A stretch of 64,000 nucleotides of DNA from a virus (Duplodnaviria; Caudoviricetes): IMG/VR virus record IMGVR_UViG_3300027333_000001; one strand, given 5' to 3'. The translations under genes and the position numbers were made by a program. A model generated the notes under the pieces. That model was not told where the DNA came from. It was given only the letters and a program-made list of their open reading frames with translations, and searched no databases. Positions 1 to 64,000 of the stretch are shown piece by piece (the first letter of the stretch is position 1; each line of letters begins with the position of its first letter).

Positions 1-9644: not shown

Positions 9645-12452
9645 TTAGAACTCAAAACCACCAAATAAAACATCTTTTAATCCATCAGGTGTTTTACTTG
9701 TATCTGTTTCAATTTCTATTTCTTCGTTTGTTGTTAGGTTGAACTCATCCTCATCATAATTGTTTACAAATAATGATGCTGTCTTTTCACTATCACTCGC
9801 ATTAGCTAATCTAATACTTTCTTTCTGATACTTCTTAGGATTGTCTATTCCCATTTGAGATAAACTTGCAATCACAGGTTTATTGTATTTTTGACAAGTA
9901 CCTTCTGCATTCTTAAATACACAAGTTGCACACTTATCCATTTGCAATACAGCAGGTATCATATTTGATCTATGTTGTAATGCACCTTGTTCGCAACCTA
10001 CTTTTTCATAAGCACCTGCATCTACATAGACTTGACCAGATAAACCTTCATGTGCAGTTCTAATAGCTTTAATAGAATCTGCATAGTGATTTAATACTTC
10101 ACTAGCAAATCTTGCTTTAAGCATAATATCCAAATCATTACCGACTGCACCTTCAGCCATCTTTTGTCTTAACCATGTTTCTACTGTATCTTTACTTGCT
10201 AACTTAACACTAGCTTTTTTAGTTTCGATATGCTGTGTATATTGTGTATCTGTATATTCTTTCTTTTGACTTGCACTTAAATGAGTTAAAACTTTTGCTA
10301 ATTTCTTTTGTGGATTTGAAATGCCACCTACTAGATGTTCTAATTCAGATCTGTCTAATAAACCACCTGTAACAATAGAATTTAAAGTAGCCTCAATTTT
10401 ACGATTGACTGCCATCACTTCTTTTTCTTTTTGAAGTAAAGGCATTTCACTTGCTTTCTTTAATCTTAATTCCAATTCCTGTTGAATAGCTTTAAAGTTA
10501 TTATTCGCTTGCTTTAATTTTGATTGTTCCGACCACTGCTGATTGTCATATTCTTTATCAGAAATATTAACACTCGCATCTTTCATAGCTTGGATGTTTT
10601 GCTTTAATCTTGCAGACAGTTCTTTTTGGAAAGCAACAAAATCATTCTTTGCTTCTTTTAATAAGTTTAACTGTTCGTATCTTGTTTCACTATATTCTTT
10701 ATTTGATACATCGGATTGAGATTGTGTAATGAAGTCCAAAGCACTTGAAACTACTTCTTCAGGATTACTACATCCACAAGCTATTTTTTCCATTTGATTT
10801 AAAGTGATTAAACCTGCTTTGATCATGCGACTAACTTTATCTTTTGCTACTCTTGATCTTACTGCCAAATCTCTTTGTTCTGCATTATCATAATGTCCAA
10901 AGTCATTACTATATGATTTGCCTGCCATTGTCTGTGCATTTAAACCACTACCTAAATAATTTCCTGCTTTTGTCATTACAGGTTTAGATGCTAACTTTTT
11001 CAAGTATTGTGTCTTGGTATGAAAATCACCTTTCATACCAACGATTTGATCTACTTGATTTTTTGTTGTCATTCCCAACTTTACTAGCTGTGATGCTAAT
11101 AAAGTAAATTTGTTTTCTTGTGCTTGTATTTCTCTTTGTGCAGGTGTTGTGTAATGTGGATCTATTTCTTGAATGACTTTATTGTGCATTCCTTTTTTAC
11201 CTACACCACCACCTTCATAATCCTGTGCTTGTTTTTGTCTAAGTAAATATTCATTTAACTTAGCTGTCTTTTGCTCCAAACTACTTAATCTTGAAATCTC
11301 TTGATATTGGGATTCATTTAAGAAGTTACTTTTCTTAAAATTCTCTAATAGACCTGCAAACTTATTATTAAGATTATTCAGTTCTCTATCTCTTGTTGTT
11401 CCTACATCTACTGTTTCAGGTACATACTTTGCAAACTTTTCACTTGCCTGTTCGCTTGAATATTTCTTTGTTAAATCTTCTTGATAGGCATACCATGTTT
11501 GTGGCAGTACTTGTGCAGGTGCTTGAGATAAAAATGCTTGCTTTAATCTAGCTTGGTAATTTGTACCACTGCCTAACTTAATACCAACTGTCTTTAATTT
11601 TGGTGCATAATGTTCAAAGGCTGATTTCCAATTGATATTAGAAACTACCTTACGACCTTGATGGTAATCAAATACACAATCCTTTGATGCTGGAATAATG
11701 TATTTTGCACTTGCACACCTTGCTTTAATTTGTTTATCCCATTTGCCATTAAACAAACCTTTAAATGCCTCTTCTCTTATATATACTTTGCCATGTAAAC
11801 CATGATCACTAGCAATACGATTAGCAACATCATCTGTATATTTATTGCCTATGTCTGTTTTCAAATCTGCAAGAATAACTTTTAAAGGCTCACCATAAGC
11901 AGACCTTCTCATTGCTTTTTCTATTTTTTCTCTGTAATCATCACCGGGCTGTTGTGCTTGTGGTGCATCATATTTATTTACTACTTTGACAAATTCTCTA
12001 TTCTTATTTGGTACTAATCCTAAACCATTGGTGCTTTCATCCCACATCTCACTTAATTCTTTTAATGCACTATCTTCATAAAAGCTATTTTCCATCTGTT
12101 CGTAAACATCTTTCTTATTACGAACACCTTCAAGATTAGCTTGTGTTTCCTGTGCTAACCATGAATGATCTACAATAGGTACATATTGAAAAGAACTTTC
12201 TTTTAAGAAATCACCTAAATGGATGCCACCTTCTTCATCTACATGACTAGGTAAAACACTTGATCTAGGTGTATCATTTGGCAAAATGCCACTAGGTAAA
12301 GAAGATAAACCTTTGGCTTCAGGTAGTCTTGCTTTCTCTAATACTCCACCATTATATTCAGTATCGTATTGAAAACCATCGAGCATATAATTTGAGCCAT
12401 TGGTTAAAGTATAACCACCATTAGGTAGATATGAATTAGATTGCTTTTTCAT
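9645..12452 (-). CDS. Large repeat-containing protein, probable virion/head-associated
   Basis: 935 aa; duplicated domain (RIASDHGLHGKVYIREEAF / RTAHEGLSGQVYVDAGAY), four ~55-aa helical repeats, Cys cluster near the C-terminus. Confidence 0.55.
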   Translation of the reverse strand: MKKQSNSYLPNGGYTLTNGSNYMLDGFQYDTEYNGGVLEKARLPEAKGLSSLPSGILPNDTPRSSVLPSHVDEEGGIHLGDFLKESSFQYVPIVDHSWLAQETQANLEGVRNKKDVYEQMENSFYEDSALKELSEMWDESTNGLGLVPNKNREFVKVVNKYDAPQAQQPGDDYREKIEKAMRRSAYGEPLKVILADLKTDIGNKYTDDVANRIASDHGLHGKVYIREEAFKGLFNGKWDKQIKARCASAKYIIPASKDCVFDYHQGRKVVSNINWKSAFEHYAPKLKTVGIKLGSGTNYQARLKQAFLSQAPAQVLPQTWYAYQEDLTKKYSSEQASEKFAKYVPETVDVGTTRDRELNNLNNKFAGLLENFKKSNFLNESQYQEISRLSSLEQKTAKLNEYLLRQKQAQDYEGGGVGKKGMHNKVIQEIDPHYTTPAQREIQAQENKFTLLASQLVKLGMTTKNQVDQIVGMKGDFHTKTQYLKKLASKPVMTKAGNYLGSGLNAQTMAGKSYSNDFGHYDNAEQRDLAVRSRVAKDKVSRMIKAGLITLNQMEKIACGCSNPEEVVSSALDFITQSQSDVSNKEYSETRYEQLNLLKEAKNDFVAFQKELSARLKQNIQAMKDASVNISDKEYDNQQWSEQSKLKQANNNFKAIQQELELRLKKASEMPLLQKEKEVMAVNRKIEATLNSIVTGGLLDRSELEHLVGGISNPQKKLAKVLTHLSASQKKEYTDTQYTQHIETKKASVKLASKDTVETWLRQKMAEGAVGNDLDIMLKARFASEVLNHYADSIKAIRTAHEGLSGQVYVDAGAYEKVGCEQGALQHRSNMIPAVLQMDKCATCVFKNAEGTCQKYNKPVIASLSQMGIDNPKKYQKESIRLANASDSEKTASLFVNNYDEDEFNLTTNEEIEIETDTSKTPDGLKDVLFGGFEF

Positions 12453-12454
12453 TT

Positions 12455-13078
12455 TTATTTATTACCTTTCATATATAAATCAGCTATTCTTAAAGCAGAT
12501 GGTCTTTTAGATGTGGCTGTTCTCATCATTGGTGGAATTTGATCTTCTGCAATGTTTTCTGTAATTGCAGGTGGTTCATCTTCTACTTCTTGAGCCCAAC
12601 CTTCAGGATCATCTTTTACTTCTTCTACTTGATCAATCACTTTTTCTGCTTCACGAGATTTCATAGACCAATGTGGTGCTTTAATTTCATCATATAAAGT
12701 ATCTGTTAAAGATGATAATGCCTCTACAATATTCATATATTGTTTTCGCATAGTCTTGATTTCTTGAATATAACCTTTACCACCAAGATTACCATCAGGT
12801 GAAACATCTCTTGATTTAAGTTTGGCAAAAGTAGTGTATGCTGACATAGCATGACCTAAACTAAATAAAGTTGCTCTTAAAACTTTGGCAAGGTCTTTAC
12901 TGCATTTAGGATTAAAGTCATATTCAGATACATTCTTTCTTTCAGATGGTGTAAAACCACCCCATGCCCAACCATCTGTGCTATTACTATTATCTTTAAC
13001 AAAGCGAACTTCACCTGCCTGCTTTTTTAATCTTGCCTGTCTTAACTTAAAGCTATCATTGTTATTTTCCATTTTCAT
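12455..13078 (-). CDS. Hypothetical, probable virion protein
   Basis: 207-aa ORF at the head of the minus-strand cluster; KKQAG and RTAT motifs. Confidence 0.5.
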   Translation of the reverse strand: MKMENNNDSFKLRQARLKKQAGEVRFVKDNSNSTDGWAWGGFTPSERKNVSEYDFNPKCSKDLAKVLRATLFSLGHAMSAYTTFAKLKSRDVSPDGNLGGKGYIQEIKTMRKQYMNIVEALSSLTDTLYDEIKAPHWSMKSREAEKVIDQVEEVKDDPEGWAQEVEDEPPAITENIAEDQIPPMMRTATSKRPSALRIADLYMKGNK

Positions 13079-13141
13079 ATACTCCTGTTGCTATCTATCA
13101 TTATGTTCTTTATTTAATACTTATTAAATTTTTATCTGAAC

Positions 13142-13170
13142 TTGCAATAAATCTCAATCCTAAGTGTTTA
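13142..13170 (+). promoter_or_regulatory. Conserved TTGCAA-N17-TGTTTA motif, copy 2
   Basis: TTGCAAtaaatctcaatcctaagTGTTTA; first 28 nt identical to the copy at 25345-25373. Confidence 0.65.
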
Positions 13171-13210
13171 TGTATATATCAACTAACCAATCTCGAAAGG
13201 ATTGTGATTT

Positions 13211-13744
13211 ATGTACGGAACACTTTCTATTCCTACTTTTGAAAACTTTCTCAATGCAACTCAAAACACTTTTACCAAGTGGTCTGAAAATACCATTGCA
13301 GTGAATGTAAAGAACACCACCTGTGCAATGATCTTTAAATTTGAAAATGGTAATCTTAAATCTACAGGTTTATGGTCTTATCAATCTAAAAAGTTTCTTT
13401 CTACTTTCGATGAAGATAAGAAACTTGCACAAGATCCTACTCTTTCTCTTATGGAAAAAGTTCTTAATGCAATGTCTTTTTGGATTGATAAAGCACAAGT
13501 AGAAAAAAAACCTGAAAGAAAACCATTTAAGAAATTTGAAAAAAAACCTTTAAGTGATGATCAAATTTCTTTCTTTCAAAAAGTTCAAAGTTTATCCAAA
13601 GCAAGTGAAATTGCGAATGATGAATTTACTTTAAAGTTCTCTCAATCCATTATTGACTTGATCAATAAATATGGCAGTAATGCAAAAATCTCTGAAAAAC
13701 AAATTCAAATCTCTTTGACCAAATTCAAAAAATATGGAATCTAA
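13211..13744 (+). CDS. Hypothetical protein (probable early gene)
   Basis: 177-aa ORF with AAGGA RBS, downstream of the motif. Confidence 0.6.
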   Translation: MYGTLSIPTFENFLNATQNTFTKWSENTIAVNVKNTTCAMIFKFENGNLKSTGLWSYQSKKFLSTFDEDKKLAQDPTLSLMEKVLNAMSFWIDKAQVEKKPERKPFKKFEKKPLSDDQISFFQKVQSLSKASEIANDEFTLKFSQSIIDLINKYGSNAKISEKQIQISLTKFKKYGI

Positions 13745-13970
13745 CATGAATGATTTTATTACTCTCTATGGTTTAAATATCCAAAACGATGGTTATCTTG
13801 ACAGTGTTCATCATGAATATACTGCATTTAGATTTTCTAAATCTGATGAAGATACCATCATCACACTTCACTTACCTGTATCTGTTGCAGATAAATTATT
13901 ACACAATGATGATTTTGGCGATGGTTATGAACGATTTAACTTTGTTTTTGATTACATTGTGAGAAGATAA
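13734..13970 (+). CDS. Hypothetical protein
   Basis: 78-aa ORF overlapping the upstream gene. Confidence 0.5.
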   Translation: MESNMNDFITLYGLNIQNDGYLDSVHHEYTAFRFSKSDEDTIITLHLPVSVADKLLHNDDFGDGYERFNFVFDYIVRR

Positions 13971-14168
13971 ATGCAAGATCAAATTACTCAAAATCTTTAT
14001 ACTTGTCTTGACCTGTTTGAACAGGATGTAAAACAAAAAATCCAAACTGTTCTTTCTACCAATGACTTAACACCTGCACAAGTAAACGAACTAAATTCTA
14101 AAGTGCATACATTCCTAAAACAAAATCTTTCCAATATGGAAGAGGACATCCTAAATCTTTTCAAGTAA
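13971..14168 (+). CDS. Hypothetical protein
   Basis: 65-aa ORF abutting the upstream stop. Confidence 0.5.
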   Translation: MQDQITQNLYTCLDLFEQDVKQKIQTVLSTNDLTPAQVNELNSKVHTFLKQNLSNMEEDILNLFK

Positions 14169-14606
14169 AATCATATTGTCTTTTAAATATATTAAACCTT
14201 GATTATGCACACCACCAAAATCCATTGGACAATATACTTTCTTTATTCCAGCATGATGAATTGCTTTTGCACACATTAAACACGGATCACAATTTACTAT
14301 TAAGATTTTTCCCTGTGTAGATTGACCAATCCTACTTGCATTTAAAATTGCATTTAATTCTGCATGATGACAGCCAACATCATTTTGTGTACCACTTGAT
14401 ACTTTATTTAAATCTCTTAAACAAATAGAACCACCACATAAATCACCTGTTGAGCAACCTCGTGGATTACCATTATATCCATCTGCAATAATGCTATTAG
14501 TAGTATCATCTAAAATCATTGCAGATACTTTCCTGCGAATACAAGAACTTGCTTCAGCCAATAAATTACATTGTGCAATTCTGATTTCTAATAAATGTTT
14601 TTTCAT
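14151..14606 (-). CDS. dCMP deaminase
   Basis: HAELNAI and PCLMC Zn-binding motifs; IIADGYNG. Confidence 0.9.
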   Translation of the reverse strand: MKKHLLEIRIAQCNLLAEASSCIRRKVSAMILDDTTNSIIADGYNGNPRGCSTGDLCGGSICLRDLNKVSSGTQNDVGCHHAELNAILNASRIGQSTQGKILIVNCDPCLMCAKAIHHAGIKKVYCPMDFGGVHNQGLIYLKDNMILLEKI

Positions 14607-14642
14607 GTCTTATCCTTATTCTGAATAAGACATAATACAAGA

Positions 14643-15512
14643 TTAGTTGCCTGTATTATCTTTATACATAAGAGATAAAAGTTCACCCATCCAGCCATCA
14701 GGTCTATGTCCTACTAAACCAATATAAAACATAGTACCTTTACTTGGATTAAGATTTACAAAATCACCAATACCATTAGCAAAAGATCTGCTCTTATTAG
14801 CAATCATTGTACAGTACATTTCACCTTCTTTATTTTGAGTGAAACTGTTAATTGTACCTTGATAATAATTGACAAGATACTTTTCACTATTGGTCAAAAC
14901 AGAATCAATGTTCTTAACTGCTTGAGCAACAAAATTTGCACTTTGTTCAATCTTATATTGAGGACTTGGTCTTGAGGATCTGTCTTTAAAATAAATGACT
15001 TCAAATTGTTTATTAGAGGTTTCTTCTTCTAAAACAGGTTTCTTAAATGAGAAACGATAAAGACCAACCTTCTTGCCTGATGGTGCTTTACCATTATAGC
15101 CATTAAAACTTAATTCATGTCCAACAGGTTCACCTTCTGTGTTTACTCGCTTAACAGAAATTACACAATCTGTACCACTAGAAACAATCTTAGTAATGAG
15201 AACTACTTGTAAATGTAATTCACTACACATTTCTTGATTTTGTGGATGATCGCATCTATTTTTATCAATAGAGGCATATTCACCAACAGTCAAATCACCT
15301 GTGGTTCTATCAGAAGGATCTTTAAATAAAAGACCACATTTAGTGAGTTTTTGTGCAAATTCACTAGATGTCATAGGATTATCACCACCTAAAGATGATT
15401 TTAAAATTGCCCATGATGCAAAATCTGCTTCTTTACCTGTGGCAGGTGATGGAATTTGTCTAAATACTTTTTCAAAATCAATACTTTGAGGACTTGCTTT
15501 TTTCTTAGCCAT
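14643..15512 (-). CDS. Hypothetical protein
   Basis: 289-aa ORF with AAAGGA RBS. Confidence 0.6.
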   Translation of the reverse strand: MAKKKASPQSIDFEKVFRQIPSPATGKEADFASWAILKSSLGGDNPMTSSEFAQKLTKCGLLFKDPSDRTTGDLTVGEYASIDKNRCDHPQNQEMCSELHLQVVLITKIVSSGTDCVISVKRVNTEGEPVGHELSFNGYNGKAPSGKKVGLYRFSFKKPVLEEETSNKQFEVIYFKDRSSRPSPQYKIEQSANFVAQAVKNIDSVLTNSEKYLVNYYQGTINSFTQNKEGEMYCTMIANKSRSFANGIGDFVNLNPSKGTMFYIGLVGHRPDGWMGELLSLMYKDNTGN

Positions 15513-15646
15513 TTTGAATATCCTTTGGAATAAAAGAAAAATGTTTTATTAAAGGTACTCTTATTAAATAAGTATTGATCACTTTAAATTTAAGTGAATA
15601 TACACCAACAAAATAGACAGCAGGATTACGATTACGATATTCATAT

Positions 15647-16192
15647 TTAATCCAATTCGATTGACTTGTACATCACATTAGTCATGCAAGTTGCCAAATC
15701 ATTTTTTAATGAATAAGAATTGTTAAAATATAAACATGGCAGGTTTTCATTTCTTACTGCATAAGCAAAACCTTTTTCAGTAAGCACACCTACCTTTTCA
15801 TATTCTAAACCTTTTCCCATCACATCTGATAAATCTGTTATGACTTTCTTATAGAGAACTCTATTCTTAACTTTGGTAATGTAAAACTCACCTGTTAAAT
15901 TATTGAACTCATATCGCAGTCTAGGATTCATCTCAAAATATGGCATCAAGATTTCAATTTCACCTGTTGGAAATTGAATCCCTCGCACATCTTTAAAGAT
16001 TACTTTCTTCATCCCAAAGTTGCCAAATTTCTTATTTAGAAATTTGATCTGATAGCTTACTGCTTCAGACATCTCTAATAAAAGATCATCTAATTCTGTT
16101 CTAGGTTTTTCTTTCAAGACAGGCATATCGGATAACCTTATCCGATTATTCATTGGTGAACAGGTTAAAAGGTTTGATAAGTTCATATACAC
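15647..16192 (-). CDS. Hypothetical protein
   Basis: 181-aa ORF, AAGGA RBS, TATAAG upstream. Confidence 0.6.
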   Translation of the reverse strand: MYMNLSNLLTCSPMNNRIRLSDMPVLKEKPRTELDDLLLEMSEAVSYQIKFLNKKFGNFGMKKVIFKDVRGIQFPTGEIEILMPYFEMNPRLRYEFNNLTGEFYITKVKNRVLYKKVITDLSDVMGKGLEYEKVGVLTEKGFAYAVRNENLPCLYFNNSYSLKNDLATCMTNVMYKSIELD

Positions 16193-16257
16193 TTTCCTTA
16201 TGTATTGACGAATATATAAATATACTTATATGTTTTTTTCAAAGAAAAAACAAGTAT

Positions 16258-16602
16258 TTATCGTATAGATATTACACGATTACTTAAATATTCATCTTCT
16301 ACCTGTGCAATAAAATATCCTAGTTCACTTAATGTAAACAAGTTCTTTTCTTTACAGGTATCACTACCTACTTTTACCTTTACTCGCATACCTATTTCTA
16401 GTTCACCTTGATCTTCAAAGGAACACCAACTCACATCTAGTGTGACCATATAACAAACAGCATTTTTCTTAAATGCTTTGCCTATTGGTGAATAAAAGAC
16501 TTCACCTCTATACATAGGTCTTTTGTTATATTCGTTTTCCCAATTTCCCTGCACCTTAAAACCATTTTCTTTTAAATAGTTTTTTACTTCCGTCACTTTC
16601 AT
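16258..16602 (-). CDS. Hypothetical protein (start revised to MKVTEVK)
   Basis: GAAAGGA RBS directly before ATG at 16602. Confidence 0.55.
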   Translation of the reverse strand: MKVTEVKNYLKENGFKVQGNWENEYNKRPMYRGEVFYSPIGKAFKKNAVCYMVTLDVSWCSFEDQGELEIGMRVKVKVGSDTCKEKNLFTLSELGYFIAQVEDEYLSNRVISIR

Positions 16603-16616
16603 AAGAATCCTTTCAA

Positions 16617-16736
16617 AAAGACAATAAAATCCCTTTAAAGATTTTACAACCTTTATTTTAATTATTCTCATGTTTTTACTTTAAACACCAGCTTAAAGAC
16701 AATAAAATCTCTTTTAAGAATTTCCCAACTCTTAAT
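16617..16736 (-). repeat. Imperfect ~40-bp direct repeat pair, each resembling a sigma70-type promoter
   Basis: AAAGACAATAAAATC at 16617 and 16695; minus strand TTGTAA-N17-TATTGT and TTGGGA-N18-TATTGT. Confidence 0.5.
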
Positions 16737-17017
16737 TAAGGTGTCTTTATATGTTTATGTTAGTTTCTGATCCTATATTTACCTTGCACGAAAAGATACC
16801 ATCAACAAGCATTACTTTCCACAGTTGCAGACCAAGTAAACTCTATTCTCTCTTTCAACACTACACGATATGGAAATTAAGACATTACCATTGCCTTTAA
16901 ACAGAGGATCTTATTACCCTTTTAAAGGTCTTTTGTTTCCCCATTGTCCGAAGACGAGGAAACCATCTCTTTTGCATCGTTTCAGATGCGAACACACACT
17001 AAAACCTCTAAAGATTT

Positions 17018-17069
17018 TACTTATACTAGATGTATAAATAGAATATATAGATGTATTATATGTATTGGA
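17018..17069. repeat. 52-bp perfect direct repeat, copy 1
   Basis: TACTTATACTAGATGTATAAATAGAATATATAGATGTATTATATGTATTGGA, identical at 18068-18119. Confidence 0.95.
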
Positions 17070-18022
17070 AGAGATGTTGGAAGCAATAGGAAACACCTTA
17101 ATGGATCTTACCGTCCTAACCCCATGCTCTATATTATTTCAAAGGTAAGCACGGATGGTGTCCTGACATCTATCTAAGTATCATTTTCACTTCCACCTAA
17201 AAAGGATGAAAAAAAGCTACTTTTGAAGTCTTAAACTATGCCTTACAGAATCACTTTAAAAATAAAGTAATCATAACCTAGCACGAGAATAAAGTAAAGT
17301 TCCTAGATACCTGCGATATCTAAAGGTTTTCCCTTATAAGTATTCTTTCTAATCTTAAGCTACCTTTACACCTAAGACTTTATTTACTTGATCGTAACCA
17401 AGCAGAACCTTATCTACAATTAAACCTGTTTTCAGATTTAAAAGCCTTTACCTTATGGATTACTCTTATATTTAAATCTTTCCCTTTTAGCAAATCTTTT
17501 TTTATCTTTTTTTTATCATTCAAAAAAGCCCTTTAAATTTGCTCTTTTCCTTTAAGGTATATGTTCATATAGGAATGACCTTTAAAATCGTCTATAAAGC
17601 ATATTAGATAGGTTTTAGAACATATAGGATTTATTTGCTAGATCGTTTACTTATCCTGCATATAAAAGATAATGGTTTAAAGATTAAAGCAATAAGACCT
17701 TTCTTATCCAGCTATAAAAGTTTATGGTTTACTTATCCTTATATGTTGATAAATCTTATTCTCTTATTCTGATCTTCTATAAATCTTATTCTCTTTCTTA
17801 TCCTGATCTATAAATCTTATCTTTACCTTATATGCTGATAAATCTTATTCTTATTCTCTATATATCCTTATTCTCTTTCTTATTCTTATTCTTATATACT
17901 GATAAATCTTATTCTCTATAAATCTGATCTTTCTTATTCTCTATAAATCTTATCTTTCTTATTCTTTATTCTTATATGCTGATAAATCTTACTGCCTACT
18001 TTATATTATATATTCTTTCTTT

Positions 18023-18043
18023 ATGTTTTGCGAAGCAAAACAT
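18023..18043. other. Hairpin with GCGAAGC core
   Basis: ATGTTTTGC-GAA-GCAAAACAT: 9-bp perfect stem with a GAA loop, between the iteron arms. Confidence 0.8.
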
Positions 18044-18067
18044 CTTCTAACCTAAATCTGTTCTCTG

Positions 18068-18119
18068 TACTTATACTAGATGTATAAATAGAATATATAG
18101 ATGTATTATATGTATTGGA
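18068..18119. repeat. 52-bp perfect direct repeat, copy 2
   Basis: Identical to 17018-17069, 1050 bp downstream; followed by the 16-bp palindrome ATAAGATATATCTTAT (18121-18136). Confidence 0.95.
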
Positions 18120-18699
18120 TATAAGATATATCTTATCTAAAGATAATCTATTATAGATAAGACAGAATAAGAAAAGAAAATCAGAATAGAGATTAGGATC
18201 AGCAGAATAAGATTTATAGAATATATGACAGATCAGAATAAGAAAGAATAAGAGATTAAGATTAAGATTAAGATTTATAGAATAAGATTAAGAATAGAGA
18301 ATAAGAATAGAGAATAAGAATAGAGAATAGAGAATAAGAATAAGATTTATAGATCAGATAAGAAAGAATAGAGAATAAGAGATAAGAATAAGATTTATAG
18401 AGATAAGAGAATAAGACAGATAAGGATAAGAGAATAAGAAAGATCAGAATAAGATTTATAGATTAGGAAATCTTTATAGGATATCAGAATAAGATAGAGA
18501 ATAAGAATAAGAGATTTATAGAGAATAAGAGAATGAGATTTATAGCTAAGAATAAGATAAAGAAGATATGTTTCAAAATAGGTATGTTTTATAGTGTTTT
18601 TTAAAGAGATTACAGGTAAGGATGAGTAAAGACATAGGTTAACCTTTAAAGTGCTTTTAAAGTGCTTTAAAATTGATATTAGAGAATGAGATAGATTTA

Positions 18700-18728
18700 T
18701 TGTTTATTGTAAATCCAAATCTTATAAG
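18700..18728 (+). promoter_or_regulatory. sigma70-like promoter for the clamp-loader genes
   Basis: TTGTTT-N17-TATAAG. Confidence 0.45.
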
Positions 18729-18772
18729 TAGAGATAAGATTTATCAGCCATATAGAAAAAGGATAAACAAAG

Positions 18773-19405
18773 ATGATTATTGTCCATCACGGATTAGGTG
18801 TTTCTAAAGGAATAGAAACCTTTATAGAAGAAAACCAACTTAAACAGGTGAAACCATCTTATGAGAAACTTAATGCAGAAGAAGTAAAGAATTTAGTAGC
18901 AGATTTAAAGATCATCTATCCAGATAAAAATCCTTGTTTAATTGCCGGTCCTTTAGATGAAGCTGATCCATCTAATTTAGATACTCTCTTAAAGATCGTA
19001 GAAGAACCTTTACCTAATACTCCTACTCTTATCCTATGGGCTTATGATTTCGGATCAGTGCCTGCCACTATCAGATCACGATGTGGTGAAAGATATTGGT
19101 TTGCAGTAGAACAAGACCATTCTCTTTTAGATAAAGCTAATGACTTTTTAAATGCCATCTTGATTGATAGGAATTACAGCCAAATTATCTCTTCTCTTAA
19201 AGATATACCTAAAGGTTCTGAAAGATCTTTTATTGATGCCTGTTGTGAATCCATTCTTAAAAATGAATCCTTGCAATATTATCAAGATCGTTTTGTTATC
19301 TATCCTGTCTTTAAACGACACCTAATGAATAAAAGAATATCCAAATTGAGTTTGTATTCTTTAGCTGGTGAACTAATTTCAATAGACCCTTCTAATTTCG
19401 CTTAG
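18773..19405 (+). CDS. holB: DNA polymerase III delta-prime-like clamp-loader subunit
   Basis: DEADPSNLDTLLKIVEEP and SVPATIRSRC (SRC) motifs. Confidence 0.8.
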   Translation: MIIVHHGLGVSKGIETFIEENQLKQVKPSYEKLNAEEVKNLVADLKIIYPDKNPCLIAGPLDEADPSNLDTLLKIVEEPLPNTPTLILWAYDFGSVPATIRSRCGERYWFAVEQDHSLLDKANDFLNAILIDRNYSQIISSLKDIPKGSERSFIDACCESILKNESLQYYQDRFVIYPVFKRHLMNKRISKLSLYSLAGELISIDPSNFA

Positions 19406-19456
19406 GATTGATTTTAAAGACCTTTCCTATATCAACATATACCTAACACAAAAAGA

Positions 19457-20380
19457 GTGCTTAAAATGAGAGTTTTTTTAAATGGTGACTTTGAAGGATA
19501 TAAAAACTTTAAGGTACAGGAAACAAAACAACAAAAAATCTTAGATGGCTATGAGATAAGAATAGCAGATGGAACAGATAAAGATTTAAATGTAGATCGT
19601 TTAACAGAAGTGTCTATGTTTGATCCTAGTCCAATTTTAATAATTTTACAGAATGCACATAAACTAAAAAAAGAAGATTGCTTAAAGGTAGTGGAAAGTG
19701 ATCCAAACATAGAACTGATTTTAATAGGCACAGGTAAATTAAAAGCAGATAAAGGTTTAACAGTACAAACCATAGATACACCAAAAGACTTAAACGAGTG
19801 GTGTGCAGGATTTATTGTAGATGTATTAAAGAAAGAAGGATTGACAATAAAAGAAGATTTAGCCAAAGCTATTGTTTTAAGAATAGGTACAGATGTTGGT
19901 TATCTTTATAGTGAGTGCATGAAATATAAATATGCTTGCCAAACAAAAGAAATCATGCCAAAAGAAGTAGCAGGTGTAATGGCAATTTTAGGTGAAGAAG
20001 ATGGAACTAAAATTATAGATGCTCTTAAAAGTTTAGATGTTCGTGCAGTGGTTAAGAGTATGGATGATTTACAAAGAACAAAAAAAGATGATCCTACAAT
20101 GTCATTCGTAGCTGGCTTATTGACATATAATTTATGTTTATGGTTTGACATAGCTTGTTTATCGCAACAAGGAAAAGATGCTAAAGGAATTGCTGAAAGT
20201 TTAAAGATACATCCCTTTGTAGTAGAAAAATTTCATTTACCTTTTGTGAAGAAAATATCTTTAAAAAAAATAAGTGAACTGATTAAACTAGCAAATGACT
20301 GTGAATATTCCGTGTTGGCGGGGGAAAGAGATGCTTGGACTAGATTGAAGTGTGGAATTATTAAAATTTTGTTTATTTAA
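19457..20380 (+). CDS. holA: DNA polymerase III delta-like clamp-loader subunit
   Basis: SMF clamp-binding-like motif, AKAIVLRIGTDVGYLYSECMKY lid, IHPFVVEK collar; adjacent to holB. Confidence 0.7.
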   Translation: MLKMRVFLNGDFEGYKNFKVQETKQQKILDGYEIRIADGTDKDLNVDRLTEVSMFDPSPILIILQNAHKLKKEDCLKVVESDPNIELILIGTGKLKADKGLTVQTIDTPKDLNEWCAGFIVDVLKKEGLTIKEDLAKAIVLRIGTDVGYLYSECMKYKYACQTKEIMPKEVAGVMAILGEEDGTKIIDALKSLDVRAVVKSMDDLQRTKKDDPTMSFVAGLLTYNLCLWFDIACLSQQGKDAKGIAESLKIHPFVVEKFHLPFVKKISLKKISELIKLANDCEYSVLAGERDAWTRLKCGIIKILFI

Positions 20381-20453
20381 TATCTTCCCTTGTATTTTAC
20401 ATTAAGCCTCTTCTTAAAGTTTTGTGGTCTAGGTTTAATAGTAAATTACATAG

Positions 20454-22187
20454 ATGGAGAAAATCAAAATGTTAAATTTTTCGGATCATGCTCTTAGCTT
20501 ACTGACAAGCTATTACATGACAGATGGTGAAACTGATCCAAAGGAATCACTAAAAAGAGCAAGTCTTGCATATTGTGGTGGTGATTTAGAATTAGCAGAT
20601 CGTATTTACCAATATGCAGTCAATGGCTGGTTTATGTTCTCATCACCTATCTTGTCTAATGCTAGACTAAATGGTGATAAAAAAGCAGGCTTGCCTATTT
20701 CCTGCTTTTTGTCTTTTGTTGATGATTCACTAGAAGGTCTTATTGACCATTCTAATGAATTAAGATGGATGAGTGTTTTAGGTGGTGGTGTAGGTGGACA
20801 TTGGTCTTCTGTGCGAACAGTATCAGATAAAAGCCCCGGTCCTATTCCTTTCATTAAGACCATTGACAGTGATGTTGAAGCCTATAGACAGGGCAAAACA
20901 AGGAAGGGATCTTATGCCTGCTATTTAGATGTCAGCCATCCTGATATTATTGAATTTCTTAATATCCGTGTACCTACAGGTGGCGATACAAATAGAAAGT
21001 GTTTCAATCTCAATAATGCAGTCAATTTATCTGATGCTTTTATGCAAGCTGTTTTAGATGATGCAGATTGGAATTTAGTAGATCCACATAATAAACAAGT
21101 AAAAGAAACTGTTAAGGCAAGAGAATTATGGCAAAGAATTTTAGAAGTGAGATTTAGAACAGGTGAACCTTATTTCTTTTTTAGTGATACTGCTAATAAA
21201 CATTTGCCACAATCCCTTAAAGACAAAGGTCTTAAAATTCATGGCTCAAATCTCTGCTCGGAGATATATTTACCCACAGATAAAGACAGATCAGCTGTGT
21301 GTTGCTTATCTTCATTAAATATTGAGTATTTTGACGAATGGAAGGACACCAGCATTATTGAGGACTGTATTACTTTCCTAGATAATGTCTTGCAGTATTT
21401 TATTGATACTGCTCCAAAGCAATTACATAAAGCTATCTACTCTGCTATGCACGAAAGAAGTTTAGGTTTAGGTGCTATGGGTTTCCATTCTTATTTACAA
21501 AGAAAGAATATTGCCTTTGAATCAGCTATTGCTAAAAGTGTTAATATGAAAATCTTTAAGACTATTAAAGAAAGAGCAGTTAAGCAAACTGAAGAACTAG
21601 CTAAAACAAGAGGTGAGTATTTAGATGGTGTAGGTACAGGTAGAAGAAATAGTCATTTATTAGCTATTGCACCTAATGCAAATTCAGCTATTATTTTAGA
21701 CACATCACCAAGTATCGAGCCGTGGAAATCTAATGCCTTTACACACAGAACAAGAGCAGGCAGTTTCTTAACAAAGAATAAATACCTAGATAAGATTTTA
21801 GTAGAGAAGAATTTACCTAAAGAAGAATATGATTCTATTTGGCAATCTATCATTTTAAATCAAGGTTCTGTACAGCATTTAGATTGTTTAACAGATTACC
21901 AAAAAGATGTATTTAAGACAGCATTTGAACTAGATCAGATGTGGCTTATTGAACATGGTGCAGATAGACAAGTACATATTTGTCAAGGTCAATCTTTAAA
22001 CCTATTTTTTCCATCAGGTAGTGATAAAGCATATGTAAATGCAGTACATATTATGGCTTGGAAAAAAGGTCTTAAAGGTTTGTACTATTTAAGAACGAAT
22101 ACAGGTGTTGTAGCTGAAAAGGTTTCAACCAAAATAGAAAGAAAAGCACTCAAAGATTATGATGAGTGTATTGCTTGTCAAGGATAA
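20454..22187 (+). CDS. nrdA: Ribonucleotide reductase class Ia alpha subunit
   Basis: SSPILSN, PISCFL, SNLCSE, APNANS, GLKGLYYLR, C-terminal CIACQG. Confidence 0.95.
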   Translation: MEKIKMLNFSDHALSLLTSYYMTDGETDPKESLKRASLAYCGGDLELADRIYQYAVNGWFMFSSPILSNARLNGDKKAGLPISCFLSFVDDSLEGLIDHSNELRWMSVLGGGVGGHWSSVRTVSDKSPGPIPFIKTIDSDVEAYRQGKTRKGSYACYLDVSHPDIIEFLNIRVPTGGDTNRKCFNLNNAVNLSDAFMQAVLDDADWNLVDPHNKQVKETVKARELWQRILEVRFRTGEPYFFFSDTANKHLPQSLKDKGLKIHGSNLCSEIYLPTDKDRSAVCCLSSLNIEYFDEWKDTSIIEDCITFLDNVLQYFIDTAPKQLHKAIYSAMHERSLGLGAMGFHSYLQRKNIAFESAIAKSVNMKIFKTIKERAVKQTEELAKTRGEYLDGVGTGRRNSHLLAIAPNANSAIILDTSPSIEPWKSNAFTHRTRAGSFLTKNKYLDKILVEKNLPKEEYDSIWQSIILNQGSVQHLDCLTDYQKDVFKTAFELDQMWLIEHGADRQVHICQGQSLNLFFPSGSDKAYVNAVHIMAWKKGLKGLYYLRTNTGVVAEKVSTKIERKALKDYDECIACQG

Positions 22188-22193
22188 GAAAAA

Positions 22194-22409
22194 ATGAAGA
22201 AGATTATCTCTGCCTTATTACTTTATGATCTCAATAAAGATTTTTTAGATGCACATGAAAATGAAGATGTATCTGATGTGGATTTAAATGAACCTGTTAT
22301 TATTAATAAGGCAGGCATGATCTTAAGAAATGAAAAACCACTTATTAAGGTCTTACAGTCAAAAGACTTGGTAAATGTTTATTACCAATTGGGAAATGAA
22401 AATGAGTAA
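22194..22409 (+). CDS. Small hypothetical protein between nrdA and nrdB
   Basis: 71-aa ORF tightly coupled to both neighbours. Confidence 0.55.
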   Translation: MKKIISALLLYDLNKDFLDAHENEDVSDVDLNEPVIINKAGMILRNEKPLIKVLQSKDLVNVYYQLGNENE

Positions 22410-23376
22410 ATTACTAGAAACCACAATCACATATAAACCATTCCATTATCCATGGGCTATGGAATATGCTGAAAAACATGAAAAAATCCATTGGGGTACT
22501 TGGGAAGCTAAACTTCAAGAAGATGTTAAGCAATGGAAAAATGGTGGATTGACAGATCAAGAGAGAAAACATATTACTTCGATTTTAAGAATTTTTACAC
22601 AAAGTGATTGTGCAGTAGCAGGCAACTACTGTGATCAATTTATTCCTGTGTTTAAGAATAATGAAATCAGAAATATGCTTTTAAGTTTTGCTAATAGAGA
22701 AGGCACTCATCAACGAGCATATGCTTTATTAAATGATACTCTTGGTCTAGCTGAAGAAGAATATTCAAGTTTCTTATCATATACTGAAATGAAATCTAAA
22801 ATTGAGTTCATGCAGGAAACAGGTATTCACAATGACCATCCTACTTTAAAAGCTATTGGTACTTCACTTGCTCAATCTGTATGCAATGAAGGTATGTCTT
22901 TGTTCTCAGCTTTTGTTATGTTATTAAATTACCAGCGATTTGGCAAAATGAAAGGTATGTGTGAAATTGTTGAATGGAGTATTCGTGATGAATCACTTCA
23001 TGTAGAGGCAATGACTAAATTATTTCAAACCTTTTGTGAAGAAAATCCTAGAGTAGTAAATAATGACTTGAAAAAGCAAATCTACACTAACTTTACAAGA
23101 GCAGTAGAACTTGAAGATGCTCTTGTAGATTTGATTTATGAGAATGATGAGAGTGTGATTTGTACTCTTAAAGGTAAAGATATTAAAACCTATATTAGAT
23201 ACCTTGCAGATAGACGATTATTACAGCTTGGACTTAAACCACAATTTAATCAAAAAGAAAATCCTTTGGAATGGTTGGATTGGATTATTAGTGGAGATAG
23301 CTTTAAGAACTTTTTTGAAGGTGTTGTGACAGATTACAATGCAAGTGGAATGACAGGTGAATGGGGTTGGGATTAA
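22402..23376 (+). CDS. nrdB: Ribonucleotide reductase class Ia beta subunit (start revised to MSKLLE)
   Basis: YKPFHYPWA, QSD, EGTHQRAY (radical Tyr), EGMSLF, DESLH ligands. Confidence 0.95.
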   Translation: MSKLLETTITYKPFHYPWAMEYAEKHEKIHWGTWEAKLQEDVKQWKNGGLTDQERKHITSILRIFTQSDCAVAGNYCDQFIPVFKNNEIRNMLLSFANREGTHQRAYALLNDTLGLAEEEYSSFLSYTEMKSKIEFMQETGIHNDHPTLKAIGTSLAQSVCNEGMSLFSAFVMLLNYQRFGKMKGMCEIVEWSIRDESLHVEAMTKLFQTFCEENPRVVNNDLKKQIYTNFTRAVELEDALVDLIYENDESVICTLKGKDIKTYIRYLADRRLLQLGLKPQFNQKENPLEWLDWIISGDSFKNFFEGVVTDYNASGMTGEWGWD

Positions 23377-24464
23377 GATTTTAAATAGATAACATACTCG
23401 CAATATTTCCAATTCTTAATTCTTTTAATACCTACAATTTTAGCTGATGTAGGCTCTGCTAAAACTTCATAATAAATTGCCCACGGATCACCCATGTAAT
23501 GCGAATGAATATAATCTAGTGTTGGTCTTGCATCTAAGGCAATATCTTCTTTAGGTGGTCTTACCCAAATAAGCAGAATACTGCCACCATAAACAACTTC
23601 ATGTTCAGGATACCTATAGCTGTCAACAGCATCTTTTAAAGAAGACCAGCTTTTAATGCCACGAACAAGTATTTTAAAATATCTTTTAGCTTTCTCACTT
23701 AAATCTTTTTCTAAAATAACTTCTTCTTTACTGCCACAAGTGGTTTCAAAAGAATCTTCTAGTTCAGAATAAAAAAGTTCATTCACTAATGCTCTATACA
23801 GATAATGGTATTGACCTTTAGGAAACCTATTACCAATCTCTTTAATTCTCTTAATAGAAGAGAATGTGTGTTTATTAAAAGTTTGGTGTCCTTTTAAAGA
23901 GTACAGAAATCTTAAATCGTCTATGGATAAAAATTCGCTTTGTTCATATTCTTCATCATCATCACTAGGATGAATAAGTGATTTCAATTTTAAAAAAAGA
24001 TTTTTCTCAGGTTGTTTTTCTATTTTTGTACCCCAAGAAATCCATGAAGGTACTTCAGATAAAAGACCTTTCAAAGTGTTAGATGATACACTTCCATCAT
24101 AATAATAGTCTGTCCATTTATAGTTATATGTCGATCCATTTTTAGACACTACTAGAAGATACATATTACCTAATGGTGGATTGATAGGTTTTAAGACACA
24201 GGCAAAATAGCTATCATGTGCTATGCAATAACCACCTTCTACAATTTCATCATTTTTGATACCAAAAACTTTACCTCGACCATCTCTAAATTCAGAACAA
24301 TATTGTTCTGTCCAGCTATTAAGATCTCTTTCTGCTCTTGATAGTCTTGGATATTTCTTTTTTAGATCACTATTTGTCTTTAGGAAATCTAACTCAAAAA
24401 AATCATCACCATAAGTTTCTTCTATTATTTCTTTAAATTTATTAAATAATGTTATATCTGACAT
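23373..24464 (-). CDS. Hypothetical protein
   Basis: 363-aa ORF; no motif recognised. Confidence 0.6.
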   Translation of the reverse strand: MSDITLFNKFKEIIEETYGDDFFELDFLKTNSDLKKKYPRLSRAERDLNSWTEQYCSEFRDGRGKVFGIKNDEIVEGGYCIAHDSYFACVLKPINPPLGNMYLLVVSKNGSTYNYKWTDYYYDGSVSSNTLKGLLSEVPSWISWGTKIEKQPEKNLFLKLKSLIHPSDDDEEYEQSEFLSIDDLRFLYSLKGHQTFNKHTFSSIKRIKEIGNRFPKGQYHYLYRALVNELFYSELEDSFETTCGSKEEVILEKDLSEKAKRYFKILVRGIKSWSSLKDAVDSYRYPEHEVVYGGSILLIWVRPPKEDIALDARPTLDYIHSHYMGDPWAIYYEVLAEPTSAKIVGIKRIKNWKYCEYVIYLKS

Positions 24465-24510
24465 GACTGCACCTTTCTGTTTTAAGAAAGGTTTCTACAT
24501 TTAAAACTTA

Positions 24511-25314
24511 TTAATCTTCCCAATCATCTTCACTTTCAAAAGATGGTCCCCATTTTGTCATGTGCATACTTGAAATCTTATTTGTCAGATATGCTATTTT
24601 TTCTTTAATAAGTTTTAAAACATTACCATGCTTAAACTCATCAGATGTAATCACATACTGAAAAGAACTCATATTTTCTTTCTTTGTTTTTAAAATCTCA
24701 TCTACACTGTGATCTACTTTATCTAATGCACTTTGTAAATCTTTCTTAAACTCATCTACATTGTGCATTGGGATTTTATGGTTTTCATATGTCTTATTTA
24801 AGAGTGGTAAAATCTCTGTACTAAGGTAGTCAGTGTAATACTCATTATTTCTTGCACCTGCTACTAAACCATTTAAATATGACTCTTGTGCTAAATGTTC
24901 ATTATAGATTTCATCAAAGATAGGTTTAACAGAAAACTTTTGACACAGATCATAATATGTATTCTCAATCTCTGTATGATTGTTAGCTTTCTCTTTAAGA
25001 GAATTTTTAAGATACTCATTTACATAATATGAGTTATCTTCAATATCCCAATATTCCATTTTGAAAAATCTTTTGTTTGGCAAAACATAAATGTAAGCAA
25101 CACCTACTTTTTCAAAACCATTGTTTTTGTCATATAGATGAATTGTGCCTAAACAGCCATCACTACTGTTCATTGTAGTCATTAAACGATATGAACCATC
25201 TCTATGAGTTCTAGGTACAATGTATCTAGGATTGATGGTTATATCTTTAGAAACCTTGCCATGAAACAAGGTTTCAGAAACTTTATTTAAACTTGAAAAT
25301 TGCATTGGTAACAT
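24511..25314 (-). CDS. Hypothetical protein (probable early gene)
   Basis: 267-aa ORF, AAAGGA RBS, downstream of motif copy 3. Confidence 0.6.
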   Translation of the reverse strand: MLPMQFSSLNKVSETLFHGKVSKDITINPRYIVPRTHRDGSYRLMTTMNSSDGCLGTIHLYDKNNGFEKVGVAYIYVLPNKRFFKMEYWDIEDNSYYVNEYLKNSLKEKANNHTEIENTYYDLCQKFSVKPIFDEIYNEHLAQESYLNGLVAGARNNEYYTDYLSTEILPLLNKTYENHKIPMHNVDEFKKDLQSALDKVDHSVDEILKTKKENMSSFQYVITSDEFKHGNVLKLIKEKIAYLTNKISSMHMTKWGPSFESEDDWED

Positions 25315-25344
25315 TTAGAAATCCTTTTTATTTAAGATACCATT

Positions 25345-25373
25345 GAAACACTTAGGATTGAGATTTATTGCAA
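25345..25373 (-). promoter_or_regulatory. Conserved TTGCAA-N17-TGTTT motif, copy 3
   Basis: Minus strand TTGCAAtaaatctcaatcctaagTGTTTC. Confidence 0.65.
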
Positions 25374-25421
25374 CCTTATTAAAAATTCTTATGTATTGTC
25401 TTTTGAAAGGATGACAAAAAA

Positions 25422-25733
25422 ATGAAAGTTCGTATTGTGAAAATTTATGAAGATCAAAATGATCCTGCTTTTATCTTTATTGAGGCAGATATATTTAAAT
25501 CTAAACACCAGCCTATACCTGATGAGAGAATTATAAATAGATTACAAAAGAAAGATGCTTATGCTAAAAGCAGTCCTGCGAAAACACTAAAAAATAATAA
25601 TCTTATTATTCCCATAGAGCAGGATGAGATGATCATAGATGAAAATATTGATCTAAGTGATTTAGGTGTCTTTAATTATTCCTACTTATACTTCTATATG
25701 CTTATTCAAAATTTCTTTTCAAGACTGCTTTAA
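25422..25733 (+). CDS. Hypothetical protein
   Basis: 103-aa ORF with GAAAGGA RBS. Confidence 0.55.
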   Translation: MKVRIVKIYEDQNDPAFIFIEADIFKSKHQPIPDERIINRLQKKDAYAKSSPAKTLKNNNLIIPIEQDEMIIDENIDLSDLGVFNYSYLYFYMLIQNFFSRLL

Positions 25734-25821
25734 AAAAGTTTATCACATCTTTGAAAGTAAAACTAAAGACTTATAATATAAGAATACAAATTGTTTTTTA
25801 CATCTAAAGAAAGATAAACAA

Positions 25822-27912
25822 ATGCCATTTTATGTAGCTAAAGTCATGGGGCAAGTTTTTGCTAATGCTCCTTATTATGTTTTAAGGTGTATCGTTTATT
25901 CCGATACAAAATCCGAAGCTAAAACCATCAAAGGTAAAATCATTGGTAATACAGAAAGAGATAGCTATATCCTTTTTGAAGGTAAAGAAATTCAAGAAAC
26001 CTATCAAGGTGTTACTAAGCCAGCTATTGAAGTTTTAAGATCACCTATTGATCCAAAACAACTTAAAGGTCTTGCTTTAAATGAATGGCAAAAGCAATCT
26101 AGTCCTGAAAAGAATAAAACCTATTCCATCGCAAGCAATCTTGTTTCCTGTGGTATTAATCCTAAAATCTTAAATTCTATTTGGTCTATCATTTCAAGAA
26201 ATCCACAAGAGATTTTAGATAATGCTTGGCTACTTGTAGATTATGGTATTCCTTTTAAGACAGCTGATCAAATTGCCTTAACTCTTAATCCTACTTCTTA
26301 TGATCTTAAAAACACTAATCGTATGAAAGCCTGTGTAAAAGAAGCTATTCATCAATCTGTTATAGATGGCAACTGCTATTTAGACAGTAAAAGTATTTTT
26401 GAAAGTGTCTTAACTAACACAGGTGAAACTGATCCAAGTAAAATTGCTTTGCTTATTAAAGAAATGGTCAATGATAAACAGATCATCATTGAGAAAGCAT
26501 ATCATGGTAATGCTATTTACCTTCCTAATATTCATCGTATGGAAACAGATGTAGTAAATTATTTAACAAATCCAGATAGACGAAAAGGTCAAAGAGAAAC
26601 TATTAGCTATATTAAATCACATAGTAAATACGATTTAACAGAAGATCAAATTGAGGCTATCCAAAGAGGACTTGAACAGCCTATCTCTATTGTATCAGGT
26701 TTGCCCGGGACAGGTAAAACTACAATCCTTTCCGTGTTATGTTCTATCTTAAAAGAAAAGAAAGAAACTTTATTATTAGTAGCACCTACAGGTATTGCAT
26801 CTAAACGATTAGCATCTGTTGTTAAAATGGATGCTATGACTATTCATAGAGCATTTGGAGCAGGTGGTGTGGATGATGATAAGAGTATTTTAAGCACTTA
26901 TGAAGGTCTTATTAAAGATACTGATTCAAGTGTAGGCAGTGTCTTATCAAGAGATAACACTAGAGAACATTGGAATTACACACCTAATAATCCTAGACAA
27001 GAAACTATTCTTATCATTGATGAAGCATCTATGGTAGATCTTCATTTACTTTGGCGATTATTAAGAGGCATCACTTTAAATTGTAGAGTGATTTTTGTAG
27101 GTGATGTTGCTCAACTTCCACCTGTAGGAGCAGGATTTACTTTAGCTGATATGATGGCAAGTAATAAAATCCCATCTGTGCATTTAACAAAAATCTTTAG
27201 ACAAGGTGAAGGCTCAGGTGTTGTGATTGCATCTCATGATGTTTATAATGGTCTAGTACCTACATCTAATAATGAATTTATCTTTTTAAATAACTACTCA
27301 AACCATGACATTTTAGAAACTCTTAAATCTTTATGCCTGCAACTTGAAGAAGAAGAAATTGATTACCATATTATATCACCTACTCATCATGGTGATTTAG
27401 GATGTACAAATCTTAATAAAGTTTTAAGAGCAAAACTTAATCCTACTATTTCATCATCTGTATTAAGAATAGGCAATGATGAGATTAGAGAAAATGATAA
27501 AGTCATGATTACTCAAAACGATTATGATTTAGGTGTCTTTAATGGTGATCTAGGTAAAGTGTTTACGATTAGAAAAGATTGTGTAGATATTATTTTAAGA
27601 AGTGGAACAGGTAGCAATACAATGATTTCCATTCCAAAAGATAAAGTATCCAGCTTAATGAGATTAGCTTATGCCACTACAGTACATAAATCACAAGGTC
27701 AAGAGTATCAAGTGATTTTAATGCCATTGGTAAGAGAATTTGGCAACAGCTTAATTCAGAGAAATCTTATTTACACAGCGATTACAAGAGCAAAACAGAA
27801 AGCCTATTTAATAGGAGATATAGATGCACTTGCTTTAGGTGTTGCGAATACAAGTACAAAAGTAAAATATTCAAGATTAAAAGATAAACTTATTGAAAAT
27901 AAGTGTGTTTAA
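25822..27912 (+). CDS. recD: RecD2-like SF1B helicase
   Basis: GLPGTGKTT, IIDEASM, VGDVAQLPPVG, IFRQ, AYATTVHKSQGQE, YTAITRAK. Confidence 0.92.
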   Translation: MPFYVAKVMGQVFANAPYYVLRCIVYSDTKSEAKTIKGKIIGNTERDSYILFEGKEIQETYQGVTKPAIEVLRSPIDPKQLKGLALNEWQKQSSPEKNKTYSIASNLVSCGINPKILNSIWSIISRNPQEILDNAWLLVDYGIPFKTADQIALTLNPTSYDLKNTNRMKACVKEAIHQSVIDGNCYLDSKSIFESVLTNTGETDPSKIALLIKEMVNDKQIIIEKAYHGNAIYLPNIHRMETDVVNYLTNPDRRKGQRETISYIKSHSKYDLTEDQIEAIQRGLEQPISIVSGLPGTGKTTILSVLCSILKEKKETLLLVAPTGIASKRLASVVKMDAMTIHRAFGAGGVDDDKSILSTYEGLIKDTDSSVGSVLSRDNTREHWNYTPNNPRQETILIIDEASMVDLHLLWRLLRGITLNCRVIFVGDVAQLPPVGAGFTLADMMASNKIPSVHLTKIFRQGEGSGVVIASHDVYNGLVPTSNNEFIFLNNYSNHDILETLKSLCLQLEEEEIDYHIISPTHHGDLGCTNLNKVLRAKLNPTISSSVLRIGNDEIRENDKVMITQNDYDLGVFNGDLGKVFTIRKDCVDIILRSGTGSNTMISIPKDKVSSLMRLAYATTVHKSQGQEYQVILMPLVREFGNSLIQRNLIYTAITRAKQKAYLIGDIDALALGVANTSTKVKYSRLKDKLIENKCV

Positions 27913-27972
27913 TTTTTGTTATTTCATATAAGTATGTATGCCAATGCAAAACAACAACAAAGGAAAAGTCAA

Positions 27973-28311
27973 ATGGCAAACCAAGAAGAAATTCAAAAGC
28001 TAAAAGAAAAGTTAGCAGAACTCAAGTCCACAATTAAAGTAAACCAAATCACTATTTCAAGAGTAGTGAAAGGTCGTGCAGGTGATACCTTTATTTCTAT
28101 GAATGCAAACTATGGCAGTAAAGAAGATAGTGAAAACCTTGAAGGTCTTTCTATCTCTGATGCAAAACTAGCATCTTATCTTTTAGGTATGCAAGTAAAT
28201 GTGATTGCACATGAACAAGCCTGTGCATCAGGTATCATTACTTCATCTCAACTTGACAATGCAAAACAACATCTCAAATCAAATTTCAATAAACTTATGA
28301 CTGGTGAATAA
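27973..28311 (+). CDS. Hypothetical protein (start revised to MANQEE)
   Basis: AAGGA RBS before 27973. Confidence 0.6.
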   Translation: MANQEEIQKLKEKLAELKSTIKVNQITISRVVKGRAGDTFISMNANYGSKEDSENLEGLSISDAKLASYLLGMQVNVIAHEQACASGIITSSQLDNAKQHLKSNFNKLMTGE

Positions 28312-28313
28312 GA

Positions 28314-29018
28314 ATGATTATTGATGAACAATGGATTGAAAAGGTTTATCAAGACCTTACAAATATGGATATTCAACTTGATCATGATCCTTTAGAATTT
28401 GGACCCGATAGGCTCAACCTAAAGACAGCTGAAGTTAGAAATCTCTTATCAAGAGTAGAAAAGCTATTTATTGATGTATCTCAAAACTTGCATAAGTATA
28501 AAAGAGATTTATTAGTAAAGAACACAGAATTTACGATTGCTAGAAATCGTCTTATGGCAGAAGATCCTCATGTTCGTGCAGGTAGATCACAATCAGAAAG
28601 AGAAACACTAGCAGGCATTCGCTTAACAGATATGACAGTAGAAATGAAACATCTTGAAGTAGCAGTTCAAGATTTAGATGAAATTCTTAAAGTCATTAAA
28701 GCTAAACGAACAGACTTGAAAGATATTCAAGGCAGGTTGAAAGACCAACTTAAACTTTGTCAAGAAGGATTAGGTTTAGGTAGACGATGGGGCAAGTCAG
28801 ATAATGTTGTGAAAGTCATTGAAGAATTTAATGACAATTACAAACCTATGGTTGATGATACTACTCTTGATGCTGTCTTAAATAGAGAAGAAGTAAAACC
28901 AACACCTGCACCTAAACATACTGCACAGGATATTGACACATTCTTTTCTACAGATATTGAAACCACAAAAAAGAAAATTGATGATTTGGATATTGATGAT
29001 CTTTGGAATATTGACTAA
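28314..29018 (+). CDS. Coiled-coil hypothetical protein in the replication cluster
   Basis: Heptad-rich core, acidic C-terminus. Confidence 0.6.
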   Translation: MIIDEQWIEKVYQDLTNMDIQLDHDPLEFGPDRLNLKTAEVRNLLSRVEKLFIDVSQNLHKYKRDLLVKNTEFTIARNRLMAEDPHVRAGRSQSERETLAGIRLTDMTVEMKHLEVAVQDLDEILKVIKAKRTDLKDIQGRLKDQLKLCQEGLGLGRRWGKSDNVVKVIEEFNDNYKPMVDDTTLDAVLNREEVKPTPAPKHTAQDIDTFFSTDIETTKKKIDDLDIDDLWNID

Positions 29019-29054
29019 TATATAATCATTGTCTTTTTATGAAAAGAGTAAGCA

Positions 29055-29471
29055 ATGATTTCAAAAATTGAAGTAGGCAACAAACATATTTATTTTTCTG
29101 CTTTAGAGTTAGCTAAAAATCCAAACCAATTTGAAAATGGATTATTAAAAAAAGTAGTCGTCTTAAATGATGAAATCCTATATCAAGACATACTGTCTAA
29201 AAAAGATATTAAAATCTTTAATGAGAATGAAGAACTTTGCACAGAAGAAATCTTAATCTTAAATGACAGCAAACTACCAGAAATTGATCCTGCACAGCAA
29301 TATGTTTTATTTACTAGCAATCCTCTATTAATAGACAATCTGCATATAGATGAACTTTATTTTTTAGGTGCAGGTTCTATCTTAATAGCTTTAACAGAAT
29401 ATAAAGATTGTCTTTCATATATAGGCAATATGAAACAAGCTAGGAAAGATTATTTACTTGGTAGGTTTTAG
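29055..29471 (+). CDS. Hypothetical protein
   Basis: 138-aa ORF. Confidence 0.55.
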   Translation: MISKIEVGNKHIYFSALELAKNPNQFENGLLKKVVVLNDEILYQDILSKKDIKIFNENEELCTEEILILNDSKLPEIDPAQQYVLFTSNPLLIDNLHIDELYFLGAGSILIALTEYKDCLSYIGNMKQARKDYLLGRF

Positions 29472-29680
29472 CCATTATTTAAAGGTGCATAATAGACATT
29501 ATCTTTTATCTCAAAAGAACTGATAACCAATCGTCTAGCAGTAAATAAAGAAATGGAATGTCTAAGGTTTTTATCTATACAAGGTAGTCCATGTTTATTA
29601 TTAGAAACACTGCTAATAAAATAATTGCCTTGTGTACTTGTGCCTATGTTGTTATTAGTGTTTTCAAAAAAATAAAGCAT
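29468..29680 (-). CDS. Hypothetical protein (start revised to MLYFFE)
   Basis: ATG shortly after the stop of 29688..29906. Confidence 0.4.
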   Translation of the reverse strand: MLYFFENTNNNIGTSTQGNYFISSVSNNKHGLPCIDKNLRHSISLFTARRLVISSFEIKDNVYYAPLNNG

Positions 29681-29687
29681 ACAGATC

Positions 29688-29906
29688 TTATTTAAAAGGT
29701 GGAGCAATATGTAGATTACTAGCTTGATGCCAATTAGCTTTTCTTCTAGGATCAATCATTAGTCTAGATAAAAAGAAAGCAGTTGCTCTTCTAAAATTTT
29801 CTGGATGTATAGGTTTAGAAGTATTTTGATATGGTGAAGATATTAAGAAAATGAAATCAGCATTCCTGCGAACATCATTAGATGACATCTCAAAGTGAAA
29901 GAGCAT
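29688..29906 (-). CDS. Hypothetical protein
   Basis: 72-aa ORF with AAAGGA RBS. Confidence 0.45.
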   Translation of the reverse strand: MLFHFEMSSNDVRRNADFIFLISSPYQNTSKPIHPENFRRATAFFLSRLMIDPRRKANWHQASNLHIAPPFK

Positions 29907-30058
29907 TATATATTCCTTTTATTTTTTTAATCTTTTTTTTGTAAAATGTGGAAATCTTAATTTTAATAATATAAGATCATACAAGACCAAGCAAGATAAC
30001 GAAATGTTAATAAAAGCAAAGTCGAGTTTTTCTTTTAACAACTCTCAAGGAGTTAGCC

Positions 30059-30769
30059 ATGAGTGGCTTTTCAACTTTTGAATTAGGTGGCAATTCCACC
30101 ATCCTTTCAGCAAAATCAGCAAGATGGAAACCTCAAAAAGGTAAGTATCGTGTCAGTTTTGTTACTCTCCCCGGCATCGAAAATGGTCATCCTGATCACA
30201 ATGCAAAAGCACCTCTTTTCAAAGGTGGTCGTAGATTGTATCACAAGGATGTTGGTTATTTCATTGATCACGGTCCTGAATATGCAAAACTTGCAGGTGA
30301 ACCATCAAAGGTAGCAATCGCAACAGTGATTGTTTTATGGCCCACAGATGCAAATGGTGTGATTGATATGAATCGCTTAAAGAAAGGTGAATTTGATCCA
30401 AAGTCTTGGATTTTCTCTCTCGATAAGTATCGTCAATTAGAAGCAATTCAAACTGAATTTCCTTTGACACAACATGATATCACTATCACTGTTACTGATC
30501 CACAGTTTCACAAGATGTCATTTGCACCATGTAAAGACAATTTGTTTACTGCGATCAAAGCAAAAGAACCAAATCTTTATGCAAGTGTTGTAGAAGTCGT
30601 TAAAGATATTTACTCAAGATTGCAAGATGATGTTGCACAAGACTTAACTATTGATCAAGTAAGAGAAAAGTTAAGTGGAGCAGGTGGTGCTACAAGTCCT
30701 GTTGCCAAGAGTGGATTTTCAAGTAACTTTAGTGCAGATGATGTTCTAAGCAATGTACTTGATGATTAA
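30059..30769 (+). CDS. Putative phage single-stranded DNA-binding protein (gp32-like)
   Basis: Aromatic-rich beta core, Gly/Ser linker, acidic tail DDVLSNVLDD, strong AAGGAG RBS, replication context. Confidence 0.55.
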   Translation: MSGFSTFELGGNSTILSAKSARWKPQKGKYRVSFVTLPGIENGHPDHNAKAPLFKGGRRLYHKDVGYFIDHGPEYAKLAGEPSKVAIATVIVLWPTDANGVIDMNRLKKGEFDPKSWIFSLDKYRQLEAIQTEFPLTQHDITITVTDPQFHKMSFAPCKDNLFTAIKAKEPNLYASVVEVVKDIYSRLQDDVAQDLTIDQVREKLSGAGGATSPVAKSGFSSNFSADDVLSNVLDD

Positions 30770-30922
30770 AGTCTAGTTTCCTTTTGGTCTTTTAATAGAC
30801 CTTTTGTGTTCGCTAGTTTTTTGTTTGTAAGAAAGCCATGATCTCTCAAAAGATTGTGGCTTTTTTATTTTGTATTTATATTTTTGTCTTTTATTAAACC
30901 TACCGATGATAAAGGACAAAAA

Positions 30923-31429
30923 ATGATTAAGTTTGCCAATAATAATAAAACTGCAAGTATTGATGAAATCTTATCTGTATCTAATCTCACAGATAAAAAA
31001 AGAAAACAAGCTAAAGAATCCGATTTAAGAGATGGTACGATTGTAGTCGCTTATCTTAATAATGGTCTTATTGCACCAAGTGGTTATCCTCAACACGGAA
31101 CTAAAGGTACTATTTATGCAGTAGAAACTATGGCAGGTAAAAAAACTGCTATGGACGGATCTGCTTTTGTTAAATGGAATGGATCAAATAAAATTACTTT
31201 AGCACCTTTAACTCATATTAAAGTAGCTAGTAAAAAGGTTGCCAACCTTGATGACTTCTCTTTCATCTCTAATAATTCTTTATCTCAATTTATTGTAGCT
31301 AAAGCCTCTATGGAAGATGTACTTGTACATAAAGCTACTAAAGATTTATGGTCTTTAAAGGTAGGTGAAGATGGTAGCTTTGATATTGAAAGATTATTTG
31401 ACGATGCTGGTGATCCATTAAAGATTTAA
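30923..31429 (+). CDS. Hypothetical, probable virion protein (start revised to MIKFAN)
   Basis: AAAGGA RBS; KTAS/KVAS motifs shared with other putative virion proteins. Confidence 0.5.
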   Translation: MIKFANNNKTASIDEILSVSNLTDKKRKQAKESDLRDGTIVVAYLNNGLIAPSGYPQHGTKGTIYAVETMAGKKTAMDGSAFVKWNGSNKITLAPLTHIKVASKKVANLDDFSFISNNSLSQFIVAKASMEDVLVHKATKDLWSLKVGEDGSFDIERLFDDAGDPLKI

Positions 31430-31468
31430 TAAATATCTTTTTATTGAACTTAATAAAAGGATATCCGA

Positions 31469-31783
31469 ATGAAATTAGAAGAAATCTTAAAAACACAAAA
31501 CCATATGGCTTTTCTTAAAGTGCATTTAGAAGAACATAAACTTAAAATCTTAATGAGTAATATCAATATTTCACATAACATAAGAACATATAGCTTTGAT
31601 ATAAATACAGATTGGTTTTTTAAGATTGTCTATGCAGATGGTGGAGTTAGAGTAATTACTCTTAAAAATAAAGAAAAAAACTTTGATCTCATTCCTAGAT
31701 TTTTTGGTTTGGATCTCGATGCTAAAAATATTAAAACAATCTGTTCTTATGTAAATCAAATTATTTGTTCTGGCAAACTCTAA
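31469..31783 (+). CDS. Hypothetical protein
   Basis: 104-aa ORF with AAAGGA RBS. Confidence 0.55.
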   Translation: MKLEEILKTQNHMAFLKVHLEEHKLKILMSNINISHNIRTYSFDINTDWFFKIVYADGGVRVITLKNKEKNFDLIPRFFGLDLDAKNIKTICSYVNQIICSGKL

Positions 31784-32174
31784 ATCCTGTTAATAAAAGT
31801 GGATTGCCAATCAGATCATCTTCTAATCTTTCAGAATAGTCGCTTTGAACTTCAAAATGATCTTTATATTGATACCATTCTGATGATGTTAATAATCTAA
31901 TACCATTTGCACTTGTATTCTTTTCATAATACATACCTGTTTCATTTTTCCATGCTTCGTAGACAGGTTGCAAACCATAAACTTCACTTAGCTTATTACA
32001 AAATAAAAGATATTCAGAATTATCAAGAATGTTATGCACAGGTAGAGTATCTTCTTTATAGATAGAATGATTATGTAAAGTACCGAGAACTTGGATAAAC
32101 AAACCTTGTGTGATTAGTTTTTTTGTAATAATGATATTAGGAAAAGTAATAACTTCTATCATAAAGGAACTCAC
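31761..32174 (-). CDS. Degenerate FGE-sulfatase (C-type lectin fold)-like protein
   Basis: FCNKLSEVYGLQPVY, ANGIRLLTSSEW and terminal GFRV resemble FGE/SUMF1 motifs. Confidence 0.55.
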   Translation of the reverse strand: MSSFMIEVITFPNIIITKKLITQGLFIQVLGTLHNHSIYKEDTLPVHNILDNSEYLLFCNKLSEVYGLQPVYEAWKNETGMYYEKNTSANGIRLLTSSEWYQYKDHFEVQSDYSERLEDDLIGNPLLLTGFRVCQNK

Positions 32175-32175
32175 T

Positions 32176-32505
32176 ATGTTTTCAATGGAAATGGGTCGTC
32201 AAATCCTATTGCTTATCCAACAGGGAAAGACAATTAAAGAAGTAGGCGAGATTTTATCTTTACCTGCTAGAACTATACATAGGCATAAAAAGAAATATCA
32301 AGAACTCACAAATATAGATATGTCTATAGAATATAATCAGCATTTATTTGCATACAAGTTATATCTAGCAGGAATGCCTATGAAAGATATAGCTAGATTT
32401 TTAAACTATAAACGATATAACAATGTTTTGTCTATCATCCAAAAATATAAGAAATCTAAGATCAAAATCGATCTTAAAATTCACACAATAGGAATCATAG
32501 AATGA
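32176..32505 (+). CDS. Tandem helix-turn-helix DNA-binding protein
   Basis: QGKTIKEVGEILSLPARTI and AGMPMKDIARFLNY HTH-like segments; AAAGGA RBS at the revised start. Confidence 0.6.
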   Translation: MFSMEMGRQILLLIQQGKTIKEVGEILSLPARTIHRHKKKYQELTNIDMSIEYNQHLFAYKLYLAGMPMKDIARFLNYKRYNNVLSIIQKYKKSKIKIDLKIHTIGIIE

Positions 32506-33140
32506 TCACATTAGGTTTAGATCCATCATTAAGAGCATTTGGTTGGACTTTAATAAATGACAATGCAGAAATTATGGACAAAGGTTTATTAGGCACAGAT
32601 GCTGATATGATCTTTGTAGAAAGATATATGTATTTAAGACAGGAAGTTTTAGCTTTAATACATAATATCAAAACTCAATATCCAAATGAGAACTTAACAA
32701 TGGCAGTGGAATCACCATATTTTAATGACTTGTTTTCTGAAGGTATGTATGGTCTTTTCTTATATGTAAATGAAGCTATTAAGTTAGGCGAAGTAGATGT
32801 TATGTTTTTATCACCATTACAGGTAAAGGCTCATGCACATAAATATTTAGGTAGACCAAAAGGCTGGAAAATGCAAAAATCAGATATGGTTTTAGCCTGT
32901 AAAAAAGCAAATCCAAATGTTAAGAAACTTAATAACCACCAAGCAGATGCCTATTGGGTAGCTAGAACAGGACAAAGGTTTTGGAAATTTGTAAATGAGA
33001 TTATTACAGATGCAGATTTAGATGATGTAGAGAAAAGTCAGTTTGCTAGATTAGATTTAAATAAAGCAGGACAGGTAAAAAGCAAAGGCATCATGTATAA
33101 AGAAGATGATCGTTTTTTTAGGTGGTCTTTAAAAAGTTAA
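32502..33140 (+). CDS. ruvC: RuvC-like Holliday junction resolvase
   Basis: LGLDPSLRAFGW, AVESP, HQADA acidic catalytic pattern. Confidence 0.75.
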   Translation: MITLGLDPSLRAFGWTLINDNAEIMDKGLLGTDADMIFVERYMYLRQEVLALIHNIKTQYPNENLTMAVESPYFNDLFSEGMYGLFLYVNEAIKLGEVDVMFLSPLQVKAHAHKYLGRPKGWKMQKSDMVLACKKANPNVKKLNNHQADAYWVARTGQRFWKFVNEIITDADLDDVEKSQFARLDLNKAGQVKSKGIMYKEDDRFFRWSLKS

Positions 33141-33196
33141 TAAATTATTTATCTAATATTCTTTTGTAGATTTTCTTTCTACAAAGGACTAAAAAA

Positions 33197-34090
33197 ATGT
33201 TAAAGTCACAACAATTAAATGCTTTAGTAAAAGCATCCTATGTTCATCCACAAGGACATAAATTAAGAAAAGCCTGTTATAACTACATGATGCTCTCTTC
33301 AAGAAGAGCAAATGCAGGTATGACATTTGAAGAAATGTTGCCAATGATTCAAGAATTGCCATTAGAGCAACAAGCACAGATCAAAGAAAGTATTATTAAA
33401 GCAAGTCTTAAACTTGATGTAGATAAGATCACTAATTATGTCAAAGCACATGGTGGCAATACTGTAGCAAATTTCTTTCAAAGTGAAGATATTTCTATGA
33501 AAGAAATTTTAACTACCAAAGTACCTGATGCAATTGCATCAGGTTTGAAAACACTAACAAAGTCTTTATTAAAGACTTTGGTTTTTTGTGTAGATGCTAT
33601 TACTTTAAGAAATAGTGATACATATCTTGAAGAAATGGATGAGAAATACGATTTGCATTTATCCTATAATTATGAGCATAAGGCATTGGTCTTTTTGCCA
33701 AGATTATTAGTTCTATTTGCTTTTGCATTATTTATGAAAAATGTTGCTAATGGTACATCATCTGTGTTTGAATTTTTAGATACCTATGGTCAATATGCAG
33801 GTGCAGTATTTACACCTACATTTGTCTTATCAGCATTATATGCTTCTTTCAATCCTAGAAGTGCAATGAAATTTTTAGATAGGATGTATAGTGCTATCTC
33901 TACACCTTTAACTACATCATGGGATATTATTTCACATTTCTATGAAAATCTAGGTGTAGAATCGGGTATTTCTTGGATTTCAAGTAAACTAAAAAACATT
34001 TGGAATACTATTATTGGCGAAACTTCAGAAGATATGTTCGCCAATGCACAATTTAAAACAGCATATCTACAAGCATTAAAATCTTATTAA
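33197..34090 (+). CDS. Hypothetical protein with predicted transmembrane segments
   Basis: Hydrophobic stretches ALVFLPRLLVLFAFALFM and AGAVFTPTFVLSALYA. Confidence 0.55.
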   Translation: MLKSQQLNALVKASYVHPQGHKLRKACYNYMMLSSRRANAGMTFEEMLPMIQELPLEQQAQIKESIIKASLKLDVDKITNYVKAHGGNTVANFFQSEDISMKEILTTKVPDAIASGLKTLTKSLLKTLVFCVDAITLRNSDTYLEEMDEKYDLHLSYNYEHKALVFLPRLLVLFAFALFMKNVANGTSSVFEFLDTYGQYAGAVFTPTFVLSALYASFNPRSAMKFLDRMYSAISTPLTTSWDIISHFYENLGVESGISWISSKLKNIWNTIIGETSEDMFANAQFKTAYLQALKSY

Positions 34091-34094
34091 AAAT

Positions 34095-34123
34095 TTGCCA
34101 ATTCCTTATTAAAATCCTATAAG
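34095..34123 (+). promoter_or_regulatory. sigma70-like promoter of recA
   Basis: TTGCCA-N17-TATAAG. Confidence 0.6.
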
Positions 34124-34158
34124 ATGAGATACCTTTCAAGTCCATAGGAGTTATCAAT

Positions 34159-35385
34159 ATGGCAAAAGCTAACCTTTCCAAAATCGCAGGTGTTTTAAAA
34201 GCATCTCTTAAAGAAGATTTTGTAGTTCAACTTGACGATTCTAAAGTCAATTCCACAACACCCCATGTTTCCACAGGATCAATCGCTTTAGATTATCTTA
34301 TTGGTGGCAAAGAAAATGAAAGAGGTGTTAAACCATGCCCCGGACTTCCTAGAGGTCGTATTACTAATATCTATGGCAATGCAGGTGCAGGTAAAACTAC
34401 TATTGCATTACAAACTGCCGCCCAAGTTTGCCAAGCTGGTGGTACTGTTCTTTACATCGATTGGGAAAATGAAGTAGAACCTAAATATGCTCAAGCATTA
34501 GGTGTACCTGTCACTGATAAAGATAAATTCATGCTCGTTCAACCTGATACTCTTGAAACAGGTTTAAAGTACATGGCTATGTTTGCAAGAGAAGGTGTTG
34601 ATCTTATTGTGATTGACAGTGTTGGCGCCGCAGTTCCACAAGCTATGTTTGAAAAACAAGATGGTGAAACACAAATGGCAGTTGGTGCTAATGCTCGTGT
34701 ATGGTCTGTTTATCTTCCTAAACTAAAAAATATCATTGCAAAGCATAATACCTGTGTGATTGGTATTTCTCAATTAAGAGAAGCTATTGGTGGCATGACA
34801 TCCTTTGCGGGTCCAAAAACTACACCACAAGGTGGTAAAGCATGGCAGTATTACTCAACCTTGCAAATCAAATTATCTGTTGTTCAAAAAGAAAAAGGCA
34901 AACTTTGGGATGGTCTACAAGGTAAGATGATTGAAACTGTAACAGGTGCAGTAGTAAGGGCACATTTAGATAAATGTAAAGTATCTGATAGTGTTCACCA
35001 TGAAGTAGATTTCTTCTTAATGAGTGGCAAAGGTGTAGATAATGAAAGAACTATTATTGATCTAGCTATTAATAGTGGTGTGATCAGTAAAAAAGGTGCT
35101 TGGTTCTCATGGCAATCACCAACAGGTGAATTAAGATCTCAAGGTCTTGCAGGTTTTAAAGAACAATTACAAGCTATGGATGGTGGTCTAGTCGCTTTGT
35201 TTACTCAAGTTAAACCTTTCATCTCTCAAAATAAAGATGGTGGTGTTGCTCCAGCAGATGCAACAGCAACTGCATCAGAAGAAAAAGCACCAGCTAAAAA
35301 TAGCAAGCTAGATAAAATGGCAAGTGCTAACCTTGATGATATGTTTGGTGATGATGATGAAGAATTTTTTGATGATGAAGAATAA
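34159..35385 (+). CDS. recA: RecA recombinase
   Basis: GLPRGRITNIYGNAGAGKTT, LIVIDSVGA, SQLRE, TTPQGGKAWQYY, KKGAWFS; acidic tail. Confidence 0.95.
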   Translation: MAKANLSKIAGVLKASLKEDFVVQLDDSKVNSTTPHVSTGSIALDYLIGGKENERGVKPCPGLPRGRITNIYGNAGAGKTTIALQTAAQVCQAGGTVLYIDWENEVEPKYAQALGVPVTDKDKFMLVQPDTLETGLKYMAMFAREGVDLIVIDSVGAAVPQAMFEKQDGETQMAVGANARVWSVYLPKLKNIIAKHNTCVIGISQLREAIGGMTSFAGPKTTPQGGKAWQYYSTLQIKLSVVQKEKGKLWDGLQGKMIETVTGAVVRAHLDKCKVSDSVHHEVDFFLMSGKGVDNERTIIDLAINSGVISKKGAWFSWQSPTGELRSQGLAGFKEQLQAMDGGLVALFTQVKPFISQNKDGGVAPADATATASEEKAPAKNSKLDKMASANLDDMFGDDDEEFFDDEE

Positions 35386-35446
35386 ATAAATGAGATAAAA
35401 CTTGCTCAATATCTTATAATATAAAACAATCATAAGAGCAGGTTTA

Positions 35447-36847
35447 TTGAAAATGAAAATAAAAGTAGAGAACTTTCAATCTATAAGTAAAGCAGAAATA
35501 GAAGTAAAAGGTCTAACTGTAATCACAGGTCAAAATAATACAGGTAAATCTGCTTTAGCTAGATCAATCATAGGTGCATTTACAAATTTAAGAGGAAATG
35601 CTTTTGTTAGACAAGGTACTCAAGTTGCTAAAGTAGATATATCCTTTGATGATGGTAATCGTCTTATTTGGTCTAAAGGTAAAAATACAAACCAATATGA
35701 GATCAATAGTAAACTCATTCAGAAAGTAGGCAGTGATACACCTGATGAAGTTTTAAATTTAGGTGTTAAAGCAGTCAATGTAGATGGCAAAGAAATTCAT
35801 CCACAATTTGCTAAACAATTTCAACAAGTGTTTTTAATAGATTTGCCACCATCATCATTAGCAAGTGCCTTATCCGATGTAGATGTTATTCAAAAGCTAG
35901 AACAAGCTACTGCTAGTTTAAGAACAGATATAAAAAATCAAAACTCTTTAAACAATGCGAAAAGAGATGAATATAATAAAGAGAAGATTAAGCTAGAACA
36001 ATTTGAAGGACTAGATGAACTTGAATTACAAGCACAGCGAATAGAATTATTAGAAACACAAATAGAGGCAGTGGCAACCAAGTTATCCGTCTTGCAGGAA
36101 ATTAAGATTAAGAAAGATAAGCTAGAAAAGATAGTCTTAATACTTAATGATTTATTACATATCTTATTCACAAAAGACAGTGAAGAGATTTTAGTATTAG
36201 ATGAGAAGATCCGAACAGCGAATGGAATTAAAGTTAAGAGAGATGTTTTAGAAAACATATTAGATTTAAAATGTGATTTAGATGAGATTTCATTTTGTGA
36301 ATTGAATGTAGACCTTATGCAGATGGCAAACCAATTAAAAGATATGGTCAAAATCTCAAAGGTAAAAAATGTTTTAACGAAAGTGTTGGATTTAGAAAAT
36401 GATTTGGTAAATACAGGTTTAACAAATATAAGCATAGAACAAGTCATAGATAGGTTATCCGTGCTTGAATCTAATCAAAGACAAAGAAAGGTCTTAAAAG
36501 AAATGTTAAACAATCAATCCGATTTAAACTCAATTTTCTTTAGTGATTTTGATCTGAACCTAGTGGATCATTTAGAAAACTTAGTATCTTTAAGAAAGCA
36601 AAGAACAAAGGTAAAGTTATTGACTTCTATTTTAGAAGTAGGTTTAAAGAATATTCATATTAGTGATATGCCAGCATTAGACGATTCTTTATTTGAGATC
36701 AAAAAACAAAAGGAAATGTTATTTAAAGATATTCAAAATATAAATGAAGATTTGATAAGTGTTTCAGAGGAATTAGAAAATTTAAATGAACAGATAGGTG
36801 ATACCTGTCCATTATGCCAAAGTGGTTTACATGATCATTTGGCTTAA
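35447..36847 (+). CDS. sbcC: SbcC/Rad50-like ATPase, N-terminal half (Walker A to zinc hook)
   Basis: VENFQSI, ITGQNNTGKSAL Walker A, coiled coil, terminal CPLC hook; no Walker B. Confidence 0.8.
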   Translation: MKMKIKVENFQSISKAEIEVKGLTVITGQNNTGKSALARSIIGAFTNLRGNAFVRQGTQVAKVDISFDDGNRLIWSKGKNTNQYEINSKLIQKVGSDTPDEVLNLGVKAVNVDGKEIHPQFAKQFQQVFLIDLPPSSLASALSDVDVIQKLEQATASLRTDIKNQNSLNNAKRDEYNKEKIKLEQFEGLDELELQAQRIELLETQIEAVATKLSVLQEIKIKKDKLEKIVLILNDLLHILFTKDSEEILVLDEKIRTANGIKVKRDVLENILDLKCDLDEISFCELNVDLMQMANQLKDMVKISKVKNVLTKVLDLENDLVNTGLTNISIEQVIDRLSVLESNQRQRKVLKEMLNNQSDLNSIFFSDFDLNLVDHLENLVSLRKQRTKVKLLTSILEVGLKNIHISDMPALDDSLFEIKKQKEMLFKDIQNINEDLISVSEELENLNEQIGDTCPLCQSGLHDHLA

Positions 36848-37049
36848 TATAAATTGTAATGATGTGCGAGGAAATGCACAGGATTTATTTTTACAGAGTA
36901 CGATATATCAAACAAAAAACACAGGACCGCATGGCATAAATTTAATGCACAATCCTAGAAATGCTATTTCTTTATATATGAGTAAAGCATTGATTAAATC
37001 ACAGTGGATAAATACGAATGATGTCTATATAGGTATAAAAACTATTTAA
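36831..37049 (+). CDS. Small hypothetical protein
   Basis: ATG overlaps the end of sbcC-N; ends at the convergent hsdS stop. Confidence 0.35.
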   Translation: MIIWLNINCNDVRGNAQDLFLQSTIYQTKNTGPHGINLMHNPRNAISLYMSKALIKSQWINTNDVYIGIKTI

Positions 37050-37620
37050 ATAAGTGTTTCATAAGGGATTTTTTAAGTTCTTTATATTTTTCTAATTTTT
37101 CTTTTGTCTGCTCAATAAGATTATCTAGATCAGATAAGCAAGTGGCTATTTTATGCTGTTCTTGAAAGATAGGTGTTTGAATCGCTATTATACTAACATC
37201 TTTTTTTTGAAGATTTGGTATCCCCGTACCTACTTTTCTTGACATAATATCTTTTTCGATATGCTTCAAAAATTGAAAAAGGTATTGAGTGTCAATATTT
37301 GATTTAATATTTAATAGTGTATAGCAATGACCACCTGCCCAAAAATCTTCTCTCATAAGATTTACAAATCCTGTAGATGCACCACCTTCACTAATCGTAA
37401 TCGTATTAGCTGGTGTGTTATAAGAATGGTAGTAACCTGATGGTTCTACACCACCATTTATAAATTTATATCTATTTACTATGCTTTGTTTTTCAAATAA
37501 CTTTGTTTTATTGATTTGATCGCCTTTGATAATACTTCCAACATCACCAAGTTTCTTCTCTTCCCAATCAGGAAAATTACTACCATCATTCCTCTTAAAC
37601 CTTAATGTCATATTACTCAA
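37042..37620 (-). CDS. hsdS: Type I R-M specificity subunit, half size (single TRD)
   Basis: LRFK..FPDWEEKKLGDV, GTGIPNLQKKD, PIFQEQHKIATCLSDLDNLI conserved region, KKSLMKHLF; only 192 aa. Confidence 0.88.
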   Translation of the reverse strand: MSNMTLRFKRNDGSNFPDWEEKKLGDVGSIIKGDQINKTKLFEKQSIVNRYKFINGGVEPSGYYHSYNTPANTITISEGGASTGFVNLMREDFWAGGHCYTLLNIKSNIDTQYLFQFLKHIEKDIMSRKVGTGIPNLQKKDVSIIAIQTPIFQEQHKIATCLSDLDNLIEQTKEKLEKYKELKKSLMKHLFK

Positions 37621-39077
37621 TCCTCTAAAAGAATATCTAAACCTAATTCTACAAGATGTTCATTCACTTTACTTGTTAAAATCTTTAAGTCTTTATTGAT
37701 CTGATTGATCTGTTTTAAAGTATCTACTAAATCAATCTCTTCTTCTTCCTCAATATTACTTATATACCTTGAGATATTTAGATTAAAATCATTATTTTTA
37801 ATCTCATCTAAACTAGCCAAATGAGAATATTTAGCTATCTCTTTTCTTCCTGCATAAGTGTCTATGATTTTTTCTATATGCTGATCAGTGATAAGATTGG
37901 TTTTCTTTTCTTTAATGAAATCATTAGATCCATCTATGAAAAGAATATCTGTATTTTGCCTATTCTTTTTTAAGACTAAAACACAAGTACCAATACTTGT
38001 ATTTGTAAAGAGATTTTCAGGTAATCCTATAATAGCATCTACCAAATTCTCTTCTATTAAATGCTTTCTGATCTTTTCTTCACTAGCACCACGAAATAAA
38101 ACACCATGTGGCAAAAGCACAGCTGAAATACCATCATCTGAAAGGTGGTGTGCTGAATGCTGGACAAAAGCAAAATCTGCTTTTGTTTTAGGTGCTAATA
38201 GACCACCAAATCTAATATCATTATTAGGAGTCCATGATAAACTATATGGTGGATTAGCAACGATTGCATCAAACTTTAAATTTAAATGTAAAGGTTGCTT
38301 TAAAGTATCACCATGCTTAATATCAAAATTATTTAAATGAACATTGTGCATAACCATGTTCATTCTACATAGGTTATATGTAGTCTTCATAATTTCTTGA
38401 CCATAGAAATTATCCACAGGTATCTCTTTGGCAACATTTAAAAGTAAAGAACCTGATCCACAGCTTGGATCATATACATTTCTTAAAGATGTCTTATTTA
38501 AACAAACAATTTTAGATAAGACTTTGGAAACTTGTTGTGGTGTGTAGAACTCACCAAAATTTCCACCATTAAAATACTCATAGACATCACCTAAAATATC
38601 TTTTTCACCTGTCAATGATGGCATCTTATTCAAGTTATTTAAGATATGTAAAAGATCACTTTTACCAAGAGATGAGAGATTGATATTCTCAAATAAAGAA
38701 CTGTCTATTTCTTTAAACACATTCTTTAAATCATCTACAATGTCTAAACCTTTATTTGCTTTTTCTACTAGAAAGCTAAATAAGAGATCTTCATTTAAGA
38801 AGAAACCTAAATCTTTAAAAGCATCTTCTTTAGATGAGTATGTCACCATCTTTTCAGAAATATGTTTATAGAAGATAAAAGCTAAAATGAAATCTCTAAA
38901 TTCCATATCAGATAATGAACCTCTAATAGAATATGCAATATCTAATAGCTTTTCTACTTTGATTTCTTCTGCATTAGATAATGCTGATTTAGTAGCAGGT
39001 TTAGATAATGCAGGTGTTTCAGATTTAACTTCTAGTGTTTCATCTTCAAATAGAGAAACTTGTTTCATGTTTTTCAA
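37617..39077 (-). CDS. hsdM: Type I R-M N6-adenine methyltransferase
   Basis: GEFYTPQQVS, VYDPSCGSGSLL, ANPPYS, VLLPHGVLFRG, FNLNISRYI. Confidence 0.95.
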   Translation of the reverse strand: MKNMKQVSLFEDETLEVKSETPALSKPATKSALSNAEEIKVEKLLDIAYSIRGSLSDMEFRDFILAFIFYKHISEKMVTYSSKEDAFKDLGFFLNEDLLFSFLVEKANKGLDIVDDLKNVFKEIDSSLFENINLSSLGKSDLLHILNNLNKMPSLTGEKDILGDVYEYFNGGNFGEFYTPQQVSKVLSKIVCLNKTSLRNVYDPSCGSGSLLLNVAKEIPVDNFYGQEIMKTTYNLCRMNMVMHNVHLNNFDIKHGDTLKQPLHLNLKFDAIVANPPYSLSWTPNNDIRFGGLLAPKTKADFAFVQHSAHHLSDDGISAVLLPHGVLFRGASEEKIRKHLIEENLVDAIIGLPENLFTNTSIGTCVLVLKKNRQNTDILFIDGSNDFIKEKKTNLITDQHIEKIIDTYAGRKEIAKYSHLASLDEIKNNDFNLNISRYISNIEEEEEIDLVDTLKQINQINKDLKILTSKVNEHLVELGLDILLED

Positions 39078-39103
39078 TCCTTTTCTTTTTCTTTTTATAA
39101 ATC

Positions 39104-39355
39104 TTACAAAGACATATACTGTTTTACAGTGTTAAGAATATCATTATAATCATCATCTAAGGTATATTGACCAAAAAATATCTCATCTTCATCTATATCT
39201 TCATCTTGTGTGAAAATGAATATTTTCAATAAGTTCTGATGCTTGCTAAATTCAATATCTGCATGAGTATTTTTTCCAAATACTTCAAAACAATTTGGAT
39301 GAATATCTACAACTTCAAAGTCTGCTGATAAATCATAAAATAGTTTGTCAATCAT
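39104..39355 (-). CDS. Hypothetical protein
   Basis: 83-aa ORF with AAAGGA RBS. Confidence 0.55.
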   Translation of the reverse strand: MIDKLFYDLSADFEVVDIHPNCFEVFGKNTHADIEFSKHQNLLKIFIFTQDEDIDEDEIFFGQYTLDDDYNDILNTVKQYMSL

Positions 39356-39430
39356 TTTGAGTTTTCCTTTTTTGTGTTAAGTAGTAATAAACATAACTGT
39401 TGAGTAGTGATTTCTTTACTAGACATTTTT

Positions 39431-39622
39431 TTAATCTTTAACTTTGAGAGTGAAAACACCTTGTCCTGTGACAACATCAATCTCAACAAAGTGACTTAAA
39501 AGGTGTAGTGCATCAATCACTTCTTCATCATCAGAATTGTTTTCAACAAAAGACAACAAGGTGTCTTCACAGATCAAAGTGTCCTTATCGAACATTTGAA
39601 TAATGGTATTTTGACTAAGCAT
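39431..39622 (-). CDS. Hypothetical protein (start revised to MLSQ)
   Basis: AAAGGA RBS; downstream of motif copy 4. Confidence 0.5.
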   Translation of the reverse strand: MLSQNTIIQMFDKDTLICEDTLLSFVENNSDDEEVIDALHLLSHFVEIDVVTGQGVFTLKVKD

Positions 39623-39668
39623 TTTGCTTTGTCCTTTCTGATTTATTTCAATCATTCATTTATATGTA

Positions 39669-39719
39669 TAAACACTTGTTCTAAAGAATAATTGCAAGTC
39701 CACTTAAAAATCTTATAAG
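39669..39719. promoter_or_regulatory. Divergent promoters sharing one palindromic TTGCAA: motif copy 4 (minus) and TTGCAA-N16-TATAAG (plus)
   Basis: Minus: TTGCAA(39697-39692)-N17-TGTTTA; plus: TTGCAA(39692)-N16-TATAAG(39714) before sbcD. Confidence 0.55.
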
Positions 39720-39751
39720 TATTTTTGATAAACATAAAGGATTGAAAACCT

Positions 39752-40717
39752 ATGATTAAACTCGTTTGGCGAACAGATGTGCATTTTAGTGATTACACAC
39801 CATCTAAAAGAACAGGCAATTGGACGGATGATGTTTCAAAGAAATTAGAATGGATTGGCAAATATACACATGATCATAATATAGATGCAGTTATAGATGG
39901 TGGTGATTTCTTTGATATTAAAACACCATCTAAAAACTCACATTCTCTTGTAGGTAGAACAGCTAAAATCCATAAAGGTTATGCTTGTCCTGTCTATACT
40001 CTTGTAGGCAACCACGATGTCAAATATGGCAATATAGACTATATAGATGAACAGCCTTTAGGTGTCTTATTTAATGCAGGTGTCTTTGATCAGTTTGGAT
40101 ATGATAAAGAAATTATCTTTGAGAAAGACAATGTAAAAGTAAGACTTGTAGGTATTCCATATCATGGTACTTCTTACGATTGGGATTTAATCCGATCTAT
40201 AAAGAAAGGTGATGAAGATTATTTATTAGTAGCCTGTCATTTATTAGCCAGCGAAAAAGGTGGTGTAGGTGCTATGTATGAAGGTGAAGATATAGTGCCT
40301 TATAGTGATTTATTACATCAAGGTGTAGATGGTTGGTTCTTTGGTCATTGGCATAAGGATCAAGGCATAGTTATTAAAGATAAAACTACAATCGTAAATA
40401 CAGGTAGCTTAACTCGTGGTGCTTTACATTTAGATGATTTGGAAAGAAATCCGTGTATTGTAGAAGTGATTGCAGATAAACAAGGCATTTCATTTAATAG
40501 GATTGACTTACCTGTAAGAGATGTCTTAAGTGCTTTTAAGGTAGAGGAAACAATAGCTAAAAGAGAAAATAAAGATAAGATGGAAGAGGTTGTAGAAAAG
40601 ATGAGATCACTGTCTATTGAAAATCATGGCATGAGTTTAAGAGATAGGATTATGCAAGTAAAAGATGTAGAAGATATAGTGAAACAAATCGCAGTAGAAT
40701 ATTTAGAAAAAATATAA
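39752..40717 (+). CDS. sbcD: SbcD/Mre11-like metallophosphoesterase nuclease
   Basis: DVHFS, GGDFFD, GNHD, GHWH, NTGSL motifs. Confidence 0.9.
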   Translation: MIKLVWRTDVHFSDYTPSKRTGNWTDDVSKKLEWIGKYTHDHNIDAVIDGGDFFDIKTPSKNSHSLVGRTAKIHKGYACPVYTLVGNHDVKYGNIDYIDEQPLGVLFNAGVFDQFGYDKEIIFEKDNVKVRLVGIPYHGTSYDWDLIRSIKKGDEDYLLVACHLLASEKGGVGAMYEGEDIVPYSDLLHQGVDGWFFGHWHKDQGIVIKDKTTIVNTGSLTRGALHLDDLERNPCIVEVIADKQGISFNRIDLPVRDVLSAFKVEETIAKRENKDKMEEVVEKMRSLSIENHGMSLRDRIMQVKDVEDIVKQIAVEYLEKI

Positions 40718-40755
40718 GAAAAGCATCCAATCACTATTAAAAAGGTGTATGCTTT

Positions 40756-41757
40756 ATGGATTTGAATAGTAAAATACTTTCAAGTGTAATTCTTGAAAGT
40801 GAAGATGATATGAATGTTCTTTATTGGTCGCATTTAAAGGTAATGAGAGAATGTCCACAAAAATTTCTGTGGTCAAGAGGAAATCCTGAAATTGATTTAG
40901 GTGCAGGTTATGGCAAACCTAAACCTTTACCTGCTGAAGAAGAAAGAGCAAGTGAACATTATGCTTTAATGGGAAGTGTCTTATCAAGAGTAGTTGAACT
41001 TTTATATAATGATGAATTATGGAAAGAACCTACTTTATTAAGAGAAAGAGTAGAAGAAATTGCTCGTAAAGAATTTATCCTGCAGGAAGGTGGCAAATAT
41101 CTTGATTGGCGAAATATGCCTAGAGAAGAGGCTATTGCTACTTGTATAACAGGTGCAGTCAACTATCTTAAGATTATGAAACATAATAAGCTATTGGGTC
41201 CTTATGCTAGATCAGAAGTAAAAATGGAAACATGGCTAACACCAGCTATTAAAGATTTAAAGATTTGTGGTATTGCAGATTTAATCTTTAGAGATGGTAA
41301 TGATAAAGTACATATTTTAGATGGTAAAAATGCAGGCACCCCGGGCAAGTATGAAGATGATGATCAGTTAAGATGGTATGCCTTATGTTATAGATTAGCT
41401 TATGGTGTAAATCCTGATCGTTTAGCTTTCTTTTATTTCAGATTTCCACCAAATGAAAAACCTGATATTAAATTTGATGGTGATTGGAATGGCATGGTAG
41501 AAGTATCATTTACAGATGATGATATTAAAAGACTTGCCAAAGAAGCATTAGAAACACAAAAGGCAATTCAAAAGAAAAACTTTGAGCCAAATCCTGTACC
41601 AAAGCATTGTGTAAATTGTGCATATGAAAGTGTATGTGAACCTAGACAAGCACAAAAGAAACATAACTCAGCTAAAAGAGGATTAGGCAAAACAAGTACA
41701 ACAGATCCATTTGATAATAATAACAGTTTGCCTGTATTAGATTTTGGTAAAAAGTAA
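40756..41757 (+). CDS. Cas4/AddB-like PD-(D/E)XK exonuclease with Fe-S cluster
   Basis: CPQKF, GIAD, ILDGK, QLRWYA, C-terminal CVNCAYESVC. Confidence 0.85.
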   Translation: MDLNSKILSSVILESEDDMNVLYWSHLKVMRECPQKFLWSRGNPEIDLGAGYGKPKPLPAEEERASEHYALMGSVLSRVVELLYNDELWKEPTLLRERVEEIARKEFILQEGGKYLDWRNMPREEAIATCITGAVNYLKIMKHNKLLGPYARSEVKMETWLTPAIKDLKICGIADLIFRDGNDKVHILDGKNAGTPGKYEDDDQLRWYALCYRLAYGVNPDRLAFFYFRFPPNEKPDIKFDGDWNGMVEVSFTDDDIKRLAKEALETQKAIQKKNFEPNPVPKHCVNCAYESVCEPRQAQKKHNSAKRGLGKTSTTDPFDNNNSLPVLDFGKK

Positions 41758-41808
41758 ATTTAATAATATAAGTCATTTGTCATTTCTATTGTGTAAAGGA
41801 TCTTGTAT

Positions 41809-42087
41809 ATGACAAATGAAGAAATTAAAGTTTTGATTGATAAGAAAACAGAACTTGAAAGAAAAAAAGAAAGACTTTTAGGTAAAATGGAAAGTGCAAA
41901 AAATGCTTTATCTGAACTAGATGATCGTTTAATCGCAATGAACATTAAACCAAGTCAGTTAGAAGAAGAAATTCAAAAACTAACTGATCTAAAAGATGAA
42001 ATGCTAACCACCTTAAATAAAGAAGTTCAAGATGCAGAACTTTCTCTCAACAGAATAGAACAACGAATCAAGGAGATTTCACAATGA
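41809..42087 (+). CDS. Small coiled-coil protein
   Basis: All-helical heptad pattern; AAAGGA RBS. Confidence 0.6.
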   Translation: MTNEEIKVLIDKKTELERKKERLLGKMESAKNALSELDDRLIAMNIKPSQLEEEIQKLTDLKDEMLTTLNKEVQDAELSLNRIEQRIKEISQ

Positions 42088-43271
42088 AAATTGTAGTATC
42101 AAAAAACGATTTAAAAGAAGCATTAAACCTTGCTCAAAATGTATTAGGATCAAGTGCAGATATTACATCTCACTTTGTATTTGAAATTGATGATAAAAAG
42201 AATGTTAGTATTCTTTCATGCGAACCACCTAGACTATTCTCTAAAGTACCTTTAACAGGATCAACTGCTGAAGGTGAAGGTCAATTTACAGTAGACGGTA
42301 AAAGACTTTTACTTGCAGTAAGCAATATTGCAGATACAGAAACTTTAACCTTTACTGAAAATCAAGGTACTGTTAAGTTAGCTACTACTAAAGGTACTTT
42401 GACTTTTTCATCTCTTGATCCATCTTCTTTCCCAAGCTGGTTATCTCAATATGCAGAAGCAAAAGAAGTTAAAAAGATCGCAAGCGAATTATTGCATGAA
42501 GGTTTAAATGCAGTTAAGAATTTCATCTCTGTAGATGAAACTAGAAGACCTGAATTATGCCAAGCATCCATTAAAGATGGTTTGCTTTATGCAACAGACA
42601 GCTTTTCTATGTGTCTTGTAAAAAATCCTGTGTTTTCAGATTTTGAATTGAAAGTACATTTCAAGGATTATCCTGCACTCTTAAAATTCTTAAAAACTCA
42701 TCAAGGCTATGATGTTACTTTAAGCGAAACAGATAAAGCATATTTCTTTACTGCTGAAGGCTCTTTATTAGGTTTGATGAAAACACCATTTACACCTTTC
42801 AAGATTCCGGGCAATTATGCACAGTCATTTGATTGGACACCAAGACGAGTTTGGATTTTAAATAAACAAGATTTACTACAATCTATTAACTTTCTAGGTG
42901 CAGGTGCTGATAAGAATGATTTCATTATGGCATTTGAACATCCTGAAGGTTCAATGACAGAACCAACATTGTCTATGGATTCATCTAATAGCAATGATCC
43001 ATTGGTAGTAAGTATTAAACAAGCTATTCCTGAAACAGAAGCATTAGATTTCCCAATGAAGATGTATTTTGACAGTGTGAAAGCAGAAGATAAGAAAGAA
43101 GATGTTGCCAAATTCAAGTTCAATTTCTTATACCTAAAGAAAGCAATTGAGAATTTAGGAAATGAAGTAGTCTTAGGCAGTACAAAAGAAGGTACTTATG
43201 GATATATGCTTTTAAGAGATAAGACAGCTTTAGATACAGATATTGTATCTATTATTGCATGGGTGAGATAA
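42084..43271 (+). CDS. dnaN: DNA polymerase sliding clamp (beta-like)
   Basis: MKIVVSKNDLKEALNLAQ, FTVDGKRL, SSFP, ISVDETRPELC, LYATDS; three-domain length. Confidence 0.75.
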   Translation: MKIVVSKNDLKEALNLAQNVLGSSADITSHFVFEIDDKKNVSILSCEPPRLFSKVPLTGSTAEGEGQFTVDGKRLLLAVSNIADTETLTFTENQGTVKLATTKGTLTFSSLDPSSFPSWLSQYAEAKEVKKIASELLHEGLNAVKNFISVDETRRPELCQASIKDGLLYATDSFSMCLVKNPVFSDFELKVHFKDYPALLKFLKTHQGYDVTLSETDKAYFFTAEGSLLGLMKTPFTPFKIPGNYAQSFDWTPRRVWILNKQDLLQSINFLGAGADKNDFIMAFEHPEGSMTEPTLSMDSSNSNDPLVVSIKQAIPETEALDFPMKMYFDSVKAEDKKEDVAKFKFNFLYLKKAIENLGNEVVLGSTKEGTYGYMLLRDKTALDTDIVSIIAWVR

Positions 43272-43327
43272 TTATCATTGATCCTTTCTCTTAATTTATT
43301 ATAAGTATAGAGAAAGGATTTTTAAAA

Positions 43328-43939
43328 ATGAATATAAAGACAAGACTGCATACACTTAAAGCACTTAAAGACACAGTAGAAAATAAGATCAATAAGCTGG
43401 ACAAAGAAATTAAAGACAGGGATATTCAAATTCTTAATATGCAATCTGCTAATCTTCTTTTAGAAAAGATTAGTGAAGAAGAAGTAGAGAAAGGCATCAA
43501 TACATATATTGCTTTACTAGATGAAGGATTAAAAGCTATTTTTCCTGAACAAGAAGTTGGATTGAAAGCTGAAATAGATAAAGTTCGTGGCAAGGTTTCC
43601 GTGCGATTGAAAACAACCTTTAAAGGTGCAGATGGATTAGAAATTGAATCTGAAAGTTTAGATGCTTTTGGTGGAGCAGTGGCAACCATTCAATCTTTAT
43701 TATTAAGAGTAGCATTAATCTTAAAGAGAGGACTAAGACCTTTATTAGTTTTAGATGAAACCTTTGCACCTGTAGATGAAAATAGAATACCTTTGTTAGT
43801 AGATTTCTTAAAGGTATTATGTAATAAGCTAGATATGGATATATTATGTGTTAGTCATAATAGTGTCTTAACAGATAATGCAGATATAGCATATAGGATT
43901 AAGCCTACTGCAAATGGTGCAGTCTTTGAAAAGATTTAA
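43328..43939 (+). CDS. sbcC: SbcC/Rad50-like ATPase, C-terminal half (signature, Walker B, D-loop, H-loop)
   Basis: AFGG signature-like, LVLDETFAPVD, CVSHN; no Walker A. Confidence 0.75.
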   Translation: MNIKTRLHTLKALKDTVENKINKLDKEIKDRDIQILNMQSANLLLEKISEEEVEKGINTYIALLDEGLKAIFPEQEVGLKAEIDKVRGKVSVRLKTTFKGADGLEIESESLDAFGGAVATIQSLLLRVALILKRGLRPLLVLDETFAPVDENRIPLLVDFLKVLCNKLDMDILCVSHNSVLTDNADIAYRIKPTANGAVFEKI

Positions 43940-44715
43940 AGACCATAGCTTGCTTTAGTAGCATTGTAATTATTAAGAATTATTGCATCGCTGATGGCAT
44001 CATTCCATATATGGAAAGCACCTAATCTAAAAGTACCGTCAGCTCCACTTAACATATTTGTACCTGACCTATAGCCTATATTGTAATAATATCCTACACC
44101 TGCGGGTCCATTATTATATGGTGTTTGTCTATTATTTTTAGCAAAAGTTCCTGCAGGTTGACCATTTATATATCCCTTTAATGTTGAGCCATCATAAGTA
44201 AAACCTATATAATGCCAATTATTAACACTAATTGTTGCAGTAGAAAGTAATGTTGTTGAAGTCACAACTGAAGTATATTGCCAAACTCCAAATCTTACTT
44301 TATTTCCACTTACCATTTCTATTTGTGTATCATACCATCCACCCGGTGCATCAGGTGTTGTAGAACCTTGTTCAGATAAAATAGTACCTATTATTGAGCC
44401 TATTGGATATATCCATATAAAAAGAGAAATTGTAACACCTGTATTAGCTGGCGATAAATAAGGATTTAAACTTGTGCTTGTAGTAACATACTTACTACTA
44501 CCATTATCAAAAAAGAAATAACTAGGTGTACCACTTGTATAAGGTACAGAGCCTACAACAGTACCATTAATAGTTCCATCCAAATCTGTAATTGTTGTAC
44601 CTGATCCACTATATGATGATGAGTTTTGAAAATCCCAATATGTGATCATACTAGAACCTGTAATAAATACAGGTTCAGAAGATGGTTTTATTATTCCGTG
44701 TGTCGCTTTAAGCAT
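43936..44715 (-). CDS. LamG/ConA-like lectin-glucanase domain protein
   Basis: TISLFIWIYP, NNWHYIGFTYDGSTLKGYING, IWNDAIS...NYN motifs; start revised to MLKATHG. Confidence 0.85.
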   Translation of the reverse strand: MLKATHGIIKPSSEPVFITGSSMITYWDFQNSSSYSGSGTTITDLDGTINGTVVGSVPYTSGTPSYFFFDNGSSKYVTTSTSLNPYLSPANTGVTISLFIWIYPIGSIIGTILSEQGSTTPDAPGGWYDTQIEMVSGNKVRFGVWQYTSVVTSTTLLSTATISVNNWHYIGFTYDGSTLKGYINGQPAGTFAKNNRQTPYNNGPAGVGYYYNIGYRSGTNMLSGADGTFRLGAFHIWNDAISDAIILNNYNATKASYGL

Positions 44716-44819
44716 ATACTTATATCCTTTCTCTTTTAGAAAAAAAATAAAACAGATATAAACCAACTGCTTTTATTGTATCATATAAAGCACCACTCAT
44801 ATCATAGGCATACGAATAT

Positions 44820-45200
44820 ATGAAAACTGAAGGTTCTGTTAAACATAAGCTAAAGCAAGTCAAATATAGAATAGTTCAAAAAGCTATTCGGACTTCTTTA
44901 TCTAAAAAACCATGTAATTGTACACATTCAGGTTTGGTGAGAGGTGCAAGTGGTGATGATTTGTTTTATGTATGTTTATTAGATAGTGATAAACCTAAAC
45001 TTTGGGAAGGCACTATTTGTGACCAATCTGTACCACCTAACTGTCCTTTCTTTAAAGTAGAGAAAACAAAAGAAGAAGTAGAACAGGAAATAGAAGATTT
45101 ACTGCAAAGTGGTGACATGGGAAAAATAGCAAGTATATATCCTGATATCGCTGCCCTATTATGGGTTTTAGATGAAAGCAAAGAAGAAGATGAGCAATAA
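44820..45200 (+). CDS. Cys-rich hypothetical protein
   Basis: CxCxH, C, C..CPFF pattern. Confidence 0.6.
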   Translation: MKTEGSVKHKLKQVKYRIVQKAIRTSLSKKPCNCTHSGLVRGASGDDLFYVCLLDSDKPKLWEGTICDQSVPPNCPFFKVEKTKEEVEQEIEDLLQSGDMGKIASIYPDIAALLWVLDESKEEDEQ

Positions 45201-45639
45201 AATACCTTTTGAGATTGTGAAAATAGAAAACAAAAAAGCACCTTTGTTTTTAGAGTTGCCTGTTCCACCATATTGTTATCCTATCTTAGTAGGTGGCAGT
45301 AAAACTACTACTTTAAAATGGATGGAAAAAGCTACTCAAAACAATACTGTTCTTTGCTGGTCAGTTAATAACTCTACTTTGGAATCTATATCAGATGAAT
45401 GTATTAAAGCTATTAAAGAAAGAGCCAAAACAGATAATTGGAACTCATTCGCAAGCACAGAGGAAGATGCAGTAAAGAAACTCAAATTAGAAGGTATTGA
45501 AAAGGTAAAAAGAATAGGCGATATGGTAGTGCCACAAGAACATGATTTATTAGGTACGATCATTATCTTTGAAAACAAGTTTTATCCTGTGATACATAAT
45601 GCTATCCGTGCAATATGCTTTATTGAAAATAAGGAGTGA
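45190..45639 (+). CDS. Hypothetical protein (start revised to MSNKIP)
   Basis: Overlaps the upstream stop; operon-like. Confidence 0.55.
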   Translation: MSNKIPFEIVKIENKKAPLFLELPVPPYCYPILVGGSKTTTLKWMEKATQNNTVLCWSVNNSTLESISDECIKAIKERAKTDNWNSFASTEEDAVKKLKLEGIEKVKRIGDMVVPQEHDLLGTIIIFENKFYPVIHNAIRAICFIENKE

Positions 45640-45640
45640 T

Positions 45641-45994
45641 ATGCCTATACCTACAGATGAAGTGAAATATGAGAGAGATTTAAAAGAACTTAAATTTTAT
45701 TGGGAAATTTTAAATCAAGTGTATTACTCAACCATATCAAGACTGCATTTATTAAGACATGAAAATCCATATTTCATGTCACAGATGATGTATGGTATCA
45801 ATATGGCAACAGATAGTATTTTGACTGCATATAATAAAGACAGTCAAGTCTTAATCTGTAAACACTGCAAGCAATTATATATTAAAGACTTCCCTTGTCT
45901 TAATAATAATAAAATGCCTTGTGATCCAATAGAGTATCATAAAGACATGACATTTGAAGATATGTATGACTACACATCCAAGAAAAGAGGATAA
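45641..45994 (+). CDS. Hypothetical protein with CxxC motif (start revised to MPIPTD)
   Basis: AAGGAG RBS; CKHCK. Confidence 0.55.
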   Translation: MPIPTDEVKYERDLKELKFYWEILNQVYYSTISRLHLLRHENPYFMSQMMYGINMATDSILTAYNKDSQVLICKHCKQLYIKDFPCLNNNKMPCDPIEYHKDMTFEDMYDYTSKKRG

Positions 45995-45999
45995 GAAAA

Positions 46000-46305
46000 A
46001 TGAGTGAACTTAAAGGCAAGTTATTAGAGCAACAAAAAAAGTTCTTAACGATTGCGACAGATTTAGGCAATTTACTTGAAGAGAAAAATCAAGCCTATGG
46101 AAATGCTTTTGTAAAGATCACAGAAGTCTTAAAGATTTTATATCCTGAAGGCATTAAACCTGAACAGTATCAAGACTTAGGATTAATCATTCGTATATTA
46201 GATAAGCTATCAAGAATAGCTAAAGATAATGATCCATTTGGTGAAGATCCATTTAAAGATATAGCTGGATATGCAATTTTAGCACAGGCAATTAGAAAGA
46301 AATAA
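46000..46305 (+). CDS. DUF1599-like (nucleotide-modification-associated / pyrophosphohydrolase-fold) protein
   Basis: EKNQAYGNAF, IRILDKLSRI, DPFKDIAGYAIL. Confidence 0.6.
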   Translation: MSELKGKLLEQQKKFLTIATDLGNLLEEKNQAYGNAFVKITEVLKILYPEGIKPEQYQDLGLIIRILDKLSRIAKDNDPFGEDPFKDIAGYAILAQAIRKK

Positions 46306-46347
46306 TTCAGCATTGATATAATATAAGTATCTCTGAAAGGATACTTT

Positions 46348-46716
46348 ATGAAAAATCAAAATCTTTATACACACCTATTCAATTTAAGACAGATGCTACA
46401 TTCTATTATGCAATATGATAATTGTAGATCTTTACAATATGCAGTAAAGCTAAATATGATTACTCATCTCAATGCTTTCATGGATCAATTGCATACTCAA
46501 GAACATCTAAATCCTATTACTCTTATCTTTGAAGATGAAACAGTAAGCAAAACACCTTCTATTAAAGAAGTATTAGATGTGCAAAATCAGATTTTTTCAT
46601 TTGCACAATTAGTAAAAGATTTGGCAACACTAGATACTAACTTTAATGTGGTTGCTCTTGTCTTTGATGAAATGAAAACTCATTTGTCTAGTTCTTCATA
46701 TATGCCAAGCGAATGA
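46348..46716 (+). CDS. Hypothetical protein
   Basis: 122-aa ORF with AAAGGA RBS. Confidence 0.55.
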   Translation: MKNQNLYTHLFNLRQMLHSIMQYDNCRSLQYAVKLNMITHLNAFMDQLHTQEHLNPITLIFEDETVSKTPSIKEVLDVQNQIFSFAQLVKDLATLDTNFNVVALVFDEMKTHLSSSSYMPSE

Positions 46717-47144
46717 CAAATATGATTGATTTGTTTTGCCATTAAAAAAACTTTTTCTGTGGATTTGATTACAGACACTTCTTTAAGAGCAAAAGACCAA
46801 TCATCAATCACAGCACCACTAATTTCAATATACCTGTGTAAATAGGATAACATTTGTTTTGAATGTACTTTTACATTTTTCTCTACATATTCTGTTATGT
46901 ATGTTTCAAAAGCCACATTATTTAAATACCAAGTCCAAGTATCTTCATCTTCCCATATAATATGAAAGATAAAAGTTAATTGTCTTATGTCATTTCTGTT
47001 CTTTGGTCTTTTAATTTTTAAATCTAATTGATACAAGACATTTTTGTGATCTTCAAAATCTAAGTCTTGTGATCTATAGATATAGTTATAATTGCCTATA
47101 AGAGAATAGTGTATTGCTTGTTCAAAAAAGAAATTTAGTTTCAT
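46680..47144 (-). CDS. Hypothetical protein
   Basis: 154-aa ORF. Confidence 0.5.
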   Translation of the reverse strand: MKLNFFFEQAIHYSLIGNYNYIYRSQDLDFEDHKNVLYQLDLKIKRPKNRNDIRQLTFIFHIIWEDEDTWTWYLNNVAFETYITEYVEKNVKVHSKQMLSYLHRYIEISGAVIDDWSFALKEVSVIKSTEKVFLMAKQINHICHSLGIYEELDK

Positions 47145-47181
47145 ATCTTTGTACTCCGTGTATTATAAACAAAAAGATAAA

Positions 47182-47210
47182 TTGAAAATTGCATCTTTTA
47201 ATAATATAAG
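47182..47210 (+). promoter_or_regulatory. sigma70-like promoter
   Basis: TTGAAA-N17-TATAAG before 47246. Confidence 0.55.
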
Positions 47211-47245
47211 TGAAACTGAAACCACATTCAAAGGATTAAAAAATC

Positions 47246-47752
47246 ATGAATAAATGGAAAGCTGAAAAAATCGATCAAGATGTGATCGAATATGTTGTAG
47301 GAAATTGCCATCCTAAATTGGTAGATATTCTACATGAAATCCAAATCGTCTTTAAAGACAAAGCAGGCAAGACAGGTGGCAAATATAATTTAGGTAAAAT
47401 CCTAAAAGCCCCGGGTATCCTTACTGTACTTGGTGATAAAGAATATCAATTTATTCTCGAAATCGGATATGATCTATGGTCTAGCTTAGACAACAGCCAC
47501 CAAATTGCTCTTGTTGATCATTTACTTTGCCATATCGTTGCTGAAGAAAATGAACAAAATGGTGAAATGACTTATACCATGCGAACACCTGATGTGTCTT
47601 ATTTCTCTGAAGAAATTGATCGCAATGGTAATTGGAAATCCGAAGTCTATGCTTTATTTGAAGAAGATCAAAAGAAGAAAGATGAAGATGAAAAAGCTAA
47701 GAAAGCTAAAAAAGGCAAGCAAACATCTTTAATTGAAGATACTGATGATTAA
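47246..47752 (+). CDS. Putative phage metallopeptidase-family protein, catalytic Glu replaced
   Basis: YQFILEIGYDLW...IALVDHLLCHI, PDVSYFSEEIDRNGNW; HLLCH instead of HExxH. Confidence 0.65.
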   Translation: MNKWKAEKIDQDVIEYVVGNCHPKLVDILHEIQIVFKDKAGKTGGKYNLGKILKAPGILTVLGDKEYQFILEIGYDLWSSLDNSHQIALVDHLLCHIVAEENEQNGEMTYTMRTPDVSYFSEEIDRNGNWKSEVYALFEEDQKKKDEDEKAKKAKKGKQTSLIEDTDD

Positions 47753-47768
47753 ATAAATTTAAGCAAAC

Positions 47769-47797
47769 TTGCAATAATTCTTATTCTCATGTGTTTA
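47769..47797 (+). promoter_or_regulatory. Conserved TTGCAA-N17-TGTTTA motif, copy 5
   Basis: TTGCAAtaattcttattctcatgTGTTTA before 47834. Confidence 0.65.
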
Positions 47798-47833
47798 TGT
47801 AGTATCTAAACAAACTCAACAAAGGAAATTCAA

Positions 47834-48085
47834 ATGATGAATGAACTTGTAACTCTCTGTAATACTAATGAACACCTTGCACAAAGATACCATTGGTCTT
47901 TAAACAATGATGTTATGCACTTGATTGGTGATGGCATCACAGGCACTTTCACTACCAATGAAAGAACTAGCAATATCGTTGAATATGAACTTGTGATTGA
48001 TGGCAATCTTATTGTTAAAGATCATATTGTAGACAGTGATGATGTTGCATACGATTTAATGAAGGCAATCAGAAAAGAAATCTAA
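47834..48085 (+). CDS. Hypothetical protein
   Basis: 83-aa ORF with AAAGGA RBS. Confidence 0.55.
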   Translation: MMNELVTLCNTNEHLAQRYHWSLNNDVMHLIGDGITGTFTTNERTSNIVEYELVIDGNLIVKDHIVDSDDVAYDLMKAIRKEI

Positions 48086-48609
48086 TATCCAAGTTCGATC
48101 AATCGATCATACCATTTTAAAAGTGTTTTAAATTCTTCTACTATTAACAAAAAATCCATATATAAAGTATGTAAGACTTTCTCATATTTCACATACTTGG
48201 TATTTGTAGTGTACTTTGGCACTGATGCAAAAATCAAGACAAGTTCTTTATTCTTAGCTATGATCTTTTCCAATACTGCTTTATCTCTTATTAATGTACC
48301 TACACTTGCTCTCTTAAAATAATTCACACCTAAAGTAGATCTCAATGCTTTCATCATTGACTCTTCATCTACAGGTGCAAACTGCCATCTGTATGTATCA
48401 CCTTCTATTGAATCAATCTGCTTTCTTAAATTCTTCTGAAAAGTCTTTAAAAACTCACTCACATTATTTAATTTTTCAATCACTATGCCTGTCTTATCCA
48501 TTGTGATCTGTGGATTATTTGATGCCATGTTCTTTTTAAGATTTCCTACCATTATGTCAAATAATGGCATTGAGATTTCTATGTTCTTTAATTCATCTTC
48601 TAGTTTCAT
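48082..48609 (-). CDS. Hypothetical protein, paralog of 48682..49248 (start revised to MKLEDE)
   Basis: Ends LLKWYDRLIELGY; AGGA RBS before 48609. Confidence 0.6.
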   Translation of the reverse strand: MKLEDELKNIEISMPLFDIMVGNLKKNMASNNPQITMDKTGIVIEKLNNVSEFLKTFQKNLRKQIDSIEGDTYRWQFAPVDEESMMKALRSTLGVNYFKRASVGTLIRDKAVLEKIIAKNKELVLIFASVPKYTTNTKYVKYEKVLHTLYMDFLLIVEEFKTLLKWYDRLIELGY

Positions 48610-48681
48610 TCTAGTCTTCCTTCTTAATAACAAATTTATACTTAGCATCTTTATAAATCTATTATTAAAGGACATACCTAA

Positions 48682-49248
48682 ATGAAACCTGATCTTACTA
48701 ATATTGATCCTTATGGATATAGTGCAGTTCCTAGTCATATCTCATATCTTGTGTATACTGCAGGAAAAAACATTTCAGTTTTACAGCTCTTATTGGCTAA
48801 AATGTCTGATACTGCTAAAATTTTCTCTTATCCACAAATCCCTGAAGATAAAAGACAAATCATGACAGATAAATTATCTGCATTTTTAGACAAAAACAAA
48901 CAATTTAAAACTCAAATGGAAAGTTTTCAGTCACTTCTTAAATGGAAGAACATTCATGGTGTTGTAGATCATAATGATCCAAATCGTTTTCTTAAAAAAT
49001 CCTACTTTCGTAGGATTGCTGATCATGGTGGTCTTGATGCAGATGTAGAAAAGATTAAAAAGCAAATAGTAGAGATGGACACCTGTTATCCTAAATTTGA
49101 AAAAATCCAACAAACATTATTCGTTGAGCCAGCTTTTAGAAAGTATTATGCACCATTAGGATATAAGTATAATCAGTTTGTTGAAATTCATAAAGAAATG
49201 AAAGAACTTCTTAAATGGTATGAACGACTAATCCAACTAGGTTATTAA
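48682..49248 (+). CDS. Hypothetical protein, paralog of 48082..48609
   Basis: Ends LLKWYERLIQLGY; AAAGGA RBS. Confidence 0.6.
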   Translation: MKPDLTNIDPYGYSAVPSHISYLVYTAGKNISVLQLLLAKMSDTAKIFSYPQIPEDKRQIMTDKLSAFLDKNKQFKTQMESFQSLLKWKNIHGVVDHNDPNRFLKKSYFRRIADHGGLDADVEKIKKQIVEMDTCYPKFEKIQQTLFVEPAFRKYYAPLGYKYNQFVEIHKEMKELLKWYERLIQLGY

Positions 49249-49253
49249 AATTG

Positions 49254-49394
49254 CCTTTATGTCTGTTTCAATGCCTTTGTATTATATAAAGCAAAGAAGA
49301 AGTGTGTCAGCTTTACATAATGGTGTTGTAATTCCTATGACCTGTTTAATTTTCACACTTTCTTAAACAGACAGGAAACGAACAGATATAAAGG
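49254..49394 (+). ncRNA. Candidate structured intergenic RNA / leader
   Basis: Nested stems: 49254-67/49381-94 (14 bp), 49297-306/49354-64, 49306-09/49338-41, 49313-17/49327-31. Confidence 0.3.
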
Positions 49395-49404
49395 TTTTAC
49401 TCTT

Positions 49405-49737
49405 ATGAATAATGATGATAAATTAGAAGATGATGATCTATTTGATGATGATGATGAAATCGATTACGATGAACATCTTGAAACTGCTATTGGACATATG
49501 GACTTCTACCAAGATGTTATTATGATCATTAAGAAAAATGGTAACACTATTGTTATCCCTTCTTTTGATGATAAACTTTCTAAAGACCAACACGACTATA
49601 TGGAAAAAATCTTTGTTATCAATGATCCTTCTTTTATCCTTAGATTTTTTATGTGGATTGAACTACTACTCAAATACCTTTTCCTTTACCTTAAAGAACA
49701 ATTTGAAAAACTTAATATTGACGATAATAATACCTAG
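49405..49737 (+). CDS. Hypothetical protein, acidic N-terminus, C-terminal hydrophobic helix
   Basis: 110-aa ORF. Confidence 0.55.
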   Translation: MNNDDKLEDDDLFDDDDEIDYDEHLETAIGHMDFYQDVIMIIKKNGNTIVIPSFDDKLSKDQHDYMEKIFVINDPSFILRFFMWIELLLKYLFLYLKEQFEKLNIDDNNT

Positions 49738-50026
49738 ACCAATCATATACTTCTGTTGTGCTTTCACATCTTAATCCATCTACTTTACAACTATCTTCTT
49801 TATTCACCACAGGCAATCCACATTTTACACATGGCTTATACTTACGATAAATATATTGATCCAGCCTTTCACTCATTTCTCTTAATGTAGATAACACTTC
49901 TTTATCCGTGCTTTCTCTTAATAACTTTTGTACTTTCCCATTCATCTCTGCATATAAAGAAATTGCATCTTTCATTTGTTCATTCCAATCTTTCAAATTT
50001 GAAAATCGTGTTATCTTATTTTTCAA
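49712..50026 (-). CDS. Hypothetical protein with Cys motif
   Basis: CVKCG...C..C. Confidence 0.5.
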   Translation of the reverse strand: MKNKITRFSNLKDWNEQMKDAISLYAEMNGKVQKLLRESTDKEVLSTLREMSERLDQYIYRKYKPCVKCGLPVVNKEDSCKVDGLRCESTTEVYDWSRYYYRQY

Positions 50027-50088
50027 TATTTTGTTTATTGAAAAAATATTAATAGAATATTCTTAAATTTTCCTTGAAAGGACATAAA

Positions 50089-50865
50089 ATGAGAAATCAA
50101 TTTTTATCTCGCAGAGCATCAGATGATATCCTAGAGCAACAAATTGCAAATTACATTCTTAATTTATTAGAAAAAGATGCAATTAGAAAGTTCCGAAAAA
50201 AAACAATGCCTTTGAAAAATGGAAATGGTTTTGTTTTTTACTATGGTAATACTAAAGGTGTTGTCCAACAACATCAGAATAAAGTTGTATATTCAGTATT
50301 ATCTCTTGGTGATTCTGAAATGCCTGAAGGTGAAGTTATTGACTATGTTGTTTATAATCTTCCTGTAAACACTATGGGTGATATTTATCCTAATTCCCCT
50401 GAATATAAATTTTTACAAAAAGCTATGTTCGATTTCTTTGAAGATATGAACACAGTTCCTCGTAATACACAGTGGTCTCTATCTCCATCATCCATTCCAC
50501 GATTTGCATCAGATGATGTCCTAGAACAACAAATTGCAGATTACATTCTTAATTTATTAGAAAAAGATGCAATTAGAAAGTTCCGAACAAAAACAAGACC
50601 ATTGAAAATGGGAAATGGTTTCTCTTTTTTCTTTGGTAATATCATAGGAACTGTATCCAAAAAAAATAAACAGGTTGTCTTTTATGCTAAATATCCTGAA
50701 GGTGATCCTAACTATGAATATGAAGACCAATTAATCTTGAATCTTCCTGTCAATACTATGGGTGATATTTATCCTAATTCCCCTGAATATAAAGTTTTAC
50801 AAAAATCTATGTTTGATTTCTTTATAAATATGAACTTAGGTCGTACAAAGTATTCACCCAATTAA
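50089..50865 (+). CDS. Tandem two-domain protein (internal 130-aa duplication)
   Basis: Units start RRASDD (50116) and RFASDD (50506), period 390 bp; start revised to MRNQ. Confidence 0.75.
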   Translation: MRNQFLSRRASDDILEQQIANYILNLLEKDAIRKFRKKTMPLKNGNGFVFYYGNTKGVVQQHQNKVVYSVLSLGDSEMPEGEVIDYVVYNLPVNTMGDIYPNSPEYKFLQKAMFDFFEDMNTVPRNTQWSLSPSSIPRFASDDVLEQQIADYILNLLEKDAIRKFRTKTRPLKMGNGFSFFFGNIIGTVSKKNKQVVFYAKYPEGDPNYEYEDQLILNLPVNTMGDIYPNSPEYKVLQKSMFDFFINMNLGRTKYSPN

Positions 50866-50980
50866 ACCAACCTTATTGCATCTTTCATTTGTTTTGCTCC
50901 TACTTTTTATTTCTTTCTGCATCTTTTAAGATCAAAAATATGCAGATAACTCATTCAAGGTGCAGATAAAAATAAATCCA

Positions 50981-52297
50981 TTATTGTTTTTTCTTATCCA
51001 CCACCATCTTTACACTTGTCAATAATACACCTATACTCACTGCATTACTCACTATCTCTAATGCTCTACTTTTCGGAAATGGTATCTTTAACTTTTTTTC
51101 ATCTATAACCATTCCACTATTCTTTTTCACTATCTCTAAACTTGATCTCAATGCCTTATCTAAAACTTCATTTCCTGTTTCTATGCTTGCCAAACTTAAT
51201 ATCAATCCATCCTTTAATATCCCTGATCTCACTGCCTGCACTAATGAGATTATTAACTTTTCACATATTGCTCTTCTATGTTTTGCTTCCAGCTGTGTTA
51301 CACCACCTACCTTTACTCTTAATAAACTACCTTGCAAATTGCTTATCCTTTGCTGTATCTGTTCTGCTTTATAAAATATCTTTTCCTGTGTTAATTCATA
51401 TTGCAACTGATCTATTCTTTTCACTGTGCTGTCTATCTGATCTTCATATTGCTCAACTAACATTTCCTTTTCTTTAAAGCATATCTCTAATGCACTGCCA
51501 AAATCTTCTTGATAGTCAAATTTCTTTAATCTAGTCACTATCTTTCCACCTGTGAAAGATGCCAAATCTTCTAACCATGATCCTTGATCAAATATCTTTG
51601 GACACTCTACTGCATAACATTCTATATTCCCTTTATTGCGATTGAGATTGATTGTCTTTAAAGCATCACCTAATATTAAAGGTGCTACTATTACTACAGG
51701 TCTACCTTCTATCTGATTTTCTAAACATTCTTTAATATCATCTAATGTCAATAATGGATAAGTAAAGAAAGCTACCATTGCTCCTTTAACACTCTTATCT
51801 TCTGTATATCCACTATATGTAGTTTTTGCTATAAACGATTCACTGTGTAAAACTTCAAAGCTGGTGTTCTCACCTAACTCTATTGATATATGTGCATTAC
51901 TATCACCTAATAAAAAGTCATATACAATTTCAGGCAGTTCTTCATTTAATACTTCTCTTGTCATTAGCTTTAAATCCTCTTTACTTGGACTACATTGCAT
52001 TTGGTTTAAATTTACTAAATGCACAGGCAAGTCTTTATATGGATTTTTGATATAAGACAGGATAAGACTAGCTAGAATAAAGACAGCTGTTTTACAGCCA
52101 TCTCCTTCACCACAGGTTTGGAAAAGAAAGTATTGTAGAGTTGGATTAGATTGCCATGCTAGAATAGTGGATTTAGCAGATGGATTGATAAGTATTTCAT
52201 TATTTCTATAGAGAGCGATATTTTTATGGTTTGATCCGTGAGAGATAGCAAGTAGTGTAGCTATTTCTTTAATGTCCTTTGCTAAGTTTTTCATCAT
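50981..52297 (-). CDS. groEL: Divergent GroEL/Cpn60-like chaperonin
   Basis: GDGCKT (cf. GDGTTT), RPVVIVA, LEDLASFTGG, RISNLQG..VKVGGVT; start revised to MMKNLA. Confidence 0.7.
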   Translation of the reverse strand: MMKNLAKDIKEIATLLAISHGSNHKNIALYRNNEILINPSAKSTILAWQSNPTLQYFLFQTCGEGDGCKTAVFILASLILSYIKNPYKDLPVHLVNLNQMQCSPSKEDLKLMTREVLNEELPEIVYDFLLGDSNAHISIELGENTSFEVLHSESFIAKTTYSGYTEDKSVKGAMVAFFTYPLLTLDDIKECLENQIEGRPVVIVAPLILGDALKTINLNRNKGNIECYAVECPKIFDQGSWLEDLASFTGGKIVTRLKKFDYQEDFGSALEICFKEKEMLVEQYEDQIDSTVKRIDQLQYELTQEKIFYKAEQIQQRISNLQGSLLRVKVGGVTQLEAKHRRAICEKLIISLVQAVRSGILKDGLILSLASIETGNEVLDKALRSSLEIVKKNSGMVIDEKKLKIPFPKSRALEIVSNAVSIGVLLTSVKMVVDKKKQ

Positions 52298-52378
52298 GTT
52301 AATATATCCATTGCTCTTAATAATCCTTTTATATTTTACAAGAGTTATAAATGTAAACACACAAAAGGATTTTTTAAA

Positions 52379-52651
52379 ATGTTTCGTAGATTACAAAACA
52401 ATATTAGAAAAGCTAGTCCAATGGATGCTTATGCACAGGTTTCTGATATTGCACAAGAAATTCAAGAATTAGTTGAGAATGGTTCTTCTCTTATTGAAAG
52501 AGAAGAGAAAGCTATTAGAAACGAAATGATTGAAACACCAGCTATTCGTTCTTTAAAGAATCAAATTGATTCTGATTTATATGACATTTATCAATTGGCT
52601 AAGGCTTTAGAAAAAAAAGCTATCCTCATCCAAAAATCTATGAAAGGTTAA
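52379..52651 (+). CDS. Hypothetical helical protein
   Basis: 90-aa ORF with AAAGGA RBS, upstream of the endolysin. Confidence 0.55.
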   Translation: MFRRLQNNIRKASPMDAYAQVSDIAQEIQELVENGSSLIEREEKAIRNEMIETPAIRSLKNQIDSDLYDIYQLAKALEKKAILIQKSMKG

Positions 52652-52657
52652 CCCATC

Positions 52658-53089
52658 ATGGCAAAGTTATTGACTGCTAATGAAAAAACACCCGGGTCTC
52701 CAAAGGGCGTGACTAGCTTCAAATATTCGGAAATGGAATACTATGACCGTATTCCTAAAGAACTCATTCCAAATGCTGATAAGGTTTTACAAAATCTACA
52801 AGTATTAAGAGATGTAGTAGGTAAACCAATTTTTATCATGAGTGGGTTTAGGTCTCCAGAGAGGAATGAAGCCGTTGGTGGGGCGAAGAAATCGCAACAT
52901 TGCGAGGGAAATGCCTGCGATATAAAAGTAAAAGACACAGCACCTGAAGAAGTGGCAAAGTTGATTGAGAAATTAATTGCTGAAGGTAAAATGTGTCAAG
53001 GTGGACTTGGGACTTACTCTAGATCGACACCATCTGAGGGCTGGGTACATTATGATTGCAGAAATGTAAAAGCTAGATGGAATGGATGA
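52658..53089 (+). CDS. Peptidase M15A-family endolysin
   Basis: SGFRS..RN..VGGAKKSQH..GNACDI and WVHYDCR Zn-ligand motifs. Confidence 0.88.
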   Translation: MAKLLTANEKTPGSPKGVTSFKYSEMEYYDRIPKELIPNADKVLQNLQVLRDVVGKPIFIMSGFRSPERNEAVGGAKKSQHCEGNACDIKVKDTAPEEVAKLIEKLIAEGKMCQGGLGTYSRSTPSEGWVHYDCRNVKARWNG

Positions 53090-53130
53090 TTAATAATTGA
53101 TTTATTAAATTGCATTTGTTAAGATTAAAA

Positions 53131-53169
53131 TAAAAAAGCCTTAATATGCTTTGCAGAGCATATTAAGGC
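53131..53169 (-). terminator. Intrinsic terminator (13-bp perfect stem plus U-tract on the minus strand)
   Basis: GCCTTAATATGCT(53138-50)/AGCATATTAAGGC(53157-69) with AAAAAA on the left, between convergent genes. Confidence 0.7.
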
Positions 53170-53254
53170 ACATCCCAATAAACCTGAGAGAGAGGTCTAA
53201 ATGAGTTCAGATAACTCTAAAGATATTGCTATTATTTGTCAAGACAGAATTAGT

Positions 53255-54403
53255 CTAAAACAAGCTAACCATCTTTCTCTTATCACAATATATACTGCCT
53301 GCTACCACTACTCTCTCTTCTTTCAAAATAGACAAAACCCCAATCTCATATCCACTCTCTAAATATCCTATTAGCTTTTTATATAAGGCATCTTTGTTTT
53401 TAGCATTTTTGAATTTTATGCTTTTTTCAATATGTAGTTTTTTATTATATAAGGCTATATAACCTTGAGTAAATGTCCATCCTGCTTTTAAATGTGATAA
53501 CACATCATTTGTGTGAACTGTTTTCTTTTCACCTGTCAATAGAAAGATCATTTCTTTATTCGCTTTACATTCTTTCATTGCTTTACAATGCTTTTCTTTA
53601 ACTTCAGGTCTTGAATGTCTTTCTTTCAATGATTTACTTTTCTTTTCTTTAAATTCAGGTCTTGACCAATTTTCTTTCTGTGCTTTACTCATCTTTTCTT
53701 TAACTTCAGGTCTTGCCAAAGTTTCTTTCAATGATTTACTTCTCTTTTCTTTAAATTCAGGTCTTGACCAATTTTCTTTAGATGATTTACTCATCTTTTC
53801 TTTATATTCGGAACTTGAATGACTTTCTTTCTGTACCTTACTTTGCTTTTCTTTAAATTCAGGTCTTGACCAATTTTCTTTGGATGCTTTACTTTTCTTT
53901 TCTTTATATTCAGGTCTTGACCACATTTCTTTAAGTGCTTTACTCAGTTTCTCTTTAATTTCAGGTCTTGCACAAGCATCTTTAAGTGCTTTACTTTGCT
54001 TTTCTTTGCTTTCTTCACTTAAGCCACCACCACCAAATCTGCCACCTGTCTTTAAATTATAGCATACCTTTAATTCATCTCTATATCTCTTAATTACATC
54101 TTCTGTGATGAGTAATCCTTCTGCCAAATAAGCATCCTGTGCAGTAGTAAAGAATTGCAATCTGTAATGTTGAAAGTTTAAATATCCGTGTTTCTTAATA
54201 GCATTTTTAAATGCTATGCCTGATCCAATATAGCCATCATTAAGGTCTTTTGTTGTGTGCTTACCTAGATAGAATTTATTGTTAATGGTGTTAATAGTGA
54301 GATAGGTAAAATGATAGAAACCATCTGGATCAGTAAAGGGAATGACAGAATTAGGACTATAAGTATTAAGAATTTGATTAGTAAAGGTTTGAGCATCACT
54401 CAT
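53255..54403 (-). CDS. Free-standing GIY-YIG homing endonuclease with NUMOD3-like repeats
   Basis: FTYLTINTINNKFYLGKH (GIY-YIG variant), YIGSG, CYNLKTGG; eight 17-aa repeats. Confidence 0.85.
   Translation of the reverse strand: MSDAQTFTNQILNTYSPNSVIPFTDPDGFYHFTYLTINTINNKFYLGKHTTKDLNDGYIGSGIAFKNAIKKHGYLNFQHYRLQFFTTAQDAYLAEGLLITEDVIKRYRDELKVCYNLKTGGRFGGGGLSEESKEKQSKALKDACARPEIKEKLSKALKEMWSRPEYKEKKSKASKENWSRPEFKEKQSKVQKESHSSSEYKEKMSKSSKENWSRPEFKEKRSKSLKETLARPEVKEKMSKAQKENWSRPEFKEKKSKSLKERHSRPEVKEKHCKAMKECKANKEMIFLLTGEKKTVHTNDVLSHLKAGWTFTQGYIALYNKKLHIEKSIKFKNAKNKDALYKKLIGYLESGYEIGVLSILKEERVVVAGSIYCDKRKMVSLF
53570..54010 (-). repeat. Coding tandem repeat, 51-bp period, 8 copies
   Basis: TTCAGGTCTTG-like cores at 53603, 53654, 53705, 53756, 53807, 53858, 53909, 53960; encodes SKSLKENWSRPEFKEK-like units. 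Confidence 0.9.
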
Positions 54404-54453
54404 ATAAATATCCTATTGGTCTAGTTTAGGATATTATACAAGCTAGATATAAA

Positions 54454-57045
54454 TTACATCTTATTTACAGTTTCAATGAATTTTTTAGCAATCGTTTGAA
54501 TACCTTTACGAGTAGTAGCAACACCTGTCACTAAAGCACACATTTCAGCAAACCATTCAAGAACATCTTTCATCGCATAATTAGAAGGACAGACAATAGT
54601 TCTAGCAAGGCTGTCTTCAGAAATTTCTTGTTTTTGTTTAGTTTCAAGGTTTTGGAAAACATAAACAGCACCTTCACCTCTTTTACCTTTAATTTCTATG
54701 CAAACACTATCATCTTCTGTAGCATATCGTACTACAAAATGTACTTTGTATTCAGAAAGAAGAGATCCTATGACAGGTAAAGAATCTTTAATACAAGAAT
54801 CCTTTGTAGTCATTTTAAAAAGATTGATCATTTCTTGATTTTTCAAAAAGTTAGGTAACTCTTCATTATGGAATTTATGTCCAAACTCATGCACAATATC
54901 AGAAATTCTTTCTTTAGAATCTTTTTTTCTATATGGATCAGTGTAGAAAGCAATAATACCTGTATCTACTTCATAAGATGCGGCGGCATCACTAGAATCT
55001 GCTAATCCTCGTTTTTTAAGATCTGCATATTTACCAACAAAGACACGATCTCTAAGAACATTTTTAAATTTAGTAAGTGGTGAGTTCTTAATAATGTGGA
55101 TTGCTCTTTCAAAATCATTTTTAATAAGTAGCAGTGTTTTTTCATTAATCTCTGAAATAAAGATAAGTTTAAAATTACCTAACTTAAGGATAACTTCAGA
55201 TACTTCTCTTGCACCTTCTGATTCAATATATTCATTGTTTAAGTTTAAATCAATAGGATATTTAGCACCTCTCCATAATCTAATGCTTGGATCATAATAT
55301 CCAAATTTCCATTCCTTTTCTCTTTTCTCTAATTTAGAGATTTCAAATTGGATATTGTTTTTCTCTTTTAATTCTTCTTCTTTGTAATTATTAGGATACT
55401 TATTCATCTTATAAAGAAGTTGAGTTAGTTTAGAGATTTGAAAAATAGTAGCCTCTTTAGATAATTCCTGTGGCAATTTACCTGAACCATAACAATTATC
55501 TGATTTCATCCAATTACTAAAGGTATATCCATGTGCATGGATTGTGCCATCTTCATTTAAAGCCTGATGTCTAAGACAGGCTTGGCAAGTTCCATATGCA
55601 GGATGGAACTTCAAAATAAATTTAATCTTTTCATTTAAAGGTAATTCAGCAGGTGGTATTAATTCTTCTTCTTTATATGTACTAACAAAATTAGGAAGTT
55701 CAATAGTTTTTCTTCTAACATCAGTAGTTAATATATCTATGCCACTCTTACTACCAAAAGGATGGAAAATATATCCTTGATTGGCAGTGAAAGATGCTTC
55801 AAGTGTAAAATAGATATCAAAATCTAGACTGCCAATCATGTCTATTTTCATAGTGAATAAACTTGACCATGCTTTTCTTTGTATATCTCTAACCATCTTG
55901 TTTTTTAAACTATCTGCAATATCCTTTCCTTTTGCGATTTCAAGATCTATCTCAAAAACAATCTTTTTGTTATCATCACTTAGTTTATATTTATAGTAGT
56001 CTATTAAGTGTTCATACTGTCCTGTTGAATAAATTATATCTTGTGTGTATCCACGAATAATTTGAACAATACCTGTTGTAGAAATCACCTTCTCTTTTTC
56101 TTCTTTTTTAGTAGGTGCAGGTTTAGTTTTTTTACCTGCACTAGGTTTTTCGTCTGTACTGACTGATGATTCTGTATGAAATAAATTTGAATCAGGTTGT
56201 GTTCCGATAATATTAAGTTGAGGTTTGTAATTAGACAGGTGTTCATAAAAAGATCTAAATTTCATTAATGAAAATTGTGAAACATCGGAGTATTCTTTAA
56301 TTTCACCGATTGTAAGATTTGCATAATCAGTAAAAAGACTGTTAATTGCAGTAGACCATGAAGAATCAGGAACATTCCAGCTATCTTCAAAAAGACTTAC
56401 ATCAATCTTCGGAATAAAAATATTAGAACCTTCTGTATTACCATAAAAGTATCTACCATTTAAAGCTATCTGTTCAAATTGATTGTTTGCTAATTCTTCA
56501 TCACCTGCCCTTGCAACATATGAAAGAAGAGGTTTAGGTATGATTGCAGGTTCTGTTTTAAAATTAAAAGCTGATCTTTTTGATTCACTTTTTATCCAAT
56601 AACTATCTGTGTTACTTGCATTTAACTGAAATCGTTCATATTCTGATGTGAAGTATTTTTTCTGTTCAGCAGTCAACTCTAGTACACCAAGATCTTCTTT
56701 TTTACCTTCTAAAAAGAGTTCAAAACTCAAGGCTTTTCTTTCAGGTGTCATATTTTTTAATGGTACAGATTTAGATGTAACAGTACCTAAAGGTGATTTA
56801 GATGTTTTATATTTTTTATCTCTATAAAATTCATCATATTGAGGTACAATTACAGGTGTTTCCAACAATGGATACTCATTCAATTCTTCTATTTTTTTAG
56901 AGATGGCAGATTTGGCTCTTGTTAGTGGAAGTAATTGATATCGTCCAAAACAATCTGCTAAAAACAAACGAAATCCTTTATTCGCAAGGATTATATCTTT
57001 AAGTTTCATTTTATCATCAAAAATGAGAGTAGATTTTTTTTTCAT
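54454..57045 (-). CDS. Large protein with C-terminal zincin metallopeptidase (paralog 6)
   Basis: HEFGH, LPVIGSLLS, CPSNYAMKDVLEWFAE; unrelated ~600-aa N-terminus with CQAC..HAHG..C motif. Confidence 0.7.
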   Translation of the reverse strand: MKKKSTLIFDDKMKLKDIILANKGFRLFLADCFGRYQLLPLTRAKSAISKKIEELNEYPLLETPVIVPQYDEFYRDKKYKTSKSPLGTVTSKSVPLKNMTPERKALSFELFLEGKKEDLGVLELTAEQKKYFTSEYERFQLNASNTDSYWIKSESKRSAFNFKTEPAIIPKPLLSYVARAGDEELANNQFEQIALNGRYFYGNTEGSNIFIPKIDVSLFEDSWNVPDSSWSTAINSLFTDYANLTIGEIKEYSDVSQFSLMKFRSFYEHLSNYKPQLNIIGTQPDSNLFHTESSVSTDEKPSAGKKTKPAPTKKEEKEKVISTTGIVQIIRGYTQDIIYSTGQYEHLIDYYKYKLSDDNKKIVFEIDLEIAKGKDIADSLKNKMVRDIQRKAWSSLFTMKIDMIGSLDFDIYFTLEASFTANQGYIFHPFGSKSGIDILTTDVRRKTIELPNFVSTYKEEELIPPAELPLNEKIKFILKFHPAYGTCQACLRHQALNEDGTIHAHGYTFSNWMKSDNCYGSGKLPQELSKEATIFQISKLTQLLYKMNKYPNNYKEEELKEKNNIQFEISKLEKREKEWKFGYYDPSIRLWRGAKYPIDLNLNNEYIESEGAREVSEVILKLGNFKLIFISEINEKTLLLIKNDFERAIHIIKNSPLTKFKNVLRDRVFVGKYADLKKRGLADSSDAAASYEVDTGIIAFYTDPYRKKDSKERISDIVHEFGHKFHNEELPNFLKNQEMINLFKMTTKDSCIKDSLPVIGSLLSEYKVHFVVRYATEDDSVCIEIKGKRGEGAVYVFQNLETKQKQEISEDSLARTIVCPSNYAMKDVLEWFAEMCALVTGVATTRKGIQTIAKKFIETVNKM

Positions 57046-57106
57046 AGAGCATATCCTTTTTTTAATTTAATCACTCATTAAAAAAGGATATGTATAAATA
57101 ATTTAT

Positions 57107-57400
57107 TTATTTACTTGCCATATCACTAGCTTGTACTGCCATATCCACAATAACCATATCACCAGCTACAGACATATCAGTAGTAGATGCCATATCAATA
57201 ATACTGCTATCACTTTCAACTGCCATATCACTTTCATTGCCTGCTGTCATATCAATACTAGACAAAGCAATATCTGTAATAATCATATCGATTAAAGTAG
57301 CATCTGTAGATTGCATATCTGATTGAGTAGCAGGTGTTTCTTTCTTTTCTTCACCACCACAGGCAGTAAGAATAAGCATAACGAGTAGTAAAGTTTTCAT
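57107..57400 (-). CDS. Putative lipoprotein with Asp-Met repeats
   Basis: MKTLLLVMLILTA-C lipobox; eight DM dipeptides in an acidic low-complexity body. Confidence 0.7.
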   Translation of the reverse strand: MKTLLLVMLILTACGGEEKKETPATQSDMQSTDATLIDMIITDIALSSIDMTAGNESDMAVESDSSIIDMASTTDMSVAGDMVIVDMAVQASDMASK

Positions 57401-57462
57401 AATAAACTCTCTTTATATATTTGATGTTTAAGTTTATTAAAAGATTAGATATAAAAGAAATA

Positions 57463-64000: not shown

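Follow-up and report, generated by a model that had tools for sequence, protein, structure and literature searches.

A candidate bidirectional replication origin between opposed repeat arrays in a freshwater jumbo phage

The gene-free gap and its neighbors

The window, which is the whole 64-kb stretch of DNA analyzed here, comes from an uncultured freshwater jumbo phage whose DNA is present in ~18 river and lake metagenome runs. Its largest gene-free gap, 2101 nt long, spans positions 16672-18772, and the runner-up is only 587 nt. The same locus is also the largest non-coding gap in G001, a 316,221-bp IMG/VR genome rated complete, whose delta and delta' are 86% and 88% identical to those of the window. 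Clamp-loader genes start immediately downstream on the + strand (18773..20380), as an initial annotation of this DNA had stated: a delta'-like gene at 18773-19405 (PF13177, 26.2 bits, just below the 27-bit cut-off) and a delta-like gene at 19457-20380 (PF21694, 34.5 bits), followed by ribonucleotide reductase. A promoter-like TTGTTT-N17-TATAAG for this operon, read by eye rather than with a scan tool, lies at 18700-18728 (+), and its hexamers are kept in G001 with a different spacer sequence.

The proteins encoded to the left, considered as initiator candidates, gave no lead in Pfam, PHROG, PDB or Atlas and are conserved only in L022, a 278-kb scaffold with a 77% identical delta'. On the same side, a ~39-nt tandem promoter-like repeat (TTGTAA-N17-TATTGT, minus strand) occurs in two copies, 16618-16656 and 16695-16733, and in four copies in L022 (3090-3340). 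It precedes a 114-aa gene (16258-16602) without assigned function. The G001 counterpart of this gene (314471-314845, L002) has one in-frame TGA, which may reflect a broken gene, a sequencing error or recoding. Elsewhere in the window, DUF4116 repeats are found in four consecutive proteins (1353-7905, +), and a tRNA scan returned no matches.

We looked for relatives in several ways. In the phage collection searched, blastn with the locus returned no match, the sole tblastn match to delta and delta' was an uncultured 485-kb phage at 23-33% identity, and no cultured relative was present. A delta' profile search of IMG/VR jumbo-phage contigs yielded 32 loci, the largest contigs being 200-435 kb, and the locus was also available on two metagenome contigs, L020 and L021. 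The initial annotation had asked whether the region is conserved as non-coding DNA, and the answer is divided: a gap precedes delta' in close relatives and in most relatives at 40-47% identity (0.5-1.8 kb, usually with a divergent neighbor gene), but none is present in two relatives at 54-55% identity.

The left part of the gap holds a structured non-coding RNA of ~700 nt on the minus strand (16757..17458), with approximate ends set from its promoter, a conservation block and an RNA contig. The promoter-like sequence, TTGCTA-N17-TATAAG at 17465..17493 (minus strand, read by eye), has a TTGCAC-N17-TATAAG counterpart in G001 with a different spacer sequence. Positions 16770-17425 are >93% identical to G001, exceeding the conservation of the flanking genes. 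A minus-strand alignment of five sequences gave 206 pairs, 26 of which keep pairing through changes on both sides. Many invariant G-U pairs in this alignment work on the minus strand only, and L021 has C(UACG)G in place of a C(UUCG)G loop. In one freshwater metatranscriptome, a 764-nt contig has precisely the extent of 16667-17430, and the 8 kb around it are otherwise almost uncovered. Words from the RNA stretch were found in 13 metatranscriptome runs from ~10 studies, with contig positions taken from X19 and X20; judged by these contigs and words, the RNA is abundant. Rfam gave no match over the window at the gathering threshold and one irrelevant 17-bit match (E = 2.3) over 16500-18900 when E values up to 5 were allowed, while BLAST of the window RNA against the records of five relatives returned nothing. 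The RNA may represent a new class of large phage RNA.

Distant relatives have a different structured RNA, ~250-300 nt long, on the delta' strand directly upstream of delta'. Its alignment, A4 (L030 4537-4832, L037 4423-4783, L043, L044, L033, L035 and L049), contains 51 predicted pairs, 29 with compensatory changes, and has no Rfam match; nhmmer detected no homology between it and the window RNA. Beside this RNA is a G/T-rich low-complexity stretch (L037 3690-4110; L030 3880-4240) in which the repeat spacings are all multiples of three. The opposite strand of this stretch is an open Thr/Pro/Gln-rich frame of ~110 (L030) to 150 (L037/G005) codons with no obvious start. L037 also has a long near-perfect hairpin at 9701-9801 that scores against several microRNA precursor models and is probably just a strong inverted repeat.

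The repeat arrays and the center between them

The remainder of the gap is dominated by one short repeat. The window has 15 exact matches to ATAAATCTTA, 13 of them inside 17749-18744, and the only two copies outside the locus are at 8864 and 39097. Seven lie on the + strand at 17749-17991, five on the - strand at 18208-18459 and one, also on the - strand, at 18735, in agreement with the ~7 left and 5 right units in opposite orientation that had been reported. With one mismatch allowed there were 50 matches, compared with 29.7 +/- 5.8 in shuffles, none of 100 shuffles reaching 50. The left, C/T-rich arm (17749..17991, +) comprises the seven exact units and one variant; the right, A/G-rich arm (18160..18545, -) comprises the five exact units plus variants in the opposite orientation. 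The unit has a longer form, CTGATAAATCTTAT, and TCTTAT-type hexamers fill the DNA between units in the left arm. A 14-17-nt consensus of the longer unit is common to the window and L022, where the full unit shows more clearly as ATGCTGATAAATCTTAT and its inverse. Averaged over the window, TCTTAT and ATAAGA occur 0.8 and 0.6 times per 500 nt; at the locus their counts rise to 16 and 21, so that these hexamers are 20-30x denser in the arms than in the remainder of the window.

The abrupt purine/pyrimidine switch described earlier is also present. GC skew goes from -0.71 (17800-17949) to +0.94 (18250-18399) and AT skew from -0.38 to +0.42, and the strand running 5'->3' outward from the center is purine-rich in both arms. 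The isolated unit near the right end of the gap is a long one (18734-18756) and sits on the predicted clamp-loader transcript start (feature span with the promoter, 18700..18756), so a unit-binding protein may also regulate that operon.

Compared with the layout of iteron origins, the 13 exact 10-mers within 1 kb form the expected cluster of a 10-22-bp repeat. Regular, helically phased direct repeats were not found at the locus; there are two inverted arrays instead, with irregular unit spacings of 16-84 nt and no consistent helical phase. The arrays had been called mirror images of each other, which holds for their orientation but not for their sequence, the best inverted match between the arms being 59 nt at 78%. 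A large cruciform extruded from the arms, which had also been suggested, is ruled out as implausible because the two arms can pair over no more than 59 nt, with 78-84% complementarity at best. Two further readings were rejected: the arms are not coding, having stops in all frames in a genome that otherwise uses the standard code, and TAGATGTAT is not a conserved binding site, being neither specific to the locus nor retained in L022.

Among close relatives, the common order is pyrimidine-rich arm, central module(s), purine-rich arm and delta'. G001, L021 and L022 have all retained this architecture despite fast change in unit count and filler, with 3 to ~11 units on the left and 2 to ~13 on the right. 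Such variation is what neutral low-complexity DNA, expanded by slippage in a tolerant intergenic gap, would produce. However, slippage does not readily account for the strict strand segregation, for exact units of 10-17 nt or for a polarity that is the same in four genomes despite the turnover. Nor does it account for the related unit that persists at 43% identity: in G005 (290 kb), a sequence with clear similarity to the unit of the window, CTGATAAGTTCT, has three copies in the whole genome, and each of them is at the equivalent locus. We therefore regard neutral expansion as a very improbable origin of the arms.

Between the arms, all of the central elements that had been described are present. 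The first is a hairpin at 18023..18043 with a 9-bp stem and a GAA loop on the + strand (d(GCGAAGC) core). Folded as single-stranded DNA it has an energy of -7.6 kcal/mol (z = -5.0), and it matches the GCGNAGC type of hairpin found in single-strand initiation signals. The arrays had been said to be centered on it, but the midpoint of the innermost units, ~18100, falls inside the neighboring 52-bp element. G001 has an identical hairpin, whereas in L020 and L021 the loop is on the opposite strand and the + strand reads TTC. L022, despite its larger arrays, lacks the hairpin, as do all of the more distant loci. Conservation on a fixed strand was thus not seen among the relatives. Because the loop flips and the hairpin can be missing altogether, we conclude that it is an optional accessory element and not part of the core, and its proposed role as a priming or loading signal is not borne out. 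The sole promoter candidate in the center, TTCGCA-N18-TATAAT on the - strand (18034..18005), loses its -35 hexamer when the loop flips. RNA contigs over the arms were not seen in metatranscriptomes X19 and X20, an observation that carries no weight either way.

The 52-bp element (18068..18119, +) is followed by a 16-bp palindrome, ATAAGATATATCTTAT (18121-18136), made of two unit half-sites placed head-to-head, and by an overlapping 8-bp stem, CTTATCTA/TAGATAAG (18131-38/18155-62). The palindrome and stem together (18121..18162) are kept in four of four close relatives. The central module of 52-bp element and palindrome is doubled in relatives, which have two central copies of the element compared with one in the window. 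Neither the hairpin nor the 52-bp element is found anywhere else in G001, and six of that genome's eight 11-nt units are at the locus.

This part of the gap is also the easiest to melt. By nearest-neighbor energies, no 100-nt duplex of the window is less stable than 18071..18170 (-99.2 vs. -119.2 +/- 5.0, 4 sd below the window mean), and in the 316 kb of G001 the lowest stability is that of its two central modules. In both genomes, then, the least stable duplex lies between the arrays, where an iteron origin would have its adjacent AT-rich unwinding element, and we consider 18071..18170 a candidate DNA-unwinding element.

A second copy of the 52-bp element, identical to the central one, is found inside the RNA gene (17018..17069, +). 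The element is not a general promoter, since in 316 kb it is confined to this locus, where it is also present inside the RNA, and it is unlike the motifs enriched upstream of genes (AAAGGA, GTTGCAAAG and TGTTATAAG); TATAAATA is merely mildly enriched there. Within each of four genomes the RNA-gene copy and the central copies are 98-100% identical, yet the element differs between genomes, with that of L022 being ~80% identical to that of the window. Such concerted copies could result from gene conversion or from selection that keeps the RNA and the origin core identical.

The same pattern raises the possibility that the arrays and center serve the neighboring RNA, as an assembly or docking site or as a decoy of an RNA domain, and that replication does not start here. 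The abundance of the RNA in metatranscriptomes fits this proposal, as does the structured RNA beside low-complexity arrays in distant relatives. However, direct repeats 1 kb apart could acquire the concerted pattern through gene conversion without having any function, and the RNA of the distant relatives has no detectable homology to that of the window. A service to the RNA would also leave the skew switch unexplained, and we find it a doubtful account of the locus.

Repeated protein-binding units are likewise typical of packaging (pac/cos), genome-end and partition (centromere) sites, and the G001 contig breaks inside the locus, its ends overlapping by 20 nt. That break is an overlap in repeated DNA, and other assemblies break at the 52-bp repeats, as is expected for repeats, whereas the window was assembled straight through the locus. 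In addition, G001 has no ParB_N and no convincing ParA match, the neighboring genes are for replication and not packaging, and the terminal repeat of a distant complete genome, G004, is elsewhere. A packaging, terminal or partition site is accordingly extremely unlikely.

Strand composition corrected for gene orientation

Bidirectional GC skew has been found in ~30% of huge phages (PMC7162821). A cumulative skew analysis of the whole genome, proposed in the initial annotation as a check, was run on G001 and gave a minimum at the locus. We judged plain cumulative GC skew unreliable as evidence for an origin, because it tracks gene direction and the locus is a divergent junction, and replaced it with a corrected test. 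The corrected skew is the GC skew at third codon positions, in letters of the + strand, calculated per gene with the effect of gene orientation removed.

The minimum at the locus survived this correction. A two-switch fit to G001 in which origin and terminus could both vary (F = 79) put the origin at the locus itself (0/316 kb, +/-1 kb) and the terminus at 145-148 kb, close to the antipode (158 kb). Forcing the terminus to lie opposite the origin gave a best F of 73.5; across 200 orientation-preserving shuffles the same constrained fit reached at most 35, in a test that takes no account of the similar composition of neighboring genes. The cumulative corrected curve has its minimum at the gene adjoining the locus and its maximum at 147.7 kb. 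In G001 the values for + genes are -0.02 and -0.11 on the left (263-316 kb) and +0.11 and +0.12 on the right (0-53 kb), while those for - genes are -0.31 and -0.34 on the left and -0.18 and -0.03 on the right. Genes of both orientations therefore shift the same way, which excludes a pure effect of transcription direction, and a stronger coding-strand bias in the neighboring operons cannot be the cause. In the window the same shift is seen in both gene orientations, with a broad change-point at 10-19 kb.

Distant genomes were mixed. The corrected skew of G004 has its global minimum exactly at the equivalent gap, G003 and G005 have only a local minimum there, and G006 has none, so that one of four distant genomes has a global minimum at the equivalent site.

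These results bear on the main rival to an origin, which is that the locus does nothing but control divergent transcription, the arms being activator or repressor sites that each face their outward promoter, with no part in initiation. The arrays do lie between two outward promoter-like sites with conserved hexamers, the clamp-loader transcript is predicted to start on a long unit, and opposite orientations would be natural if each array faced its own promoter. However, sigma-70-type control does not usually act from as far upstream of a promoter as the arrays lie (155-500 nt), and regulation leaves unexplained both the orientation-independent skew switch and the presence of the genome's least stable duplex at the center. 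A purely regulatory role seems unlikely to us, and regulation as such is compatible with a role in replication.

Interpretation as a replication origin

Opposed arrays, the most easily melted DNA and the skew flip of a relative together make a two-way origin the most likely function of the locus. From these features of the sequence, we propose that the ~1.2 kb at ~17500-18700 are probably a bidirectional, theta-type replication origin of this jumbo phage. Anatomy, uniqueness, conservation, low duplex stability and the skew switch are direct observations, and four of the features discussed above make an origin probable: the corrected skew minimum of a close relative, a center that melts more easily than any other stretch, units almost confined to the locus, and a position before the clamp-loader operon that is conserved. 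The bidirectional origin suggested by the initial annotation is thus supported in part, by skew, melting, unit uniqueness and position; the role given to its hairpin is not, and searches of G001 for Bac_DnaA and Rep3_N and of the neighboring proteins found no initiator.

How might such an origin fire? A sequence-specific phage protein would bind the many TCTTAT half-sites as well as units of the CTGATAAATCTTAT type; these sites have opposite orientations left and right of the center and converge head-to-head on the 16-bp palindrome. Binding would open the adjacent 52-bp element and palindrome, the least stable duplex of the genome, and the phage's DnaB-like helicase would then be loaded in both directions, together with the clamp loader from the adjoining genes. 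Since the outward strand is purine-rich on both sides, an outward primer or transcript would be expected to form an unusually stable RNA-DNA hybrid.

Some of the proteins that this scheme calls for can be named. G001 encodes a DnaB-like helicase at 209 kb and has no match to Bac_DnaA (PF00308) or Rep3_N (PF01051). Despite its bacterial-type delta and delta' genes, there is no match to DNA polymerase III alpha (PF07733) in the whole G001 genome, so the replicative polymerase must belong to another family. A candidate binder of the units had been put forward in the window, and the gene concerned (32110-32505, +) does encode a small protein with tandem helix-turn-helix motifs (HTH_23, 4.8e-08; the second at residues 80-117).

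Among known systems, the locus appears by analogy to be most like an iteron-type or a dyad-symmetric viral origin. With the iteron theta origins (lambda ori, P1 oriR, pSC101, R6K, RK2 oriV) it shares clustered short repeats, an AT-rich segment for melting, adjoining replication genes and one repeat at a promoter, as in Rep autoregulation. It differs in its two opposed arrays, irregular spacing and purine/pyrimidine-skewed filler, in having no Rep_3 or DnaA-type match (G001) and in its size of ~1.2 kb, which is several times larger. The core origin of SV40 and polyomaviruses, the papillomavirus E1 site and HSV oriS likewise have inverted sites around a palindrome and an AT-rich melting region, a layout that suits head-to-head loading of two helicases, but these origins are 60-150 bp long with 2-4 sites and a known initiator-helicase, whereas many more sites are present here. 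Epstein-Barr virus oriP with the EBER genes offers a similarity of layout only, a repeat array and dyad with an abundant structured RNA gene adjacent; oriP is a maintenance origin for the latent plasmid of a eukaryotic virus and is bound by EBNA1.

Two other groups of origins resemble the locus in part. In ColE1 RNA II, T4 oriF/oriG and the T7 primary origin, replication is primed by a transcript, and the flanking promoters, purine-rich outward strands and adjacent long structured RNA gene of the locus recall them. Unlike in these systems, the RNA gene of the window points away from the arrays, and we found no conserved outward promoter in the center. RSF1010 oriV ssiA/ssiB, the complementary-strand origin of phage G4 and the N4 virion-RNAP promoters share with the locus a d(GCGAAGC)-type mini-hairpin in an origin-like region, and the published background on such hairpins given in the initial annotation is correct (PMC13037366), though the hairpin is not a conserved feature here. 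The ssiA/ssiB, G4 and N4 hairpins are strand-specific and essential, while that of the window changes strand between close relatives and is absent in L022.

The shared 52-bp sequence suggests one further, speculative possibility, to which we give little credence: that the origin core is a DNA copy of the hairpin-coding segment of the RNA, kept by selection, and that the RNA, or a protein reading the shared sequence, marks or primes the origin in trans. An R-loop might arise, for example, if the RecA-like protein of the phage annealed the RNA to the core's top strand. If true, this would be a case of RNA-specified origin firing in a bacteriophage.

To our knowledge, the origin anatomy of huge uncultured phages has not been described previously, and their origins are known as skew patterns only. 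The orientation-corrected third-position skew test used here is applicable to other metagenomic phage genomes. The locus provides a concrete, testable origin candidate for a widespread clade of freshwater jumbo phages, and its confirmation would offer a starting point for replicon construction, a route to the initiator protein and, possibly, an instance of RNA taking part in the choice of origin.
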